DNA from: an uncultured virus (IMG/VR IMGVR_UViG_3300042691_030539)
Lineage: Duplodnaviria > Heunggongvirae > Uroviricota > Caudoviricetes
IMG/VR virus record: IMGVR_UViG_3300042691_030539
DNA: 64,000 bases
Strand: one strand, 5' to 3'
Made by a program: the position numbers and the translations under genes. The notes beneath the pieces are model-generated. The model was not told the origin of the DNA and ran no database searches. It saw nothing but the letters and a program-made list of their open reading frames with translations. Of this stretch, positions 1-64,000 are shown in pieces (the stretch's first letter is position 1; the number at the start of each line of letters is the position of its first letter).

Positions 1-734
1 CAGTAGATACGGTTGAAGGTATTTTTGAAGCTTGTGAAACTATCATTGAGAAAGTTAGAACAGGCGATAAAAACAAATTGGTAACTATCGTAGTAGACTC
101 GGTAGCAGCAGCATCCACAAAGAAAGAATTGGAAGCAGATTACGATAAAGATGGTTACGCAACTGATAAAGCGATTATCATTTCAAAAGCAATGCGTAAA
201 ATTACGAATATGATTGGTAGACAAAACATTTGTTTAGTGTTTACTAACCAACTTCGTCAAAAGATGAACGCAATGGCATTTAGTGACCCTTGGACAACAT
301 CGGGCGGTAAAGCATTAGCATTCCATGCTTCTGTTCGCTTCCGTTTGAAATCTATGGGGCAACTTAAAGTCGGTGATAAGATTGTTGGTATCAAAGTGAG
401 AGCACAGGTTATCAAAAATCGTTTAGGACCACCATTGAGGCATGCAGATTTCTCTATTTTCTTCGATAGAGGAATTGATAACTACGGAAGTTGGTTGGGT
501 GTAATGAAAGATAATAAGTTAGTAAAGCAAGCAGGTGCGTGGTATGAATATACCGATACCGATACTGGTGAAATTATCAAATTCCAATCAAAAGATTTCG
601 CAGAGATTCTTAAAAACGAAGAGTTAAAAGACCAAATTTATCGTAAGATATGTGAGGTTACAATATTACAATATAAAAGTTCCGCTTCAGAGGAAGTTGA
701 TATAACAACGGATGTAGCAAATGAGTCAGATTAA
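1..734 (+). CDS. recA: RecA/UvsX-like recombinase (5'-truncated by window edge)
   Basis: Frame open from position 3; Walker B IVVDSVAA, FTNQLR, TTSGGKALAFHASVR, KNRLGPP, GAWY motifs. Confidence 0.93.
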   Translation, partial: VDTVEGIFEACETIIEKVRTGDKNKLVTIVVDSVAAASTKKELEADYDKDGYATDKAIIISKAMRKITNMIGRQNICLVFTNQLRQKMNAMAFSDPWTTSGGKALAFHASVRFRLKSMGQLKVGDKIVGIKVRAQVIKNRLGPPLRHADFSIFFDRGIDNYGSWLGVMKDNKLVKQAGAWYEYTDTDTGEIIKFQSKDFAEILKNEELKDQIYRKICEVTILQYKSSASEEVDITTDVANESD

Positions 735-1776
735 TAAGAAGTATCTTGAGATACTAAAACAGATAGATGAAGAACATAAGAGTTTTGGAGATTTACATAG
801 AAATTCTAAAACCCTAGTTATTGATGGTCTTAATACCTTCATTCGTTCTTGGTCAACAGCACCCAATTTATCAGATAATGGTGATCACATCGGTGGCATA
901 GTCGGTACTTTAAAAAGTATCGGCTACGCTATCCGTTTGATTAACCCGACTAGAGTTATTATTACCTTCGATGGTAAGGGTGGTTCAAAAAGCAGACAAA
1001 ATATATATGCGGGATATAAGGCGGATAGAGCTAAAAACAAAATCCGCCTTAATCGTGCTATCACCGGCGGTGATATGAACCCCGAAGATGAACAGGTATC
1101 AATGCGTAGGCAGATGGTAGCATTGGCAGACCTTTTAACACATTTACCTGTAACCATTATGTTATATGATGGAATAGAGGCCGATGATGTTATGGGTTAT
1201 ATTGCTACTCAACTTCGACAAGATGGTGAGAAGGTTGTACTAATGTCATCTGATAAAGATTTCTTACAATTAGTAAATAAAGACGTTAGCGTTTATTCAC
1301 CAACAAAAAAGAAAATCTATAATATAGAGGAAGTATTGGAAGAATTTGGTATTCATCCACATAACTTCATAAATTTCAGAATGATTGATGGTGATAAATC
1401 CGATAATATCGAAGGCATCAATGGTTTGGGAATCAAATCAATAATTAAAGCGTTTCCGATTCTAACTGAAGAAACTACACACACAACTGAAAGTATGATG
1501 GAGTATGTAAACGGATTGGATAAAAAAATAAAAGCACACGAATTATTTGAAAGTAATTTGGCAATTTGCGAAAGAAATCGTAGATTGATGCAGTTATCCG
1601 AACCAGAATTTAGTGGTAATCTTCGTATGAAAATTATGGATAGATACGATGAACCAACACCTAAATTTGATAAGCAAGGATTTCTAAAAGTGGGATTGAA
1701 AGCGGGTGTTATTGATTCATTTAAAGATATTAATGATTGGCTACAATCCACATTTGGACACATTTCAAAATTTTAA
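721..1776 (+). CDS. 5'-3' exonuclease / flap endonuclease (T4 RNase H / PolA N-terminal family)
   Basis: LVIDGLN, FDGKGG, YKADR, EADD, SSDKDFLQL, GDKSDNIEGINGLG motifs. Confidence 0.9.
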   Translation: MSQINKKYLEILKQIDEEHKSFGDLHRNSKTLVIDGLNTFIRSWSTAPNLSDNGDHIGGIVGTLKSIGYAIRLINPTRVIITFDGKGGSKSRQNIYAGYKADRAKNKIRLNRAITGGDMNPEDEQVSMRRQMVALADLLTHLPVTIMLYDGIEADDVMGYIATQLRQDGEKVVLMSSDKDFLQLVNKDVSVYSPTKKKIYNIEEVLEEFGIHPHNFINFRMIDGDKSDNIEGINGLGIKSIIKAFPILTEETTHTTESMMEYVNGLDKKIKAHELFESNLAICERNRRLMQLSEPEFSGNLRMKIMDRYDEPTPKFDKQGFLKVGLKAGVIDSFKDINDWLQSTFGHISKF

Positions 1777-1786
1777 AAAGTAAACT

Positions 1787-2092
1787 ATGGCAGACAGATT
1801 AGCAAAACCATTAGGAGATAGAGTTCTCCTAACAGAATTAGAAGGACAAGCAGAAACAACCGCAGGAGGTATTATCATACCTGATTCGGTAAAACAAGAA
1901 GATGTAAAAAGAGCAAAAGTAGAATCAATTGGACCTGGAATTTATACTCAAAATGGTGTATTGATTCCAATGAATGTAAATGTTGGAGATGAGGTTATAA
2001 TCCCACCGTACCATCAGGGACAAGAAGTAAAAATTGGTGGAAAAAAATATCTCTTAATGAGAGAATCTGAAATTTTAATGATTGTTAAGTAA
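1787..2092 (+). CDS. groES: Co-chaperonin GroES
   Basis: KPLGDRVLL, TAGGIIIPD mobile loop, VGDEV, YLLMRESEIL. Confidence 0.93.
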   Translation: MADRLAKPLGDRVLLTELEGQAETTAGGIIIPDSVKQEDVKRAKVESIGPGIYTQNGVLIPMNVNVGDEVIIPPYHQGQEVKIGGKKYLLMRESEILMIVK

Positions 2093-2113
2093 ACAAAAAC
2101 ATGGAGGTAAACT

Positions 2114-2326
2114 ATGAAGTGTCTTAAAAATGAAAAAACAGGAAATATCATCAGAGTTGATGATAAGCAAGCAGAACAAATGTCGGGAAATACTTGGAAG
2201 TATGTTTCAAAATCAGAATGGAAACTACAGACACGTAAACCAACTCAAACAGAAGCAGTGAACGATCAAATTACCGATGCAGTAACTATTTCGGAAAAGC
2301 AATTGAAAAGAAAAAAATCTAAATAA
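2114..2326 (+). CDS. Small basic hypothetical protein
   Basis: ORF abuts helicase start; GGAGG upstream. Confidence 0.7.
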   Translation: MKCLKNEKTGNIIRVDDKQAEQMSGNTWKYVSKSEWKLQTRKPTQTEAVNDQITDAVTISEKQLKRKKSK

Positions 2327-3684
2327 TGGAAGCAGTAGATACATTGGTAAAATATGGTCAATCGTATCAATCTAAAGTAGTTGCTTCATTCCTTACGGAT
2401 ATTAAGTTTTTAGAACAGGTAAACGAAATTACAAAACCTGTATTCTTTGAATCTCAAGCAAATCAATGGATTGTAAAGGAAACACAAACTTACTTTGATG
2501 AGTTTCGTGTGACTCCAACCATGGAGGTGTTTAAAATAAAAGTTGGTGAGATAGAAGATAAAGTTCTCAAACAAACGGTTATTGAACAATTAAAGAACGT
2601 TTATCAACAAATAGGTTCTGATGATTTAGCATACGTTAAAAAGGAATATCTAACATTTGCAAAAAATCAAAAAGTAAAAGATGCACTTTTAAAATCGGTA
2701 GACCTTCTCAAATCCGGTCAATATGATAAGATTATTGATACAATGACCGCAGCATCAAAAGTCGGTGTTGAAAATGATTTGGGTTTGGATTTTGTTGAGG
2801 ATTTTGAAAACATATTGGATGATGTAAAAAGGGATTCCGTATCAACGGGGTGGGATGTCATAGATGAATTAATGGATGGAGGTTTAGGACCCGGCGAATT
2901 GGGGGTAGTTATGGCACCATCTGGTATTGGTAAAAGTTGGTTCTTATCAAAAATAGCATGTGCTGCATTGCAAAGGGGTATCAATGTTCTTCATTATACT
3001 TTGGAATTATCCGAAAGTTATGTAGGACAAAGGTATATTACGATTCTAACTAATATTGCTACGGCAGACCAAAAGTTACGAAAAGATGATATTATTCGTA
3101 AGGTAAAGCAAACTCCCGGTAGAGTAAAAATAAAATACTATCCACCACAATTTGCATCTGCAAAAACTCTATCAGCACATATCGATAAAGTTAGAACAAG
3201 TGGATTTAATCCACAATTAATCATCATTGATTATGCTGACCTTCTTAAGTCGGCGAATAGAGGTAATGATGGTTTGTATGCAGAGTTAGGTGGAATATAT
3301 GAAGAATTGAGAGGATTGAGTGGTGAATCGGGTATCCCAATTTGGACAGCAACACAAACGAATAGAGCAGCAATTGATCACGAAGTAATTCAGGCGGATT
3401 CGGTTGGCGATTCATATAAGAAAGTTCAGACAGCAGATTTCATTATGAGTGTGAGCAGAAAGACCAAAGATAAATTATCTAACACAGGTAGAATCCACAT
3501 TGTAAAGAATCGTTTCGGACCAGATGGTATGACATTCCCTGCAAAGATTGATACGTTCCACGGAGTTATGGATGTGTTTGCAGCAACATCGGTAGATGGT
3601 ATGATTGCTACTAAAGAGAGTAAGAATGGTGAGGGATTAGAAAAGAAGTTACTACATAAAAAGTATGTTGAAAATATGGGATAA
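2326..3684 (+). CDS. Replicative DNA helicase (DnaB/T4 gp41-like)
   Basis: Walker A APSGIGKS, IIIDYADLL, WTATQTNR, KNRFG. Confidence 0.92.
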   Translation: MEAVDTLVKYGQSYQSKVVASFLTDIKFLEQVNEITKPVFFESQANQWIVKETQTYFDEFRVTPTMEVFKIKVGEIEDKVLKQTVIEQLKNVYQQIGSDDLAYVKKEYLTFAKNQKVKDALLKSVDLLKSGQYDKIIDTMTAASKVGVENDLGLDFVEDFENILDDVKRDSVSTGWDVIDELMDGGLGPGELGVVMAPSGIGKSWFLSKIACAALQRGINVLHYTLELSESYVGQRYITILTNIATADQKLRKDDIIRKVKQTPGRVKIKYYPPQFASAKTLSAHIDKVRTSGFNPQLIIIDYADLLKSANRGNDGLYAELGGIYEELRGLSGESGIPIWTATQTNRAAIDHEVIQADSVGDSYKKVQTADFIMSVSRKTKDKLSNTGRIHIVKNRFGPDGMTFPAKIDTFHGVMDVFAATSVDGMIATKESKNGEGLEKKLLHKKYVENMG

Positions 3685-4322
3685 TGAGTGAGGTAACATC
3701 TTACATAGTACAGGAAACATCATTTAATCATTCGGTTAGAAAGTTTCTTAAAAAGTGGCATTATTCGGATTATGTAAATATTCAGGCAAAGCATACATTT
3801 TGTCTTTTTAAAGATGGAAAGTTTGGTTTACCTGAAATGATAGGAGTTTGTATTTACACTCGACCGGCCGGCCCATCCGCTGCACAATCTTATTATCCAT
3901 CTAATCCTGATAAAGTTTTAGAATTAAGAAGATTATGTTTAATAGATGAAACACCTAAAAATGCAGAATCATATTTCGTTAGTAAAACTATTAAATGGTT
4001 AAAAAAGAATACTGATTGGGAGTATGTAATTTCATACGCAGATGAGGAACAAGGTCACACAGGTGTAATTTATAAAGCTTGTAATTTTAATTATTTAGGA
4101 AAAACAAAAGCCGGAAAAACATTAGAAGTAGATGGTGAACGATTTCATATTAGAACACTAACAATGATAGATAGACCATATGGTGTTGAAATAAATAAAC
4201 GTTGGAAGGAAAAAGATGATGGAATCAAAGTTATAGAAACTTTACCAAAACACATATACACATATAATTTGGTGAAACATAAGTATATAAAATTTGAAAA
4301 AAAAAATTACGAAAAACCCTAA
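3684..4322 (+). CDS. Mom-like (GNAT-fold) putative adenine-modification protein
   Basis: KWHYS, LELRRLC, KNAESYF, ISYADEEQGHTGVIYKACNF motifs typical of phage Mom-like proteins. Confidence 0.7.
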   Translation: MSEVTSYIVQETSFNHSVRKFLKKWHYSDYVNIQAKHTFCLFKDGKFGLPEMIGVCIYTRPAGPSAAQSYYPSNPDKVLELRRLCLIDETPKNAESYFVSKTIKWLKKNTDWEYVISYADEEQGHTGVIYKACNFNYLGKTKAGKTLEVDGERFHIRTLTMIDRPYGVEINKRWKEKDDGIKVIETLPKHIYTYNLVKHKYIKFEKKNYEKP

Positions 4323-4433
4323 AATTTACTAAAGAAAATGGGAGTATTGTCCTTGACACCTAATATATATCTTTACATTTTCTGGTTTTTCGGAAAAAAT
4401 ATTAATTAACACATTTAAAAAAAATTTTACAAA

Positions 4434-7149
<2,716 letters not shown>

Positions 7150-7172
<23 letters not shown>

Positions 7173-7413
7173 TGCAACGTGGTGTGGACCATGTAGAGCA
7201 CTTGCACCTGTAATGAATGAAATTAAATCTCAATTTTCAAATGTTAAGTTTGAAGAGTATGATGTAGATAATGAGGTAGATGAAGTAATGAAATATAATG
7301 TAACATCAGTACCGACTGTGATAATTGAAAAAGATGGCCAGTTGTTTGAAAGATTTACAGGCCTATCATCAAAAGTTGCATATGTTAATGCAATAAATGA
7401 AAGTTTAAAATAA
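7150..7413 (+). CDS. trxA: Thioredoxin
   Basis: WCGPC active site, SVPT cis-Pro motif. Confidence 0.92.
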
Positions 7414-7415
7414 TA

Positions 7416-8120
7416 ATGATAGTTATTTGTTGCAAATATACAAATGATATTGGTATTAAAACAGAATTTAAAGTACCAAATAAATTCCCATACGTTGGAC
7501 CAACATCAACGATAATTGATGTAGTAGATGCTTGTAAAGTACACATGCCAAATGAAAAGATTGTTGTGGTTGATAGTGATTCCGAAGATAAATCATATTA
7601 CGAACTCATAGATGTATTTGATATAATTGAAGGTAATTCGAATTACGAAGCTGGAGCAATTTGGAAAGCATTTGAAAAGTATCCAGATGAAGATTATTAT
7701 TTACTACTACAAGATACAACAATACCAACTACCAATTTAATTAAGGAATTAAAAGATAATGATGTTATCGGTTTTTGGTATACAAATGATTGGGAATCTG
7801 ATATGGAGGGATGTAGAGAATGGGCTATCAAAAATATAAAGATAACGAACATAGAATATATCAGCTATGGTTTTAAATCTATTTTGAATAATATTTTCAT
7901 AGTTAAAAATAAAGTACTTAAAGAATTAAAAGATAAAAGTTTTAATAAAGTTTTACCGAATGATAAGATTAGTTCGGCATCTATGGAAAGACTATGGGGA
8001 ATTGTATTTAAACAAATGGGATATAAATTAAAACATTTATTACCACACATATACGATGTATCTAAATACACTTTACATGAGAATCCCTATATTATAAAAA
8101 ATTTTGGAAAAAAAGAATAA
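7416..8120 (+). CDS. Hypothetical protein, possibly glycosyltransferase-like
   Basis: VVVDSDS, YEAGA, LLQD, ERLWG motifs resemble phage GT-like proteins. Confidence 0.5.
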   Translation: MIVICCKYTNDIGIKTEFKVPNKFPYVGPTSTIIDVVDACKVHMPNEKIVVVDSDSEDKSYYELIDVFDIIEGNSNYEAGAIWKAFEKYPDEDYYLLLQDTTIPTTNLIKELKDNDVIGFWYTNDWESDMEGCREWAIKNIKITNIEYISYGFKSILNNIFIVKNKVLKELKDKSFNKVLPNDKISSASMERLWGIVFKQMGYKLKHLLPHIYDVSKYTLHENPYIIKNFGKKE

Positions 8121-8122
8121 AA

Positions 8123-8677
8123 ATGACATTTGCACAACACTACGAAGCGTATCCGATTGAATTAAAATCGGATAAAGGACATGGACACGACTATATTAAT
8201 GGATATTATAGTAATGAGTTCACAGATAAAAAACATTTAAATTTAAATATAGTTGAAATAGGTGTCAATAGAGGACAATCTATATTACTATTAGGAGATT
8301 GGTTTACAAACTCAAATATAGTTGGCATTGATGATGGAAGAGAATTATATGATGAATGGAAAACTATCACATCACATTTATCAAATGTTAGTTTACTAAT
8401 GGGTGATGCGTATTCTGATTACATTGTAGAACAATTTGAAGATGATTCAATTGATTATTTGATAGATGATGGCCCACATACTATACAATCTCAAATTGAT
8501 TGTGTACAAAAGTGGTTTAAAAAAATAAAACCAGGAGGAAAATTAATTATAGAAGATATTCAAAATATTGATGAAGATAAATACAAATTTGATGATTTGG
8601 GTATAGAATATGAATTAATAGATTTAAGAAAAAACAATAATAAATACGATGATATATTGTTGATATTTAAAAAATAG
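8123..8677 (+). CDS. Class I SAM-dependent methyltransferase
   Basis: SDKG..HDY, EIGV, IDDGPH, KPGGKLIIED. Confidence 0.85.
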   Translation: MTFAQHYEAYPIELKSDKGHGHDYINGYYSNEFTDKKHLNLNIVEIGVNRGQSILLLGDWFTNSNIVGIDDGRELYDEWKTITSHLSNVSLLMGDAYSDYIVEQFEDDSIDYLIDDGPHTIQSQIDCVQKWFKKIKPGGKLIIEDIQNIDEDKYKFDDLGIEYELIDLRKNNNKYDDILLIFKK

Positions 8678-8678
8678 A

Positions 8679-8710
8679 TTTGTTAAAGTGAAAAAAGTTA
8701 CATATATTAG
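8679..8710 (+). promoter_or_regulatory. Bacteroidota-type promoter
   Basis: TTTG (8679)-20 nt-TATATTAG (8703). Confidence 0.65.
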
Positions 8711-8714
8711 AGTT

Positions 8715-8912
8715 ATGTTAAAGGGAGAAGCACATCCAATGCATAAACTTACTGAAAAGCAAGTTGAAACGATTAGAGAACTATGGAAAGTTGGACATCG
8801 TAATGTAAAAGTATTGGCGCAAAATCACAAAGTTTCGCCCGCAAATATTAAAAAAATAGTTACAAATAAAACATGGACACACATGTTGAAATGGCCTTAT
8901 GAAAGAAGCTAA
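8715..8912 (+). CDS. Small HTH-like protein (start revised to ATG 8715)
   Basis: GEAHPMHKLTEKQV..IR...LAQNHKVS...IKKIVTNKTWTH resembles the DNA-binding tail of phage HNH homing endonucleases. Confidence 0.65.
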   Translation: MLKGEAHPMHKLTEKQVETIRELWKVGHRNVKVLAQNHKVSPANIKKIVTNKTWTHMLKWPYERS

Positions 8913-9702
8913 TAAAATTTATTGTGATGTATCCAGAGTTACAATTAGAGAAATAAGTCCATCCGTTGCAAAGGAGATTATAGTTAAAAAACACTATACG
9001 CATGCATGGACAGCCTGCAGGTATTCTTTGGGTATATTTTACAGAACAGATGAAGTAAATGCATTGGGTGACAACGAAAAACTCATCGGATGTTTAGTTT
9101 ATGGATTTCCGGTAGGTGCAAGAGCAGCACTTTCAATTTCAGAACAACTTACAAAAGACAATGTATTAGAACTTACTCGTCTCTATTGTGATGATGGATA
9201 CGGTGCTAATATTGAATCCTATGCAATTGGACAATCATTCAAATGGTTTAGAGAAAACGATAAAGCAATTAAGGTACTCATTTCCTACGCAGATAACGGA
9301 CAGGAGCATTTGGGTGGAATATACCAAGCAACTAACTGGATATATCAGGGAATGAACACAGAAATTGCTTTAATGCCTAATTACGGAATATCTCTAACAA
9401 AAGACCCTTATGATTGGATTCATAGTAGAACTGTCTATTCAATGTGGGGTAGTGGTAATTTAGAACACCTTCGTAGAGAAATCGGAAAGCAAGGTTACAA
9501 AGAATTTTGGAGAAGAGAAGAACCACCAAAGCATAGATACATACAGGTCATTACGGGTGATAAAAAAGAAAAGAAAGAAATATTAAAATCCCTTAAGCAC
9601 GAAGTTAGAGATTATCCAAAGAATGCAAAGGAATTTAATAAAGAAATAGAACATCATTTAACAATCGCACCTGAAACTGAATTGGCAAGTAAGTTTTGGT
9701 AA
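8899..9702 (+). CDS. Mom-like putative adenine-modification protein (second paralog)
   Basis: KKHYTH, LELTRLY, NIESYAI, ISYADNGQEHLGGIYQATNWIYQG, PKHRY. Confidence 0.72.
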   Translation: MKEANKIYCDVSRVTIREISPSVAKEIIVKKHYTHAWTACRYSLGIFYRTDEVNALGDNEKLIGCLVYGFPVGARAALSISEQLTKDNVLELTRLYCDDGYGANIESYAIGQSFKWFRENDKAIKVLISYADNGQEHLGGIYQATNWIYQGMNTEIALMPNYGISLTKDPYDWIHSRTVYSMWGSGNLEHLRREIGKQGYKEFWRREEPPKHRYIQVITGDKKEKKEILKSLKHEVRDYPKNAKEFNKEIEHHLTIAPETELASKFW

Positions 9703-9726
9703 TATGCGAAAAAAATAGTATATTCA
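9695..9726 (+). promoter_or_regulatory. Bacteroidota-type promoter
   Basis: TTTG-20 nt-TATATTCA, 4 nt before ATG 9731. Confidence 0.55.
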
Positions 9727-9730
9727 TAAT

Positions 9731-10954
9731 ATGAAATTTTGGGATACCGGCGAAGAGCCAAAAAAAGCAGGATTTGATTTTGAAAAAGAAAAACAAGCTT
9801 TGATTGCAAACTTGGATTACCTCTTTTCAATGTCAGTACAAGAACAAACACTCTATAAAAAGTGGTTAGAGTGGAATGAAGATTTGCATGCCAGTTATCA
9901 GCAACTTCCGGCATTACATCAACAATACGACAAGATTTGGAAACCGAAGAATATAAACGATAGAGAAGGAACCATTGCAGAAATCCAAGCGATGCAACCT
10001 TATGTAGAATTGGTTGAAGAAGGTGATGAAGCAACGAAGTGGACTTATATGAGAAAGTTAATAAGTTCTATGGAGTTTACACCAAACCCAGGCCGTAATG
10101 TAAAAGCATTCGTAAAGGATAGAACATCAGGAAAAGTATTGGGAGTTATTTCATTAGGTTCGGATATTACATCGTTAGGTGTGAGGGATGAGTATATTGG
10201 TTGGAATAAAGAAGATAAGTTTGAAAAAGGTAAGTTAAACAATACTGCAATCGGAACATCAATCATTGCAACACAACCTTTGGGTTATAATTTTTTGGGT
10301 GGTAAATTAGTATCAGCACTAACCACATCACCAACATTTAGAGAACATTGGAAACAAAAGTATGATAATACTCTAATTGCGGTAGGTACAACATCACTAT
10401 ATGGTATTCATTCACAATACAATGCCATTCCACATTTCAAAACATTGGGAGAAAGTAAAGGTAAAATCAGTATCAAACCTGATGATAAATTTTATGACCC
10501 GTGGCATCAATGGTTAAAAGAAAATCGTAGTGAGTGGTATAAAGAAAATATAACCGAAGAAAGAGAACGTAATGGTGCTAATATGGGTTACGATAGAAAT
10601 GGACCTGTTAGTGGTATCAAACAAAAAATATTAACTCAAATATTCAAAGAGTGTGGTATTAAAGCAGATACATATCATCACGGATTTAAAAGAGGTGTTT
10701 ACTTCGCAATGATGTATGAGAATGGTTGTGAATTTCTTTGTGATAAAATTACTGAAGATAAATTAGTAATGAAAGATAAATTTGTGGAGGGAGATGAATA
10801 TACAATCCGTTGGTGGAAAAAACAAGCAATAAAAAGATATTCAAAACTACATGAAGAAGGTAGATTGAAAAATGAAACTCTGTTTTACGCAGATGCAATC
10901 GGATTGACTTGGGAACAAATGAAAGAAAAATTTTTAGCAGACGTAGGAAGATAA
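9731..10954 (+). CDS. DUF4338 / Druantia DruA-like protein
   Basis: PGRN, RDEYIGW, QPLGYNFLGGKLV, TTSLYG.HSQYN motifs. Confidence 0.7.
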   Translation: MKFWDTGEEPKKAGFDFEKEKQALIANLDYLFSMSVQEQTLYKKWLEWNEDLHASYQQLPALHQQYDKIWKPKNINDREGTIAEIQAMQPYVELVEEGDEATKWTYMRKLISSMEFTPNPGRNVKAFVKDRTSGKVLGVISLGSDITSLGVRDEYIGWNKEDKFEKGKLNNTAIGTSIIATQPLGYNFLGGKLVSALTTSPTFREHWKQKYDNTLIAVGTTSLYGIHSQYNAIPHFKTLGESKGKISIKPDDKFYDPWHQWLKENRSEWYKENITEERERNGANMGYDRNGPVSGIKQKILTQIFKECGIKADTYHHGFKRGVYFAMMYENGCEFLCDKITEDKLVMKDKFVEGDEYTIRWWKKQAIKRYSKLHEEGRLKNETLFYADAIGLTWEQMKEKFLADVGR

Positions 10955-10957
10955 ATT

Positions 10958-13513
10958 ATGTATCAAAACATTTATTACGAAAGACAAAAAAACTTAATAC
11001 ATCTTTGGGATGATGAACGGGGATATACAACATTCCCATATCGTAAGTATGCGTATAAGAAAGACCCATACGGACAATATCGTTCTATGAATGGAGATAA
11101 GTTAAGTAAGATAGGTAAGTGGGATAAAGATGAATCGGATGAATTATTTGAATCCGATGTTCCTGAAACCACAAGAGTATTGGTAGATATTTACGATAGT
11201 GATATCCCATCAGTAGGTCATAGAATAATGACGTTTGATATTGAGGTTGAGATGATATCAGGACTTCCAAATACAAAAGAAGCACAAAACGAAATCACAT
11301 CAATTGCTGCACATGATAGTGCAACAAAACTATTTGATGTTTTCGTATTAGATAAACAAAGAAAAGTTAAAAAAAATGCTGACAAATTTAGCAAGGATGG
11401 TAGAGAGGGGAGTGTTCACATTTTCGATAACGAGAAAAATCTTCTACTTGCATTTCTTAATTATTACGAAGAAGTTGATGCGACTATTTTAACAGGTTGG
11501 AACATAGACTTTTTCGATATTCCATATCTCTACAATCGTATCAAAAATGTTTGTGGAGAAGGACATGCAAAGAGGTTATCACGTATTGGACAATGTTTTT
11601 ATTCACCTTACAGAGACAAGTGGTCATTTGGTGGTGTATCTATTTTGGATTATATCAATTTATACAAACAATATAATTTTGGCTTGGAAAGTAGTTACAC
11701 CCTAAACCACATCGCAACAAAAGAATTGGGTAGAGGTAAGGTTGAATATGAGGGTAGTTTGGATGATTTATTTGAAACAGATTTAGAAAAGTTCATAGAG
11801 TATAACATTGTAGACGTGGACTTGGTGGTAGCGATGGATAATAAATTAAAGTTTATTGAATTGTGTAGAGCAATCTGCCACGCTGGTTATGTTCCATATG
11901 AAGATTACATTTATTCTTCAAAATGGTTGGAAGGTGCATGTTTATCTTATCTGAAAGTAAAGGGATTGGTAGCAACTAATAAACCAAAGGATAGGAGAGA
12001 AAGAATGCAAGCACTTCGAGATAATGATGAAGAGAAGTTTATCGGTGCATATGTAAAAGAACCCATCGTTGGTAAGTATGATTGGATTTATGATTTGGAT
12101 TTGACATCTCTATATCCATCAATCATTATGACCCTAAACATCAGTCCCGAAACAAAGATTGGTAAGATTGAAAATTGGGATGCGGAAGCGTGGATTAAGG
12201 GTGAAGATAGTGGAACATATCGAATAGTTGGTAAGGATGATACATACGAATATACAAAAGAAGAACTTGCAGAAGTAATTAAAGATAGTAATTTAGGAGT
12301 AGCAGCAAACGGAGTTTTGTATAATCAGGATAAGCCAGGTCTAATTGCAGATATTCTTAACACATGGTTTCAAAAGCGTGTTGAGTATCGCAAGTTGGAA
12401 AAGAAATATGGTGAGGAAGGAAACACAGAGCAATACGAATTCTATGGTAAAAGACAACACGTTCAGAAAATCCTACTAAACTCAATGTATGGTGTATTAG
12501 GACTTCCGGCATTTCGTTTCTATGATGTGGATAATGCGGAAGCAGTAACTCTGACAGGACAGGTGGTGATTAAGAAAACCGCTGAAATGGCAAACATCAA
12601 ATATTGGAAAGAGTTGGGAACAAAAGAAGATTACAATGTTTATATTGATACCGACTCAATCTATATGATGGCAGAACCTTTAGTAAAACATCGTTATCCA
12701 AACTATAAAGAATTTGATGAGAAGAGGATGGCACAAGAGGTTAATACAATTGCAGAAGAAACACAATCATTTCTGAATAAGTTTTACGATATGTTGGCTG
12801 AAAGATTTTTCTTCATTCCAAAAGAGAAGCATCGTTTTGAGATTAAGAAAGAGTACATCAGTAAAGCCGGATTTTGGGTAGCAAAGAAACGATATGCACA
12901 ATGGATGATTTTGAAAAATGGTATTCCGTGTGATAAGTTGGACGTAAAAGGTTTGGATGTAGTAAGAAGTTCATTTCCAAAAGCATTTCAGAAGTTTATG
13001 TCTGCAATGTTGAAAGATATTCTAATGGGAAAAGATAACGAATATATTGATGATACGTTACTTACTTTTAAGAAAAGTTTACCAACACTTCCTGTAAATC
13101 TAATTGCAAAAGGTGGAGCAATTAAAGAGTTAAGTAAATATGATGATGGTAGTTGGAAATCCGGTGCATCAATTGCAAACTTTGAGAAGGGAACACCTGC
13201 ACACGTTAAAGCCGGAATTGCATACAATAGATTGCTTAAATTCTTTAACGCACCATACAAACACGAACCAATTAGAGATGGTGATAAAGTTAAATGGGTA
13301 TATCTTAAAACAAACCCATTAGGACTAGATACTCTTGCATTCAAAGATTATAATGACCCAAAAGAGGTTATGGACTTCATTGAAACATATATTGATAGAG
13401 ATAAAATATTTGAAGCAGAGTTAGAAAACAAATTAGATGATTTCTATAACGCATTAAAGTGGGAGAAAGCAACAACAGAAACAAAAACAGCTAAAAAGTT
13501 TTTTGCTTTCTAA
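10958..13513 (+). CDS. polB: Family B DNA polymerase
   Basis: Exo FDIE, GWNIDFFDIPY; Pol DLTSLYPS, KILLNSMYG, YIDTDS, KKRYA; no intein seen. Confidence 0.96.
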   Translation: MYQNIYYERQKNLIHLWDDERGYTTFPYRKYAYKKDPYGQYRSMNGDKLSKIGKWDKDESDELFESDVPETTRVLVDIYDSDIPSVGHRIMTFDIEVEMISGLPNTKEAQNEITSIAAHDSATKLFDVFVLDKQRKVKKNADKFSKDGREGSVHIFDNEKNLLLAFLNYYEEVDATILTGWNIDFFDIPYLYNRIKNVCGEGHAKRLSRIGQCFYSPYRDKWSFGGVSILDYINLYKQYNFGLESSYTLNHIATKELGRGKVEYEGSLDDLFETDLEKFIEYNIVDVDLVVAMDNKLKFIELCRAICHAGYVPYEDYIYSSKWLEGACLSYLKVKGLVATNKPKDRRERMQALRDNDEEKFIGAYVKEPIVGKYDWIYDLDLTSLYPSIIMTLNISPETKIGKIENWDAEAWIKGEDSGTYRIVGKDDTYEYTKEELAEVIKDSNLGVAANGVLYNQDKPGLIADILNTWFQKRVEYRKLEKKYGEEGNTEQYEFYGKRQHVQKILLNSMYGVLGLPAFRFYDVDNAEAVTLTGQVVIKKTAEMANIKYWKELGTKEDYNVYIDTDSIYMMAEPLVKHRYPNYKEFDEKRMAQEVNTIAEETQSFLNKFYDMLAERFFFIPKEKHRFEIKKEYISKAGFWVAKKRYAQWMILKNGIPCDKLDVKGLDVVRSSFPKAFQKFMSAMLKDILMGKDNEYIDDTLLTFKKSLPTLPVNLIAKGGAIKELSKYDDGSWKSGASIANFEKGTPAHVKAGIAYNRLLKFFNAPYKHEPIRDGDKVKWVYLKTNPLGLDTLAFKDYNDPKEVMDFIETYIDRDKIFEAELENKLDDFYNALKWEKATTETKTAKKFFAF

Positions 13514-13532
13514 TAAAAATTTCGTATATTTA
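13502..13532 (+). promoter_or_regulatory. Bacteroidota-type promoter
   Basis: TTTG-19 nt-TATATTTA upstream of clamp gene. Confidence 0.55.
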
Positions 13533-13561
13533 ACAAACATAAAACTTAAACAATTACAATT

Positions 13562-14275
13562 ATGAACAAAAACAGTTTATTAAAATTTATTCAAAAGTAT
13601 TCACTAGGTGGACTTATTGAATCGGTATCATGGAATGCAGAGGGAACAAAGTTATCTGTAAGATTCATTTCAGATGATAAGACTCTATTAGGAGAAGTTG
13701 AGTTTAATGCATTCACATCAACACCATTTAACGTAGGTATTTATACTACATCATTATTGAAAAATATGATTGGTGTATTGGATAATGATATCGCATTAAA
13801 AGTAGACAAAGTAGGTGATAAAGCAGTTAGTTTGAAATTGAGTTCAGATGATACTGAAACTTCTTACCAATTGGCTGATTTGGGTGTTATTCCACCTGTA
13901 CCAGATTTGAAAGCATTGCCTGAATTTGGAATTGCAATCGATATGACATCTCAAATGGTAGACCGATTTATCAAAGCAAAGGGTGCATTGAGTGATGTAG
14001 ATACTTTCACAATCTTTACCGAAGGTGGTGATTTGAAGATGGCAATCGGTTATTCTTCAATTTCGACAAACAGAGTAACATTCACAGCAATCAAAGGATT
14101 TGATGGTGAAGTAAAACCAATCTCATTCTCTTCAAAGTATTTAAAAGAGATTCTTACAGCAAATAAAGAAGCAACTAATGCAAAACTAAAAGTATCAGTT
14201 GATGGATTATCAAATGTTGAATTCCAAATTGATGATTTTGTGTGTAAGTATTATTTAGTAGAAATTTCAAATTAA
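13562..14275 (+). CDS. Sliding clamp (T4 gp45/PCNA-like)
   Basis: 237 aa, beta-rich, position between PolB and clamp loader, C-terminal KYYLV. Confidence 0.7.
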   Translation: MNKNSLLKFIQKYSLGGLIESVSWNAEGTKLSVRFISDDKTLLGEVEFNAFTSTPFNVGIYTTSLLKNMIGVLDNDIALKVDKVGDKAVSLKLSSDDTETSYQLADLGVIPPVPDLKALPEFGIAIDMTSQMVDRFIKAKGALSDVDTFTIFTEGGDLKMAIGYSSISTNRVTFTAIKGFDGEVKPISFSSKYLKEILTANKEATNAKLKVSVDGLSNVEFQIDDFVCKYYLVEISN

Positions 14276-14279
14276 TAAA

Positions 14280-14576
14280 ATGGCAACAGAACAATTGGAT
14301 TTATTTCCACAAGAAGAAATGCTTCCACAAGGAAGTGTAGAAATTCCAAAATCAGAAACAATTAAAGACGCGGAATGGTGTTTTCAATTTTTTAATAACG
14401 AGCCGGTAGTATTTGGTTGGCAATCGAAAGATTCTGAATCAACATCGCCGTTAGTATTACAGATTCAGCCCGTTGAAGGTGAGTCTTTGACATTCCAACA
14501 AAATGGAATGACGTTTAGAATATTTGCAAGAGAAATATCCGAAACTACAAAAATAGAAAGAGAAACACAAAACTAA
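14280..14576 (+). CDS. Hypothetical protein
   Basis: Operonic ORF; N-terminal QLDLF resembles a clamp-binding motif. Confidence 0.6.
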   Translation: MATEQLDLFPQEEMLPQGSVEIPKSETIKDAEWCFQFFNNEPVVFGWQSKDSESTSPLVLQIQPVEGESLTFQQNGMTFRIFAREISETTKIERETQN

Positions 14577-14582
14577 CATAAA

Positions 14583-14999
14583 ATGAATGTAAAGGTAAAA
14601 AAATTACATCCGAAAGCAGTAGTACCAACCTATGCAAAAAATGGTGATGCAGGTATGGATTTGGTTATTACAGAAATAATCAATCAAAATAAATTAGATA
14701 TTACTTATGGATTTGGTATATCTATGGAAATTCCTGAAGGATTTATGGGATTGATATTTCCAAGGTCATCCATCAGAAAATACGATTTGATTTTATCAAA
14801 TGCGGTGGGAGTAGTTGATAGTGGTTATAGGGGAGAATTACAGGCAACCTTTAAAAAAACAGGCAACCATGTTTATGAAGCCGGTGATAGAGGTGCACAA
14901 ATTATTATCTTACCATATCCTCAAATCGAATTTGAAGAAGTAGAAGAATTATCTAACACCGAAAGAGGCGCAGGCGGATTCGGTTCAACTGGAAAATAA
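14583..14999 (+). CDS. dut: Trimeric dUTPase
   Basis: AGMDL, PRSS, GVVDSGYRGE, GDRGAQ, RGAGGFGSTG. Confidence 0.96.
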   Translation: MNVKVKKLHPKAVVPTYAKNGDAGMDLVITEIINQNKLDITYGFGISMEIPEGFMGLIFPRSSIRKYDLILSNAVGVVDSGYRGELQATFKKTGNHVYEAGDRGAQIIILPYPQIEFEEVEELSNTERGAGGFGSTGK

Positions 15000-15000
15000 T

Positions 15001-15948
15001 ATGAGTTTTTTCGCAAACGATATAAGTAAAAGAGAACATAGTTTGTGGGTGGAGAAATACCGCCCACAAACACTTGCCGACTATGTAGGAAATGAGCAAG
15101 TAAAAGAAACAATCCAACAATATCTGGATACGAATGATATTCCACACCTATTGTTTTATGGTAAAGCAGGCACAGGTAAAACCACACTTGCAAAACTTAT
15201 TGTAAACACAATTAAGTGTGATAGTATGATTATCAACGCATCGGATGAAAACAATGTGGACACTGTAAGAACAAAGGTTAAGAACTTCGCATCTTCGGTA
15301 GGTTTCGCAGGATTCAAAGTGATTATTCTTGATGAGTTTGATTATATGACTCCAAACGCACAAGCAATCCTTCGTAACTTAATGGAAACATTTAGTAAAC
15401 ATTGTCGATTCATTTTGACTTGTAACTATATTGAGAAAATCATTGACCCTATCCAAAGTAGATGTCAATCTTTCGCAATTACTCCACCTACTAAAAAGGA
15501 TGTGGCATTGCAAGTTAGTAAGATTTTAGATACGGAAAAGATTAAGTATGATATTAAGAATGTTGCAGATATCATCAATTCTTATTATCCTGATATCCGT
15601 AGAGTATTAAACACTTGTCAATTACAATCAGCGAAAGGAGAATTGAAAGTAGACCACAAAGTAATGGTTGAATCAAACTTCCAAACCAAATTAATTGACT
15701 TGTTGAAATCAAATGATGATAAACGTAATTTGTTTATGAAGATTAGACAAGCAGTAGCAGATAATCATCTAAACGATTATTCAGAAATGTATTCAATGTT
15801 ATATGATAAAGTAGATGAATACGCTGCAGGAAATACTGCAAACGTAATCCTAACTATTGCAGATGGATTATCCAAAGATGCATTAGTAGTAGATAAAGAA
15901 ATCGTATTTATGAGTACAATTATTCAAATTTTAAATATTATAAAATAA
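15001..15948 (+). CDS. Clamp loader AAA+ subunit (T4 gp44/RFC-small-like)
   Basis: WVEKYRP, GKAGTGKTT, NASDE, DEFD, QSRC. Confidence 0.93.
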   Translation: MSFFANDISKREHSLWVEKYRPQTLADYVGNEQVKETIQQYLDTNDIPHLLFYGKAGTGKTTLAKLIVNTIKCDSMIINASDENNVDTVRTKVKNFASSVGFAGFKVIILDEFDYMTPNAQAILRNLMETFSKHCRFILTCNYIEKIIDPIQSRCQSFAITPPTKKDVALQVSKILDTEKIKYDIKNVADIINSYYPDIRRVLNTCQLQSAKGELKVDHKVMVESNFQTKLIDLLKSNDDKRNLFMKIRQAVADNHLNDYSEMYSMLYDKVDEYAAGNTANVILTIADGLSKDALVVDKEIVFMSTIIQILNIIK

Positions 15949-16190
15949 TGGAACAACAGATGGGACCACAATTACCGCCAAATTTTAAATTAACGGATGC
16001 AAGAGAGATATTATGTAAATGCGGAAACAATACATATATGCCAGGCGTAAGAGTTAGAAAAGTATCAAGACTTTTGACGGGGGCACCTGAAGATATGGTT
16101 ATACCGATACAGGTTTTTTTATGTACACAATGTGGAGAAGCTTTAAATGAAATGTTACCAGAAGAACTTCAAAAAAAGACTATTGAATAA
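15948..16190 (+). CDS. Small Zn-ribbon protein
   Basis: CKCG ... CTQCG. Confidence 0.7.
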   Translation: MEQQMGPQLPPNFKLTDAREILCKCGNNTYMPGVRVRKVSRLLTGAPEDMVIPIQVFLCTQCGEALNEMLPEELQKKTIE

Positions 16191-16642
16191 TGGCCGCTAA
16201 AAAAATATTTGACCATATAAACGCAATAACTGCCGAACAAGATCCAAATTACTTTGATAAACTTTCGGAAGAGGATTTGAAATCATGGAGTAACTTTATG
16301 ATTAATCGATTCCTTTCTATGAAGCCGGAGTGGGTTGAACTTGTTGCAACACTTTTACCTTTGACTCAAACTTTACAACCAAAGGAAATGTATAAACTAT
16401 ACATAAGTGTTATTCCTAAAGGAAAATATTTCTTAAAATATATCAAAGGAAAGGCATCAGATAAATATGAACAATTTTTGGTAGATTTGATAAAAATTGA
16501 ATTTCAATGTTCAGAGAAAGAAGCATTGGAATATGTTGAAGTATTATACTCGAATAGAGAAGGCAGGGAACATATAAAGTATATTTGTGAAAAGTATGGA
16601 ACAGATAAAAAACAAATAACTAAATTGAAATTAAAAATTTGA
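16190..16642 (+). CDS. Clamp loader small subunit (T4 gp62-like)
   Basis: FMINRFLS motif, KYFLKYIK, position after gp44-like gene. Confidence 0.7.
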   Translation: MAAKKIFDHINAITAEQDPNYFDKLSEEDLKSWSNFMINRFLSMKPEWVELVATLLPLTQTLQPKEMYKLYISVIPKGKYFLKYIKGKASDKYEQFLVDLIKIEFQCSEKEALEYVEVLYSNREGREHIKYICEKYGTDKKQITKLKLKI

Positions 16643-16669
16643 TAAATACAAAAAATTTAGTTATATTAG
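16638..16669 (+). promoter_or_regulatory. Bacteroidota-type promoter
   Basis: TTTG-20 nt-TATATTAG. Confidence 0.6.
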
Positions 16670-16675
16670 TTATAT

Positions 16676-17539
16676 ATGGCAAGAGTATCATTTTCACAAT
16701 ATAGTATGTGGAGCACATGCCCACAGCAATACAAATTAGCTTACATAGATGGTTTATCGGAATCAACTTCCAATATACATTCAGTATTCGGAACAGCAAT
16801 GCACGAAACATTGCAAGAATATCTGAATATATGTTTGAGAATTTCAAAATCACAGGCAGATAAAACAATAGATTTAAAACTTTTCTTAAAAGAAAGGATG
16901 CGCCAATTGTATTTGAAAGAATCAAATAATGGTGAAGTAAACATTTGTACAAAAGAAGAACTTGTTGAGTTTTTAGAAGATGGAAATATCCTATTGGATT
17001 GGTTTCAAAAGTCTAAAAACTTTAATAAGTTTTTTTCATTGAAGCATGATGAGTTAGTTGCAATTGAGCAACCTATAAACACAAAGATAGCAGAAAATGT
17101 AAATTTTTTGGGGTTCATAGATTTGGTAACAAAAGATACATATAGTAATCGTTATAAGATAATTGATTTCAAAACATCTACAAGAGGATGGAGTGATTAT
17201 CAAAAAAAGGATCCAGTAAAAAATGCACAAATACTTTTGTATAAAAAGTTCTATTCAGAAATGCTTAACGTATCTGTGGATATGATTGATGTTGAGTTTA
17301 TCATCTTAAAAAGAAAAGTTCAAATTAGAGAAGATATACCAACACATAGAATAAGTAGACACGTACCCGCAAATGGGAAACCATCAATAAATAAAGCTTG
17401 GGCTGGATTTAAAGAGTTTGTGGATACGGTATTTGATTCCAATGGTAGTTATAGAATGGAAATTCAGTATCCGAAAAAGCCATCAAAACTATGCGAATGG
17501 TGTGAATTTTTTGGTAAGTATTGTGATGGAAAAATTTAA
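16676..17539 (+). CDS. PD-(D/E)XK Cas4/RecB-like exonuclease with Fe-S cysteines
   Basis: SFSQ...CP, FGTAMHE, GFIDL, IIDFKT, Q...Y, CEWC.F...C. Confidence 0.88.
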   Translation: MARVSFSQYSMWSTCPQQYKLAYIDGLSESTSNIHSVFGTAMHETLQEYLNICLRISKSQADKTIDLKLFLKERMRQLYLKESNNGEVNICTKEELVEFLEDGNILLDWFQKSKNFNKFFSLKHDELVAIEQPINTKIAENVNFLGFIDLVTKDTYSNRYKIIDFKTSTRGWSDYQKKDPVKNAQILLYKKFYSEMLNVSVDMIDVEFIILKRKVQIREDIPTHRISRHVPANGKPSINKAWAGFKEFVDTVFDSNGSYRMEIQYPKKPSKLCEWCEFFGKYCDGKI

Positions 17540-17569
17540 ATAAAAACAATATATATTTTAAAATAAGTT

Positions 17570-18949
17570 ATGGCAAAAAAGAAAATTCTGTTACTTTCAG
17601 ATGATTTAAGGATGGCTAGTGGTATAGCCAATGTTTCAAAACAATTGGTGTTGGGAACAGTTGATAAGTATGATTGGCTTCAATTAGGTGCAGCGATAAA
17701 GCATCCTGAAAATGGGAAAATTTTAGATTTAAGTGAAGATGTTAGAGCTAGAACAGGCGTCGCAGATGCATCGGTGAGAATCATTCCGTTTGATGGATAT
17801 GGTAATCCTGATATCATTAGGCAATTGATTATGACAGAAAGACCGGATGCTATCCTACACTTTACCGACCCGAGATATTGGATTTGGTTATATGAGATTG
17901 AGCATGAAATTCGACAATCAGTACCACTATTCTTTTATCATATTTGGGATGATTTGCCAGACCCAAAATATAACAGAGATTACTATGAAAGTTGTGATTG
18001 GTTAGGGTGTATTTCTAAACAAACATACGGAATCGTAAAACGTGTTGGTACTTGGGATAAAGAAAAATATTGGAATAAATTGCAAGATTGGCAAGTTAGT
18101 TATGTACCACATGGCATTAATACCGATGATTATGCGCCGGTAGATGTTCCTGATGAATTTAAAAAGACAATATTTGGAGATAAGGAGTACGAATTTGTAT
18201 TATATTGGTCAAACAGAAATATTAGAAGAAAACAACCAATAGATGTAATGTTGGCATTCGAATCTTTTAGAAAAAGTTTACCAGAGGATAAACAAGATAA
18301 AGTTTGTTTATTAATGCACACTACTCCGGTTGAAGAACATGGAACGGATTTACCAAAAACAGCAGAACACTTGATGCCGGATGCAAAGATTATATTCGCA
18401 TCAAATAGATATACAGAAAAGGAATTAAACTATTTGTATAATATCGCAGATGTTACTATAAATATAGCATCTAATGAGGGGTTTGGATTGGCAACTGCGG
18501 AATCCGTTATGGCAGGAACACCTATCATTGTAAATGTAACCGGTGGGTTGCAAGACCAATGTGGATTTAGAGATAAGAAAACGGGTAAACTATTAACAGC
18601 AGATGATTATGTGGAGATTGGTTCTTTGCATGATAGAAGTAAAAAAGAAGGATTATACTGGGGTGATTGGGTTACACCAATTTGGCCAGTTCGTTCAACA
18701 ACAGGTTCTGTTCCTACTCCATATATTTTCGATGATAGAGTTGATTTTGCAGATGTAGCACCGTTGATTATGCATTGGTATAAGATGGGAAGAAAGGAAA
18801 GAAAAAATATGGGATTAGAAGGAAGAAAGCATTTCATGGGTGAAGGTGGATTGAATAGAGAAAATATGTGTAAAACATTAGTAGACGGAATGGAAGCAGC
18901 ATTTGAAAATTGGAAACCACGTAAAAAATATCAATTAGTTACAATATGA
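17570..18949 (+). CDS. Glycosyltransferase, GT-B (GT4-like)
   Basis: YVPHGI, NRNIRRK, NEGFGLATAES..AGTP. Confidence 0.88.
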   Translation: MAKKKILLLSDDLRMASGIANVSKQLVLGTVDKYDWLQLGAAIKHPENGKILDLSEDVRARTGVADASVRIIPFDGYGNPDIIRQLIMTERPDAILHFTDPRYWIWLYEIEHEIRQSVPLFFYHIWDDLPDPKYNRDYYESCDWLGCISKQTYGIVKRVGTWDKEKYWNKLQDWQVSYVPHGINTDDYAPVDVPDEFKKTIFGDKEYEFVLYWSNRNIRRKQPIDVMLAFESFRKSLPEDKQDKVCLLMHTTPVEEHGTDLPKTAEHLMPDAKIIFASNRYTEKELNYLYNIADVTINIASNEGFGLATAESVMAGTPIIVNVTGGLQDQCGFRDKKTGKLLTADDYVEIGSLHDRSKKEGLYWGDWVTPIWPVRSTTGSVPTPYIFDDRVDFADVAPLIMHWYKMGRKERKNMGLEGRKHFMGEGGLNRENMCKTLVDGMEAAFENWKPRKKYQLVTI

Positions 18950-20214
18950 AACCAACATTAATATTTCAAGCTCCGGTATCTACTAGAAGTGGATATGGAG
19001 ATCACAGTAGAGATTTATTACATTCTTTGTATAAATTAGACAAGTTCGAAGTTAAAGTAATTAGTACAAGATGGGGGCAAACACCGATGGATGCTCTTAA
19101 CTATAGCAATCCATTTCACAAATGGATAGTTGATAGAATAATACCACAAATAACAGAAAAGCCTGATATATACATGCAGGTGACAGTACCAAATGAATTT
19201 CAACCAATGGGCCACTATAATATAGGAATAACGGCCGGAATAGAAACTACACATTGTGCATTTGAATGGATAGGTGGATGTAACCGAATGGATTTAATAA
19301 TAGTTCCATCCGAGCACTCTAAAAACATTTTAGCATCTACAATGTTTAATGAAGCAAACAAAGATACAGGTCAACTTATAAAGCAACATAAGATTGAAAA
19401 ACCAATCCAAATATTATTTGAAGGATTCGATGAAACTGATTTTGGAACGGACAGTGTTACACATATTTCTGAATTGGATGAAATTAAAGAAGATTTTGCA
19501 TTTTTATTTGTAGGACACTGGTTGCGTGGAAATTTGGGAGAGGATAGAAAAAATGTGGGAATGATGATTAAAGCATTTGCCACTGCATTTAAAAATGAAA
19601 AAGTAAAACCAGCGTTAGTTTTAAAAACATCAAGTGCCGGATTTAGTGTAATGGGAAGAGAAGAAATAGTTAAAAAAATAAGAGAAGCATTGGATAAAGA
19701 TTATGATAAGGTACCTGTATATTTATTGCATGGTGATTTAACACAATCAGAAATGAATGGATTATATAATCATAAAAAAATAAAAGCAATGTTAAACTTC
19801 ACAAAAGGTGAAGGATTTGGTAGACCTTTATTGGAATTTAGTTTAACAGGAAAACCGATATTGGTTAGTAATTGGAGTGGTCATTTGGATTTCTTAAAAA
19901 GTGGTGGAGCAGTTTTATTGGATGGAGAACTTAAAAATGTTCATGAATCCGCAGCTGACCAGTTTATTCTAAAAGAATCACAATGGTTTACCGTAAACAT
20001 TTCAAATGCTTTGCTCAAAATAAAAGATGTTTATAAAAATTATGACAAATATAAACAAGCTGCAGCTCAATTGGCCCAACGAAACAAACAAAATTTTAGT
20101 TTAGAAAAAATGACTAAATTATTTGATACTATATTGAATCACTATAATGTATATAATAAGATACAACCTAAATTTCAAAAATTAGAATTACCTAAACTGA
20201 AAATGTTAAAATAA
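18946..20214 (+). CDS. Glycosyltransferase, GT-B (GT4-like)
   Basis: SGYG, RKNVG, GEGFGRPLLEF, WSGHLDF. Confidence 0.88.
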   Translation: MKPTLIFQAPVSTRSGYGDHSRDLLHSLYKLDKFEVKVISTRWGQTPMDALNYSNPFHKWIVDRIIPQITEKPDIYMQVTVPNEFQPMGHYNIGITAGIETTHCAFEWIGGCNRMDLIIVPSEHSKNILASTMFNEANKDTGQLIKQHKIEKPIQILFEGFDETDFGTDSVTHISELDEIKEDFAFLFVGHWLRGNLGEDRKNVGMMIKAFATAFKNEKVKPALVLKTSSAGFSVMGREEIVKKIREALDKDYDKVPVYLLHGDLTQSEMNGLYNHKKIKAMLNFTKGEGFGRPLLEFSLTGKPILVSNWSGHLDFLKSGGAVLLDGELKNVHESAADQFILKESQWFTVNISNALLKIKDVYKNYDKYKQAAAQLAQRNKQNFSLEKMTKLFDTILNHYNVYNKIQPKFQKLELPKLKMLK

Positions 20215-20217
20215 AAA

Positions 20218-20691
20218 ATGTCTAATTATAATCCCATATATAGAAAATTTATAGATGATAGAAACGTAGTTGTTCCTGAAAAAATGGTAAGAGGTAAATT
20301 CTATCTAATAAAAGAGTATTCATATGTGGATGGAGACAAAAAGAAATTTACAGAGACAACCGCACCGATAGTATTTACATTGTTTGTATCAAAGGCAAAG
20401 GATATAATACATTGTGTAAAGGTATCTAATGTAAATCCAAATGTCATAAAAAGATTTTTTGGTAAATTTGTAAATGAGGATACAGAAAAATTACAAATGA
20501 GAGGTAATGCTAAATCAATATACGAAAAGGTTGTTAGTAAAGTACCAGCCATTACCAATGAATCTTACAGAACTTACAAAATAAGCGGTTTATCTAAAGT
20601 TGTAGAATTGACAATGGATGTAAACGAAATTACACCAAAAAACAAAAATGTAACCGGAATAGACACAAAATCACAAAAAAGAAATCAATAA
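20218..20691 (+). CDS. Hypothetical protein
   Basis: Operonic ORF, 157 aa. Confidence 0.65.
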   Translation: MSNYNPIYRKFIDDRNVVVPEKMVRGKFYLIKEYSYVDGDKKKFTETTAPIVFTLFVSKAKDIIHCVKVSNVNPNVIKRFFGKFVNEDTEKLQMRGNAKSIYEKVVSKVPAITNESYRTYKISGLSKVVELTMDVNEITPKNKNVTGIDTKSQKRNQ

Positions 20692-20694
20692 TTT

Positions 20695-20967
20695 ATGACA
20701 TCTAAAGAATTTGTTATATGGATGAGGGGGTTTATGGAGGCATGCAACGATTACACTGCAACCCCAAAACAATGGGATAAAATAAAAGAAGAATTGGAAA
20801 AAGTTACAGATGAAGAAAAACCAATCGGTACTCCTATTGGAATAGGAGGATTTGGAACGGTGAACGTTACACCTGGAACAACAGGTATTTTAAATATACC
20901 AAACCTAAATACATCAACCACATATGCGAATCCACAGAGTGGTAGTTGGCACTATACAAATAGTTAA
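20695..20967 (+). CDS. Hypothetical protein
   Basis: MTSKEFVIWMRGF...TPKQW..IKE N-terminus typical of small phage proteins. Confidence 0.65.
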   Translation: MTSKEFVIWMRGFMEACNDYTATPKQWDKIKEELEKVTDEEKPIGTPIGIGGFGTVNVTPGTTGILNIPNLNTSTTYANPQSGSWHYTNS

Positions 20968-20968
20968 T

Positions 20969-21592
20969 ATGAAAATAAGTTACGCAATTACTGCTTGTAA
21001 TGAGCACGAAGAAATTATTAGATTAGTTACACAATTACTAAATTATAAGGGTGAGCATTCTGAAATTGTAGTTCTTTTAGATACACCAAAAGCACCAACC
21101 GAAATGGTTGAGTATTTGGAGTTACAAGCAAACGCAGACCACATCACCTTAATTGAATCTGAATTTGATAACGATTTTGCCCAATGGAAAAATCTATTAA
21201 ATTCACAATGCAAAGGTGAGTGGATATTTCAATTAGATGCTGATGAGTATTTAGATTCAAATCTTATTGTTAATTTGGAAGATATTTTGGATAACAATGT
21301 AGATAAAGATTTGATTGTAGTTCCACGCATAAATACGGTGGATGGGTTAACAGAGTCACACATTCAAAAATGGGGTTGGAAGGTTAATGAAAAGGGCTGG
21401 GTTAATTTTCCAGATGTTCAAACAAGAATTTATAAAAACTCTAATAAGATAGGTTGGAGTGGAAAGGTACATGAAAGAATAGTGGGGTTTGAAAACTACA
21501 CATCATTCCCAGCCGATGAGATATATTGTATTAGACATCCTAAAACTATAGAAAGACAAGAAAAACAAAACAGTTTTTATGATTCAATTTAA
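20969..21592 (+). CDS. Glycosyltransferase family 2 (start revised to ATG 20969)
   Basis: ISYAITACNE, WIFQLDADE, W.GKVHE. Confidence 0.88.
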   Translation: MKISYAITACNEHEEIIRLVTQLLNYKGEHSEIVVLLDTPKAPTEMVEYLELQANADHITLIESEFDNDFAQWKNLLNSQCKGEWIFQLDADEYLDSNLIVNLEDILDNNVDKDLIVVPRINTVDGLTESHIQKWGWKVNEKGWVNFPDVQTRIYKNSNKIGWSGKVHERIVGFENYTSFPADEIYCIRHPKTIERQEKQNSFYDSI

Positions 21593-22406
21593 AGTTGGAA
21601 TTGTTGGTAATGGGTTTGTAGGTGAATCGCAGGCATATGCGTTTTCATCCGTTGCAGATGTTAAAATATATGATATTGATAAAATGAAATCAACACATAC
21701 TTTAGAAGATGTATTGATGCAGGACTTTGTCTTTATATGTTTACCAACGCCAATGAAACAAAGTGGTGAACAGGATTTATCTTATATTGAAAATTTTTTT
21801 AGTTCTATAAAATTAAAAAAACAGGAAACCATTTTTATATTGAAATCGACGGTGTTACCAACAACTACAAAAAAGTTAATACAAAAGTATGGATTTAATA
21901 TAGTTTTTTCTCCGGAGTTTTTGACAGAAAAAACGGCCAAGTTAGATATGTTGACACAATCAAGAATTATAATTGGCGGAAATTCCGAACATACCGAACG
22001 TGTATTGGAGTTATTCAAAGCAAGATTTGGAAATAAACACTACATATTAACGGATGAAACATCTGCAGAGATTACAAAATATATGTGTAATAATTTTTTA
22101 TCAGTTAAAGTATCGTTTGTAAATGAATACTACGATTTAGTAAAAGAATTAGGTGGGAAGTGGGATGATATAATTGACGGGTTTGTATCGGATCCAAGAA
22201 TTGGAAATTCCCATTCACAAACTCCAGGTCACGATGGCAAAAGAGGATTTGGTGGAACCTGTTTTCCCAAAGATATTAATGCTATGATTAACTATTCTGA
22301 AGAAATGAATGTTGATATGAATACATTAAATGCCGCCTGGAAAACAAATTTAAAGGTTAGACCAGAACAAGATTGGAAACAATTAAAAGGTAGAGCAGTA
22401 GTATGA
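21579..22406 (+). CDS. UDP-glucose/GDP-mannose dehydrogenase family (short form)
   Basis: GNGFVG, CLPTP, KSTV, PEFL, GFGGTCFPKD. Confidence 0.9.
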   Translation: MIQFKVGIVGNGFVGESQAYAFSSVADVKIYDIDKMKSTHTLEDVLMQDFVFICLPTPMKQSGEQDLSYIENFFSSIKLKKQETIFILKSTVLPTTTKKLIQKYGFNIVFSPEFLTEKTAKLDMLTQSRIIIGGNSEHTERVLELFKARFGNKHYILTDETSAEITKYMCNNFLSVKVSFVNEYYDLVKELGGKWDDIIDGFVSDPRIGNSHSQTPGHDGKRGFGGTCFPKDINAMINYSEEMNVDMNTLNAAWKTNLKVRPEQDWKQLKGRAVV

Positions 22407-23302
22407 TGAAAGTTACATTTATATATGCATACGAACCTGATGAAATTTGGTCCACACCTATGTCATTGTTAAATGAGTTTAAAGCATGTGGTTGGGAAAC
22501 TGATATAGTATCAATTGGTAGTAATAAATCCGGAGTATATTCCGATACTAAACTTAAGGAGTGGATAGAATCAAATCCAAAAACTGATATTGTTTTATTT
22601 ATGGATTGGGGAAGATTTGATTCACCTTTTCTTGATAAAAAGTATGTAGATGCATTTTGGATACAAGAAAGTGGTGATGATCCACAAAACTGGGAAAGAA
22701 ATTCACCAAAAGCAAATAAATTTCATTATACCATTACTCCTGATTATGATTCTTATTTAAAATATAAAGAAATTGGAATAAATGTAGAATGGGTTACGCA
22801 CTTTGCAGATACATCAATACAATATCCTATGAATCTATCACCGGAATATGTTGCCGTTACTACAAGAGGATTTGGTAATTCAGGATTTTTAGATTATCTT
22901 ACAAATTGGGCAGAAGGAGCTATTGGTAATAAAAACGGAATGGTTGGAATTGAACATACCGAATTCTTAAATAAAGGACTGATGGTAGTTCAAAATAGTA
23001 GGTGGGGTGAGATTACACGTAGAATATTTGAAGGAATGGCATGTGGCAAACTAATTATAACAGATAGATTGAATGATAGTAAAAAACTACATGAAATCTT
23101 TATAGAGGGGAAAGATATCATTTTTTATAATGATATGTTTGATTGTATTGAAAAGATAAACTATTATAATGAAAATGAAGAGGAAAGAGAAAAAATAGCA
23201 TTTAGTGGTTATCAAAAAGTAATAAACAATTATACACAAAAGCAAGTAGTAAACAATTTAATAAATAAATATCATGTATTTAAATCGATGGGATTTAATT
23301 AA
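22403..23302 (+). CDS. Glycosyltransferase (CgeB-like GT-B)
   Basis: RIFEGMACG, EREKIA..G. Confidence 0.78.
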   Translation: MMKVTFIYAYEPDEIWSTPMSLLNEFKACGWETDIVSIGSNKSGVYSDTKLKEWIESNPKTDIVLFMDWGRFDSPFLDKKYVDAFWIQESGDDPQNWERNSPKANKFHYTITPDYDSYLKYKEIGINVEWVTHFADTSIQYPMNLSPEYVAVTTRGFGNSGFLDYLTNWAEGAIGNKNGMVGIEHTEFLNKGLMVVQNSRWGEITRRIFEGMACGKLIITDRLNDSKKLHEIFIEGKDIIFYNDMFDCIEKINYYNENEEEREKIAFSGYQKVINNYTQKQVVNNLINKYHVFKSMGFN

Positions 23303-23870
23303 TATTTTAATAAATAAGAATAATTACAAATCTTATTTAGAAATTGGAACACAAGATCCAGCAAGTAACTTTGATAAAATTAATATAGAAAAAAAAGTTT
23401 CTATTGATCCTTTTCCAAAAGGACAGGTTACGTTTGTTGGAACATCGGATGAATACTTTCAATCTATTTCAGATGATGTAGAATTTGATATTATTTTTAT
23501 AGATGGATTGCATCACAACGACCAAGTACTTAAAGATATTGAAAACTCACTAAACCATTTGACAGAAAAGGGTAGTATTGTATGCCACGATTGCTTACCA
23601 ACAACAGAACACATGCAACAGAGAAATGATCATGGTGGTGTATGGACAGGTGATGTTTGGAAAGCAATTGCGGAACTACGAGTTGAAAGAATTGATTTGG
23701 ATATACAGGTCGTAGATACGGATTTGGGATGTGCAGTAATCAAACGAGGAACAAATATACCATATATTACTAAAGAATATTATTTAAATTACACATATTA
23801 TAATATACATAAATGGAATCTCATGAACATAATATCAGTAGAAGATTTTTTAAAAAAGAATAAAATATGA
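23274..23870 (+). CDS. Class I SAM-dependent methyltransferase
   Basis: YLEIG, DIIFIDGLH, CHDC, WTGDVWK. Confidence 0.85.
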   Translation: MYLNRWDLINILINKNNYKSYLEIGTQDPASNFDKINIEKKVSIDPFPKGQVTFVGTSDEYFQSISDDVEFDIIFIDGLHHNDQVLKDIENSLNHLTEKGSIVCHDCLPTTEHMQQRNDHGGVWTGDVWKAIAELRVERIDLDIQVVDTDLGCAVIKRGTNIPYITKEYYLNYTYYNIHKWNLMNIISVEDFLKKNKI

Positions 23871-24859
23871 AAATACTAATTACAGGAGTTGCAGGATTAC
23901 TAGGAAGTAGACTTGCAGATTACATTATAGAAAATGTACCAAATGCAGAAGTTGTTGGTATAGATGATTTGAGTGGTGGATACAAAGAAAATATAAATCC
24001 AAAAGTTGAACTATGGCAAATGGATTTAGTTAAACATCCGATTGAAAATTGCTTCTCAACTCATAAGTTTGATTATGTATTCCATTTCGCTGCATATGCT
24101 GCGGAGGGATTATCACCATTTATTAGGCAGTATAATTACGAAAATAATTTAATTGCAACTGCACGTGTGGTTAATCAATGCATTACACATGATGTAAAAC
24201 GATTGGTGTTTACATCTACACTTGCAGTATATGGTTATGGAGAGGGTGGTATGTTCGATGAAGTACAACAACAAAGGCCTATAGATCCTTACGGAGTGGC
24301 AAAGTATGCATGTGAGATGGATATTAAAATAGCCGGAGAACAACATGGCTTGGATTGGTGTATCATTCGACCACACAACGTTTATGGACGTAATCAAAAT
24401 ATATGGGATAAATACAGAAATGTATTGGGTATTTGGATGTATCAGTATATGAATGGTGAACCTATGACCATATTTGGTGATGGGGAGCAAACCAGAGCCT
24501 TTAGTTATATAGATGATATAGTAGAACCTTTGTGGAAATCAGCAATACTACCAACTGCATCTAAAGAGATTATTAATCTTGGTGGTGTAGAGGAATGGTC
24601 AATAAATGATGCAAATAAAGTATTGAGAGAAGTTATGGGTGGTGGTGAAGTTGTATACAAAGAGGCAAGACATGAGGTTAAGCATTCAATACCAACCTGG
24701 GAAAAATCTGTAAATATTTTAGGATTTAAACATACGACATCTCTGAAAGATGGTTTGACCAAAATGTGGGATTGGGCACAACAACAACCAAAAAGAAATA
24801 GATTTGTATGGCCTTCATATGAATTGGAAAAAGGAATTTACTCATTCTGGAAAAAATAA
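23867..24859 (+). CDS. NAD-dependent NDP-sugar epimerase/dehydratase
   Basis: ITGVAGLLG, YGVAK, NVYG, GDGEQTRAF. Confidence 0.92.
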   Translation: MKILITGVAGLLGSRLADYIIENVPNAEVVGIDDLSGGYKENINPKVELWQMDLVKHPIENCFSTHKFDYVFHFAAYAAEGLSPFIRQYNYENNLIATARVVNQCITHDVKRLVFTSTLAVYGYGEGGMFDEVQQQRPIDPYGVAKYACEMDIKIAGEQHGLDWCIIRPHNVYGRNQNIWDKYRNVLGIWMYQYMNGEPMTIFGDGEQTRAFSYIDDIVEPLWKSAILPTASKEIINLGGVEEWSINDANKVLREVMGGGEVVYKEARHEVKHSIPTWEKSVNILGFKHTTSLKDGLTKMWDWAQQQPKRNRFVWPSYELEKGIYSFWKK

Positions 24860-24865
24860 AAATTT

Positions 24866-25498
24866 ATGAACAAATATTCGGTTATTATACCAACTTTATG
24901 GCAATCACCAAGAATTCACAAATTGCTATCCGATTTGATAGCATCTGAAAATGTAGATGAAATTATACTCATAGATAACGCAGGAAAATATTATGAACAT
25001 TATCAAACCGAACTTGATAAGGTAAAATTAATACAACCAAAAGAAAATTTATATATAGCAGCATCTTGGAATTTAGGTGTAGAACTTTCTAAAAACCAAT
25101 ATGTGGCAGTAGTGAATGACGATGTTAATTTTAATCCGGTTATATTTCAGCTTGTAGGAGATAATGTTGAGGGTATAGTGGGACAAGCAACAGGAAATTA
25201 CTATAATAATTACAGCGAAATGCCATTTATAGCACCATTGATTAAAACCCGTCCTTGGGGTTGGGCATCTTTTTTTATGTTAAATAAAAAGTATTGGCAA
25301 TCTATTCCTGAAGAGTTAAGAATTTGGTACAATGATGATTGGATTGTTCACATTAATTCTAACCCAAAGTGGGTTTTACATAACTTTTCCGTTCAAACAG
25401 AAATGTCATCAACAATTGGTGAAGGAAAATTTGAAGATATAAAATTACAAGATAGAGAACATTGGAATGCCATTTTACAAAATCATTATAAAAAATAG
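24866..25498 (+). CDS. Glycosyltransferase family 2
   Basis: SVIIPT, IDN, SWNLG, VNDD. Confidence 0.82.
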   Translation: MNKYSVIIPTLWQSPRIHKLLSDLIASENVDEIILIDNAGKYYEHYQTELDKVKLIQPKENLYIAASWNLGVELSKNQYVAVVNDDVNFNPVIFQLVGDNVEGIVGQATGNYYNNYSEMPFIAPLIKTRPWGWASFFMLNKKYWQSIPEELRIWYNDDWIVHINSNPKWVLHNFSVQTEMSSTIGEGKFEDIKLQDREHWNAILQNHYKK

Positions 25499-25501
25499 AT
25501 T

Positions 25502-26242
25502 ATGCAAAAATTACCAATTAGTATAGGAATATTGAGTTGGCATAGTGGGCAAGTATTGGTAGATACGTTAACAACTTACTATCAAAATGGTTTGTTTGAT
25601 ATGATTGATGATGTCACTATCCTATTTCAAGAATTTAATGACCAAGATTATCAAATAGCAAAACATTTTGGATTGAATGTAATTGGTATGAATTCTAATA
25701 TAGGAATTGGAAAAGCATTTATTAAATTAACCGAAAACGCAAAGGAAGATTATGTTTTAGTATTAGAGCATGATTGGAATCTAATTGAAGATAAAGAAAC
25801 TACATATCAAAGATTACAATCCGGAATAGAACTATTAAATGGAAGTGTTGATGTGGTTAGATATAGGCATAGAAAAAATCCAGGAAATCCACATTTTTCT
25901 TTCAAATATATAGGTAAAGAACTTACTTATTATGATGATGAGATTGAATGCACATCACCACATCTTTTAGATTCAGTACACTGGTGCAATCCTAAAGAAT
26001 CTTTTCCTGAACAAATAGGACAATTTGGTGAATATTTTTTAACAAATTCTAGGTACGGAAATTGGACAAATAATCCGTGTCTCTATAAAAAGCAATTTTA
26101 TTTAGATATAGTAAAACCATTTGCAGGTGAAGGTATTGCGTTGGAGGGTAACATATCTAAATGGTGGGCCCGACAAGATTATGGAGTAGCACATGGTGAA
26201 GGATTATTCACACATAATGATTGGCAAAAATACGGAAGGTAA
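25502..26242 (+). CDS. GT-A-like glycosyltransferase
   Basis: NIGIG, VLVLEHDW, WTNNP. Confidence 0.6.
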   Translation: MQKLPISIGILSWHSGQVLVDTLTTYYQNGLFDMIDDVTILFQEFNDQDYQIAKHFGLNVIGMNSNIGIGKAFIKLTENAKEDYVLVLEHDWNLIEDKETTYQRLQSGIELLNGSVDVVRYRHRKNPGNPHFSFKYIGKELTYYDDEIECTSPHLLDSVHWCNPKESFPEQIGQFGEYFLTNSRYGNWTNNPCLYKKQFYLDIVKPFAGEGIALEGNISKWWARQDYGVAHGEGLFTHNDWQKYGR

Positions 26243-27603
26243 TGGTAAAATTAATTATTTTTGATTTAGATGGTGTTTTGGTAGAAGCAAAACAAATACA
26301 TTTTGATACGTTTAATCAATCACTCAAAGAAATTGATGAGAAATATGTAATCACAGAAACTGAACATCTTTCAATTTATGATGGATTGAAAACGACACAA
26401 AAGTTAGAATTACTTACAAAGAATAAGGGATTAGACCCTAAATTATACGATAGTATTTGGTATAAAAAACAACATCTAACAATCGAAGCAATATCTCAAT
26501 TAAAACCTGATACTGATAAAATTGAATTGTTCAGAGAGTTGAGAAGTATGGGGTATAAATTGGCGGTTGCATCAAACTCAATTAGAAGGTCTGTATTGGT
26601 TATGTTGGCAAAGATAGGTATTATTGAGTATATGGATTTAATCCTCTCTAATGAGGATGTAAAGAACTCTAAACCACATCCTGAAATGTATTGGAAGGCA
26701 ATGAGTATGATGGGGTTTTTACCAGAGGAAACTCTAATCGTAGAGGATTCTCCACATGGTTTATTGGCGGCAAGTAGAAGTAGAGCAAATGTATTAAGAG
26801 TAGATAATCCAAAAGATTTGGTATTATCAAAAATTATTAGTAAATTAGAACAAACAGCAAATATGAATATACCAAAATGGCAAGGTGGTAAAATGAACAT
26901 TCTGATTCCAATGGCGGGTGCAGGAAATCGCTTCCAACAAGCGGGTTATACATTTCCAAAACCATTAATTGATGTTGAAGGAAAGCCCATGATACAGGTT
27001 GTAGTTGATAATTTAAATATCGATGCAACCTATATTTATGTAGTTCAGAAATCACATAGAGCAAAGTATAATTTAGATACATTACTGAATTTAATAACAC
27101 CCGGATGTAAAATCGTAGAGGTAGATGGTATCACAGAAGGAGCAGCTTGTACAACACTTTTAGCAAAAGAATACATTGATAACGATTCTCCATTAGTTAT
27201 GGCTAACTCTGACCAATTTGTGGAGTGGGACTCAAATGAATTTATGTACAAAATGATTGAGCAAAAAGTAGATGGTGGTATTCTTACATTTAAGGCAACT
27301 CATCCTAAATGGTCATTTGCCAAAGTAGATGAATATGGATATGTAACGGAAGTAGCAGAGAAGAATCCAATTTCAGATATAGCAACTGTTGGTGTTTATT
27401 ATTGGGCAAAAGGTTCTGATTATGTAAAGTATGCAGAACAAATGATAGAAAAGAATATCAGAACAAATAATGAATTCTATGTTTGCCCTGTATTTAATGA
27501 AGCGATTGGAGATGGTAAAAAGATTAAAACTTTTAACATTGAGAAAATGTGGGGATTGGGTACTCCGGAAGATTTGAACTATTATTTAGAAAATCACAAA
27601 TAA
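26242..27603 (+). CDS. Fusion: HAD phosphatase + sugar-phosphate nucleotidyltransferase (start revised to ATG 26242)
   Basis: N-terminal FDLDGVL, KPHP, EDS; C-terminal IPMAGAG.RF...PKPLI, NSDQ, EK.PIS, GLGTPEDL. Confidence 0.88.
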   Translation: MVKLIIFDLDGVLVEAKQIHFDTFNQSLKEIDEKYVITETEHLSIYDGLKTTQKLELLTKNKGLDPKLYDSIWYKKQHLTIEAISQLKPDTDKIELFRELRSMGYKLAVASNSIRRSVLVMLAKIGIIEYMDLILSNEDVKNSKPHPEMYWKAMSMMGFLPEETLIVEDSPHGLLAASRSRANVLRVDNPKDLVLSKIISKLEQTANMNIPKWQGGKMNILIPMAGAGNRFQQAGYTFPKPLIDVEGKPMIQVVVDNLNIDATYIYVVQKSHRAKYNLDTLLNLITPGCKIVEVDGITEGAACTTLLAKEYIDNDSPLVMANSDQFVEWDSNEFMYKMIEQKVDGGILTFKATHPKWSFAKVDEYGYVTEVAEKNPISDIATVGVYYWAKGSDYVKYAEQMIEKNIRTNNEFYVCPVFNEAIGDGKKIKTFNIEKMWGLGTPEDLNYYLENHK

Positions 27604-28031
27604 TGATATTAATATCTCATAGAGGAAATATAAATGGTAGATTAAGTGAGTACGAAAATAAACCAGAATATATTGAAAGAGCAATCAAACTAGGTTATGA
27701 TGTTGAAGTTGATGTTTGGTTTGTTGATGGTGAATTTTGGTTGGGACATGATGAACCACAATACAAAACTGATTATAAGTTTTTAATGAATGAGAGATTG
27801 TGGTGTCATGCAAAAAATATAGATGCATTGATTGAAATGAAAAAATATGCAATACATTATTTTTGGCATGAAACTGATATGGTTACTTTGACATCAAAAA
27901 ATTACATTTGGGCATATCCAGGAAAACAACCGATAAAAGGTAGTATAGCGGTATTGCCTGAATTGGAAAACGATTTAGTATTTGATTGTAAGGGGATTTG
28001 TTCGGATTATATAAAACACTATAAAATATGA
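27603..28031 (+). CDS. Glycerophosphodiester phosphodiesterase-like protein (start revised to ATG 27603)
   Basis: ISHRGN, EN, DVEVDVW, LGHD, HAKN, GICSD. Confidence 0.8.
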   Translation: MILISHRGNINGRLSEYENKPEYIERAIKLGYDVEVDVWFVDGEFWLGHDEPQYKTDYKFLMNERLWCHAKNIDALIEMKKYAIHYFWHETDMVTLTSKNYIWAYPGKQPIKGSIAVLPELENDLVFDCKGICSDYIKHYKI

Positions 28032-28834
28032 AAAAAAATATTGCATTTTTTATTACTCACAAAACTTTGAATTTTGAAAATGCCGAAATGACATTTGGCG
28101 GATTTGCAAGACAAGAGTGTGATAAATCGTTTGATTCTCTTTACATTTATAATTCACATGAAGATGAGTTACCAAATGAATCTTTATTGGATTTGGCAGA
28201 CAAATTTAATTTAAAACGTTTATTTAAAGAAATAAAAATATTTCCATATATTGGAACAACTCATAAATCTTTAGGTGGAGATATCAGTTCAATAAAAGAT
28301 TTTTGTAAAAATAATTTAGATTTAGATGATAGGGTTTTGATAATAAAATCGGATACAATACCATCGATTAATTTTTTTGATGATATATTAAATAAATTGC
28401 CACAAAATGGTCCTGTTTATTTCGTAGCACCATTCATATGTGCAAAACGTAGAGTAGATGATAGTACAATTATAGAATACTCTAAAAGAAAATCATATAT
28501 AAAATCGGATGAAATAACTTTTTTTGTAGAAGATCAGTATCAAAGTCAAGATAATGATTTCTCAAATAGAAGTGATGTAGATGTAACGAGTGAAAGTATA
28601 TTATTTACATCTTGCTATGTGATAAGAGATTTTTCATGTCACTTCTTATCAGTATCTCTTTTTGATTTAGTAAGAATTGAAAATAAAAGTTGGGGAGGAG
28701 TTTGGTTTAGTGAATTAACCACTCACTTTATACCGACAGATAGATCTTTTGTTATTCATAAATATCATGACATAGTATCAGAAAATAGAGAAATAGATAG
28801 AGAGGGGCCAGTTAAAATTTGGTTAGAAAGTTAA
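28028..28834 (+). CDS. Hypothetical protein in glycan island
   Basis: Coupled ORF, no motif recognised. Confidence 0.65.
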   Translation: MKKNIAFFITHKTLNFENAEMTFGGFARQECDKSFDSLYIYNSHEDELPNESLLDLADKFNLKRLFKEIKIFPYIGTTHKSLGGDISSIKDFCKNNLDLDDRVLIIKSDTIPSINFFDDILNKLPQNGPVYFVAPFICAKRRVDDSTIIEYSKRKSYIKSDEITFFVEDQYQSQDNDFSNRSDVDVTSESILFTSCYVIRDFSCHFLSVSLFDLVRIENKSWGGVWFSELTTHFIPTDRSFVIHKYHDIVSENREIDREGPVKIWLES

Positions 28835-29508
28835 TGAAAATAGCAGTATTACTTCCAGGGCATATTAGGACGTGGGATTATTGTAAACAAAACTTTATGG
28901 ATACAATTTACGATAAATCCCATACAATCGATGTATTTGTAGATACATATAATGAAATATTCCGGCCTGATTATGAACTGCATGATGAAAATAAAATGAA
29001 CATCATAAAAACCGATGATGAAATATCTTCACTATTTGATGGTATAAATGTAGTTGATTTAAAAATTGAAAAGACTCCAATCGGAAACCATTCCATATTG
29101 CAAATGTATAAAATTTTAAAAATAACAAATACATATGAAGAATATGAAAAAATGAATGGCAAATATGATTTAGTAGTTAAAAGTAGATTAGATATTTTAT
29201 TAGATGAAAAACTTGATTATGAAAAAATATACGAATCTTGTAAACATTCGAAGTTAATACATATTGGTGAGGGGGCGGTGCATAGACATGATAATGACCT
29301 ATGCGCAGTATGTAATACGGATATATTTAAAATTTATGGTAAAAGAGTTTTACACGACGAAGGCCCACACGGAAGTATGACGGTAATAGCAAATATATAT
29401 GGTGTTCATTATTTACAATCAATTGGGATTTCCATAGTAAGACTTGGAGGACCAGGACAATCAACAGAATCAAAACTTTATAATAAAACTTACAAAATAT
29501 TCAAATGA
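28834..29508 (+). CDS. Putative glycosyltransferase-like protein
   Basis: KIAVLLPGHIRT, YDLVVKSRLD; paralog of 30206 ORF. Confidence 0.6.
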   Translation: MKIAVLLPGHIRTWDYCKQNFMDTIYDKSHTIDVFVDTYNEIFRPDYELHDENKMNIIKTDDEISSLFDGINVVDLKIEKTPIGNHSILQMYKILKITNTYEEYEKMNGKYDLVVKSRLDILLDEKLDYEKIYESCKHSKLIHIGEGAVHRHDNDLCAVCNTDIFKIYGKRVLHDEGPHGSMTVIANIYGVHYLQSIGISIVRLGGPGQSTESKLYNKTYKIFK

Positions 29509-30209
29509 TAAACTTATACAACAGCAGCGTATCGATAACAAACAATCAGGACATTTATAGTAATTGGAATAACTTCATATTGAGTGAAGAAAGATCCGTT
29601 TTTAACAAACTTTATAGCAGAATAAAATTCTATGAAATGACAAAACATTTGATGGGAGATATTGTGGAGTGTGGTGTTTTTAAAGGATCAGGCCTTGCTA
29701 CTTGGTTAAAGATAATTGAAATGAATGAACCAAATAGTATTAAAAAGGTCATAGGATTTGATTTTTTTAATCCAGATTTTGTAAAAGAGTTGGATGATGC
29801 AATAGATAAAGCAACTATGAGTCAAGTGTTTGATAGATGTGAAGATTTGGATAAAATTGAAATTTCTAAAGAAGGAATCAATAAAAAACTTATTAAATGT
29901 GGATTCAAACCTGATAAGTTTGAATTGGTGCAAGGGGATGTTAGTGATACATCTAAATCCTTTTTAGAAGATAAACCTGGTTTAAGAATTAGTGTACTTT
30001 ATTTGGATTTAGATTTGGATATTCCTACTTATAACGCACTAAATAATATGTGGGATAGAGTTGTCGATGGTGGTGTTGTCGTATTTGATGAATATGCATA
30101 TCACAATTGGAGTGAATCAAATGGCGTAGATAGGTTTGTTAAAGAGAGAGGATTAAAATTAGAATCAACACAACTAAAAACACCGACTGCATTTATTATT
30201 AAAAAATGA
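29505..30209 (+). CDS. TylF/MycF-family sugar O-methyltransferase
   Basis: GDIVECGVFKG, GFDFF, LDLDL, GGVVVFDEY. Confidence 0.85.
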   Translation: MINLYNSSVSITNNQDIYSNWNNFILSEERSVFNKLYSRIKFYEMTKHLMGDIVECGVFKGSGLATWLKIIEMNEPNSIKKVIGFDFFNPDFVKELDDAIDKATMSQVFDRCEDLDKIEISKEGINKKLIKCGFKPDKFELVQGDVSDTSKSFLEDKPGLRISVLYLDLDLDIPTYNALNNMWDRVVDGGVVVFDEYAYHNWSESNGVDRFVKERGLKLESTQLKTPTAFIIKK

Positions 30210-30916
30210 GAACAGCAATCCTAATAATAGGACATATTCGAACTTGGTCTGAATGCAAAGATAACTTTATAGAAGCATTTGGACATCTAAATCCGGATGT
30301 TTTTGTTTCGACTTATAACTTACAATTTAACTATCACCCTGCGCAGCAAGGTTGGATGGGAGGACAATCCGATACGATTCTATCAGGAGATGATATAATT
30401 TCTTTATTTGATGGAATCAATCTAATTGGTATAGATGTGGAAGATATATCGGAGGTACTCGCCGAATATAATGTTATAAAATCTGATTTGAATCCAAAAT
30501 TTAATGATGAAACAAATACATATCTTCAATATAAAAAAATAAAAAGAGCAATCGAAATGTTGAAGATGTATGAAGAACAATGTGGGTTTAAGTATGATAA
30601 TATTATAAAAATTAGAGCAGATATTCATCACAATAAATTCGAATATGAAATAGATGATAAAAGTGTGATAATTAGTGATGGAAATGTTTTTCCAAATGAT
30701 GTAATATTTGGAATGACTAGAGATAACTTTATTAAACTATCTGATTTTTTTATTTCGGAATTTCATAATCCAGTATATGCTGATAGTCATTTAAAAGCAC
30801 CTCACAATCTCTTATTAAGAGGATTTGAACATATTGGTGTTGGTATACTGGAAAAAAATATTATGAAATATGTTGTTAGAAAGATTGGAAAACATTACTA
30901 TAATAATATAAGATAG
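30206..30916 (+). CDS. Putative glycosyltransferase-like protein
   Basis: TAILIIGHIRT, YDNIIKIRAD; paralog of 28834 ORF. Confidence 0.6.
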   Translation: MRTAILIIGHIRTWSECKDNFIEAFGHLNPDVFVSTYNLQFNYHPAQQGWMGGQSDTILSGDDIISLFDGINLIGIDVEDISEVLAEYNVIKSDLNPKFNDETNTYLQYKKIKRAIEMLKMYEEQCGFKYDNIIKIRADIHHNKFEYEIDDKSVIISDGNVFPNDVIFGMTRDNFIKLSDFFISEFHNPVYADSHLKAPHNLLLRGFEHIGVGILEKNIMKYVVRKIGKHYYNNIR

Positions 30917-30918
30917 GG

Positions 30919-32499
30919 ATGGGCGATATAAATATTGTGACGGGATATTGGAATGTTAGGAGTGATAGAAGTGAATCTGTCTATTTGGATAATTTTAAAA
31001 ATGTACTATCTCTTTCTCATAATATGACCGTTTTTGTACCAAAAAAGTACGAACAATTTGTTTATGATAACCGATTAAATCTTTTGGATAAAACGGATAT
31101 TGTTATTGTTGAGTTGGATGATATAAAAAATAAATATTTTAAAAATTTTTGGGATAAACTACAATCCATAAGGTTGGATCCTGGTTGGTATAACTCAACT
31201 CATTGGTTAACGGGAACCCCACAAAGTTTTTCAGAGTGGTATAATCCAATAGTAATGAGTAAGGTTTTTTTTATTCATGAAGCATATGAGAGAAATACGT
31301 TTGATAGTAGCAAGTTTATATGGGTGGATGCGGGCATCACACAACACATATCATCTGACATAGTCTGTGATGATAGTTTGGATGGAATGGCAAAAAATAT
31401 AAAATCAGTTTTGTTTCCATCAATAGATTACGTTAGTACGGAAGTTCATGGATTTCATTACTCTGGTTTTAAAAAATATACAAATATCATACCGAAGTGG
31501 TTGTGTAGAGCAACAATATTTGGTTGTGATAGAAAGTATGTGAAAAAATTTAAAGAAGATTATTCGTATTATTTAAAAGATACATTAGAGTTAGGATATT
31601 TAGGAACGGAAGAATCTATATTTTCATTACTATCTTGCGTAGACGCTGAAATCTACAACAGATATCATACAGAAAAAGCATCAATGCCAAATAAGTTTTT
31701 ACAAAAAATGAAAGAAATGGAAGGTAATAAAGATTTAATAATATCCGCTATAGCAAATTATGGTGTGGATAAAATAAAAAATTATATAAATTCAATAAAT
31801 AGTTGTGGATTTAATGGTGATAAGGTTATGATTGTGTATAACGTTCCTGATGAAACTATTAAATATCTACAATCAAATGGGTGGTTGGTATGCGTCGGTG
31901 AATTGACTGGACATCCACATATGAAACGTTTGATAGATATATATGTTATACTACGACAGTTGGGTAAAGAATATAGGTATGTAATAACAACCGATGTTAG
32001 AGATGTTATATTTCAAACTAATCCATCGGAGTATTTGAAAAATTATCTAAAAAAGAAAATAATCGTTTCAAGCGAAAATGTTTTATATAGACACGAACCG
32101 TGGGGTAAAAAAAATATATTAGAGGGGTATAACGAATTATTTTGGGAAAGATATGAATCGGAAGAAACTTGTAATGTTGGTGTGATTGCCGGTTATCACG
32201 AAGATATGATGGAACTTTTATTATTAAACTACATCGTATCGCAGGCTGGGAACACACAGCATTTTACGGACCAAAGTTCTTTTAATTTTGTAATACATAA
32301 TAAATTGGTAAAAGATAAAATACAGATGGTTGGATTAGAAAGTCATTGGGCATTACAAATCGGAACACTTTCAAATCCAGAATTAATAGGGAAGTGTGAA
32401 TTTGATATTAAAGATGGTATTATTTTTAATGGTGAAAATCCATTCGTTATAATTCATCAATATGATAGAAACGAACTGACAAAAAATCTTATTAAATGA
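30919..32499 (+). CDS. HtrL/WlaTC-like glycosyltransferase fused to a second GT-A-like domain
   Basis: IVTGYW, YNPIVMSK, FIWVDAG, GTEE; second half TDVRDVIFQTNP, DQ..FN, HQYDR. Confidence 0.75.
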   Translation: MGDINIVTGYWNVRSDRSESVYLDNFKNVLSLSHNMTVFVPKKYEQFVYDNRLNLLDKTDIVIVELDDIKNKYFKNFWDKLQSIRLDPGWYNSTHWLTGTPQSFSEWYNPIVMSKVFFIHEAYERNTFDSSKFIWVDAGITQHISSDIVCDDSLDGMAKNIKSVLFPSIDYVSTEVHGFHYSGFKKYTNIIPKWLCRATIFGCDRKYVKKFKEDYSYYLKDTLELGYLGTEESIFSLLSCVDAEIYNRYHTEKASMPNKFLQKMKEMEGNKDLIISAIANYGVDKIKNYINSINSCGFNGDKVMIVYNVPDETIKYLQSNGWLVCVGELTGHPHMKRLIDIYVILRQLGKEYRYVITTDVRDVIFQTNPSEYLKNYLKKKIIVSSENVLYRHEPWGKKNILEGYNELFWERYESEETCNVGVIAGYHEDMMELLLLNYIVSQAGNTQHFTDQSSFNFVIHNKLVKDKIQMVGLESHWALQIGTLSNPELIGKCEFDIKDGIIFNGENPFVIIHQYDRNELTKNLIK

Positions 32500-33395
32500 A
32501 AAAAATAGTTATTACAACTTTTATAATGCCAAATGAGATAGATGATTTGGAAAGGTTGTTAGGAGATTTAAACAGAGCATCGAAATTCGTAGATGGAAAA
32601 AACTATGAATTATTTTTAGCACTATCGGTTGATGATTATTTGGTTGATTGGGAAAGTTCAAAATTAAACAAACAATTTTTTATTGATAGATTTAATTCAT
32701 TGAAACCGCTAACGGACTGGGTCGGTAAAGCAACTTTCAATGTTAGAGAAGATATAATGGGATGTACATCGTTGCGTAGGGTTGCTTGTAATGAATGTAC
32801 GGATGCCACACATTTTATATGGCTGGATACGGATATTTGTTTTGATGATAAGATTTTACACTATTTCGAATCTGCAATAGATAATATAGAGAATGCTACC
32901 AATATAAAAAAGTATGTAATTAGTCCTGAATGTGTTAAGATTTGGGATAGTACTTGGGATTGTTTGGTTAATAGTAATTTTTTAGATAAAGAAGTTGGAT
33001 ATTGTAGAAATAACAATCCATTTATAGATAGTGGTGAAATTGGTGAAGTTGAATTGGAACGTGTTATGAATACATTTCCGGGTCAACCAAAAATGAAATT
33101 CGGTGGTGGATGGTTTAATTGTTTATCTAAAAAGTTATTTGATAGAATTCCTATGCCCGAATCAATGGGTCATTATGGACCCGATGATACATATATTATG
33201 TGGGCTGCAGAAAAATTAAATCAAATGGGAGAAGATATACATCAATACAAACTAAAAAACTACATAGTTTGCGAAAATTATGCATATAGAAATAGAAACC
33301 ACTATAATGATTTGGTAAAAAGAATTGATAGAAAAGAGGAATTTAGAAATCAGTCAAATAATGGGTTCTTATTAGAAATAAATAATATAAGTTGA
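32496..33395 (+). CDS. GT-A-like hypothetical protein
   Basis: FIWLDTD DxD motif, HYGPDD. Confidence 0.6.
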   Translation: MKKIVITTFIMPNEIDDLERLLGDLNRASKFVDGKNYELFLALSVDDYLVDWESSKLNKQFFIDRFNSLKPLTDWVGKATFNVREDIMGCTSLRRVACNECTDATHFIWLDTDICFDDKILHYFESAIDNIENATNIKKYVISPECVKIWDSTWDCLVNSNFLDKEVGYCRNNNPFIDSGEIGEVELERVMNTFPGQPKMKFGGGWFNCLSKKLFDRIPMPESMGHYGPDDTYIMWAAEKLNQMGEDIHQYKLKNYIVCENYAYRNRNHYNDLVKRIDRKEEFRNQSNNGFLLEINNIS

Positions 33396-33418
33396 TGTAC
33401 TATTTAATAATAAAATTT

Positions 33419-33428
33419 AATATTTATA
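33419..33428 (+). promoter_or_regulatory. Candidate phage late-promoter motif ATAYTTAT
   Basis: Same 8-mer recurs in intergenic gaps near 38960, 44577, 46000, 48810, 53725 and 58857; AT-rich background weakens this. Confidence 0.45.
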
Positions 33429-33447
33429 TTGGTACAAAATAATCAAT

Positions 33448-33822
33448 ATGAAGTTAGAATTAACAAATCCTAAAATTTGGAAAAAAATATCGGAAAAGAA
33501 TATTTCAACAAAGCATAAAGTAAAAATTTATGAAAAGTTGGGAGGTGCGTATAGGTTGGGAGAAAATGAAGGTGAACAAGTATTTAATAAAATAACCGAT
33601 GTTGTTAAATTTAAATTAAATGAAGCTCCTGAAGGAGATCACGAAGTTGGTATGGCTATGGGACAATTGGAAGATATTGTAAAAAATGCTACGGAACTAA
33701 AAGGAAAAATAGGAACACAAGAAAAAAATATTCCAGGCTGGATATCGGACCATATTTCACAAGCCATGCAGTTTATAAACCAAGCAAATACAGGCTATCA
33801 TGAATTAAAATCCGAAGAATAA
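33448..33822 (+). CDS. Hypothetical (possible virion) protein
   Basis: DHEVGMAMGQL...IPGWISDHIS module; downstream of late-type motif. Confidence 0.65.
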   Translation: MKLELTNPKIWKKISEKNISTKHKVKIYEKLGGAYRLGENEGEQVFNKITDVVKFKLNEAPEGDHEVGMAMGQLEDIVKNATELKGKIGTQEKNIPGWISDHISQAMQFINQANTGYHELKSEE

Positions 33823-34128
33823 ATGGAAAACTTATACACCGTACTTATTACTGCAATATCTGTGTTGGGAGGAACAACCGCATTCAGATACTATGAAAAA
33901 CGTGCAATACGCAGAGAAAGAGAAGATGATTTTATTAGAATTGACTGCAGAGATCGTATTGCAAAACTTGAAGCATTATTAGTTGAAAGTAAAGAAGAGA
34001 AAGATGAAATGCGTGAGTTGATTTTAAAATTGACCGGAGAAGTTGCAGAGTTGAGAACAAAAGTTGAGTTCTTAACACATGAAAACGATAAGTTAGAAAA
34101 ATCTCACAAGAAATTATTGAATGGTTAA
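33823..34128 (+). CDS. Membrane-anchored coiled-coil protein (holin-like)
   Basis: N-terminal TM followed by heptad coiled coil. Confidence 0.6.
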   Translation: MENLYTVLITAISVLGGTTAFRYYEKRAIRREREDDFIRIDCRDRIAKLEALLVESKEEKDEMRELILKLTGEVAELRTKVEFLTHENDKLEKSHKKLLNG

Positions 34129-34969
34129 AAACGGATTCTTTGAAGGTTTGTGGAATGGATTAAAGGTAGAATTTGGAAAAGTATATTCCAATCCATATAG
34201 TAATGCTTTCAAAAAAATTGATGAAGCAGCTGATTCAAAAAAATTAAGAGTTTTTGATTTCGATGATACGTTAGTAAAAACGAATTCTTTTATATACGTT
34301 AAGCATGGTGATGGTAAAGAATCCAAACTAACACCGGGTGAGTATGCAGTATATGAACCAAAAGAAACCGATAAATTTGATTTTTCAGATTTTGAAAAAG
34401 TTCAACAACCGCAAGAAATTAGAGGGGTTACAAAATTGTTAAAGACGGTTGCAAAATCCGAAGGTGAAAGAAAAGTAGTAATACTTACGGCAAGGAGTGC
34501 ATACAAACCTGTTAAAGAATATTTAAAAGATATTGGATTGGAGGGGATATATGTGGTAGCACTTGGGGATTCTGATCCTCAAAAAAAGGCCGATTGGATT
34601 GAAGATAAAATTAAAAAGGGGTATAATGATGTTTTTTTCATAGATGACTCTCACAAAAATGTGGCGGCAGTTTCTAAACTAAAAGAAAAATATCCAAACA
34701 TTAAAATGAAAGTCCAACATGTAAAGCATGAAATTCCAAAAGCTCCTGAAAAGACATTCAATCATTCACAAAAAGAAAAAGAAATGCCAAATAAAAAAGA
34801 AGCTCCAAAAGCAAATGATATGAGTTTGAAATCACTATTGCCAAAGGATTTAGATAAAAAGGTTAAAAATCCTGATACAGGTAAAATGATAAAAATTAGT
34901 TCAGCATTAAAATACGATAAAGATACAAAAGCATATAAAGCAGCAGAGTTTGCATTAAAAAGAAAATAA
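34121..34969 (+). CDS. HAD-superfamily protein with Lys-rich C-terminal extension
   Basis: VFDFDDTL, ILTAR, K, FIDDS motifs. Confidence 0.8.
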   Translation: MVKNGFFEGLWNGLKVEFGKVYSNPYSNAFKKIDEAADSKKLRVFDFDDTLVKTNSFIYVKHGDGKESKLTPGEYAVYEPKETDKFDFSDFEKVQQPQEIRGVTKLLKTVAKSEGERKVVILTARSAYKPVKEYLKDIGLEGIYVVALGDSDPQKKADWIEDKIKKGYNDVFFIDDSHKNVAAVSKLKEKYPNIKMKVQHVKHEIPKAPEKTFNHSQKEKEMPNKKEAPKANDMSLKSLLPKDLDKKVKNPDTGKMIKISSALKYDKDTKAYKAAEFALKRK

Positions 34970-34972
34970 GTT

Positions 34973-35419
34973 ATGATTTATTTATTTACAGGTCAACCAG
35001 GTAGTGGTAAAACTACATTGGCAAAAAAGTTACAATTTTGGTTACAAACGGAAAAAAGAAACTGGCGTAAATCCGTATTTCATATTGATGGTGACCAATT
35101 GAGAGAACTATTCCCAAATAAAGATTATACTAAAGAGGGTAGAGAACGAAATATTCAAAAAGCATTTGATATTGCAAAATATTTGGATGATTGTGGAAAT
35201 GATGTTGTTATAAGTTTGGTATCACCATATAAAGAATTAAGAGATAATTTAAAATCGGAATGCAAAGTAAAAGAAATATACTGTCATACAAAAAAAATTA
35301 GAGGTAGAGAAGATAAATTTGCTTTAGATTACGAGCCTCCTATTGAATTTTTTGTAGATTTAGATACATCTGATACACCGGATAATACATTCACAAAATT
35401 AATAAAAATGTTATGTTAG
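34973..35419 (+). CDS. cysC: Adenylyl-sulfate kinase-like P-loop kinase
   Basis: TGQPGSGKTT, IDGDQLR, SLVSPY...R, YEPP. Confidence 0.75.
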   Translation: MIYLFTGQPGSGKTTLAKKLQFWLQTEKRNWRKSVFHIDGDQLRELFPNKDYTKEGRERNIQKAFDIAKYLDDCGNDVVISLVSPYKELRDNLKSECKVKEIYCHTKKIRGREDKFALDYEPPIEFFVDLDTSDTPDNTFTKLIKMLC

Positions 35420-36451
35420 ATGGAAAAAATAAAACCATTTGTATTTAGTGAGTGGGGAAACTTACATGAAATAATAATTGGAACTGCCCACAATGCACGA
35501 GTTCCATCGGTTGGAGATAAATGCTTACATTGTATTGATTATGCCCACTTATCGGATGATGAATTTAAAAATAGACCTCATGGATTATATCCACAAAAAT
35601 TAATAGATGAAACCAATGAAGATTTGGATGAAATTGCATCTAAATTAACATCTATGGGAATAAAGGTTCACAGACCTTTGGATAGAGATTTCTCCGAATT
35701 AAAGGGGAATGGTATTTGGAATGTAGATGGATATTACAACTACTGCCCAAGGGATTCAATGTTAGTTATTCAGGATAAAGTTTTGGCAACTCCAATGACG
35801 TTGAGGCATAGGCAATTTGAAGCAGAGACTTGTAAGGAATTGTTTGACCAAAATCATTGGTTTGAGGCACCTAAACCAAAACTTTTAGATTCCATTTACC
35901 AAAGAGAAGATTTAAGTAAACCAACTCTTTTGGATGGTGAACCTGTATTTGATGCGGCAAATGTAATCAAAGCAGGATATGATATTCTTTATTTAGTATC
36001 CAACACAGGAAATAAAGATGGTGCAAAATGGTTAGAAACTTGGTTGAGAGAAAATGTAGATAGAAAATATAAAGTACATACTGCAGAAAATATATACGCA
36101 TACATACATATAGATACAACGTTTGTCTTTTTGAGGGAGGGACTGGTTTTATTAAATCCTGCAAGAGTAAACGATAACAATCTACCAGAATTCTTAAAGA
36201 GTTGGGATAAAGTTTGGGCACCCGAACCATATCCAACACAAGTGATGGAAGATTGGTGTCCGGCATCACCATGGTTAGGTATGAATATTCTTTCGATTAA
36301 TCCAAATTTGGTTATGGTTGAGGAACACCAAACCGAATTAATGAAAGAATTAAATAAGTGGGGAATTGATTCTCTGCCGGTAAAAATGAGACACGCTAGA
36401 ACCTTTAGTGGGGGACCACATTGTGTTAGTTTAGATGTAAACCGAATATAG
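35420..36451 (+). CDS. Amidinotransferase (glycine / inosamine-phosphate amidinotransferase family)
   Basis: SEWGNL, CPRD, FDAAN, HIDTT, MNILS, GGPHC: Asp-His-Cys triad intact. Confidence 0.9.
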   Translation: MEKIKPFVFSEWGNLHEIIIGTAHNARVPSVGDKCLHCIDYAHLSDDEFKNRPHGLYPQKLIDETNEDLDEIASKLTSMGIKVHRPLDRDFSELKGNGIWNVDGYYNYCPRDSMLVIQDKVLATPMTLRHRQFEAETCKELFDQNHWFEAPKPKLLDSIYQREDLSKPTLLDGEPVFDAANVIKAGYDILYLVSNTGNKDGAKWLETWLRENVDRKYKVHTAENIYAYIHIDTTFVFLREGLVLLNPARVNDNNLPEFLKSWDKVWAPEPYPTQVMEDWCPASPWLGMNILSINPNLVMVEEHQTELMKELNKWGIDSLPVKMRHARTFSGGPHCVSLDVNRI

Positions 36452-37144
36452 ATGATATTTAATAAGTTATTTACATACGATGATTCACCGATTCCCAATT
36501 GGGAATTTCCAGAACTATTAGATGATAAAACAACATCGAATTTAAAGTGTGAGTTGGAAGAGTTATTTGAATTCAGAAAAGATGAGTTTAAAGTATTTGA
36601 TAGAAATGGATCCATGATGTATGAATGGACCGAATATAATAAAAGAGATACACCCTTTGCATTTGATTTGATATCAGAATTTCACTCTTCAGAGTTTATT
36701 AAGTTTTTAGAAAAAACTACAGGAATAAATGGATTAATACCCGATGTACACTTACATGGTGCTGGATATATGCGAAGTGGTAGAGGTGATAGCTTAAAAA
36801 TACATACGGACTTTAATTGGAATGATAAAATAAAATTGAATAGAGAACTGACTTTAGTTGTATATTTAAATAAAAATTGGAAAGAGGAATGGAATGGTGA
36901 TATACAATTATGGGATAAAAAAAATACTCATTGCGTTAAGAGATACTTTCCAAAGTGGGGGAATTGTGTTATTTGGAAACATGATGAATTAGGATTTCAT
37001 GGCCACCCAAATCCAATAGAATCTCCCGAAGGTGAATTTAGAGATGGATTTAGATTTTTTTACTATACATCAAACGCTACAAATGATAACCCACATAGGA
37101 GTTTATATTGGTTTGATGGAAAAGTACCAATAGATGAAAAATGA
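36452..37144 (+). CDS. 2OG-Fe(II) oxygenase
   Basis: LHGAG, HTDFN (HxD), VYLN..W..EWNG, FHGHP, R. Confidence 0.87.
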   Translation: MIFNKLFTYDDSPIPNWEFPELLDDKTTSNLKCELEELFEFRKDEFKVFDRNGSMMYEWTEYNKRDTPFAFDLISEFHSSEFIKFLEKTTGINGLIPDVHLHGAGYMRSGRGDSLKIHTDFNWNDKIKLNRELTLVVYLNKNWKEEWNGDIQLWDKKNTHCVKRYFPKWGNCVIWKHDELGFHGHPNPIESPEGEFRDGFRFFYYTSNATNDNPHRSLYWFDGKVPIDEK

Positions 37145-38958
37145 TTGATATAGAAAAAATGTATCCGGTCATTAATGACTGGGGATGGGTTACACATTTT
37201 GAAAAACTTCTGACAGAGTATTGTGGATGCAATTATGCGCTGGCGGTAGATTCTAACACAAACGCTATAAAGTTGGTAATTGAGTATTTGAAGATAAAAA
37301 ACGAAAAAATATTTATACCAAAAAATACATATGTATCGGTTCCATCTCAAATAATACATAGTGGTAATATTCCACATTTCATAGATTTGGAATGGGAGGG
37401 TGAGTATCAGTTATATCCATATCCAATATGGGATTCTGCCACTAGGTTTAGAAGAAATATGTACAAAAGAGGTACATATCAGATATTATCCTTTCATTTA
37501 AAGAAAATACTAAATATCGGAACAGGAGGAGCTATATTAACAGATGATAAGCAGTTTATAGAATGGGCCAGACCTATGATATACGATGGTAGGGATTATA
37601 ATAAAATGTATGTAGATGATGATTTTACGTGCATAGGTTACCATATGTATATGACACCGGAACAGGCGAAAAGAGGACTTGAGATATTTCATTCAGATAG
37701 AATAAAAGACCATAATGAAGATTGTGGTTCAGATAAAACCTATAAAGATTTGACAAAACAACCTATATTCCAAAAGTATGTTAGTGTTGAAAAAGAATAC
37801 AAAGATGTATCGATTTTATATGAAAGAAAATATGATTTGATTGATAAAAATACATTTGAAAACAACATTAATATTATAATAAATAATCCTGATCATACAC
37901 CATTAAGTAATATGGATATGGCATCTGTTTTGGATATATCCGAACGGACTATAGAATTACTAAAAACTAAATCAAATATATTTTTTGCAGTATTAGATAG
38001 GCGTGAGGGAAATGAAATTATACCTGATGAATTTTGGAATAGTTTGATAAAGTTTCGTAAAAAGCATGGTATACCTTATGAAAAAATTATTGTTATAAGT
38101 AATAATGTTAGGTTGTATCACAAAGATGTAAAAACTATACCAACTCCATTCTATTTAATAAATCATAAAATGGGACCGACTTTATTGAGTATGGAAAATA
38201 ATCTGGAAAATAATTTAGATGTATCGATAGTTTTAAAATCGGATTTAAATTCTGATAAAATTAGAAAGACTCGATTCTTATCATATAATAGATCCGGAAA
38301 TAGATGGCATCGTGTATTCATGTTATCAAAATTATATAAATTGAATATAATTGATAATATGATTTTTTCATACTATGAAAGTGGTTATTTTAATAATAAA
38401 TCTCAATTTGGTAATCATATTTTTATGCCTGATACATTTGAAACACTCAATATTGCATTGGAAGATAAGTGGGATATTATAAAATTTTTAGTTGATAAAT
38501 GTCCGACCACATTAGATCATGAAACAGCATCATCAGCTGCAGGAGGTCATAATTATTTTTCAAAAAAGGAACACTATTTAGATACATATGTATCTATTGT
38601 AAATGAAACGGGTATAAATGATTATGCAACTTTTATAACAGAAAAAACTATAAGACCTATGTTCAATAGACATCCTTTTATAGTTTGGGGAAATCCGTAC
38701 ATTTTAAGAACACTTCGTTCATATGGATTTAAAACTTTTGATTGGTTAATTGATGAGAGTTATGATGAATGCGAAAATGCTAATGAAAGATTTGATATGA
38801 TTTTAAATCAAATTAAAATATTAAATGAAATGCCAATAGAACAACTACACAAATTATGTTATGATAATTTAGATGTAATGGAACACAATTATGAGAGATT
38901 AAAGACAATTGAATCCGATTATAAATTGAGTAAATATTTCATGAAAAAACTTATTTGA
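37141..38958 (+). CDS. Fusion: DegT/DnrJ PLP aminotransferase (short) + GT10-like domain
   Basis: AVDSNTNA, TYVSV, WDSA, LSFHLKK (PLP Lys), GGAILTDD; C-terminal NET...FITEKT..P..PFIV.G....LRSYGFKTF. Confidence 0.78.
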   Translation: MIDIEKMYPVINDWGWVTHFEKLLTEYCGCNYALAVDSNTNAIKLVIEYLKIKNEKIFIPKNTYVSVPSQIIHSGNIPHFIDLEWEGEYQLYPYPIWDSATRFRRNMYKRGTYQILSFHLKKILNIGTGGAILTDDKQFIEWARPMIYDGRDYNKMYVDDDFTCIGYHMYMTPEQAKRGLEIFHSDRIKDHNEDCGSDKTYKDLTKQPIFQKYVSVEKEYKDVSILYERKYDLIDKNTFENNINIIINNPDHTPLSNMDMASVLDISERTIELLKTKSNIFFAVLDRREGNEIIPDEFWNSLIKFRKKHGIPYEKIIVISNNVRLYHKDVKTIPTPFYLINHKMGPTLLSMENNLENNLDVSIVLKSDLNSDKIRKTRFLSYNRSGNRWHRVFMLSKLYKLNIIDNMIFSYYESGYFNNKSQFGNHIFMPDTFETLNIALEDKWDIIKFLVDKCPTTLDHETASSAAGGHNYFSKKEHYLDTYVSIVNETGINDYATFITEKTIRPMFNRHPFIVWGNPYILRTLRSYGFKTFDWLIDESYDECENANERFDMILNQIKILNEMPIEQLHKLCYDNLDVMEHNYERLKTIESDYKLSKYFMKKLI

Positions 38959-38991
38959 TATACTTATTGGTATAATTAAATAGTTATAAGT

Positions 38992-39573
38992 ATGGAACAA
39001 ACTGATAATTTCTTTCCAAATTTGGAAGAAAGACCAAAAGGTAAGAGGGGTGTGGGTGCAAGACCTCTTTTAGAATCGCAAATAAAAGCGGCACAAGAAA
39101 AATCACAATCTGCATTTGAAGCGGCAAGAACATTGGGTGTATCATATAATACCTATAAGAAGTATGCAAAACTATATGGTATTTTTGAAGATTTAAAAAA
39201 CCCATATGGTATCGGAATTGAAAAAGCAAAACGGATTAAAAATAAAAAATATCACATTGATGATTTGATAGCAGGTAAGCATTTGAAATATCCATTACAT
39301 AAGTTTAAAAATAAATTATTTGATAGTGGGTATGTTCCAAAAGTTTGTTCAAGTTGTGGATTTAGTGAAGAAAGAATAACAGATGGAAAAATGCCGTTAC
39401 TCATAGACTTTCTTGATGGTAATTTGAATAATAGAAAATTAGAAAACATTAGACCACTTTGCTACAATTGCTTTTTTCTATTGGTTGGAGAAAGGAATGT
39501 AAAAAATTGGTACGAAGAAAACGGTGGTATTCCAGATGAAGAAGAAAACGTACAGGAGCAAAGTTCCATTTAG
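38992..39573 (+). CDS. HTH + degenerate HNH/Zn-finger protein
   Basis: AARTLGVSYNTYKKYA; CSSC...LIDFLDGN..N..LEN...LCYNC. Confidence 0.72.
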   Translation: MEQTDNFFPNLEERPKGKRGVGARPLLESQIKAAQEKSQSAFEAARTLGVSYNTYKKYAKLYGIFEDLKNPYGIGIEKAKRIKNKKYHIDDLIAGKHLKYPLHKFKNKLFDSGYVPKVCSSCGFSEERITDGKMPLLIDFLDGNLNNRKLENIRPLCYNCFFLLVGERNVKNWYEENGGIPDEEENVQEQSSI

Positions 39574-40570
39574 AATTAGTTTAGGTGGAGGTGGTACTGA
39601 TATGCCAGATTATTGCAAACATCACATTGGTGCAGTAATTAATACGACAATTCGTCTATTTACACATACATCTTTACAATTAAGAGATGATAGTAAAGTT
39701 ACGTTTAAATGGGTGAATAAAGATGAATATGAAGAGCATGATTTTAGTAGTGATTTGGATTGTTCATATGGGTTGAAATTGTTTAAAGCAACTCACAATC
39801 ACATATGTAAAAGATTTAAGCTAGATACGTTTGGTTATGATATCGTAACATGGCAAGATGTTCCAACCGGAAGTGGTTTGGGAACATCATCTACACTTAT
39901 TGTTTCTCTTATAGGAGTATATACTGAATTGTTTAACCTACCATTAGGAGAGTATGATATAGCAGAAATGGCAATTCAAATCGAAAGAGTTGAATTGGCG
40001 GAAAATGGTGGTAAGCAAGACCAATACGCCGCATCTTTTGGAGGGTGGAATTATATGGAATTCAAAGGTGATGATGTAATTGTTAACCCACTACGAATAA
40101 AAGATAGTATTCAGGATGAATTGGAAAACAATATAGTTCTTTATTTTACAAATTTCACACGAAATAGTTCTGATATATTGGTAGAGCAAGTTGAGAAAAT
40201 GAAAGATAATAACAAAACATCAACATTATCACTCCACGCATTGGCAGAACAGGCAAAGATGATAAAAGATTGTTTGATAAAGGGAAATATTGATGATTTG
40301 GGAGAGATATTGGATTATGGATTTCAGCAAAAGAAAATGTTAGCAAAAGGAATTAGCACACCTGAAATAGAACTATTGTATGAAACTGCAATTAAAGCAG
40401 GTGCAACGGGAGGTAAGATTAGTGGTGCGGGAGGTGGGGGATTTATGTTCTTCTACTGTCCAAATAATACTAAATACGATGTTATAAAAGAATTAGATAA
40501 ATTGAATATGGGATATCATCAAAAATTTACATTTAATAAATTTGGTATGAGAAGTTGGCAAATTGGATAA
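39536..40570 (+). CDS. hddA: D-glycero-D-manno-heptose 7-phosphate kinase (GHMP family)
   Basis: PFRISLGGGGTD, PTGSGLGTSS, GGKQDQY, GGKISGAGGGG. Confidence 0.88.
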   Translation: MKKKTYRSKVPFRISLGGGGTDMPDYCKHHIGAVINTTIRLFTHTSLQLRDDSKVTFKWVNKDEYEEHDFSSDLDCSYGLKLFKATHNHICKRFKLDTFGYDIVTWQDVPTGSGLGTSSTLIVSLIGVYTELFNLPLGEYDIAEMAIQIERVELAENGGKQDQYAASFGGWNYMEFKGDDVIVNPLRIKDSIQDELENNIVLYFTNFTRNSSDILVEQVEKMKDNNKTSTLSLHALAEQAKMIKDCLIKGNIDDLGEILDYGFQQKKMLAKGISTPEIELLYETAIKAGATGGKISGAGGGGFMFFYCPNNTKYDVIKELDKLNMGYHQKFTFNKFGMRSWQIG

Positions 40571-40607
40571 TTTTTTATATGTTTATATTTGATAAAATAA
40601 ATTTAAT

Positions 40608-40991
40608 ATGATATATCAACCAAAAAAGGTAGAAAAGACATGGGGTTATGAATTGTGGATTCACAATGATTCACAATATTGTGGTAAGTTATTGGTATTT
40701 ACCAAAGCAGGTAATCATTTCTCAATGCACTACCATATGATTAAAAATGAAACATGGTATGTACAGAGTGGAGAGTTTCAATTTGATTGGATTGATACTG
40801 AAAATGGAAAAAGAAATTTCACCACATTAAAGCAGGGAGATTGCGTTTACATTCAAAGAGGATTTCCACATAAACTGATAGCATTGGATGATAACGCAAC
40901 TATTTTAGAAGTTAGTACCGAACATTTTGATTCGGATTCTTATAGAATTTATAGAAATACGTGGAATGATTTAGAAAATGCAAACAATTAA
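40608..40991 (+). CDS. Cupin (mannose-6-phosphate isomerase-like)
   Basis: KTWGYE, SMHYH..K.ETW, H, EVST. Confidence 0.82.
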   Translation: MIYQPKKVEKTWGYELWIHNDSQYCGKLLVFTKAGNHFSMHYHMIKNETWYVQSGEFQFDWIDTENGKRNFTTLKQGDCVYIQRGFPHKLIALDDNATILEVSTEHFDSDSYRIYRNTWNDLENANN

Positions 40992-40993
40992 TT

Positions 40994-41194
40994 ATGAGCA
41001 TAAAAACATCTAAAGAAAATATTAGTAAAACGGAAAAACCAACAAAATTTGAATACATATTTGAAGATGAGGAATCTACTTCAATTTGGAAATATGACCT
41101 TAAAAAATTCCCAAACGGACCTATATCTGTGGAATATAAATGGAAGGCACATCATCTAAAAGAATTAGAACTCAAAAGAAAACGTGGAAGATAA
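40994..41194 (+). CDS. Hypothetical protein
   Basis: Short operonic ORF. Confidence 0.6.
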   Translation: MSIKTSKENISKTEKPTKFEYIFEDEESTSIWKYDLKKFPNGPISVEYKWKAHHLKELELKRKRGR

Positions 41195-41222
41195 ATTAAA
41201 TAACAAAAAAAAAAACAAAACT

Positions 41223-41396
41223 ATGAGCAAAAAGCAAGAGTTATTCGAACAAATGAAGGATTTATGGGTAAAGTTCGAAGTAGAGCACGGTAAGACAACA
41301 AAGGTTTCACAAAAGAACGCACGTACCTTAATTGGTGATCTTAAAAAATTAGTAACTGATTATAGAACTGCATCTGTTGAAGAAGGAAAACAATAA
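41223..41396 (+). CDS. Histone H1-like (Hc1-type, Bacteroidota) small protein (start revised)
   Basis: K.SQKNAR..IGDLKKL..DYRTAS resembles the Bacteroidota K.A..RAR....L.KL.KEFRKAS pattern. Confidence 0.65.
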   Translation: MSKKQELFEQMKDLWVKFEVEHGKTTKVSQKNARTLIGDLKKLVTDYRTASVEEGKQ

Positions 41397-41412
41397 TACT
41401 TAACTATCTTTA

Positions 41413-41444
41413 TTTGGAAAATAAAAAAATATTCCGTATATTTG
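41413..41444 (+). promoter_or_regulatory. Bacteroidota consensus promoter
   Basis: TTTG-20 nt-TATATTTG, exact match to -33 TTTG / -7 TAnnTTTG. Confidence 0.8.
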
Positions 41445-41473
41445 GTTATTAACAAATTTAAAAACAAAAAGTT

Positions 41474-41680
41474 ATGGCAAAGTATTATTCAGTTACAGTT
41501 GCAGTCGAAGTAGAAGATGCAAAAGGAAAAATCAAGAAAAACAAAGAGCAGTATTTGGTAGATGCTATGTCTTGTACCGAAGCAGAAGCTAAATTGGTAA
41601 AAAAGTTTACTAATGATGCAGTTAGATTGGAGTATGAGGTAGTCAAAGTTTCCGAAACAAAAATTATTGAAGTATTTTAA
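41474..41680 (+). CDS. DUF4494-like protein
   Basis: KK.KEQYLVDAMSCTEAEAK motif. Confidence 0.75.
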   Translation: MAKYYSVTVAVEVEDAKGKIKKNKEQYLVDAMSCTEAEAKLVKKFTNDAVRLEYEVVKVSETKIIEVF

Positions 41681-42348
41681 TGAAAGAAAAAATATTTTCA
41701 GAATTAGACAAGTGGATTTCTGACAAAGGAAATATGGGTTATATTGAAAATACATATAACCCATATTTTTATGTAGATAACAATTTCTTAAATGAAGAAT
41801 TTGCTATACAACAGGCAAAAGAGGAAATCGTAGAATTTGTAGATATTCTTTTAAATTCTAAAACAAATAGTTGTTTAGAGATTGGATTAGGGCACTATGG
41901 TAGTACCCACTTTTTGTGGAGACAGATTTATGATAGAGTAATTACAATTGAAAAAAACTTTGAAAGAATTAGAGAGTTTGGAAGAAATATGAAAAAATTC
42001 TATGGAGAATGGTGTTTGTCTGATGGACGTTCTCAATTTTTCAATGGGTTTTCAAATGATGAAAAAATAATAGCAGATGTTTATAATAAACTATCTGAAG
42101 TAGATTTTTTATTTATTGATGGAAACCACTCTTATGAATCGGTTTTATGTGATTTCTTATTATATTATCCTCTTGTGAGAAAAGGTGGAATAATTGGATT
42201 TCACGACACAAAATTATCCGAAAGTAATATAGGTGTACCAAAATTGATTTCGGAAATAAGAGATGGTAAGTTTACAAATGGAAATAGGATAAAAGTTGAT
42301 GATATTTTTCATAGTAATTATTTGGGAATAAGTTATTTTATAAAGTAA
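41680..42348 (+). CDS. Class I SAM-dependent methyltransferase
   Basis: LEIG, DFLFIDGNHSYE, GGIIGFHD. Confidence 0.87.
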   Translation: MKEKIFSELDKWISDKGNMGYIENTYNPYFYVDNNFLNEEFAIQQAKEEIVEFVDILLNSKTNSCLEIGLGHYGSTHFLWRQIYDRVITIEKNFERIREFGRNMKKFYGEWCLSDGRSQFFNGFSNDEKIIADVYNKLSEVDFLFIDGNHSYESVLCDFLLYYPLVRKGGIIGFHDTKLSESNIGVPKLISEIRDGKFTNGNRIKVDDIFHSNYLGISYFIK

Positions 42349-43610
42349 TGAAAAAAGTATTATTTATATCCGGATTGGATAGAGATTCTATGATGTTAAC
42401 ATATCTAAAACCATATATGGTAAATAGAGGATATGATATTATCAGAGATGAACGTCCTTTTCACTCACCTGTACTCAATTGGTCCGAAAATAAAGAGCAG
42501 TTATTGGAAAATATAGAAGGACATTATTCTTTCAAATTCAAAGATGTAGAAATAGACTATAAAATATCCCAAATAGGATATGGATTTATGAAAGAAAACT
42601 TTGAGTTTGCAAAAGAGCAGATAAATAAGTTTGGATATGATAAAGTATATCTTTTTGTTAGACAATTTTTCCCAATAGGATTTGATGAATCACAATTTGA
42701 ATCTCCTGATAAAAACATTTTAGAAGTCATATATCTGAATGTAAATGAAGCATTTCACGAAGCAGATGATAGAATTTTGAATTTTTTAAATAACCATAAA
42801 GTTATATCTTCAGGTGCATTCGGTCACAATCATACTAATTTTTACTATGAACCATTTTTGAATTTATTATACTTTTATTATATTTACGGATTTGATTTTT
42901 TATCATACAGATATTTTAAAGTTGACAAGCAGAATTTAATTGGATTATATTTAAAAAAGAATTATAAACCCCAAAGAGATGATTTGTATAATGAAATCAT
43001 TGATAAGTTTGTAAAAAATGGAGTTCCAAATGATTTAGTAGAAATTTACGATACCATAGGAACTAAACCAAAGTTCTTAACAGATTTAATAACGATACAC
43101 TATACGACGGGTTGGGAAAAGAATCACTATTCAACGTATACCGATTATCTAACATCGGCATGTGCTTTTTTATTTGAAACTACAAACTATTCCAATTTCT
43201 ATTGGCCGTGTAATTCAAAAAATAGACAGTATATAACGGAGAAAACGTTAAAAGCTATTTTGTTTTCTAAACTCAATATTCCATTTATAGTCGATATGAA
43301 TCCGTATAATTTTTTAGAATTGCATAAATTGGGATTTTGGTTTATGAATACGGAATTTTTTGAATTTGACAAAGTAAATTCAGATGAAGAAATATCTGAA
43401 AATTATAAAAATTCCATAGATAAAAGTATAGAGCACGTTTTAAATATATACAAAGAAAATAATTCCGATTTAAATGAAACGCATTTGGAATTTAAAAAAT
43501 TGTATGGTGATAAAATGCAAAATAATTTTAATCAATTTATGAAATATTTAGAAGGGCCTAAAAATTGTGATAAACTAATTGAATTTATATTATATGGACA
43601 CAGAGATTAA
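42348..43610 (+). CDS. GT10-like hypothetical protein
   Basis: FET...YITEKTLK...PFIV, same motif as C-terminal half of 37141 ORF. Confidence 0.55.
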   Translation: MKKVLFISGLDRDSMMLTYLKPYMVNRGYDIIRDERPFHSPVLNWSENKEQLLENIEGHYSFKFKDVEIDYKISQIGYGFMKENFEFAKEQINKFGYDKVYLFVRQFFPIGFDESQFESPDKNILEVIYLNVNEAFHEADDRILNFLNNHKVISSGAFGHNHTNFYYEPFLNLLYFYYIYGFDFLSYRYFKVDKQNLIGLYLKKNYKPQRDDLYNEIIDKFVKNGVPNDLVEIYDTIGTKPKFLTDLITIHYTTGWEKNHYSTYTDYLTSACAFLFETTNYSNFYWPCNSKNRQYITEKTLKAILFSKLNIPFIVDMNPYNFLELHKLGFWFMNTEFFEFDKVNSDEEISENYKNSIDKSIEHVLNIYKENNSDLNETHLEFKKLYGDKMQNNFNQFMKYLEGPKNCDKLIEFILYGHRD

Positions 43611-43839
43611 ACAAGAAAAAGAGTTAGTTCTTAAAAGAGTACCACCGGGTGATAGATGGGTGTTTGCCGATGGGGGTAAAACTATCTACCCATCCCTAAC
43701 AGATGGATTAGAAGCTTGGTATCAACAAAATGGCGATACCAACTTTTACATTGAAGCAAGAAAAGGAACTGTCGAAATAATTAGAGAAGAAGAAGTGGAA
43801 GTACCTGTAAAACGTTTTTCACTTTATGGAGAAGATTAA
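43594..43839 (+). CDS. Hypothetical protein
   Basis: RVPPGDRW...SLTDGLEA; ATG at 43594. Confidence 0.6.
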   Translation: MDTEIKQEKELVLKRVPPGDRWVFADGGKTIYPSLTDGLEAWYQQNGDTNFYIEARKGTVEIIREEEVEVPVKRFSLYGED

Positions 43840-44254
43840 AACGTTGGTTATAGCTAGTGGGTATTTTAATCCAATACATAAAGGACATGTAGAATATCTA
43901 AATAGGTCAAAATCATTGGGTGATTATCTATTTGTGATTGTAAATAATGATTATCAAAGGAGTTTGAAGGGGTCTAAAGAGTTTATGAATCAGGATGAAA
44001 GGAGAACTATTTTGAAAAACATAAAATGTGTTGATGATGTAATCATTTCAATAGATACAAATAGGCAAGTTGATAATACAATAGAATTTATTTATAAACA
44101 AATGAAAGACCAATATCAAAGATTTTTATTTACAAATGGTGGAGATCAAACATCTGATACGATTGCAGAAAAAGATGTATGTACAAAATTAGGTATAGAA
44201 ATGGTGTTTGGATTGGGTGATAAAATTCAATCATCGTCTTGGTTAATAAAATAA
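43826..44254 (+). CDS. Cytidylyl/adenylyltransferase (RfaE/TagD-like)
   Basis: SGYFNPIHKGH (HxGH), VNND, NGGD, KIQSSS. Confidence 0.88.
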   Translation: MEKIKTLVIASGYFNPIHKGHVEYLNRSKSLGDYLFVIVNNDYQRSLKGSKEFMNQDERRTILKNIKCVDDVIISIDTNRQVDNTIEFIYKQMKDQYQRFLFTNGGDQTSDTIAEKDVCTKLGIEMVFGLGDKIQSSSWLIK

Positions 44255-44257
44255 TTT

Positions 44258-44566
44258 ATGAGTTTTATAATTGGTAAAAATTGTATTGGATGTGTTGATA
44301 CGGCTTGTGTAAATGTTTGCCCTGTTGATTGTATTAATGGACCAATTTATACGGATAAAACTGCAGAAGAAGTTAAATCAATGTCGAAAGAAGATTTGGA
44401 AGATAAACAACTATACATAAATCCAATAATTTGTATAAATTGCGGAGCGTGTATACCGGAATGTCCCGTCGATGCAATATACAGAGATGAAAATGAAGCA
44501 ATATTAATGGGGGATGTGGAATCCGTACATAAAAATTATGAGTTTTATGGATTAGATTTTAACTAA
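44258..44566 (+). CDS. Dicluster (7Fe/8Fe) ferredoxin
   Basis: CIGCVDTACVNVCPVDC and CINCGACIPECP. Confidence 0.92.
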   Translation: MSFIIGKNCIGCVDTACVNVCPVDCINGPIYTDKTAEEVKSMSKEDLEDKQLYINPIICINCGACIPECPVDAIYRDENEAILMGDVESVHKNYEFYGLDFN

Positions 44567-44619
44567 TTTTTTTATATATTTATATTTACTAATAAATTGT
44601 TCACTTAAAAAACAAAACA

Positions 44620-44829
44620 ATGGGATTATTTTCATTCATCAAAAACATCTTTAGTAAGGTTGAAGAGGTAACAAATCAGGCCGAAAACGTTATTGAAAAT
44701 GTAAACGAAAAAGCTGCACAAGTAAAAAAGCAAGTTGAAAAAGTAAAGAAAACAACTGCAAAAGTTAAAAATGTGACAGAAAAAGTTGAAGCAAAGGTAA
44801 AAAAACCTAAAGCTAAAAAGAAGCAATAA
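44620..44829 (+). CDS. Small Lys-rich hypothetical protein
   Basis: Amphipathic MGLFSFIKNIF N-terminus, basic tail. Confidence 0.6.
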   Translation: MGLFSFIKNIFSKVEEVTNQAENVIENVNEKAAQVKKQVEKVKKTTAKVKNVTEKVEAKVKKPKAKKKQ

Positions 44830-44859
44830 CGAATTTAGTGTAAAGTAAATCGGAAAATA

Positions 44860-44988
44860 ATGGCAAAAGGAAAGAGTTTAGGTGATTCCCGTAAAATGAG
44901 TTTCGGCAAACGTAAAGGTGGTAAAGCAAGAAAATCATATAACAAACATGATAGATCAGAAAAAAACTATCGTGGACAGGGGAGATAA
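44860..44988 (+). CDS. 42-aa basic protein ending in YRGQGR (not in ORF track)
   Basis: MAKGKSLGDSRKMSFGKRKGGKARKSYNKHDRSEKNYRGQGR; fills gap, stop 2 nt before next ATG. Confidence 0.75.
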   Translation: MAKGKSLGDSRKMSFGKRKGGKARKSYNKHDRSEKNYRGQGR

Positions 44989-44990
44989 AA

Positions 44991-45995
44991 ATGATAAAAT
45001 TAAAAGACCTATTAAGGGAAGATGATGTCGTAAAAAATAAAAAGACAGGGAACGTCTATATGGTAAAAAAGATGGACCCGACTAAACACGACAAACCTAC
45101 ACCGGCCGAGGTAGAAAAAACAAAAGCGGCAAATAATGGACAAATCCCAAAAGGTGAAACTCCATCAGCACCTCCATTACAAAAACCACAAGGACAGCAA
45201 AAACAGGCACCAAAAATAGGTGCAACTGACTTCAAATCCTCCGCAGAAAAGGAACCTGCAAAATCTGGCAACAATGATATGAAATTAAAATCTTTGATGC
45301 CGGGAATAGATACATCAAAGAAAACACTTTCAGAGGTTCCACCAATAGAAAGACAAAAGATATCAACCGTTATAGATGACCTAGCCAAAATGGGATCGGA
45401 AGCAAAGGCTAAAGGTGAAAAGGCTCCTAACTTTAATTTGTGTAAAGTAAGTATTCCTGGAACAAATTTATATTGCGATGGAAACAAAGGAATTGAAAGA
45501 GCAGATATGCCGCAATTCAAAGGAACGCCAAGACCCGGCTCACCTGCCGATAAACTTCCAAAGGATGAAAATGGTGAAGCAGATACTGAAGAATTTTTCA
45601 AACAAATGTTAAATAAGCAGGGAATAAAAGTATCAGAACCACAATCAGTGCCGCCAGACCGCCTCAAAGCAACACAGAGTGAACTTGTAGGGGTTAAAGT
45701 TGCAGGTATGAGTAAAGTGTTGGATGATCCAAAACACCCAGCATACGCAAAAATAACAGCACCTATATACGTTTCCAATGATGGATATGTTTTAGATGGA
45801 CACCATAGATGGGCAGCTGTAGTTGCACACAATGCAGCAAATCCTGATAAACAAATTCCAATGAACGTTAGAGTAATTGATGAACCAATTGTTCCTCTTG
45901 TAAAACGTTCAAATGATTTCGCAGAACACATTGGAATAAGAGCAAAAGCTGCAGATACAGGCGCAGCGGGTGGCCCATCACCAATAACAAAATAA
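44991..45995 (+). CDS. ParB/Srx-like domain protein with low-complexity N-terminus
   Basis: LKATQSE, IYVSNDGYVLDGHHRWAA. Confidence 0.75.
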   Translation: MIKLKDLLREDDVVKNKKTGNVYMVKKMDPTKHDKPTPAEVEKTKAANNGQIPKGETPSAPPLQKPQGQQKQAPKIGATDFKSSAEKEPAKSGNNDMKLKSLMPGIDTSKKTLSEVPPIERQKISTVIDDLAKMGSEAKAKGEKAPNFNLCKVSIPGTNLYCDGNKGIERADMPQFKGTPRPGSPADKLPKDENGEADTEEFFKQMLNKQGIKVSEPQSVPPDRLKATQSELVGVKVAGMSKVLDDPKHPAYAKITAPIYVSNDGYVLDGHHRWAAVVAHNAANPDKQIPMNVRVIDEPIVPLVKRSNDFAEHIGIRAKAADTGAAGGPSPITK

Positions 45996-46050
45996 TTTTA
46001 TATTTATAGAAAATTGGTTATAGATTATATAACAATAAAATTATTTAAGT

Positions 46051-46881
46051 ATGCTTTTAAAAAGAGGTGATAATAACGAAAATGTAAAGTTAATGCAGGA
46101 GAAATTAGGAATTACTCCAGCAGTTACTAATTTTGGACCTAAAACCGAAGAAGCGGTTAAGGCATTCCAATTAAAACATGGTCTTACTCCCGATGGAATA
46201 GTTGGCCCTAAAACTTGGGAAATGATTATGGGAAAGCCCGTAGCACCAACAACGCCATCACCTACACCGATAGCATCTGTCGGTGGATTAAAGTTAGATA
46301 AACTTAAAGGACACATTCCTGATGTAGTGATTGCACAGATTCCAGATACAGCAGCAAAATTCAAAATAGATACTCCGTTAAAATTGGCACACTTTTTGGC
46401 ACAATGTGGACACGAAAGTGGTGGATTTAAAGTAACACAAGAAAATCTAAACTATTCAGCAAAGGGTTTGATGGGTATATTCAAAAAGTATTTTCCAACG
46501 GATGTAAAAGCAAAGGATTATGAACGTAAGCCTGAAAAAATTGCAAATTTAGTTTATGGTAATCGCATGGGTAACGGACCGGAATCATCTGGAGAAGGAT
46601 ACAAATTCCGTGGTCGGGGATATATCCAATTGACCGGAAAGGATAACTACACCGCATTCGGTAAAGCAATTGGTGAAGATATAGTTAGTAATCCTGATTT
46701 GGTTGCAAGCAAATATCCACTACTTTCAGCAGCATGGTTTTTTAGTAAAAATTGTTTAGGTAGGTGTACCGATGCATCTGATGCAGCAGTAACATCCGTA
46801 ACTAAATGTGTTAATGGTGGAACTATTGGGTTACCCGATAGAATAAAACATTTTAAAGAATATTATCATTTATTGGCATAA
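46051..46881 (+). CDS. Endolysin: peptidoglycan-binding domain + GH19 catalytic domain
   Basis: FGPKTEEAVKAFQ..HGL.PDGIVGPKTW; HFLAQCGHESGGF, FRGRGYIQLTG, VNGG. Confidence 0.92.
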   Translation: MLLKRGDNNENVKLMQEKLGITPAVTNFGPKTEEAVKAFQLKHGLTPDGIVGPKTWEMIMGKPVAPTTPSPTPIASVGGLKLDKLKGHIPDVVIAQIPDTAAKFKIDTPLKLAHFLAQCGHESGGFKVTQENLNYSAKGLMGIFKKYFPTDVKAKDYERKPEKIANLVYGNRMGNGPESSGEGYKFRGRGYIQLTGKDNYTAFGKAIGEDIVSNPDLVASKYPLLSAAWFFSKNCLGRCTDASDAAVTSVTKCVNGGTIGLPDRIKHFKEYYHLLA

Positions 46882-46884
46882 GAG

Positions 46885-46910
46885 AAGGGGAGTTAAATAC
46901 TCCCTTTTTT
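46885..46910 (+). terminator. Intrinsic terminator
   Basis: GGGAGT-TAAAT-ACTCCC then T run. Confidence 0.85.
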
Positions 46911-46911
46911 A

Positions 46912-46950
46912 TTTGGTTTTGTCACAAATTTTTCCTATATTAGTGACAAA
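46912..46950 (+). promoter_or_regulatory. Bacteroidota-type promoter with flanking inverted repeat
   Basis: TTTG-20 nt-TATATTAG; TTTGTCAC-17 nt-GTGACAAA. Confidence 0.7.
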
Positions 46951-46958
46951 TAAAAAAT

Positions 46959-47141
46959 ATGAATAAAGTAAAAGTTGTTACAAACATTTTAATAGTCACA
47001 TCGGTGATTGCGTTAGCAATATCATACGTCAGTCAATTATTATCAGTAGTTCCGGATTTAAACTTTTTAGAATCAGTTGGCGTTTATTGTATTTGGACAC
47101 CAATTCATCATGCGTTTACATTCACTGCAAAGCAAGATTAA
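46959..47141 (+). CDS. Small membrane protein
   Basis: Two hydrophobic segments. Confidence 0.55.
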   Translation: MNKVKVVTNILIVTSVIALAISYVSQLLSVVPDLNFLESVGVYCIWTPIHHAFTFTAKQD

Positions 47142-47150
47142 TCATAAAAA

Positions 47151-47792
47151 ATGAAGACTCTTTGGACATTTGGTGATAGTTTAACTGCTCCATTTGATTA
47201 TGCCTATACTTGGTCTGCCGATTATATAAAATGGAAAGGGTACGTTCCTAAAGTTTATGGTAATATAATTTCGGAAAAGTTGGGTTATCAATTAAAAAAT
47301 TTAGGTGTAGGCGGATCCGATAATTATTCAATATTTCAGGCCTTTTGTGATGTTTCTCACAAAATAAAAGAAAATGATTTGGTTATATTTGGATGGTCAT
47401 CACCAATACGATTTAGATTGGTGAACATTAATGGTAGTTGGCTTACTATACTACCAAATTATGAAAATAGATACCTGGAGTGTAAAAATATCACAGAGGA
47501 AACTTTATCTCAAATTATAATAAATAGAGAAAATTTTAGATATGTAGATGAGGTTAATAGTTGGATACGAATGATTACTAACTTTGTTAAAAATGTAGAT
47601 ATAATCCATTGGACTGCATTTGATAGTAGAATTATGTCTATTCATATAAACGGTCTCGATCTTATAAAAGATGAAACGAATGGTTTAGTTATGGATACGC
47701 ATTTTAGTGAAAAAGGACAGCAACAATTATCTGAAATTTTACTTAATCATTTTAACAATATAAATAGAACACAAAAAATAAAACTAATATGA
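47151..47792 (+). CDS. SGNH-hydrolase-like protein
   Basis: FGDS, NLGVGGSDN, DTHF (DxH). Confidence 0.65.
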   Translation: MKTLWTFGDSLTAPFDYAYTWSADYIKWKGYVPKVYGNIISEKLGYQLKNLGVGGSDNYSIFQAFCDVSHKIKENDLVIFGWSSPIRFRLVNINGSWLTILPNYENRYLECKNITEETLSQIIINRENFRYVDEVNSWIRMITNFVKNVDIIHWTAFDSRIMSIHINGLDLIKDETNGLVMDTHFSEKGQQQLSEILLNHFNNINRTQKIKLI

Positions 47793-48787
47793 TAAATGAA
47801 TTAGATAGGCAATATAAAGAATTGTTAGAAACAATAATTCACTTTGGAATCGAAAAGAAAGATAGGACGGGTACGGGTACTAAATCCGTATTTGGATATA
47901 CTATCCGCCACAATATGCAAAAAGGATTCCCATTACTCACAACAAAGAAGATGGCATGGAAGCAAATTGTTAGTGAATTACTTTGGTTTTTAAGAGGTGA
48001 TACTAACATAGAGTTTTTACATAAACACAACAATCATATTTGGGATGGTGATTATAAAAAGAGTGGAAGAACTGATGGTGAGTTAGGACCTATTTATGGA
48101 AAGCAGTGGAGAGATTGGGGTGGAAGGGATGAAGTAAAAGTTACAAATGAAAGGGATGAAAATGGTTATCTTAAATTTGAGAAAAATCATATTAAGGGTA
48201 TAGACCAAATCGAAAATTTAATAAACGAACTCACAACAAATCCAGATAGTAGAAGATTAATCGTTAGTGCATGGAATGTGTCTGATTTGGATAAAATGGT
48301 TTTACCACCTTGTCATTATGGATTCCAATGTTGGACGAGAGAATTAACTATTAAAGAAAGACTTGAATTGTGGGATAAAATTCCTAATAGAAACATTATG
48401 GATTTCCCCACAGGACCCGTTACAGAAAAACAATATCACGATGTATTGGATAAAATTGGAGTAAAAAGACGAGCAATATCTCTTATGTGGAATCAACGAA
48501 GTGTGGACACATTTTTAGGATTGCCATTCAATATTGCATCATATGGTTTATTATTAACAATGATAGCCGATGAAGTGGGTATGATGCCGGATGAATTAAT
48601 TGGAAATTTGGGTGATACACACCTTTACCTTAATCATATTGAGCAAGCTAAAGAACAAATCAGTAGAACGCCATACGAACTACCGAAGGTTTTTGTTAGA
48701 GATGGAATTGAATCGTTTATGCCTGATGATATTGTTTTAGAAAACTACCAATCCCACCCAACAATTAAAGCACCATTGAGTAATTAG
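47789..48787 (+). CDS. thyA: Thymidylate synthase ThyA
   Basis: DRTGTGT, ELLWFL, SRRLIVSAWN, LPPCH, QRSVD..LGLPFNIASY, DTHLY.NH. Confidence 0.96.
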   Translation: MINELDRQYKELLETIIHFGIEKKDRTGTGTKSVFGYTIRHNMQKGFPLLTTKKMAWKQIVSELLWFLRGDTNIEFLHKHNNHIWDGDYKKSGRTDGELGPIYGKQWRDWGGRDEVKVTNERDENGYLKFEKNHIKGIDQIENLINELTTNPDSRRLIVSAWNVSDLDKMVLPPCHYGFQCWTRELTIKERLELWDKIPNRNIMDFPTGPVTEKQYHDVLDKIGVKRRAISLMWNQRSVDTFLGLPFNIASYGLLLTMIADEVGMMPDELIGNLGDTHLYLNHIEQAKEQISRTPYELPKVFVRDGIESFMPDDIVLENYQSHPTIKAPLSN

Positions 48788-48862
48788 TGACATAATCCAA
48801 AAATAAATTATATTTATAGTAGTGAATTGGTTATAGATTTTAAATTTAAAACCAATAACAAA

Positions 48863-49171
48863 ATGGCAGCAAGAAAATCAACGGTTGTTGACAGTGTGGC
48901 AGGAACTATAAAACCACCCATATCTTTTAAAGAATTTTCAAAAGATCCTGTTAAAGGATTATTGTTTATAGTTTTGATAGCAATTGGATATCTTTATGTT
49001 GATATTAAAATGTCAAATAAAGAAATTCAAACAAAGCAAGATGCTACTATACAACAATACGCAGCAAAAGTAGATACTTTACAAAAGCAAGTAAACATAC
49101 TTATCCAACAGGCAGCATCATCGCAAGCAAAAATGGAAGTATTAGAATCGTTAAAACAAATACCTAAATAA
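48863..49171 (+). CDS. Single-TM coiled-coil protein (lysis cassette candidate)
   Basis: TM GLLFIVLIAIGYLYV then coiled coil. Confidence 0.6.
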   Translation: MAARKSTVVDSVAGTIKPPISFKEFSKDPVKGLLFIVLIAIGYLYVDIKMSNKEIQTKQDATIQQYAAKVDTLQKQVNILIQQAASSQAKMEVLESLKQIPK

Positions 49172-49173
49172 AA

Positions 49174-49518
49174 ATGAGAATAGTATACATCGTATTATTA
49201 TTTTTTATGTACTCTTGCACATTGGGTATAGGACAGCAGCAAGATGAGCAGGCAAAAAAGGAAGCGGAATATCAAGAGTTATTGAAAAAATCAAAAGAGA
49301 GTCAAACGAAAAGTGAACTTGCTATAAAAGCAGCAGACCAACAAACCGCAAAAACTATACAAAAAGCTGCAAGTACGATAACTAATTTGAGAGAAGAAGT
49401 AAAGGAATTAAAACAAGAACTAAATGAAAAAAATGAAAAATTGGATTCTGTTAGTAATACTAATAATGGTATCAAATTTGAATTACGCCCAATACCCAAT
49501 AGTAAAGAAAATTGGTAA
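49174..49518 (+). CDS. Coiled-coil lipoprotein (spanin-like)
   Basis: Lipobox FFMYSC, heptads. Confidence 0.55.
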   Translation: MRIVYIVLLFFMYSCTLGIGQQQDEQAKKEAEYQELLKKSKESQTKSELAIKAADQQTAKTIQKAASTITNLREEVKELKQELNEKNEKLDSVSNTNNGIKFELRPIPNSKENW

Positions 49519-49849
49519 CGATTCTGTTATTCTAATTACTTTAAAGCAGGGTAATGACATTAATAAAAAATTTGATGAAAATAAATTATTGATGGAAAAA
49601 ATGTCCGATACCATTTCTACTTTGAAAATGGGTGTTAAAGAATTTAAAAGTTTATCGGATAGTTTAGCATTCAAAAATATCAGAACACAATCCGTTTCTG
49701 ATAGTTTTAGATATATGTATGAACAGAATAAGATAATTTATTTGGATAGAGAAAAGTTTTGGGATAAAAATTTTAAAAGAGAACAAAGATTATTCGCAAT
49801 AAACGGAACAGCATTAGTTTTATTATGTATGTTGTTAGCTTGGTTATAG
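49424..49849 (+). CDS. Signal-peptide protein with C-terminal TM (spanin partner candidate)
   Basis: Overlaps previous gene by ~95 nt; signal peptide ending NYA-Q; C-terminal TM. Confidence 0.55.
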   Translation: MKKMKNWILLVILIMVSNLNYAQYPIVKKIGNDSVILITLKQGNDINKKFDENKLLMEKMSDTISTLKMGVKEFKSLSDSLAFKNIRTQSVSDSFRYMYEQNKIIYLDREKFWDKNFKREQRLFAINGTALVLLCMLLAWL

Positions 49850-49876
49850 TTTTTTTAACAATTAAAAATAAAAACT

Positions 49877-50155
49877 ATGGGATTTTGGACAGACCTTTTT
49901 AAAGACAACAATGATATCAACGAAAAATCAGTAGTTGGTTTCGTATCATTCACTTGCATGGTGATTGCATTGGTGGTAGATTTGGTAACCGGAGCAATGG
50001 GTAAAGAATTACTCATTAACGAATTCATATTTGATGGATTCATGGTTATCACTTTAGGATCATTTGGTATTGCATCAATAGATAAGTGGACTAACAGAAA
50101 GACCGAAATTGAAAAAGAAAAGTTGAATGTAGAACCAGAGGAAGAGTTGGGATAA
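49877..50155 (+). CDS. Two-TM holin-like protein
   Basis: Two TM helices, charged C-terminus. Confidence 0.55.
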   Translation: MGFWTDLFKDNNDINEKSVVGFVSFTCMVIALVVDLVTGAMGKELLINEFIFDGFMVITLGSFGIASIDKWTNRKTEIEKEKLNVEPEEELG

Positions 50156-50160
50156 TTATT

Positions 50161-50188
50161 CTTAATAATTTCTTAATATTGAATTAAT
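50161..50188 (+). promoter_or_regulatory. Pho-box-like direct repeats (OmpR/PhoB-family site)
   Basis: CTTAAT (50161), CTTAAT (50172), ATTAAT (50183): exact 11-bp period upstream of the TonB receptor. Confidence 0.55.
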
Positions 50189-50241
50189 CAATTTAAAGAA
50201 ACGCTATCATAGTTATTTGGGAACTAACTTAAAATAACTTT

Positions 50242-52494
50242 ATGAGAGCGTTTCTTTTTTTATTGTTACTATTACCAATTGTAACCCACTCCCAAGACAC
50301 TTTATTTAATAAAACATTATCATCGGTAACAATAAGATCTGCCGGTAAAAAAACAACTGAAATTGCAGTAATAAATACAATTCGTAATTCATCCATAGTT
50401 TCAGATGGGGTATCTGTTGAGTTTATTAAAAAAACACCTGATAGAAATGTAGGTGATGCACTTAAAAGAGTGAGTGGAGTTACTATACAAAACGATAAGT
50501 TTGTATTAGTAAGAGGATTGGCAGATAGATACAATTCTGCGTGGTTAAATAAAACTCCACTACCATCAACGGAGCCAGATAGAAGATCATTCTCTTTTGA
50601 TATAATACCAACAGCATTAATTGATAATATTATTGTTGCCAAATCCGCATCAGCAAACTTACCTGGCGATTGGGCAGGTGGATTGGTTCAAATTGCAACA
50701 AAAGATGTATCGGATAACTTTTTTAATATCTCATTGGGAAGTGGTTGGGGTTTGGTTTCGACTTCGAAAAGTTTCAAGTTAGTTCAATCTACCGAATTCC
50801 CTTCCACATTCCCATCAACCTACAAATACAGAATTAGTGGAAATGGTGATAAAAGATTATATACAAAGCAATTTGGTAATTCTGATGTTAATAATTTTAC
50901 ATCAATTCCAAACTTAAATGGTGGATTATCATTTGGATATAAGAGAAGTAAATGGAATGCTTTATTGAGTTCTACGATTAGAAATACATATACACTTAAT
51001 TTTATTGATAGAAAGGATTACCAATCATCAACTGAATTGGCATACGATTACAAAGATACTTTATTTGCAAAAAGGTTTTCCGTAAACGGACTTGCCAACT
51101 TAACTTATTTGGGTGAGAATCGATATAGTTGGAAAACATTGGTAAATTATCAAACAGATGATACATATCTAACGCGTAATGGTGATAACTTTGATAATGT
51201 TCAAAATGTTAGAAGTACATCATCAAATCATTTGAATACAATAGTAATTAATTCTCAATTAGATGGTAAAATTAAAACATTTGATTTTAATTTAGGATAC
51301 AATTATATTTTTAGAGAACAACCTGATTATCGAGTCAATCCAATCACAAAATCATTGGGGATTAATGAATCATATCAAACCGCTTGGAGAGATACTTATC
51401 GTTTTTGGAGTGTAATGGATGAAAACTCTTTTAATGGTAATATCAATAAAGACTTTGGTAAGATTAAAGTCGGTGGTGGTTATCTAAAAAAGATTAGAGG
51501 ATTTAATGCGAGAGTATTCCGTTACCAATCAATTGATATGATGGATGAAATAACAAACAACACCGATAGATACAGTGCCGATTTTCAATTGGGATATATA
51601 TACTCAATGTATGATAATCAATTTGGCAAGTGGAAAGTAAACGCAGGATTAAGGAGTGAATATAATTTATTTGATGTAGTTACCGCAGATTTTAGTGGAC
51701 AGACGGTAAATGTGGATAGAGAATATTTGGACCTGTTACCTTCAATCAATATTTCATTCAATGAAGATAAAACAAAATATAGATTTTCAGTAAGTAAAAC
51801 TTTGGCAAGACCTGAATTCAGAGAAGTAGCTAATTTTGCTTATTATGATTTTGTAAGAAACGCACAGATATTGGGTAACTCAAAGTTAGAAAAATCGGAC
51901 ATATATAATGTAGACCTTAAATACGAATGGTATCCAAAATTAGGTGAAAATATTTCAATATCCGCATTTGGTAAGAACTTCATCAAACCAATTGAACAAA
52001 TCGTAGCAGATGGTTCAGTTCCTTCTAATCTTTTATTAACTTATACAAATCCTAATTCAGCTATCCTATATGGTGTTGAGTTGGAAGTTCGTAAAAAGAT
52101 AAATGGTTGGTTTGATTTCTATACAAACGCTTCGGTGATGAATTCAGAAGTAGAAGTAAATGGTGTGAAAAGACAATTACAGGGACAATCAAACTATGTG
52201 TTAAACGCAGGAGTAAACATTCACAAAAAGAATAATACTATCAATTTAACTTACAATAGAGTTGGTGATAGAATATCAGCAGTGGGATTTCAGGGTTACC
52301 CAAACATATTTGAAAATAGTAGAGATGTATTGGATATAACTATTTTACATAAACTTCCAAAAGGAGAAATAAAGTTGGCGATAGGTGATGTATTTGCGCA
52401 ACCATCAATCTATTACCAAAAGTTACAAAACAGAAATCTAATAAAAACAAACAACGAACAAACGATTTCATTAACATTAAATTTGAATTTATGA
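50242..52494 (+). CDS. TonB-dependent outer-membrane receptor
   Basis: Signal peptide, TonB-box-like LSSVTIRS, plug (GDALKRVSGV...VRGL.DRY...GG.VQI.TK), ARPEFRE, beta-signal ending LTLNLNL. Confidence 0.92.
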   Translation: MRAFLFLLLLLPIVTHSQDTLFNKTLSSVTIRSAGKKTTEIAVINTIRNSSIVSDGVSVEFIKKTPDRNVGDALKRVSGVTIQNDKFVLVRGLADRYNSAWLNKTPLPSTEPDRRSFSFDIIPTALIDNIIVAKSASANLPGDWAGGLVQIATKDVSDNFFNISLGSGWGLVSTSKSFKLVQSTEFPSTFPSTYKYRISGNGDKRLYTKQFGNSDVNNFTSIPNLNGGLSFGYKRSKWNALLSSTIRNTYTLNFIDRKDYQSSTELAYDYKDTLFAKRFSVNGLANLTYLGENRYSWKTLVNYQTDDTYLTRNGDNFDNVQNVRSTSSNHLNTIVINSQLDGKIKTFDFNLGYNYIFREQPDYRVNPITKSLGINESYQTAWRDTYRFWSVMDENSFNGNINKDFGKIKVGGGYLKKIRGFNARVFRYQSIDMMDEITNNTDRYSADFQLGYIYSMYDNQFGKWKVNAGLRSEYNLFDVVTADFSGQTVNVDREYLDLLPSINISFNEDKTKYRFSVSKTLARPEFREVANFAYYDFVRNAQILGNSKLEKSDIYNVDLKYEWYPKLGENISISAFGKNFIKPIEQIVADGSVPSNLLLTYTNPNSAILYGVELEVRKKINGWFDFYTNASVMNSEVEVNGVKRQLQGQSNYVLNAGVNIHKKNNTINLTYNRVGDRISAVGFQGYPNIFENSRDVLDITILHKLPKGEIKLAIGDVFAQPSIYYQKLQNRNLIKTNNEQTISLTLNLNL

Positions 52495-53693
52495 AAAAAT
52501 TATTAGGATTAGTTATTTTAATTGGCATATTTGGGTGCTCTAAAAATTTAGGTGGTATAGATGAACCAATTAACGTACCATCATCAACAACTATTACAGG
52601 AACTATTAATACCACAACAACTTTGACATCCGACAAAGTTTGGACATTAAGAGGTTATGTATATGTAACAGATGGTGCAAAGTTAATCATACAACCTGGT
52701 ACAAAAATAGTATCCGATATCGCAGAAAAAGGTGCACTATGTATTGAAAGAGGCGCACAAATTATTGCAGAAGGAAACCCATCCAACCCGATTGTATTTA
52801 CATCTGGAAAACCCGATGGACAAAAAGCACCCGGCGATTGGGGTGGTATTGTGATATTGGGCAGAGCAAAAACAAATCGTTCATCCGAACCAACCATTGA
52901 GGGTGGTATTGGTAGACCTTATGGTGGAACAAATGATTCCGATAATAGCGGTATTCTAAAATATGTAAGAATAGAGTACGCAGGTATTGCTGCATTACCA
53001 AACTCTGAAATCAACGCACTAACATTGGGTGGTGTTGGTAGTGGAACAATTATTGAGAATGTTCAAACTATTTACGCTAATGATGATGCATTTGAATTCT
53101 TCGGGGGAACTGTATCGCCAAGAAACTTATATGCATTTGCAACCGCAGATGATGATTTTGATTTTGATTTTGGATACACAGGGAATTTAACCAATGGTGT
53201 GGCAAAAAGAGACCCACAATTTGTAGATAATGGTGATGCTGGAAATGGTATAGAATGTGATAACGATGGAGTCGGTTCATTGGCACAACCTTTTACGCAT
53301 CCTAAATTAAATGGTATGATTCTTATTGGACCATTTGATGCAACCGCATTGGCAAACCACAATTTAGGTTTAAGATGGAGACGTGCAACGCAATTCACAA
53401 TAACAAACTCAAAGATATTGGGTTATCAGAAGGGAGCATTTTCTATTGAAAGTAACGAAACGGCACAGGCGTATAAAGATGGGGTATCTAAATTTCAAAA
53501 TAACGAAGTTCAAGCATTTGACCCATTATTAAATTTCAAATCTACATCAACAATATTTACAGCAGCTCAAATGAAAGAAAAAGCTTTAGGAGAAGGAAAT
53601 GTGGAAAAGACTTATACAAAAATAGAAATGGAAAATTTATCTAAACCATTATGGACAAATGGATGGACTAGATTTCCACAGAAAGGGAATTAA
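52491..53693 (+). CDS. Beta-helix outer-membrane lipoprotein partnered with the TBDR
   Basis: Lipobox IFGC; PIVFTS, GDWGG, SG.LKYVRIEYAG, DDAFEFFGG, DDDFDFD.GY. Confidence 0.85.
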   Translation: MKKLLGLVILIGIFGCSKNLGGIDEPINVPSSTTITGTINTTTTLTSDKVWTLRGYVYVTDGAKLIIQPGTKIVSDIAEKGALCIERGAQIIAEGNPSNPIVFTSGKPDGQKAPGDWGGIVILGRAKTNRSSEPTIEGGIGRPYGGTNDSDNSGILKYVRIEYAGIAALPNSEINALTLGGVGSGTIIENVQTIYANDDAFEFFGGTVSPRNLYAFATADDDFDFDFGYTGNLTNGVAKRDPQFVDNGDAGNGIECDNDGVGSLAQPFTHPKLNGMILIGPFDATALANHNLGLRWRRATQFTITNSKILGYQKGAFSIESNETAQAYKDGVSKFQNNEVQAFDPLLNFKSTSTIFTAAQMKEKALGEGNVEKTYTKIEMENLSKPLWTNGWTRFPQKGN

Positions 53694-53697
53694 AAAT

Positions 53698-53724
53698 AAA
53701 AGGGAGGATTTTCTCCCTTTTTTT
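53698..53724 (+). terminator. Intrinsic terminator
   Basis: AAAAGGGAG-GATTTT-CTCCCTTTT then further T. Confidence 0.85.
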
Positions 53725-53744
53725 ATATTTATCAAAAAGAATTG

Positions 53745-54341
53745 ATGAAGTCATTTTTGTTGGTATTGTTTTCGTTTGTATCTGTATTTTCATTTGGACA
53801 ATTAAGAGATTCGGTTAGGGTAACGAATAGAGTGTTTGATGTTGTTTACTCTGAAAAATTACAACAACCAAAATGGTTAGTTTACTATTCCACAAATAGA
53901 CCTTCCAATGTGACAAGATCTGGGTTGGATTTCTACACAGAACCAAATATTAAAACATCGGATGGTGCCGATTATTACGCAAACGTTTGGGATAAAGGGC
54001 ATTTAGCACCGGCAGCAACCTTCGCAGATTCTATACATCTAATGAAGCAGACTTTCTCATATCTAAATTGTATTTTACAACATCAGGACTTAAATAGAGG
54101 TGAATGGAGATTATTGGAAGAGCAAGAGAGAGTTTGGGATAATATAGAATCATTGAAAATAAAGGTTCAAATATTTTTTGATAGTACATCACAACTATTA
54201 GCAACGGGTGCAACTGTGCCATCTTATTTTATAAAACATATATACTTTCAAAAGTCAAATAAGTGGAAGTGTTTTAAATTTAAAAATGTAAAGCCAACAA
54301 TAAGTTGGAAAAATTCCGAAATAATTTGTATATCACATTAA
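53745..54341 (+). CDS. Secreted DNA/RNA non-specific endonuclease (NucA/EndoG family)
   Basis: Signal peptide; DKGHLAPA, N..LQ...LNRGEW..LE. Confidence 0.9.
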   Translation: MKSFLLVLFSFVSVFSFGQLRDSVRVTNRVFDVVYSEKLQQPKWLVYYSTNRPSNVTRSGLDFYTEPNIKTSDGADYYANVWDKGHLAPAATFADSIHLMKQTFSYLNCILQHQDLNRGEWRLLEEQERVWDNIESLKIKVQIFFDSTSQLLATGATVPSYFIKHIYFQKSNKWKCFKFKNVKPTISWKNSEIICISH

Positions 54342-54350
54342 ATTACTACA

Positions 54351-54761
54351 ATGTTTGTACCAAATCATCTTCATTTATTAGTAAAGGGTTATTTAAAATC
54401 GCCTCCAAAGAATGAAAAAATTCTAAATACATTTTTCAAACAATTGGTAAATAGAGTTAGGATGAAGGTTGTTGCAGGACCTACATCCGTATATGTATCG
54501 GAACCTGGAAATGAAGGTATGACTGGAACTGTCACATTAGCAACATCACATGCATCAATTCATGTATGGGATAACGAACATCCGGCAATGTTTCAATTCG
54601 ACTTGTATAGTTGTTCTGAATTCACAGCAAAGGAAGTTTTGGATGAAATAAACCTATGGTTTGGATTAGAATCCGCACATTGGGTTATGTTTGATAGAAA
54701 TGGAGAACGATTCTTAAAAATAGATGGTGGTGATATAATTAAAAAAAATGAGAAACATTAA
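54351..54761 (+). CDS. speD: S-adenosylmethionine decarboxylase proenzyme-like
   Basis: HLL, G.TG...LATSHASIH.W, DLYSC. Confidence 0.82.
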   Translation: MFVPNHLHLLVKGYLKSPPKNEKILNTFFKQLVNRVRMKVVAGPTSVYVSEPGNEGMTGTVTLATSHASIHVWDNEHPAMFQFDLYSCSEFTAKEVLDEINLWFGLESAHWVMFDRNGERFLKIDGGDIIKKNEKH

Positions 54762-55260
54762 GTTTGTAGATTCTAAAAAAGAATTTGAACTCATAGATAA
54801 AATTGGAAAGGAATTAATCCAATCAGGATATAACGCATCTAACTCTATTATTATAACCGTTTCCACAGATTATAGTTCAATCATCGGACAAATATTACGG
54901 CATCAATTAAGCCACGCTGGAGAGATTGTGGATGGGTTTGGTATTGATGTTCCGTACCCAGATGAACAATGGGATGAAATATATCGTACTAAATTGGCGG
55001 CTGATTTACAAAACAATTCAAAAAATGTTTATGGTAAAAATATACTATTGGTAGAAGCCGGGGTGATACGTGGGAGTAACTATGAATATGTTGTTAATTA
55101 TATGAATAAATGGTTGGGAATAAATAACAATATCATAACCGTTGCTATGTTTGAAAATATAAGTTCAAAATGGGAAAGTGATTTTGTGGGTGAATATTAC
55201 GATGATACTTTTGAAGATTTGACTTTTTGGTGGGAGAGAGAAAATAAACATTGGAAATAA
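54748..55260 (+). CDS. Type I phosphoribosyltransferase-like protein
   Basis: KNILLVEAGVIRG (variant PRPP loop), C-terminal FWWE. Confidence 0.65.
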   Translation: MRNIKFVDSKKEFELIDKIGKELIQSGYNASNSIIITVSTDYSSIIGQILRHQLSHAGEIVDGFGIDVPYPDEQWDEIYRTKLAADLQNNSKNVYGKNILLVEAGVIRGSNYEYVVNYMNKWLGINNNIITVAMFENISSKWESDFVGEYYDDTFEDLTFWWERENKHWK

Positions 55261-55261
55261 T

Positions 55262-55292
55262 TTTGCCAATTCAAAAAGTTTCTTTATATTGA
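55262..55292 (+). promoter_or_regulatory. Bacteroidota-type promoter
   Basis: TTTG-19 nt-TATATTGA. Confidence 0.55.
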
Positions 55293-55297
55293 AATAA

Positions 55298-55738
55298 ATG
55301 AAGATAAAAAATTGGAATAAGCTAATCGGTGAAAACGTTACAATATTGGGTAGTAGCTTTTTTATAAATGAAGTAGAAGATATACCTACACAATACAAAG
55401 CATCTTTCTTTGATGCATATTCTTTAAAAAAAACATTTGATGTTATTCTACACAAAAAAGATGATTGGTTTGATTTGAGATGTGAATTTCATATAGATAC
55501 TTTGCCAGTCATAAATAAGCAAACAATTAGGGCGGTATTGAGAAAGAATGATATGATAACAATGAATTCATTTATTAATACAATTAACAGATTATTTACA
55601 AAGAATAATATAATTTATTCTTATTTTCAACTTATTGCAGAAGCACAAAAAATAAATAAAAACAAAAATAAATTAAAGATTTCAAATGGTGGTGGTACAT
55701 ATGGAATACCCACCGGTAGTTTAATTTCTAAAATTTAA
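55298..55738 (+). CDS. Hypothetical protein
   Basis: ORF directly after promoter. Confidence 0.6.
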   Translation: MKIKNWNKLIGENVTILGSSFFINEVEDIPTQYKASFFDAYSLKKTFDVILHKKDDWFDLRCEFHIDTLPVINKQTIRAVLRKNDMITMNSFINTINRLFTKNNIIYSYFQLIAEAQKINKNKNKLKISNGGGTYGIPTGSLISKI

Positions 55739-55748
55739 AAATGTAAAA

Positions 55749-55913
55749 ATGAAAATCAAGGATGTAGATCGTTTTTTAAGAGAAGAAACTTATGATGTGA
55801 AAATTGGGAAGAAAAAGCCAAAGAAAATGAAAGCTGAAGAGTTTCATAAAAACGCAAAAAAACCGATTGATAAGAAAAAATGGAAAGATAGTCAACATTT
55901 AAGTAATTTTTAA
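55749..55913 (+). CDS. 54-aa Lys-rich protein (not in ORF track)
   Basis: MKIKDVDRFLREETYDVKIGKKKPKK...; fills gap. Confidence 0.55.
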   Translation: MKIKDVDRFLREETYDVKIGKKKPKKMKAEEFHKNAKKPIDKKKWKDSQHLSNF

Positions 55914-55933
55914 ATAGTTATATAAAAAATAAA

Positions 55934-56098
55934 ATGGAAACATTAGACATTATTTTGGTAGCAATAGCATTATCCGTAATAGTAGGAATAGGAATCTATA
56001 TTGCTTTTCAGAAAAAAGTAGAAAAAGCAAAGGGTGATGGACCGGTACTTCGACCAGAAGATGAGACCGATACCGATATCACCGGTTCTATTTATTAA
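55934..56098 (+). CDS. 54-aa single-TM protein (not in ORF track)
   Basis: METLDIILVAIALSVIVGIGIYIAFQKK... Confidence 0.6.
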   Translation: METLDIILVAIALSVIVGIGIYIAFQKKVEKAKGDGPVLRPEDETDTDITGSIY

Positions 56099-56106
56099 AA
56101 ACATAT

Positions 56107-56475
56107 GGGGATGTTTGGTATTGATTGCCATGCGAATGGTAGTACCACACGTAGTGGGATGGTTCTCCAACCACTTTAATATCGGAACAAAACAATAAAT
56201 GACGAAATGTCAACTATGACCTTCGATGACCTTATGGCCTTCGTTGGTGCTGATTACGCAGTAGCTGCCTAATCCCTCCCGCACACATCGTGGGACTTTA
56301 AAAAGAATGTGAAACCAATGTGGCGTAGGAGCCGAATCGAACTCCTACCACTGTCGGCTAACACGGTGTGAAAATGTTAGATAGGTGCTTATTCCGAATA
56401 ATGAGATAAACGTGTGAAACGCTGGTATTATGATTACTTGGTAAGACACGGGTTCGACTCCCGTCATCTCCACTA
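56107..56475 (+). ncRNA. ssrA: tmRNA
   Basis: Acceptor GGGGATG/CATCTCC-A with G3.U70, T-arm GGTTCGACTCC, tag ORF 56201-56272 DEMSTMTFDDLMAFVGADYAVAA*. Confidence 0.93.
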
Positions 56476-56485
56476 ACCTAAAACG

Positions 56486-56547
56486 TTGATTATCAATGAG
56501 TTACGCACTTTACATTTATTTGTAATATATAACTCATTGACAATCAA
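56486..56547. repeat. 18-bp inverted repeat
   Basis: TTGATTATCAATGAGTTA ... TAACTCATTGACAATCAA, one mismatch. Confidence 0.85.
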
Positions 56548-56573
56548 TTAGTTGGAAGATATTTTAAAAAAGA

Positions 56574-56605
56574 TTTGGTAGTTCAAAAAACTTTTCGTAT
56601 ATTTG
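56574..56605 (+). promoter_or_regulatory. Bacteroidota consensus promoter
   Basis: TTTG-20 nt-TATATTTG. Confidence 0.8.
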
Positions 56606-56608
56606 GAT

Positions 56609-57166
56609 ATGCCAAACAAAAATATCAACACCTACATTGATTTTTACGAATCAAAAATTGATGAAGCAACCCGTTGGGGTAAAAAAGGTAAAATGGGAAT
56701 GGTTAGGTCAACTATGAAAGATTCGGTAGAGTTACTACTTGATCTTATATGGAAAACCGAAAAGGGTGGAGAATCGAAGAAAAATGATTTTGTTGATTCG
56801 ACATCAAAAAATGGATATGTACTTAAATTTCAGGTAGATAGACATTTATATACCAAAAAATTGGTTGGGTTATGTGAGTGTAAGGCGTATTTGGATAGAT
56901 GTTTTATGGAAAGAGCGAGTTCCGATTTTGGAAGGATTAAAAATGGAGTAAAAGAAAAACCTAAAACATTTATTTTGGCATTGGAAGATGCAGTTGGTAG
57001 TGAAGCATATAATTATTATATGGATGAAGGAAACATTGATAAAGTGTTTTATCTTTTGGATGGTAAAAGAAGTCCGAAGAAACCAATTTGGAAACCGAAG
57101 TTTAGAAAAAGTATAAATGTAGAGAAATTGGAAGATTTTGTTTCATTTATACAAAATATAAAATAG
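56609..57166 (+). CDS. Restriction-endonuclease-like PD-(D/E)XK protein (start revised to ATG 56609)
   Basis: E...QVD...ECKAYLD motif. Confidence 0.65.
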   Translation: MPNKNINTYIDFYESKIDEATRWGKKGKMGMVRSTMKDSVELLLDLIWKTEKGGESKKNDFVDSTSKNGYVLKFQVDRHLYTKKLVGLCECKAYLDRCFMERASSDFGRIKNGVKEKPKTFILALEDAVGSEAYNYYMDEGNIDKVFYLLDGKRSPKKPIWKPKFRKSINVEKLEDFVSFIQNIK

Positions 57167-57186
57167 TTCTTTATATATTATTATAT

Positions 57187-57258
57187 TGTGGGGTAGAGCA
57201 GTGGTAGCTCACTAGGCTCATAACCTAGGGGTCGTTGGTTCGAATCCATCCCCCGCAA
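57187..57258 (+). tRNA. tRNA-Met(CAT), initiator-like
   Basis: TGTGGGG/CCCCGCA acceptor, CTAGG-CTCATAA-CCTAG, fMet-like D arm GAGCAGTGGTAGCTC. Confidence 0.88.
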
Positions 57259-57268
57259 CAAAAAAAGA

Positions 57269-57300
57269 TTTGGTAGTTTGAAAAAATTATCCTATCTTAC
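57269..57300 (+). promoter_or_regulatory. Bacteroidota-type promoter
   Basis: TTTG-20 nt-TATCTTAC. Confidence 0.6.
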
Positions 57301-57301
57301 A

Positions 57302-57417
57302 TTTAAGATGATTGGTTGAAGCCAATAGTAATAAAACCGACTATGTGACTCATAAAACATTAGTTTGAATAACAAGAGTGAAATCAAACTATAAAGCCGG
57401 AAACTAATTATCTTAAA
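57302..57417 (+). ncRNA. Unidentified ~115-nt structured RNA
   Basis: 16-bp closing stem with two G.U pairs, internal hairpins, own promoter. Confidence 0.6.
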
Positions 57418-57435
57418 AAGTTTTTTGAAAATAAA

Positions 57436-57467
57436 TTTGGTGATGTAAAAAATGTTTCGTATATTAC
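57436..57467 (+). promoter_or_regulatory. Bacteroidota-type promoter
   Basis: TTTG-20 nt-TATATTAC. Confidence 0.65.
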
Positions 57468-57471
57468 ATAA

Positions 57472-57519
57472 GTAAATGAGAAACAATAGGTGATGAAAGA
57501 TACTCGTTATCAAATTTAC
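57472..57519 (+). ncRNA. Unidentified ~48-nt hairpin RNA
   Basis: GTAAAT/ATTTAC and GGTGATGA/TCGTTATC stems directly after a promoter. Confidence 0.4.
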
Positions 57520-57538
57520 AAAAAAAGTTTTAAAAATA

Positions 57539-57570
57539 TTTGGCGATTTAAAAAATTATTCATATATTTA
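57539..57570 (+). promoter_or_regulatory. Bacteroidota-type promoter for the large ncRNA
   Basis: TTTG-20 nt-TATATTTA; boxA-like AGTTCTTTAA at 57597. Confidence 0.65.
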
Positions 57571-57614
57571 TAAAACAACGGAGAGAAATCTTCAATAGTT
57601 CTTTAAAAGATTGA

Positions 57615-58477
57615 AAGTATTACACATAGTAGACTTGTTCTACATAGTGTACGACCGCCGCCTATGGTGGTTAAATAAACTACGAAAGTAGGATAAAGTG
57701 AGTGTGCTTGGTTTAGTACATTTGCGGCATCAGAAATGGTGCTTGAGTAGGCAAGTGGGATATCATTTGAGCTTTGTACGAAAGGGTAACACTATATCGG
57801 AAGAGTTTGAGTGACCAGGGATATGTAGAATCTTTGGTTGAGTTGGGAACAGCAATAAGAATAACCCATAGAATGCCTGTGAGAAGTATGAGGCTAATCA
57901 CCTTATACCATTGCGACATTCAATTTCAGAGTAAACTTAAAACCAAGCTATCCGAAAGGACGTAAGGTAAGTTGATGTACAGGTGGTGCTGTTATTAACC
58001 TTTAATGTGGGACACCAATCCCTATTAATGAAGTGGACTTAAAAAATGGTACTGACGATAGTACATTGGGTAGTTTAGTATTCTCTCGCTCAAAAGGTGG
58101 GGGAGCTGGTTGGCAAGCCACTACCTGAACAATCTACAAACCAAATTATTTGCATTGAGATTGCATAATCATTAAATCAAATAAGCATAAGTGCTTGCCA
58201 GTTACGGACGAAAGGTGTCTACATAGTATTGAGTTGTTCAATGCCACGATACCTCCGCAAGAGGTCTGTGATTGTAACGAAAAGTTTCTAACACCGCAAG
58301 TGTGAATTTGCTCGGCAGGGTAAAAGAAATGGAGTAATTACAGAGTAGTCAGTAACTTAATGAGTGGTTAGCATTACTAACCGACACTGAACGAATACCA
58401 TTCAAAAGATGGTGGATAAGAAAGGAACTAATAATCTTTCTAAAGGTTGTTCAACCCAACGAGTAATCTCATCGTTT
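57615..58477 (+). ncRNA. Large structured ncRNA, GOLLD-like (~860 nt)
   Basis: No credible ORF, higher GC, many GNRA-type hairpins (CTACGAAAGTAG, TCCGAAAGGA, ACCTCCGCAAGAGGT, ACACCGCAAGTGT), long-range GGCAAGT/GCTTGCC, ends just before a tRNA; family call from size and context. Confidence 0.65.
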
Positions 58478-58482
58478 TATAA

Positions 58483-58553
58483 GCGGAGTTAGTGTAACGA
58501 TAGCACATCGGACTTCCAGTTCGAAGGATGTGGTTTAATTCCATGGCCCCGCT
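58483..58553 (+). tRNA. tRNA-Gly(TCC), atypical
   Basis: TCGGA-CTTCCAG-TTCGA; acceptor A.C mismatch; T-loop TTTAATT. Confidence 0.75.
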
Positions 58554-58558
58554 CACAT

Positions 58559-58841
58559 AGTCAGTTTGCAGTAAAAGCTCGAATGGTGAGGTTAAAAAAG
58601 CAGTTGTGACTTTAAATAAACAAAAAAATTTGTAACTATTCACATTCATCGTGGTCAATTTAGCAATGTGTTCTGATAACCGAACCTACAAGCAGTTTAT
58701 GACCCAAAATAAAAAACTAAAAAGTGTGGAGTTATTAGTTTTCGGGGAGGTTTTATACCTTTAAAAACGTAATCTTTAACGATAGGATTGCCGGTTAAGT
58801 AGTAGGCCACTGCATAGAGTTACCGCTCCCCATTTAACTCT
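58559..58841 (+). ncRNA. Unidentified ~280-nt structured RNA
   Basis: Two similar tandem domains (AGTCA..TGACT; GGTCA..TGACC) plus four further hairpins; no ORF. Confidence 0.45.
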
Positions 58842-58869
58842 AAATTTTTAAAACATATACTTATTATAA

Positions 58870-58938
58870 ATGAAATCTTTAACAACACATACAACGATTT
58901 GTAACCCGATTATTTGGGAAATTTCTGTGCCCTGTTAA
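58870..58938 (+). CDS. Attenuator leader peptide MKSLTTHTTICNPIIWEISVPC (not in ORF track)
   Basis: 22 codons; its stop codon lies inside the antiterminator strand. Confidence 0.7.
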   Translation: MKSLTTHTTICNPIIWEISVPC

Positions 58939-58963
58939 GGATGATTTATTTATTAAAATAATT

Positions 58964-58996
58964 AAAACCCCTTAACGATTGTTTAGGGGTTTTTTA
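58964..58996 (+). terminator. Attenuator terminator (3:4) upstream of tRNA-Ile
   Basis: AAAACCCCTTAAC-GATT-GTTTAGGGGTTTT then T-rich tail. Confidence 0.85.
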
Positions 58997-59006
58997 TTTT
59001 ATACAT

Positions 59007-59080
59007 TGGAATATAGCTCAATTGGTTAGAGCATCCGTCTGATACGCGGAAGGTTGTAGGTTCGATTCCCACTATTCCAA
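59007..59080 (+). tRNA. tRNA-Ile(GAT)
   Basis: TGGAATA/TATTCCA; TCCGT-CTGATAC-GCGGA. Confidence 0.93.
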
Positions 59081-59140
59081 CTATGTTTTGTAGTAAAGGT
59101 GTCAGGTTAAAACTGACATATAAACTATAAAACATAAAAC

Positions 59141-59211
59141 ATCCGCATGGTGAAATGGTATCATAACGGTCTCCAAAACCGCTGTTCCGAGTTCGAATCT
59201 TGGTGTGGGTG
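59141..59211 (+). tRNA. tRNA-Trp(CCA)
   Basis: ATCCGCA/TGTGGGT-G; CGGT-CTCCAAA-ACCG. Confidence 0.88.
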
Positions 59212-59224
59212 CAAATGGAAAAAT

Positions 59225-59506
59225 ATGCTAAACGAATTAAAACAATTGTGGAAAGAAACCGATACCATTCAAAAAATAATGATGGTTGTATTTTTACCTA
59301 TTGGAATAGTTGTTGGCATAATATATGGTTTATGGTTGATATTTTGGAACGTATATGGCATTACGTTTATATGTGGAATGGTACTACTCCAATCAACCGA
59401 TACACCCGAAGAAGGGTGGCAACGAGGGCAGGCAGTGGGAACATTGGTAGGATTAATTCTCTTAATAATAAGAGCTGTAAAATCAAATAATAAAAAAGAA
59501 AATTAA
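59225..59506 (+). CDS. Membrane protein (start revised to ATG 59225)
   Basis: Three hydrophobic segments; the longer track ORF runs through tRNA-Trp. Confidence 0.65.
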   Translation: MLNELKQLWKETDTIQKIMMVVFLPIGIVVGIIYGLWLIFWNVYGITFICGMVLLQSTDTPEEGWQRGQAVGTLVGLILLIIRAVKSNNKKEN

Positions 59507-59507
59507 A

Positions 59508-59771
59508 ATGAAAACATTCAAAGATTTAGTATTTAAACCACATCCTATACATTCGGATGGGATTGTATCTCGATTGGAATTTGATAACGGATATGGGGTT
59601 TCAGTAGTTAGACATTCATCATCTTATGGGTATGATAGGGGTTTATACGAAATGGCAGTATTAAAGGATAATCAGATTCATTACGATAATCCGATAGCAA
59701 AGGGCGATGTAGTGGGTTGGTTACGGGATGAAGATGTAACCGATGCAATGTTAATTATTCAAAGTTGGTAA
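59508..59771 (+). CDS. Conserved phage hypothetical protein
   Basis: FDNGYGVSVV....SYG...GLYEMAVL motif. Confidence 0.75.
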   Translation: MKTFKDLVFKPHPIHSDGIVSRLEFDNGYGVSVVRHSSSYGYDRGLYEMAVLKDNQIHYDNPIAKGDVVGWLRDEDVTDAMLIIQSW

Positions 59772-59772
59772 A

Positions 59773-60297
59773 ATGAGACGTAAGATTATATTCATAGATA
59801 TTGATGGACCTTTAGCATGGGGAACATGGGGTGATGGTAGAGTTCAAATGCACAACGATGGTATGGAATATAATATACCATATCCATGGGTGCATGAAGA
59901 TTGTGATGCATTACAAAAGATAACTGATGAAACAAATGCATCACTAGTGGTTAGTTCTGATTGGAGAAAGCATTTTGGTTTTCTTCAATTAAGACGTATC
60001 TTCCAATACTATGGTATCTACGCACCTATTGTGGATATAACAACACATCAGGACTTATGGAATAGAATGAGTAGACCTTCTGCAGAATGGGAAAGAGCAT
60101 CTGAAATTGTAAAGTGGGCTAAAGATAATAAAGTATCTAATTGGATTTCAATTGATGATATGAAGTTAGACCACCAATACAAATGGATGAAACCCAGAAT
60201 ACCAATGTGGAGACATGTACAGGTTGATGGTGATTGGGGAGTTGGTGGTAGATTGAGAGATAAAGTAGATGAATGCATTGAAAAATTAAATAGGTAG
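59773..60297 (+). CDS. HAD-domain protein (Swiss-Army-Knife RNA-repair-like)
   Basis: IFIDIDGPL, VVSSDWR, R..EI..W, SIDD. Confidence 0.8.
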   Translation: MRRKIIFIDIDGPLAWGTWGDGRVQMHNDGMEYNIPYPWVHEDCDALQKITDETNASLVVSSDWRKHFGFLQLRRIFQYYGIYAPIVDITTHQDLWNRMSRPSAEWERASEIVKWAKDNKVSNWISIDDMKLDHQYKWMKPRIPMWRHVQVDGDWGVGGRLRDKVDECIEKLNR

Positions 60298-60298
60298 T

Positions 60299-60369
60299 GG
60301 TGGGTTGGCCGAGCGATTAGGCGGAGGTCTGCAAAACCTTCCACACAGGTTTGAACCCTGTACCCACCT
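60299..60369 (+). tRNA. tRNA-Cys(GCA)
   Basis: GGTGGGT/ACCCACC-T; GAGGT-CTGCAAA-ACCTT; T-loop TTTGAAC. Confidence 0.88.
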
Positions 60370-60380
60370 CTACTTGATAT

Positions 60381-60452
60381 GGTGACTGTAGCCTAATGGT
60401 AGGGCGAAAGTTTGTGGCACTTTATGTGAGAGTTCGATTCTCTCCGGTCACA
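60381..60452 (+). tRNA. tRNA-His(GTG)
   Basis: G-1, GTGACTG/CGGTCAC; AAAGT-TTGTGGC-ACTTT. Confidence 0.88.
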
Positions 60453-60487
60453 CAAAAGTAAAAATTTTAATATTTAAAAAAAACAAA

Positions 60488-60895
60488 ATGAAAAAAACGT
60501 TACTAACAATTATCTTATCTCTGATTCTATTGATAGGTTCTGCACAAACCAACGAAGCTTACTATAAGGCAGTTTCGACTGAACTTTATGTGAAGAATGA
60601 ATACACTAATGCTTGGGATATATACCAAAAAAATGCAACTACAAATATAACGGTTGTCATTGAAGAAAACTTTGTATCAATACAGGCACAAAAACCAACT
60701 ATATATAGAATTTATAAAGATGAGATTCAACAAATCAACACCGATAAACTAATTGGATCCAGATACACCGCAAAGGATTTAAAAACAAATGAGTGGTGTA
60801 CAATTGATGTGGTTAGAAGTAAATCGGAAGATAATGGATTTTATTTGATAAGTATAATTGTTGGTAAAATCAATTTAAGATATTTTGTACAATAA
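60488..60895 (+). CDS. Secreted hypothetical protein
   Basis: Signal peptide ending GSA-Q. Confidence 0.7.
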   Translation: MKKTLLTIILSLILLIGSAQTNEAYYKAVSTELYVKNEYTNAWDIYQKNATTNITVVIEENFVSIQAQKPTIYRIYKDEIQQINTDKLIGSRYTAKDLKTNEWCTIDVVRSKSEDNGFYLISIIVGKINLRYFVQ

Positions 60896-60912
60896 AAATT
60901 AAAAATTAAGTT

Positions 60913-61458
60913 ATGAAAAAATTAATCCTGTCCCTATCGTTTATTTTAGTAACCCTTTTTGGTCAATCACAAAGTTCTGCAGAGAATGCACTATTTAGAA
61001 TAGAAGCAATGGGTTGGTCCGGCACAAACTATGTAGTGAAGTTAACAAACAAAGTTAATTGTGAAACAACATTTAGATTTAATTATACGGGTGGAGTAAA
61101 AGATACAACACTTTCTGCAAATGTAACTAGTATGATTTTGTTACCGAACATGAGTACAAATGCCGTAAGTATAAAAGTTAAAAGACAAAGTGGAGCGGTG
61201 TGTTTGAATGGAGTTAGTAATGATTGGACAGAAATAAGTGTCCTACAAATAGCATTACCGATTAAGTTCAAATCCATATCAGTTAGAAGAATAAGTAGTA
61301 AGTCGGTTCGATTGGATTTTGAATCGGAAGAAGATAATACAATTGAAAAGTATCACATCAAAATTAGTACAGATGGAAAGCTTTGGAAAGATGTAATGGT
61401 TATATTCCCAAATGGGGTACAAGGAAGTAAAAAATATTCAGTAACAATTAATTTATAA
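60913..61458 (+). CDS. Secreted protein ending in an incomplete Ig-like (LPxxF-type) domain
   Basis: Signal peptide; LPIKFKSI....VRLDF....Y.I..STDGK.W.....Y. Confidence 0.65.
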   Translation: MKKLILSLSFILVTLFGQSQSSAENALFRIEAMGWSGTNYVVKLTNKVNCETTFRFNYTGGVKDTTLSANVTSMILLPNMSTNAVSIKVKRQSGAVCLNGVSNDWTEISVLQIALPIKFKSISVRRISSKSVRLDFESEEDNTIEKYHIKISTDGKLWKDVMVIFPNGVQGSKKYSVTINL

Positions 61459-61461
61459 GGT

Positions 61462-61632
61462 ATGAAAAAGTTTTTATTTATAATGTGTTTATTATTGGTG
61501 GTGTTGGCAGCATGTCTCAAACCAAAAGAAGATGTACAAGTGACAAATACAAATCAGCAAATACTTATAAAAGTGGATGCGGAGCATAATGATGGTGGTA
61601 TAGTAAGTTCTCCTATTGTAGTTGTTCGTTAA
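61462..61632 (+). CDS. 56-aa lipoprotein (not in ORF track)
   Basis: Lipobox LAAC; C-terminal IKVDAEHNDGGIVSSPIVVVR. Confidence 0.7.
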   Translation: MKKFLFIMCLLLVVLAACLKPKEDVQVTNTNQQILIKVDAEHNDGGIVSSPIVVVR

Positions 61633-61643
61633 AATAATGTCAT

Positions 61644-62099
61644 ATGGTATATAAGAAATTGTATTCCGCAGAAGAGGTGGATTTAGTAGAATATGTTAAT
61701 CACTATCTATCAGCAAATGAGAATGTTCAAATCCTAATAGGTTGTGATTCGCAAAATTTTGTAGATAAGACTGTGTATGCCATAGTAGTCGCTTTGTATA
61801 AAAATGGTAAAGGTGCACACGTACTATACAATCGTTGGAAAACTCCTGTAGAACCGACAAGGAATATTAGATTATTAAATGAAGTGTGGTATGCGGTAGA
61901 AGTTGCAGAACATTTAAAAAAAGCAGGATTACCCAAAGTGAAATGGATTGATATTGATATTAATCCTGACCCTAAATACAAATCCAATGAGGTTCTACGG
62001 CAAGCAGTTGGTATGGTTGAGGGTATGGGATATTCGGTTAGGTATAAAACACTTGGTCCAATCGCAACTTATGCGGCAGACCATTTGGTAAAAATATAA
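61644..62099 (+). CDS. RNase H-like YkuK (DUF458) family protein
   Basis: IGCDSQ, GKGA, RLLNEV, IDIN, KSN, AAD.L. Confidence 0.82.
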   Translation: MVYKKLYSAEEVDLVEYVNHYLSANENVQILIGCDSQNFVDKTVYAIVVALYKNGKGAHVLYNRWKTPVEPTRNIRLLNEVWYAVEVAEHLKKAGLPKVKWIDIDINPDPKYKSNEVLRQAVGMVEGMGYSVRYKTLGPIATYAADHLVKI

Positions 62100-62138
62100 T
62101 TTGGTATTGTAACAAATTTTGTATATATTGGTTACAAT
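62100..62138 (+). promoter_or_regulatory. Bacteroidota-type promoter with flanking inverted repeat
   Basis: TTTG-20 nt-TATATTGG; ATTGTAAC-17 nt-GTTACAAT. Confidence 0.7.
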
Positions 62139-62141
62139 TAT

Positions 62142-62213
62142 GGCCTCGTCGTCTAATGGTTAGGACGTCACCCTTTCACGGTGAAGATTTCGGTTCGACT
62201 CCGTGCGAGGCTA
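62142..62213 (+). tRNA. tRNA-Glu(TTC)
   Basis: TCACC-CTTTCAC-GGTGA. Confidence 0.9.
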
Positions 62214-62219
62214 CAAAAT

Positions 62220-62292
62220 GCCCGAGTAGCTCAGTTGGTAGAGCTTCTGATTTGTAATCAGATGGTCGCAGGTTCGAGTCCTGTCTCTGGCT
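62220..62292 (+). tRNA. tRNA-Thr(TGT)
   Basis: TCTGA-TTTGTAA-TCAGA. Confidence 0.93.
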
Positions 62293-62351
62293 CAAAAGGA
62301 CTTTAATGGATGGTGTACACATCTGAAGCAGGTTAGTCCCACCTGTAAAAA

Positions 62352-62425
62352 GGATTGGTAGTTCAGTTGGTTAGAATGCCGCCCTGTCACGGCGGAGGTC
62401 GCGAGTTCGAGTCTCGTCCATTCCG
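62352..62425 (+). tRNA. tRNA-Asp(GTC)
   Basis: CCGCC-CTGTCAC-GGCGG. Confidence 0.95.
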
Positions 62426-62505
62426 CAAAACACAATTCGGTTGTATATGCAATTAGCTCGGCAACCGCTCGCACTTGAAGATGTAAAGTGATTGTGTTCA
62501 CATAT

Positions 62506-62580
62506 GGCCTCGTAGTTCAATGGATAGAACGGGTGACTTCTAATCTCCAGATCCAAGTTCGATTCTTGGCGAGGCTACCA
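62506..62580 (+). tRNA. tRNA-Arg(TCT), CCA encoded
   Basis: GGTGA-CTTCTAA-TCTCC; GGCCTCG/CGAGGCT-ACCA. Confidence 0.92.
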
Positions 62581-62581
62581 T

Positions 62582-62655
62582 CGGGGAATAGTACAGTCCG
62601 GTAGTATGCATGGTTTGGGACCATGAGGTCGTAGGTTCGAATCCTGCTTCCCCGA
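62582..62655 (+). tRNA. tRNA-Pro(TGG)
   Basis: CATGG-TTTGGGA-CCATG. Confidence 0.94.
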
Positions 62656-62664
62656 CAAAAAAGA

Positions 62665-62696
62665 TTTGGAAATGTTGAAAAATATTTCTATCTTAC
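62665..62696 (+). promoter_or_regulatory. Bacteroidota-type promoter
   Basis: TTTG-20 nt-TATCTTAC; boxA-like AGTTCTTTAA at 62701. Confidence 0.65.
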
Positions 62697-62715
62697 ATTT
62701 AGTTCTTTAAGAAAT

Positions 62716-62802
62716 GCCCTTGTGGTGGAATAGGTAGACACGCAGGACTTAAAATCCTGTTCGCCGAAAAAGCGAGTACGAGTTCGATTCTCGTTGGGGG
62801 CA
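62716..62802 (+). tRNA. tRNA-Leu(TAA)
   Basis: CAGGA-CTTAAAA-TCCTG, long variable arm. Confidence 0.93.
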
Positions 62803-62840
62803 CACATTATCGTTCTTTGACATATAAGGAGAAACAAATT

Positions 62841-63161
62841 ATGGAAATACTATCATTCATTTTAGGGATAGCGTTGGTGGTGGTTATTGCACTTGCAATA
62901 GTTGCTATTTACACTTTCGTTAAGGTAGGAAAATTAGCAAATGCTGTGAGAGATTTTGATATTAGAGAATCATCTATATATCAGAATATGCAATCAGAAG
63001 TAGGAGCATTACATAGAAGAGTAGATGAATTGGATAATAATATCGGTAGAAGAATTGATGATTTTGAAAGAGATATTTACTCCCAATTAGATTCTAGATT
63101 AGACAAGTTAGAAAACAAATTAACTGGCAATGTTGCCACAAAACAAAATTTAAAAGCATAA
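62841..63161 (+). CDS. N-terminal TM, coiled-coil protein (start revised to ATG 62841)
   Basis: TM then heptads, C-terminal LDSRLDKLENKL; AAGGAG upstream. Confidence 0.7.
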   Translation: MEILSFILGIALVVVIALAIVAIYTFVKVGKLANAVRDFDIRESSIYQNMQSEVGALHRRVDELDNNIGRRIDDFERDIYSQLDSRLDKLENKLTGNVATKQNLKA

Positions 63162-63186
63162 AATAGTTAAAGAACGATAATGTAAT

Positions 63187-63260
63187 GGGGAAGTAGCTCA
63201 GTTGGCTAGAGCACTTGATTTGCATTCAAGGGGTCATGGGTTCGACTCCCTTCTTCTCCA
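63187..63260 (+). tRNA. tRNA-Ala(TGC)
   Basis: G3.U70; CTTGA-TTTGCAT-TCAAG. Confidence 0.94.
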
Positions 63261-63265
63261 CATTT

Positions 63266-63339
63266 GGACCTATAGCTCAGTCGGTTAGAGCAAATGACTC
63301 ATAATCATTAGGTCCCTGGTTCGAGCCCAGGTGGGTCCA
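63266..63339 (+). tRNA. tRNA(CAT), probably Ile2 (lysidine-type); Met not excluded
   Basis: GGACCTA/TGGGTCC-A; AATGA-CTCATAA-TCATT; body resembles ileX-type tRNAs. Confidence 0.85.
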
Positions 63340-63431
63340 CATAAAAAAATAATATAAAATTAATAATATTTTTTATTATAATCCGTATATATGAATGATT
63401 ACCTTTATTTATTAAAATTCATAATCATTTT

Positions 63432-64000
63432 ATGGCCGGAAAAAAGATATTATTCATTCTCCGAAGGAGAGTTGACTATAACGTACAAAAACATGGAACT
63501 AATAAAAGTTTAAGTACGGGATTGTATAATTCGGCAACATATATGCACGAGATGTTATTGAATGCAGGTATTGATAGTAAAATGTGTGTTGTTGAAGATA
63601 ATAATAAAATCGATAAAGAGGTATCGGAGTATAAACCAACGCATGTTATTATAGAGGCGTTATGGGTTGTACCATCGAAGTTTAGTGTTTTATGTAAACT
63701 ACATCCAAACGTAAAATGGATAATACGTTTACATAGTGAGATACCATTTTTGGGTAACGAAGGAATAGCTTTTGATTGGATTGGTGATTATATAGAATTT
63801 CCTAACGTAATCATCGCACCAAATTCCAAAAGAGCATTGAAAGATGTTCGGAATTTTGTTAAAACTAAAACATATTGGGGTGATGAATACCTTAAAGAAA
63901 AGGTTATACTTTTACCAAATTCATATCCTATTGTTTGGAAAAGAAAAACCTACTCCCAAAAAGATGAATATATAGATATCGCTTGTTTTGGAGCAGTGAG
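63432..64000 (+). CDS. Glycosyltransferase-like (GT-B) protein, 3'-truncated (not in ORF track)
   Basis: MAGKKILFIL...STGLYNSA...KPTHVIIEALW...IRLHSE...IACFGAV, open to window end. Confidence 0.7.
   Translation, partial: MAGKKILFILRRRVDYNVQKHGTNKSLSTGLYNSATYMHEMLLNAGIDSKMCVVEDNNKIDKEVSEYKPTHVIIEALWVVPSKFSVLCKLHPNVKWIIRLHSEIPFLGNEGIAFDWIGDYIEFPNVIIAPNSKRALKDVRNFVKTKTYWGDEYLKEKVILLPNSYPIVWKRKTYSQKDEYIDIACFGAV

Follow-up and report, generated by a model that had tools for sequence, protein, structure and literature searches.

How is a phage tRNA array transcribed when a predicted terminator stands directly in front of its first gene? This question is raised by a locus in an uncultured member of the Caudoviricetes (IMG/VR record IMGVR_UViG_3300042691_030539), from which a stretch of 64,000 nucleotides, referred to as the window, was analysed. 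According to PMC10264068, PMC11464382 and PMC11555353, phage tRNA genes are seen as a means to counter codon mismatch, the decay of host tRNAs and defences that cleave tRNA; on the control of their expression nothing was found in print. An earlier note on this DNA had read a short ORF, three mutually exclusive helices and a terminator as a leader-peptide attenuator that gates the tRNA genes and possibly senses tRNA depletion, and the present study follows this reading through the relatives of the source phage.

Structure of the leader region

The features of the region are collected in Table 1. Direct reading of the sequence, feature scans and tRNA calls placed the ORF, the 1:2, 2:3 and 3:4 helices and the genes for tRNA-Ile, -Trp, -Cys and -His exactly where the earlier note had put them, and its codon counts for the leader (ATT four times, TGG, TGT twice, CAT, ACA three times and ACG) were right. 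The 1:2 helix had been described as 10 bp with one G.U pair; these pairs are present, but the helix is longer than claimed and includes the start codon. Unconstrained folding of 58860-59010, proposed as a check, gave -40.8 kcal/mol compared with -21.5 +/- 3.3 for shuffled sequences (z = -5.8, with 0 of 200 shuffles as good), and the fold, which is beyond chance, consists of the long 1:2 hairpin followed by the terminator. Between the U-tract and tRNA-Ile there are just 10 bases.

Table 1. Positions of the leader, its pairing strands and the surrounding genes in the window
Feature	Position	Strand	Remarks
Closest upstream copy of the recurring promoter-like motif	57539..57568	+	Before GOLLD RNA
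GOLLD RNA (Rfam RF02032)	58066-58475		300.2 bits, gathering threshold 150
Extended 1:2 hairpin	58866..58953	+	Start codon inside; minimum-energy fold, z = -5.8 and z = -4.9
Leader ORF	58870..58938	+	22 codons/22 aa, peptide MKSLTTHTTICNPIIWEISVPC; ORF translation
Strand 1, ATCTTTAACA	58875..58884	+	Leader codons 2-5; pairing read from sequence and fold
Strand 2, TGTTAAGGAT	58933..58942	+	Across the stop codon; partner is strand 1 or strand 3
Helix 1:2	58875-58884 x 58933-58942		10 bp, one G.U; direct reading
Helix 2:3	58934-58940 x 58970-58976		GTTAAGG x CCTTAAC; direct reading
Strand 3, CCCCTTAAC	58968..58976	+	Terminator 5' arm; alternative partner is strand 2
Terminator-like hairpin	58969-58989		Followed by TTTTTTATTT; feature scan
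Strand 4, GTTTAGGGG, and U-tract, TTTTTTATTTT	58981..59000	+	Predicted intrinsic terminator
tRNA-Ile(GAT)	59007-59081	+	First gated tRNA
tRNA-Trp(CCA)	59141-59212	+	Gated
Three ORFs (94 aa, 87 aa, 174 aa)	59222..60297	+	Within the gated unit
tRNA-Cys(GCA)	60299-60370	+	Gated
tRNA-His(GTG)	60382-60453	+	Gated
Next promoter-like motif, TTTGGTA..N..TATATATT	62100..62129	+	Just 5' of tRNA-Glu at 62142

A search of the element against Rfam gave no family at threshold. His_leader (RF00514) reached 25.4 bits against a gathering threshold of 49 (E = 0.98) and was the only leader family listed on the element, and Yfr10 was likewise sub-threshold (33.3 bits, gathering 43). No T-box match at E <= 1 was obtained within 54000-64000.

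Conservation of the ORF and covariation of the helices

Thirty distinct full-length copies of the element, and in addition L234, are present in contigs of uncultured freshwater jumbo phages, and when loci were retrieved by an independent upstream anchor the element was found at all 32 of them. Wherever the sequence continues downstream, a tRNA array on the same strand follows directly, with 2-12 nt between the end of the element and the first tRNA; in the 26 arrays that were fetched further, 14-25 tRNAs were called. Searching with a DNA pattern derived from the leader returned 25 loci, of which just three were real (L039, L041 and L043, all already known) and 22 were chance matches inside genes. 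The nearest record, G001, showed no match to the leader region. A scan of genome contigs gave only a 1.6-kb contig from a MAG labelled Cyanobium, which carries another copy of the element and is unreliable as a host call; the SD-less genes of the source phage and its TTTG..TAnnTTTG-like promoter motif rather suggest a host among the Bacteroidota.

The ORF is open in 30 of 30 relatives and varies between 22 and 53 codons. When aligning the relatives no stop was found in the ORF frame, compared with 109 and 81 in the two other frames, and all nine gap runs within the ORF columns are multiples of three, compared with 10 of 25 downstream. Since pairwise differences between leaders show no excess at the third codon position (3222/3796/3672), the coding case rests on this maintenance of the frame. 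A Shine-Dalgarno sequence precedes only two of 54 ORFs of the phage, so that its absence in front of the leader is normal here. The leader peptide matched no family in Pfam or PHROG and had no neighbour of use in the Atlas; the peptide of the long forms has 24 homologues in the protein database. Among 25 long-form sequences the residues H7, R16, W19, G21, M24, F25, G37, V39, D40 and Y41 are invariant, which is more conservation than a codon counter needs and was counted against the attenuator reading.

Covariation was measured by duplex partner-swap tests together with counts of paired cells in a MAFFT alignment (30 sequences). All three helices covary: the duplex energy of the cognate strands compared with swapped partners was -8.37 against -5.71 for 1:2, -11.29 against -8.34 for 2:3 and -11.63 against -10.17 for 3:4, and in each case 0 of 5000 permutations was as good. 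In the alignment 72% of the cells of the 1:2 helix are paired despite register shifts, the alignment being imperfect here, and 98.3% of those of the terminator helix (30 sequences). For the 2:3 helix the figure is 93.9%, with 23 cells altered on both sides, a result that none of 500 shuffles matched, and with changes on both sides in four of its eight pairs. The earlier note had named the loss of the leader ORF or of the 1:2 or 2:3 pairing in relatives as evidence against its reading; all are kept, and the pairings covary, in 30 distinct relatives.

The minimum-energy fold of the full-length element combines the 1:2 helix with the terminator in 25 of the 30 sequences. Masking the first 33 bases of the ORF is predicted to shift the fold from terminator to antiterminator, and with this masking and strand 4 absent the 2:3 helix forms in 30 of 30 predicted folds. 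The stop codon stays beside strand 2 although the length of the ORF more than doubles between the shortest and longest forms: strand 2 lies -30 to +11 nt from the stop wherever the predicted partner is the homologous strand 2, with the exception of L193, where it reaches +18 nt and the predicted duplex runs on. In the forms of 50-53 codons ~114 nt lie between strands 1 and 2, a distance at which simple geometry leaves the action of a ribosome stalled in the middle of the ORF unexplained.

Leader codons and the downstream tRNA set

In the window, leader codons 7, 10, 11, 14, 15, 16, 18 and 22 (His, Ile, Cys, Ile, Ile, Trp, Ile and Cys) are read by the gated tRNAs, so that 8 of 21 leader codons match tRNAs of the first block, i.e. 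those before the next promoter motif, compared with 12% in ordinary genes. All four gated tRNAs are represented in the leader where 1.7 would be expected (p = 0.005), and in the relative L004 the corresponding numbers are 11 of 11 and 5.8 (p = 0.0002). Of the 278 first-block tRNAs in all arrays, 237 have a counterpart in their own leader at the codon level and 274 at the amino-acid level.

The earlier note had proposed to ask whether leader codons follow the downstream tRNA set in related phages, and this they do, with exceptions. Coverage of the leader codons by the tRNA set of the same phage was 0.760, compared with 0.725 for the sets of other phages (permutation p < 1e-4) and 0.744 for sets permuted within leader groups (p ~0.0005 or lower), where homology among the leaders and kinship among the phages make the p-values overstate independence. 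The signal is specific to the reading frame, frames 2 and 3 of the leader giving none (p = 0.83 and 0.27), and it is not seen in ordinary phage ORFs (0.5955 against 0.6008); in 20 of 20 phages the coverage of the leader exceeded that of gene segments of equal length (mean +0.145). It is also specific to the first block, for which coverage was 0.441 against 0.397 (p < 1e-4), while the later tRNAs, behind the next promoter motif, gave no signal (0.337 against 0.345, p = 0.91).

Individual replacements parallel the gain and loss of tRNA genes, absences of which are based on ARAGORN calls and 3.5-12 kb of flank. Asn replaced Ile16 on two occasions in phages without tRNA-Ile (L088/L190 and L200), and Gly18 (L104) and Cys10 (L200) changed to Tyr where tRNA-Tyr heads the array, the latter in a clade lacking tRNA-Cys. 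Among the exceptions, His7 is kept in four of four phages without tRNA-His, Ile codons are kept without tRNA-Ile in L057, L083, L093 and L197, and L057 and L193 have a tRNA-Tyr but no Tyr codon in the leader. Fisher tests per amino acid (Phe, Val, Lys) were set aside, as they are confounded by leader length, long leaders accompanying large arrays.

The leader has no tandem run of one regulatory codon, unlike the trp or his leaders, and many of the first-block codons occupy positions 14-22, where a stalled ribosome would leave strand 1 uncovered. With single codons the sensitivity to any one tRNA would be weak, which fits a switch of the same construction that reports translation status in general, responding whenever ribosomes slow down (through host shut-off, antibiotics or toxins that target ribosomes), or that senses a ligand by its conserved nascent peptide, with no specific response to how well the gated tRNAs are supplied. 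Generic stall-sensing leaders of this type are established in antibiotic resistance, with bmrCD and ermB among the genes listed. Residues whose conservation the codon logic does not require (H7, W, G and MF; in the long forms GKVDY) and the invariance of His7 noted above would also suit this explanation. It does not account for a codon match that is specific to frame, own set and first block, which would not be expected if codon identity were irrelevant, nor for leader changes that parallel tRNA gain and loss, and some of the peptide conservation reflects RNA pairing (ACATAC x GTATGT), strands 1 and 2 lying inside the ORF. We therefore regard a general or arrest-peptide switch as rather unlikely and return to an attenuator that reads the gated tRNAs.

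The putative gated unit and its neighbourhood

The gated unit includes, besides the tRNA genes, a 174-aa protein that is an RNA-repair-type HAD protein (PF18143 HAD_SAK_2, E = 3.1e-18). The motif named in the earlier note as the next recognisable promoter indeed matches a recurring promoter-like motif of the phage (TTTGG..N..TATATT) and marks the end of this unit. No copy of the motif lies between 57570 and 62100. In the relatives, it was found in 0 of 26 arrays between the terminator and the last first-block tRNA and in 18 of 26 between the first block and tRNA-Glu. For an independent promoter between terminator and tRNAs, which the note had listed as an objection, the gap of 10 bases leaves little room, and it has no copy of the motif. 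Directly upstream of the leader there is no recognisable promoter and no consistent -33 element; in most copies an AT-rich box, TATATATT/TATATTTA, is situated 4-16 nt 5' of the ATG. A possible start of the transcript carrying the leader is the promoter-like motif of GOLLD, ~1.3 kb upstream.

The leader lies within a run of non-coding RNAs made up of tmRNA, GOLLD, a tRNA-Gly-like gene and an RNA of ~250 nt. This phage family has one putative attenuator only, situated 3' of GOLLD. GOLLD is presented as an RNA of unknown function in 10.1101/2024.12.08.627333. One RNA-library contig spans 57673-58454 (GOLLD), and contigs from four metatranscriptomes cover GOLLD and, separately, the ~250-260-nt RNA at 58571-58830, with the leader outside. 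Taken alone, the ~260-nt RNA gave a single-sequence fold no better than shuffles (z = -0.21). The relative L053 has a terminator directly after GOLLD, without leader and without tRNAs.

L053 could be taken to mean that the terminator is an ordinary, constitutive end of the GOLLD/non-coding RNA unit, the ORF being a small-protein gene, the alternative pairings having no regulatory role and the tRNAs arising from leaky read-through or from an unrecognised promoter. Gene callers predict a hypothetical protein here, the long forms are well conserved and have the database homologues mentioned above, and no promoter was found just 5' of the leader. A constitutive terminator would, on the other hand, give no reason for strand 2 to covary with both strand 1 and strand 3, and its U-tract ends 2-12 nt before a first tRNA whose block lacks the promoter motif in all 26 arrays. 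A small-protein gene would leave unexplained both the first-block codon match and a stop codon that remains by strand 2 across 22-53 codons, and the peptide belongs to no Pfam or PHROG family. This explanation is considered unlikely.

The position in a run of non-coding RNAs, of which the ~250-nt RNA appears as separate contigs in four RNA libraries, would also fit an element acting as RNA only or through a factor, with an incidental ORF. It could be a site of processing (in an RNase III or RNase P context) or the target of a phage antitermination factor in a long GOLLD-tRNA precursor; the 1:2 hairpin is long and in the window contains the start codon. Were the ORF incidental, it would not have remained open at lengths of 22-53 codons while accepting only indels that keep the frame, nor would it show a frame-specific match to the tRNA set, and the element has no Rfam family at threshold, which makes this explanation very improbable.

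A model for tRNA-dependent attenuation

The element is thus probably a multivalent, ribosome-mediated (leader-peptide) transcription attenuator gating the first unit of the phage tRNA array, and the phage probably makes the gated tRNAs when ribosomes decode their codons slowly. On conservation, codon tracking and promoters, the tests that the earlier note had laid out, its attenuator reading of the phage tRNA genes is supported. The general mechanism of leader-peptide attenuation is outlined in PMC1183508 and PMC3082878. In the case of the phage, RNA polymerase would transcribe the short ORF with strand 1 in its 5' part and strand 2 at its end. With no ribosome, or with a ribosome that reaches the stop codon, strand 2 would be covered or in a helix with strand 1, the terminator would form from strands 3 and 4, and transcription would end 10 nt 5' of tRNA-Ile. 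A ribosome held on the leader would cover strand 1, or physically part strands 1 and 2, leaving strand 2 free to pair with strand 3, by which the terminator would be blocked and the tRNA genes transcribed. The switch would be multivalent because almost all tRNAs of the gated unit have one or more of their codons in the leader: slow decoding of any listed codon would turn up the whole unit, and ample supply would turn it off again by feedback. The ORF is presumably translated, and the natural trigger of read-through may be starvation, a defence that cleaves tRNAs or the decay of host tRNAs that follows shut-off.

A wider form of this model can be put forward tentatively, at somewhat less than an even chance. 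Here the leader would act as a "roll-call" attenuator, listing one codon for almost every gated tRNA and measuring decoding capacity codon by codon, so that any shortage, through host tRNA decay after shut-off or anticodon-nuclease defences, would switch on replacement tRNAs together with the embedded RNA-repair-type HAD protein until feedback shuts the unit off. In this phage family the element sits in the GOLLD non-coding cluster, possibly on the same transcript, which would tie the GOLLD nanocage RNA to the control of tRNA supply.

If true, a leader that matches its gated tRNAs would sense decoding capacity through a feedback loop complete in itself, and classical attenuation, so far a matter of amino-acid synthesis, would be extended to the tRNA pool. 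It would also be a naturally occurring multivalent part with which tRNA supply can be sensed. Depletion of one tRNA is then predicted to induce the whole block. The position of GOLLD RNA beside a regulated tRNA operon would provide it with a functional neighbourhood.

Comparison with known attenuators

A literature search found no published description of leader-peptide attenuation controlling tRNA genes. An attenuator of E. coli pheV/pheU (tRNA-Phe) was considered as a precedent and dropped, as the region upstream in K-12 contains only a promoter and no leader ORF.

Multivalent leaders are known in enterobacteria, the thr leader containing Thr and Ile codons and the ilvGMEDA leader Ile, Leu and Val codons. 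The phage element shares with them the short ORF, the 1:2, 2:3 and 3:4 helices ending in an intrinsic terminator, the stop codon at strand 2, and several kinds of regulatory codons tied to what the operon supplies. It differs in regulating phage tRNAs instead of biosynthetic enzymes, in holding one or a few codons each for 4-15 tRNA species instead of runs for 1-3 amino acids, and in belonging to an SD-less type of host, and there is no sequence similarity.

The leaders of ermB, bmrCD and mef/mel resemble the proposed phage switch in that stalling of a ribosome within a short ORF 5' of the regulated genes reshapes the RNA and turns these genes on; unlike it, they are described in their sources as depending on drug-bound ribosomes and specific arrest peptides, with no codon match to the regulated genes reported there.

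The decoding machinery itself is subject to attenuation in other cases. The pheST operon of E. coli has an attenuator with the pheM leader, by which one amino acid is sensed and the synthetase controlled, and in front of aminoacyl-tRNA synthetase genes T-box leaders bind tRNA themselves, no ribosome being involved. As in these systems, a component of the decoding machinery would be controlled by charged or uncharged tRNA in the phage; unlike in pheST and the T-box, what is produced is the tRNA itself, so that feedback would be direct.

Anatomy and folding of the element

The earlier note had placed a 22-codon leader ORF, the pairing strands of three mutually exclusive helices, an intrinsic terminator and the tRNA genes in this region, and each of these features was recovered at its position (see table). 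Free folding of 58860-59010 gave a long 1:2 hairpin (58866-58953), with the start codon inside it, together with the terminator, at an energy of -40.8 kcal/mol compared to -21.5 +/- 3.3 for shuffled sequences (z = -5.8, 0/200 shuffles as good).

Features of the window from the tmRNA to the end of the proposed gated unit
Feature	Position	Description	Source
tmRNA, phage-encoded	56107-56473	tag peptide DEMSTMTFDDLMAFVGADYAVAA	ARAGORN; Rfam 78 bits
GOLLD RNA	58066-58475		Rfam RF02032, 300 bits
tRNA-Gly(TCC)-like gene	58483-58553	directly 3' of GOLLD; no ARAGORN call in the window	Rfam tRNA 41 bits
~250-nt RNA, contig spans	58573-58823; 58586-58810; 58573-58808; 58571-58830		
Leader ORF	58870-58938	product MKSLTTHTTICNPIIWEISVPC	translation of window
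Strand 1	58875-84	ATCTTTAACA; pairs with strand 2 TGTTAAGGAT at 58933-42, one G.U	read from sequence
2:3 complementarity	58934-40 with 58970-76	GTTAAGG with CCTTAAC	read from sequence
Terminator-like hairpin	58969-58989	then TTTTTTATTT	terminator scan
tRNA-Ile(GAT), start	59007	3' of terminator	tRNA calling
tRNA-Trp, start	59141	3' of terminator	tRNA calling
174-aa protein	59773-60297	between tRNA-Trp and tRNA-Cys	PF18143, HAD of 'Swiss Army Knife' RNA-repair proteins, E = 3e-18
tRNA-Cys, start	60299	3' of terminator	tRNA calling
tRNA-His, start	60382	3' of terminator	tRNA calling
RNase H-like protein	61644-62099	last of gated unit	PF04308, E = 2e-19

Relatives and the position of the element

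Relatives were collected through homologues of the 174-aa protein followed by a GOLLD search in the records of those homologues, through the GOLLD 3' motif with nhmmer screening and, as a fourth route, through a conserved block 5' of the leader, an anchor not drawn from the element; all 32 loci found by this upstream block contain the element. De-duplication left 30 distinct full-length copies (alignment A2) and one on a short MAG contig; the source contigs belong to uncultured freshwater jumbo phages, and four are rated complete (198-238 kb). One locus, L053, has GOLLD followed by a plain terminator, with neither leader nor tRNAs.

In every copy with downstream sequence the U-tract stops 2-12 nt short of a same-strand tRNA array. 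The 26 sequences extended by 3.5-12 kb hold 14-25 tRNAs per array, leaving out L084 (mapped to the record of L186), L192, and also L070 and L075, both of which are contig ends. No array of the 26 has the promoter motif inside the first block, i.e. the tRNAs and ORFs from the terminator to the next motif, while 18 of them have it between this block and tRNA-Glu, often again 5' of tRNA-Ser(TGA); therefore the attenuator would gate the first block only. In the window this block consists of Ile, Trp, three ORFs, Cys and His with further ORFs up to 62099.

The promoter-like motif splits the tRNA array into units, as seen in the window and in loci L207-L233. The HAD (PF18143) gene is not beside the tRNAs in 24/27 of the relatives' loci. 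In many arrays (e.g. L131/L215, L058/L217, L194/L222) a tRNA-Ser with the anticodon ACT, with A at position 34, was called, an uncommon state in bacteria and phages, and other arrays have GCT at the same place.

Covariation of the helices

The strand sets differ among the sequences: the window, for example, has TCTTTAAC/GTTAAGGA/CCCCTTAAC/GTTTAGGGG, L179 has CCTTGAC/GTCAGGG/CCCTGAC/GTCGGGG and L183 has CTCTTAACTT/AAGTTAAGGG/CCCCTTAACT/AGTTAAGGGG. When strands were swapped among 23 haplotypes, cognate pairs were more stable than swapped ones for 1:2 (-8.37 vs -5.71 kcal/mol), 2:3 (-11.29 vs -8.34) and 3:4 (-11.63 vs -10.17), with 0/5000 permutations as good in each case, which speaks against the note's refuting case of 1:2 and 2:3 pairings not conserved in relatives. 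On a MAFFT alignment the antiterminator 2:3 is paired in 93.9% of the cells (shuffled 85.8%, slid controls 24-57%) and shows double-sided changes at 4/8 pairs (23 cells; 0/500 shuffles). The terminator helix is paired in 98.3% of the cells and the 1:2 helix in 72%, the alignment having visible register shifts.

The full-length minimum-energy fold is 1:2 plus terminator in 25/30 sequences. When a ribosome was mimicked by masking the first 33 ORF bases and strand 4 was left off as still untranscribed, all 30 sequences formed 2:3, so the constrained folding proposed in the note also gave the alternative helix. Strand 2 is found from -30 to +11 nt relative to the stop codon despite a 2.4-fold range in ORF length (+18 in L193, where the predicted duplex runs on). 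For nine 22-codon leaders the automatic partner search chose another G-rich stretch within the ORF, and in these the homologous AAGTTAGG lies just 3' of the stop codon.

The leader as a maintained reading frame

Conservation of the leader ORF, on which the earlier proposal depended, was confirmed: the frame is open in 30/30 sequences (22-53 codons), compared to 109 and 81 stops in the other two frames of the same stretch, and in a nucleotide-level, coding-blind alignment 9/9 distinct gap runs in the ORF columns have a length divisible by three, compared to 10/25 on the 3' side of strand 2. From base composition, the chance of a 52-codon open frame is ~0.015. For the long form, 24 homologues were found in the protein database, all unnamed or 'hypothetical'; it matches no Pfam or PHROG family and keeps H7, R16, W19, G21, M24, F25, G37, V39, D40 and Y41 invariant. 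Pairwise leader differences show no third-position excess, which counts against simple selection at the protein level. The RNA word CTTTAAC persists at codons 3-6 across two different frames (TLTL vs NFNL); it is strand 1 and not the peptide that is under constraint there.

Leader codons and downstream tRNAs

Codons and tRNAs were matched by strict wobble rules in all tests. The phage's own tRNA set covers its leader codons to 0.760 and the sets of other phages to 0.725 (0/20000 permutations), although the leaders are homologous and the codon-tRNA tests therefore not independent; permuting within four leader groups gave 0.744 (p = 0.00045; 0/10000 in a second run). No own-set signal was seen in frames 2 and 3 of the leader DNA (p = 0.83/0.58 and 0.27/0.27) or in ordinary ORFs of at least 120 aa from the same 20 phages (0.5955 vs 0.6008), and leader coverage exceeds that of equal-length gene segments in 20/20 phages (mean +0.145).

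The codon match belongs to the first-block tRNAs. When these were swapped the values were 0.441 vs 0.397 (p < 1e-4), compared to 0.337 vs 0.345 (p = 0.91) for later tRNAs, and the enrichment over genes is +0.130 for the first block (18/20 phages) and +0.023 for later tRNAs (13/20). The roll-call, the number of first-block tRNAs with a cognate codon in the leader, is complete in the window (4/4, expected 1.7, p = 0.005), L004 (11/11, 5.8, p = 0.0002), L083 (8/8, 3.5, p = 0.0008) and L068 (12/12, 8.5, p = 0.0002); it has p < 0.06 in 19/20 phages, later tRNAs being mostly at chance. Altogether 237/278 first-block tRNAs have a leader codon (182 and 157 in frames 2 and 3) and 274/278 are matched by amino acid.

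Individual positions were compared with tRNA absences that depend on ARAGORN calls and on the extent of flank examined. Ile16 to Asn has two separate origins, both without tRNA-Ile. Arrays that start with tRNA-Tyr show the changes Gly18 to Tyr and Cys10 to Tyr in their leaders, the latter in a clade without tRNA-Cys. Exceptions are His7, retained in 4/4 phages without tRNA-His, Ile codons retained without tRNA-Ile in L057, L083, L093 and L197, and L057 and L193, with tRNA-Tyr and no Tyr codon. The tracking of the tRNA set by leader codons, as earlier suggested, holds for the first block only, and with these exceptions. Per-amino-acid tables for Phe, Val and Lys were rejected as tracking evidence, being confounded by leader length.

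Genomic surroundings and promoter motif

The window is a piece of a large AT-rich phage (32% G+C). A Shine-Dalgarno-like core precedes only 2/54 ORFs of at least 150 aa, upstream regions being A-rich, and this scarcity points to a putative host of Bacteroidota type. Among the RNA genes 5' of the leader are also a tRNA-Met and the tmRNA, the tags of which are nearly identical among relatives. A 782-nt RNA-library contig covers GOLLD (57673-58454, 2 mismatches). In L088, L127, L179 and L234 ARAGORN calls tRNA-Gly(TCC) at the expected place 5' of the leader.

Between the tRNA-Gly-like gene and the leader lies a separate RNA of ~250 nt, which four metatranscriptomes contain as a distinct contig, without Rfam match and with a single-sequence fold no better than shuffles (z = -0.21); by eye, L056, L057 and L058 share parts of it and L002 lacks it. 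The contigs of four RNA libraries reach GOLLD and the 58571-58830 RNA and do not cover the leader. A conserved block of ~60 nt (…GAGGCTAGTATTAACCGGAGCATGACTTG..TGGCGTATTTTGAA…; e.g. L004 180-250, L057 2215-2280) sits 40-60 nt 5' of the leader in 32/32 anchored loci and is absent from the window (0 matches at 2 mismatches) and, by eye, from L002.

A promoter-like motif, TTTGG-N(about 17)-CGTATATT(TG), recurs at 56574, 57436, 57539 (57539-57568, just 5' of GOLLD) and 62100, where the next promoter had been proposed. No copy occurs between 57570 and 62100, and so none between terminator and tRNA-Ile, where the note had named an independent promoter as evidence against its model. A recognisable promoter belonging to the leader alone is thus lacking, and the leader may be on a transcript starting before GOLLD.

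Proposed mechanism and comparison with known systems

In attenuators of the trp, his, thr and ilv type, strand 2 becomes free to pair with strand 3 once a ribosome stalls over strand 1, which blocks the terminator, whereas strand 2 is covered when the ribosome has reached the stop codon, and termination can go ahead (PMC1183508; PMC3082878). The spacer separating strand 1 from strand 2 measures 48 nt in the window, and a ribosome footprint ~30 nt; a stall anywhere in codons 2-16 would put the ribosome either on strand 1 or across most of this spacer, and 1:2 would be hindered in both cases. Every comparative test that was run speaks, at the level of sequence, for the attenuator interpretation, and the element is best read as probably a multivalent, ribosome-mediated transcription attenuator, translation-coupled and gating the first tRNA block. 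That it acts on demand, as a feedback sensor for just those tRNAs that it gates, is a more tentative proposal, somewhat less likely to hold than to fail.

Claims of novelty were checked in the openly accessible literature, and no description of tRNA genes under the control of a leader-peptide attenuator was found there, in line with the note's statement for phage tRNA genes. An attenuator at the E. coli tRNA-Phe genes, a possible precedent, was looked for and not found. The element is not a T-box and belongs to none of the Rfam leader families, no family being above threshold (His_leader 25.4 bits, threshold 49). By analogy it would work like the multivalent thr and ilv attenuators, and a tRNA-gating leader-peptide attenuator is a new form of an already known type of switch.
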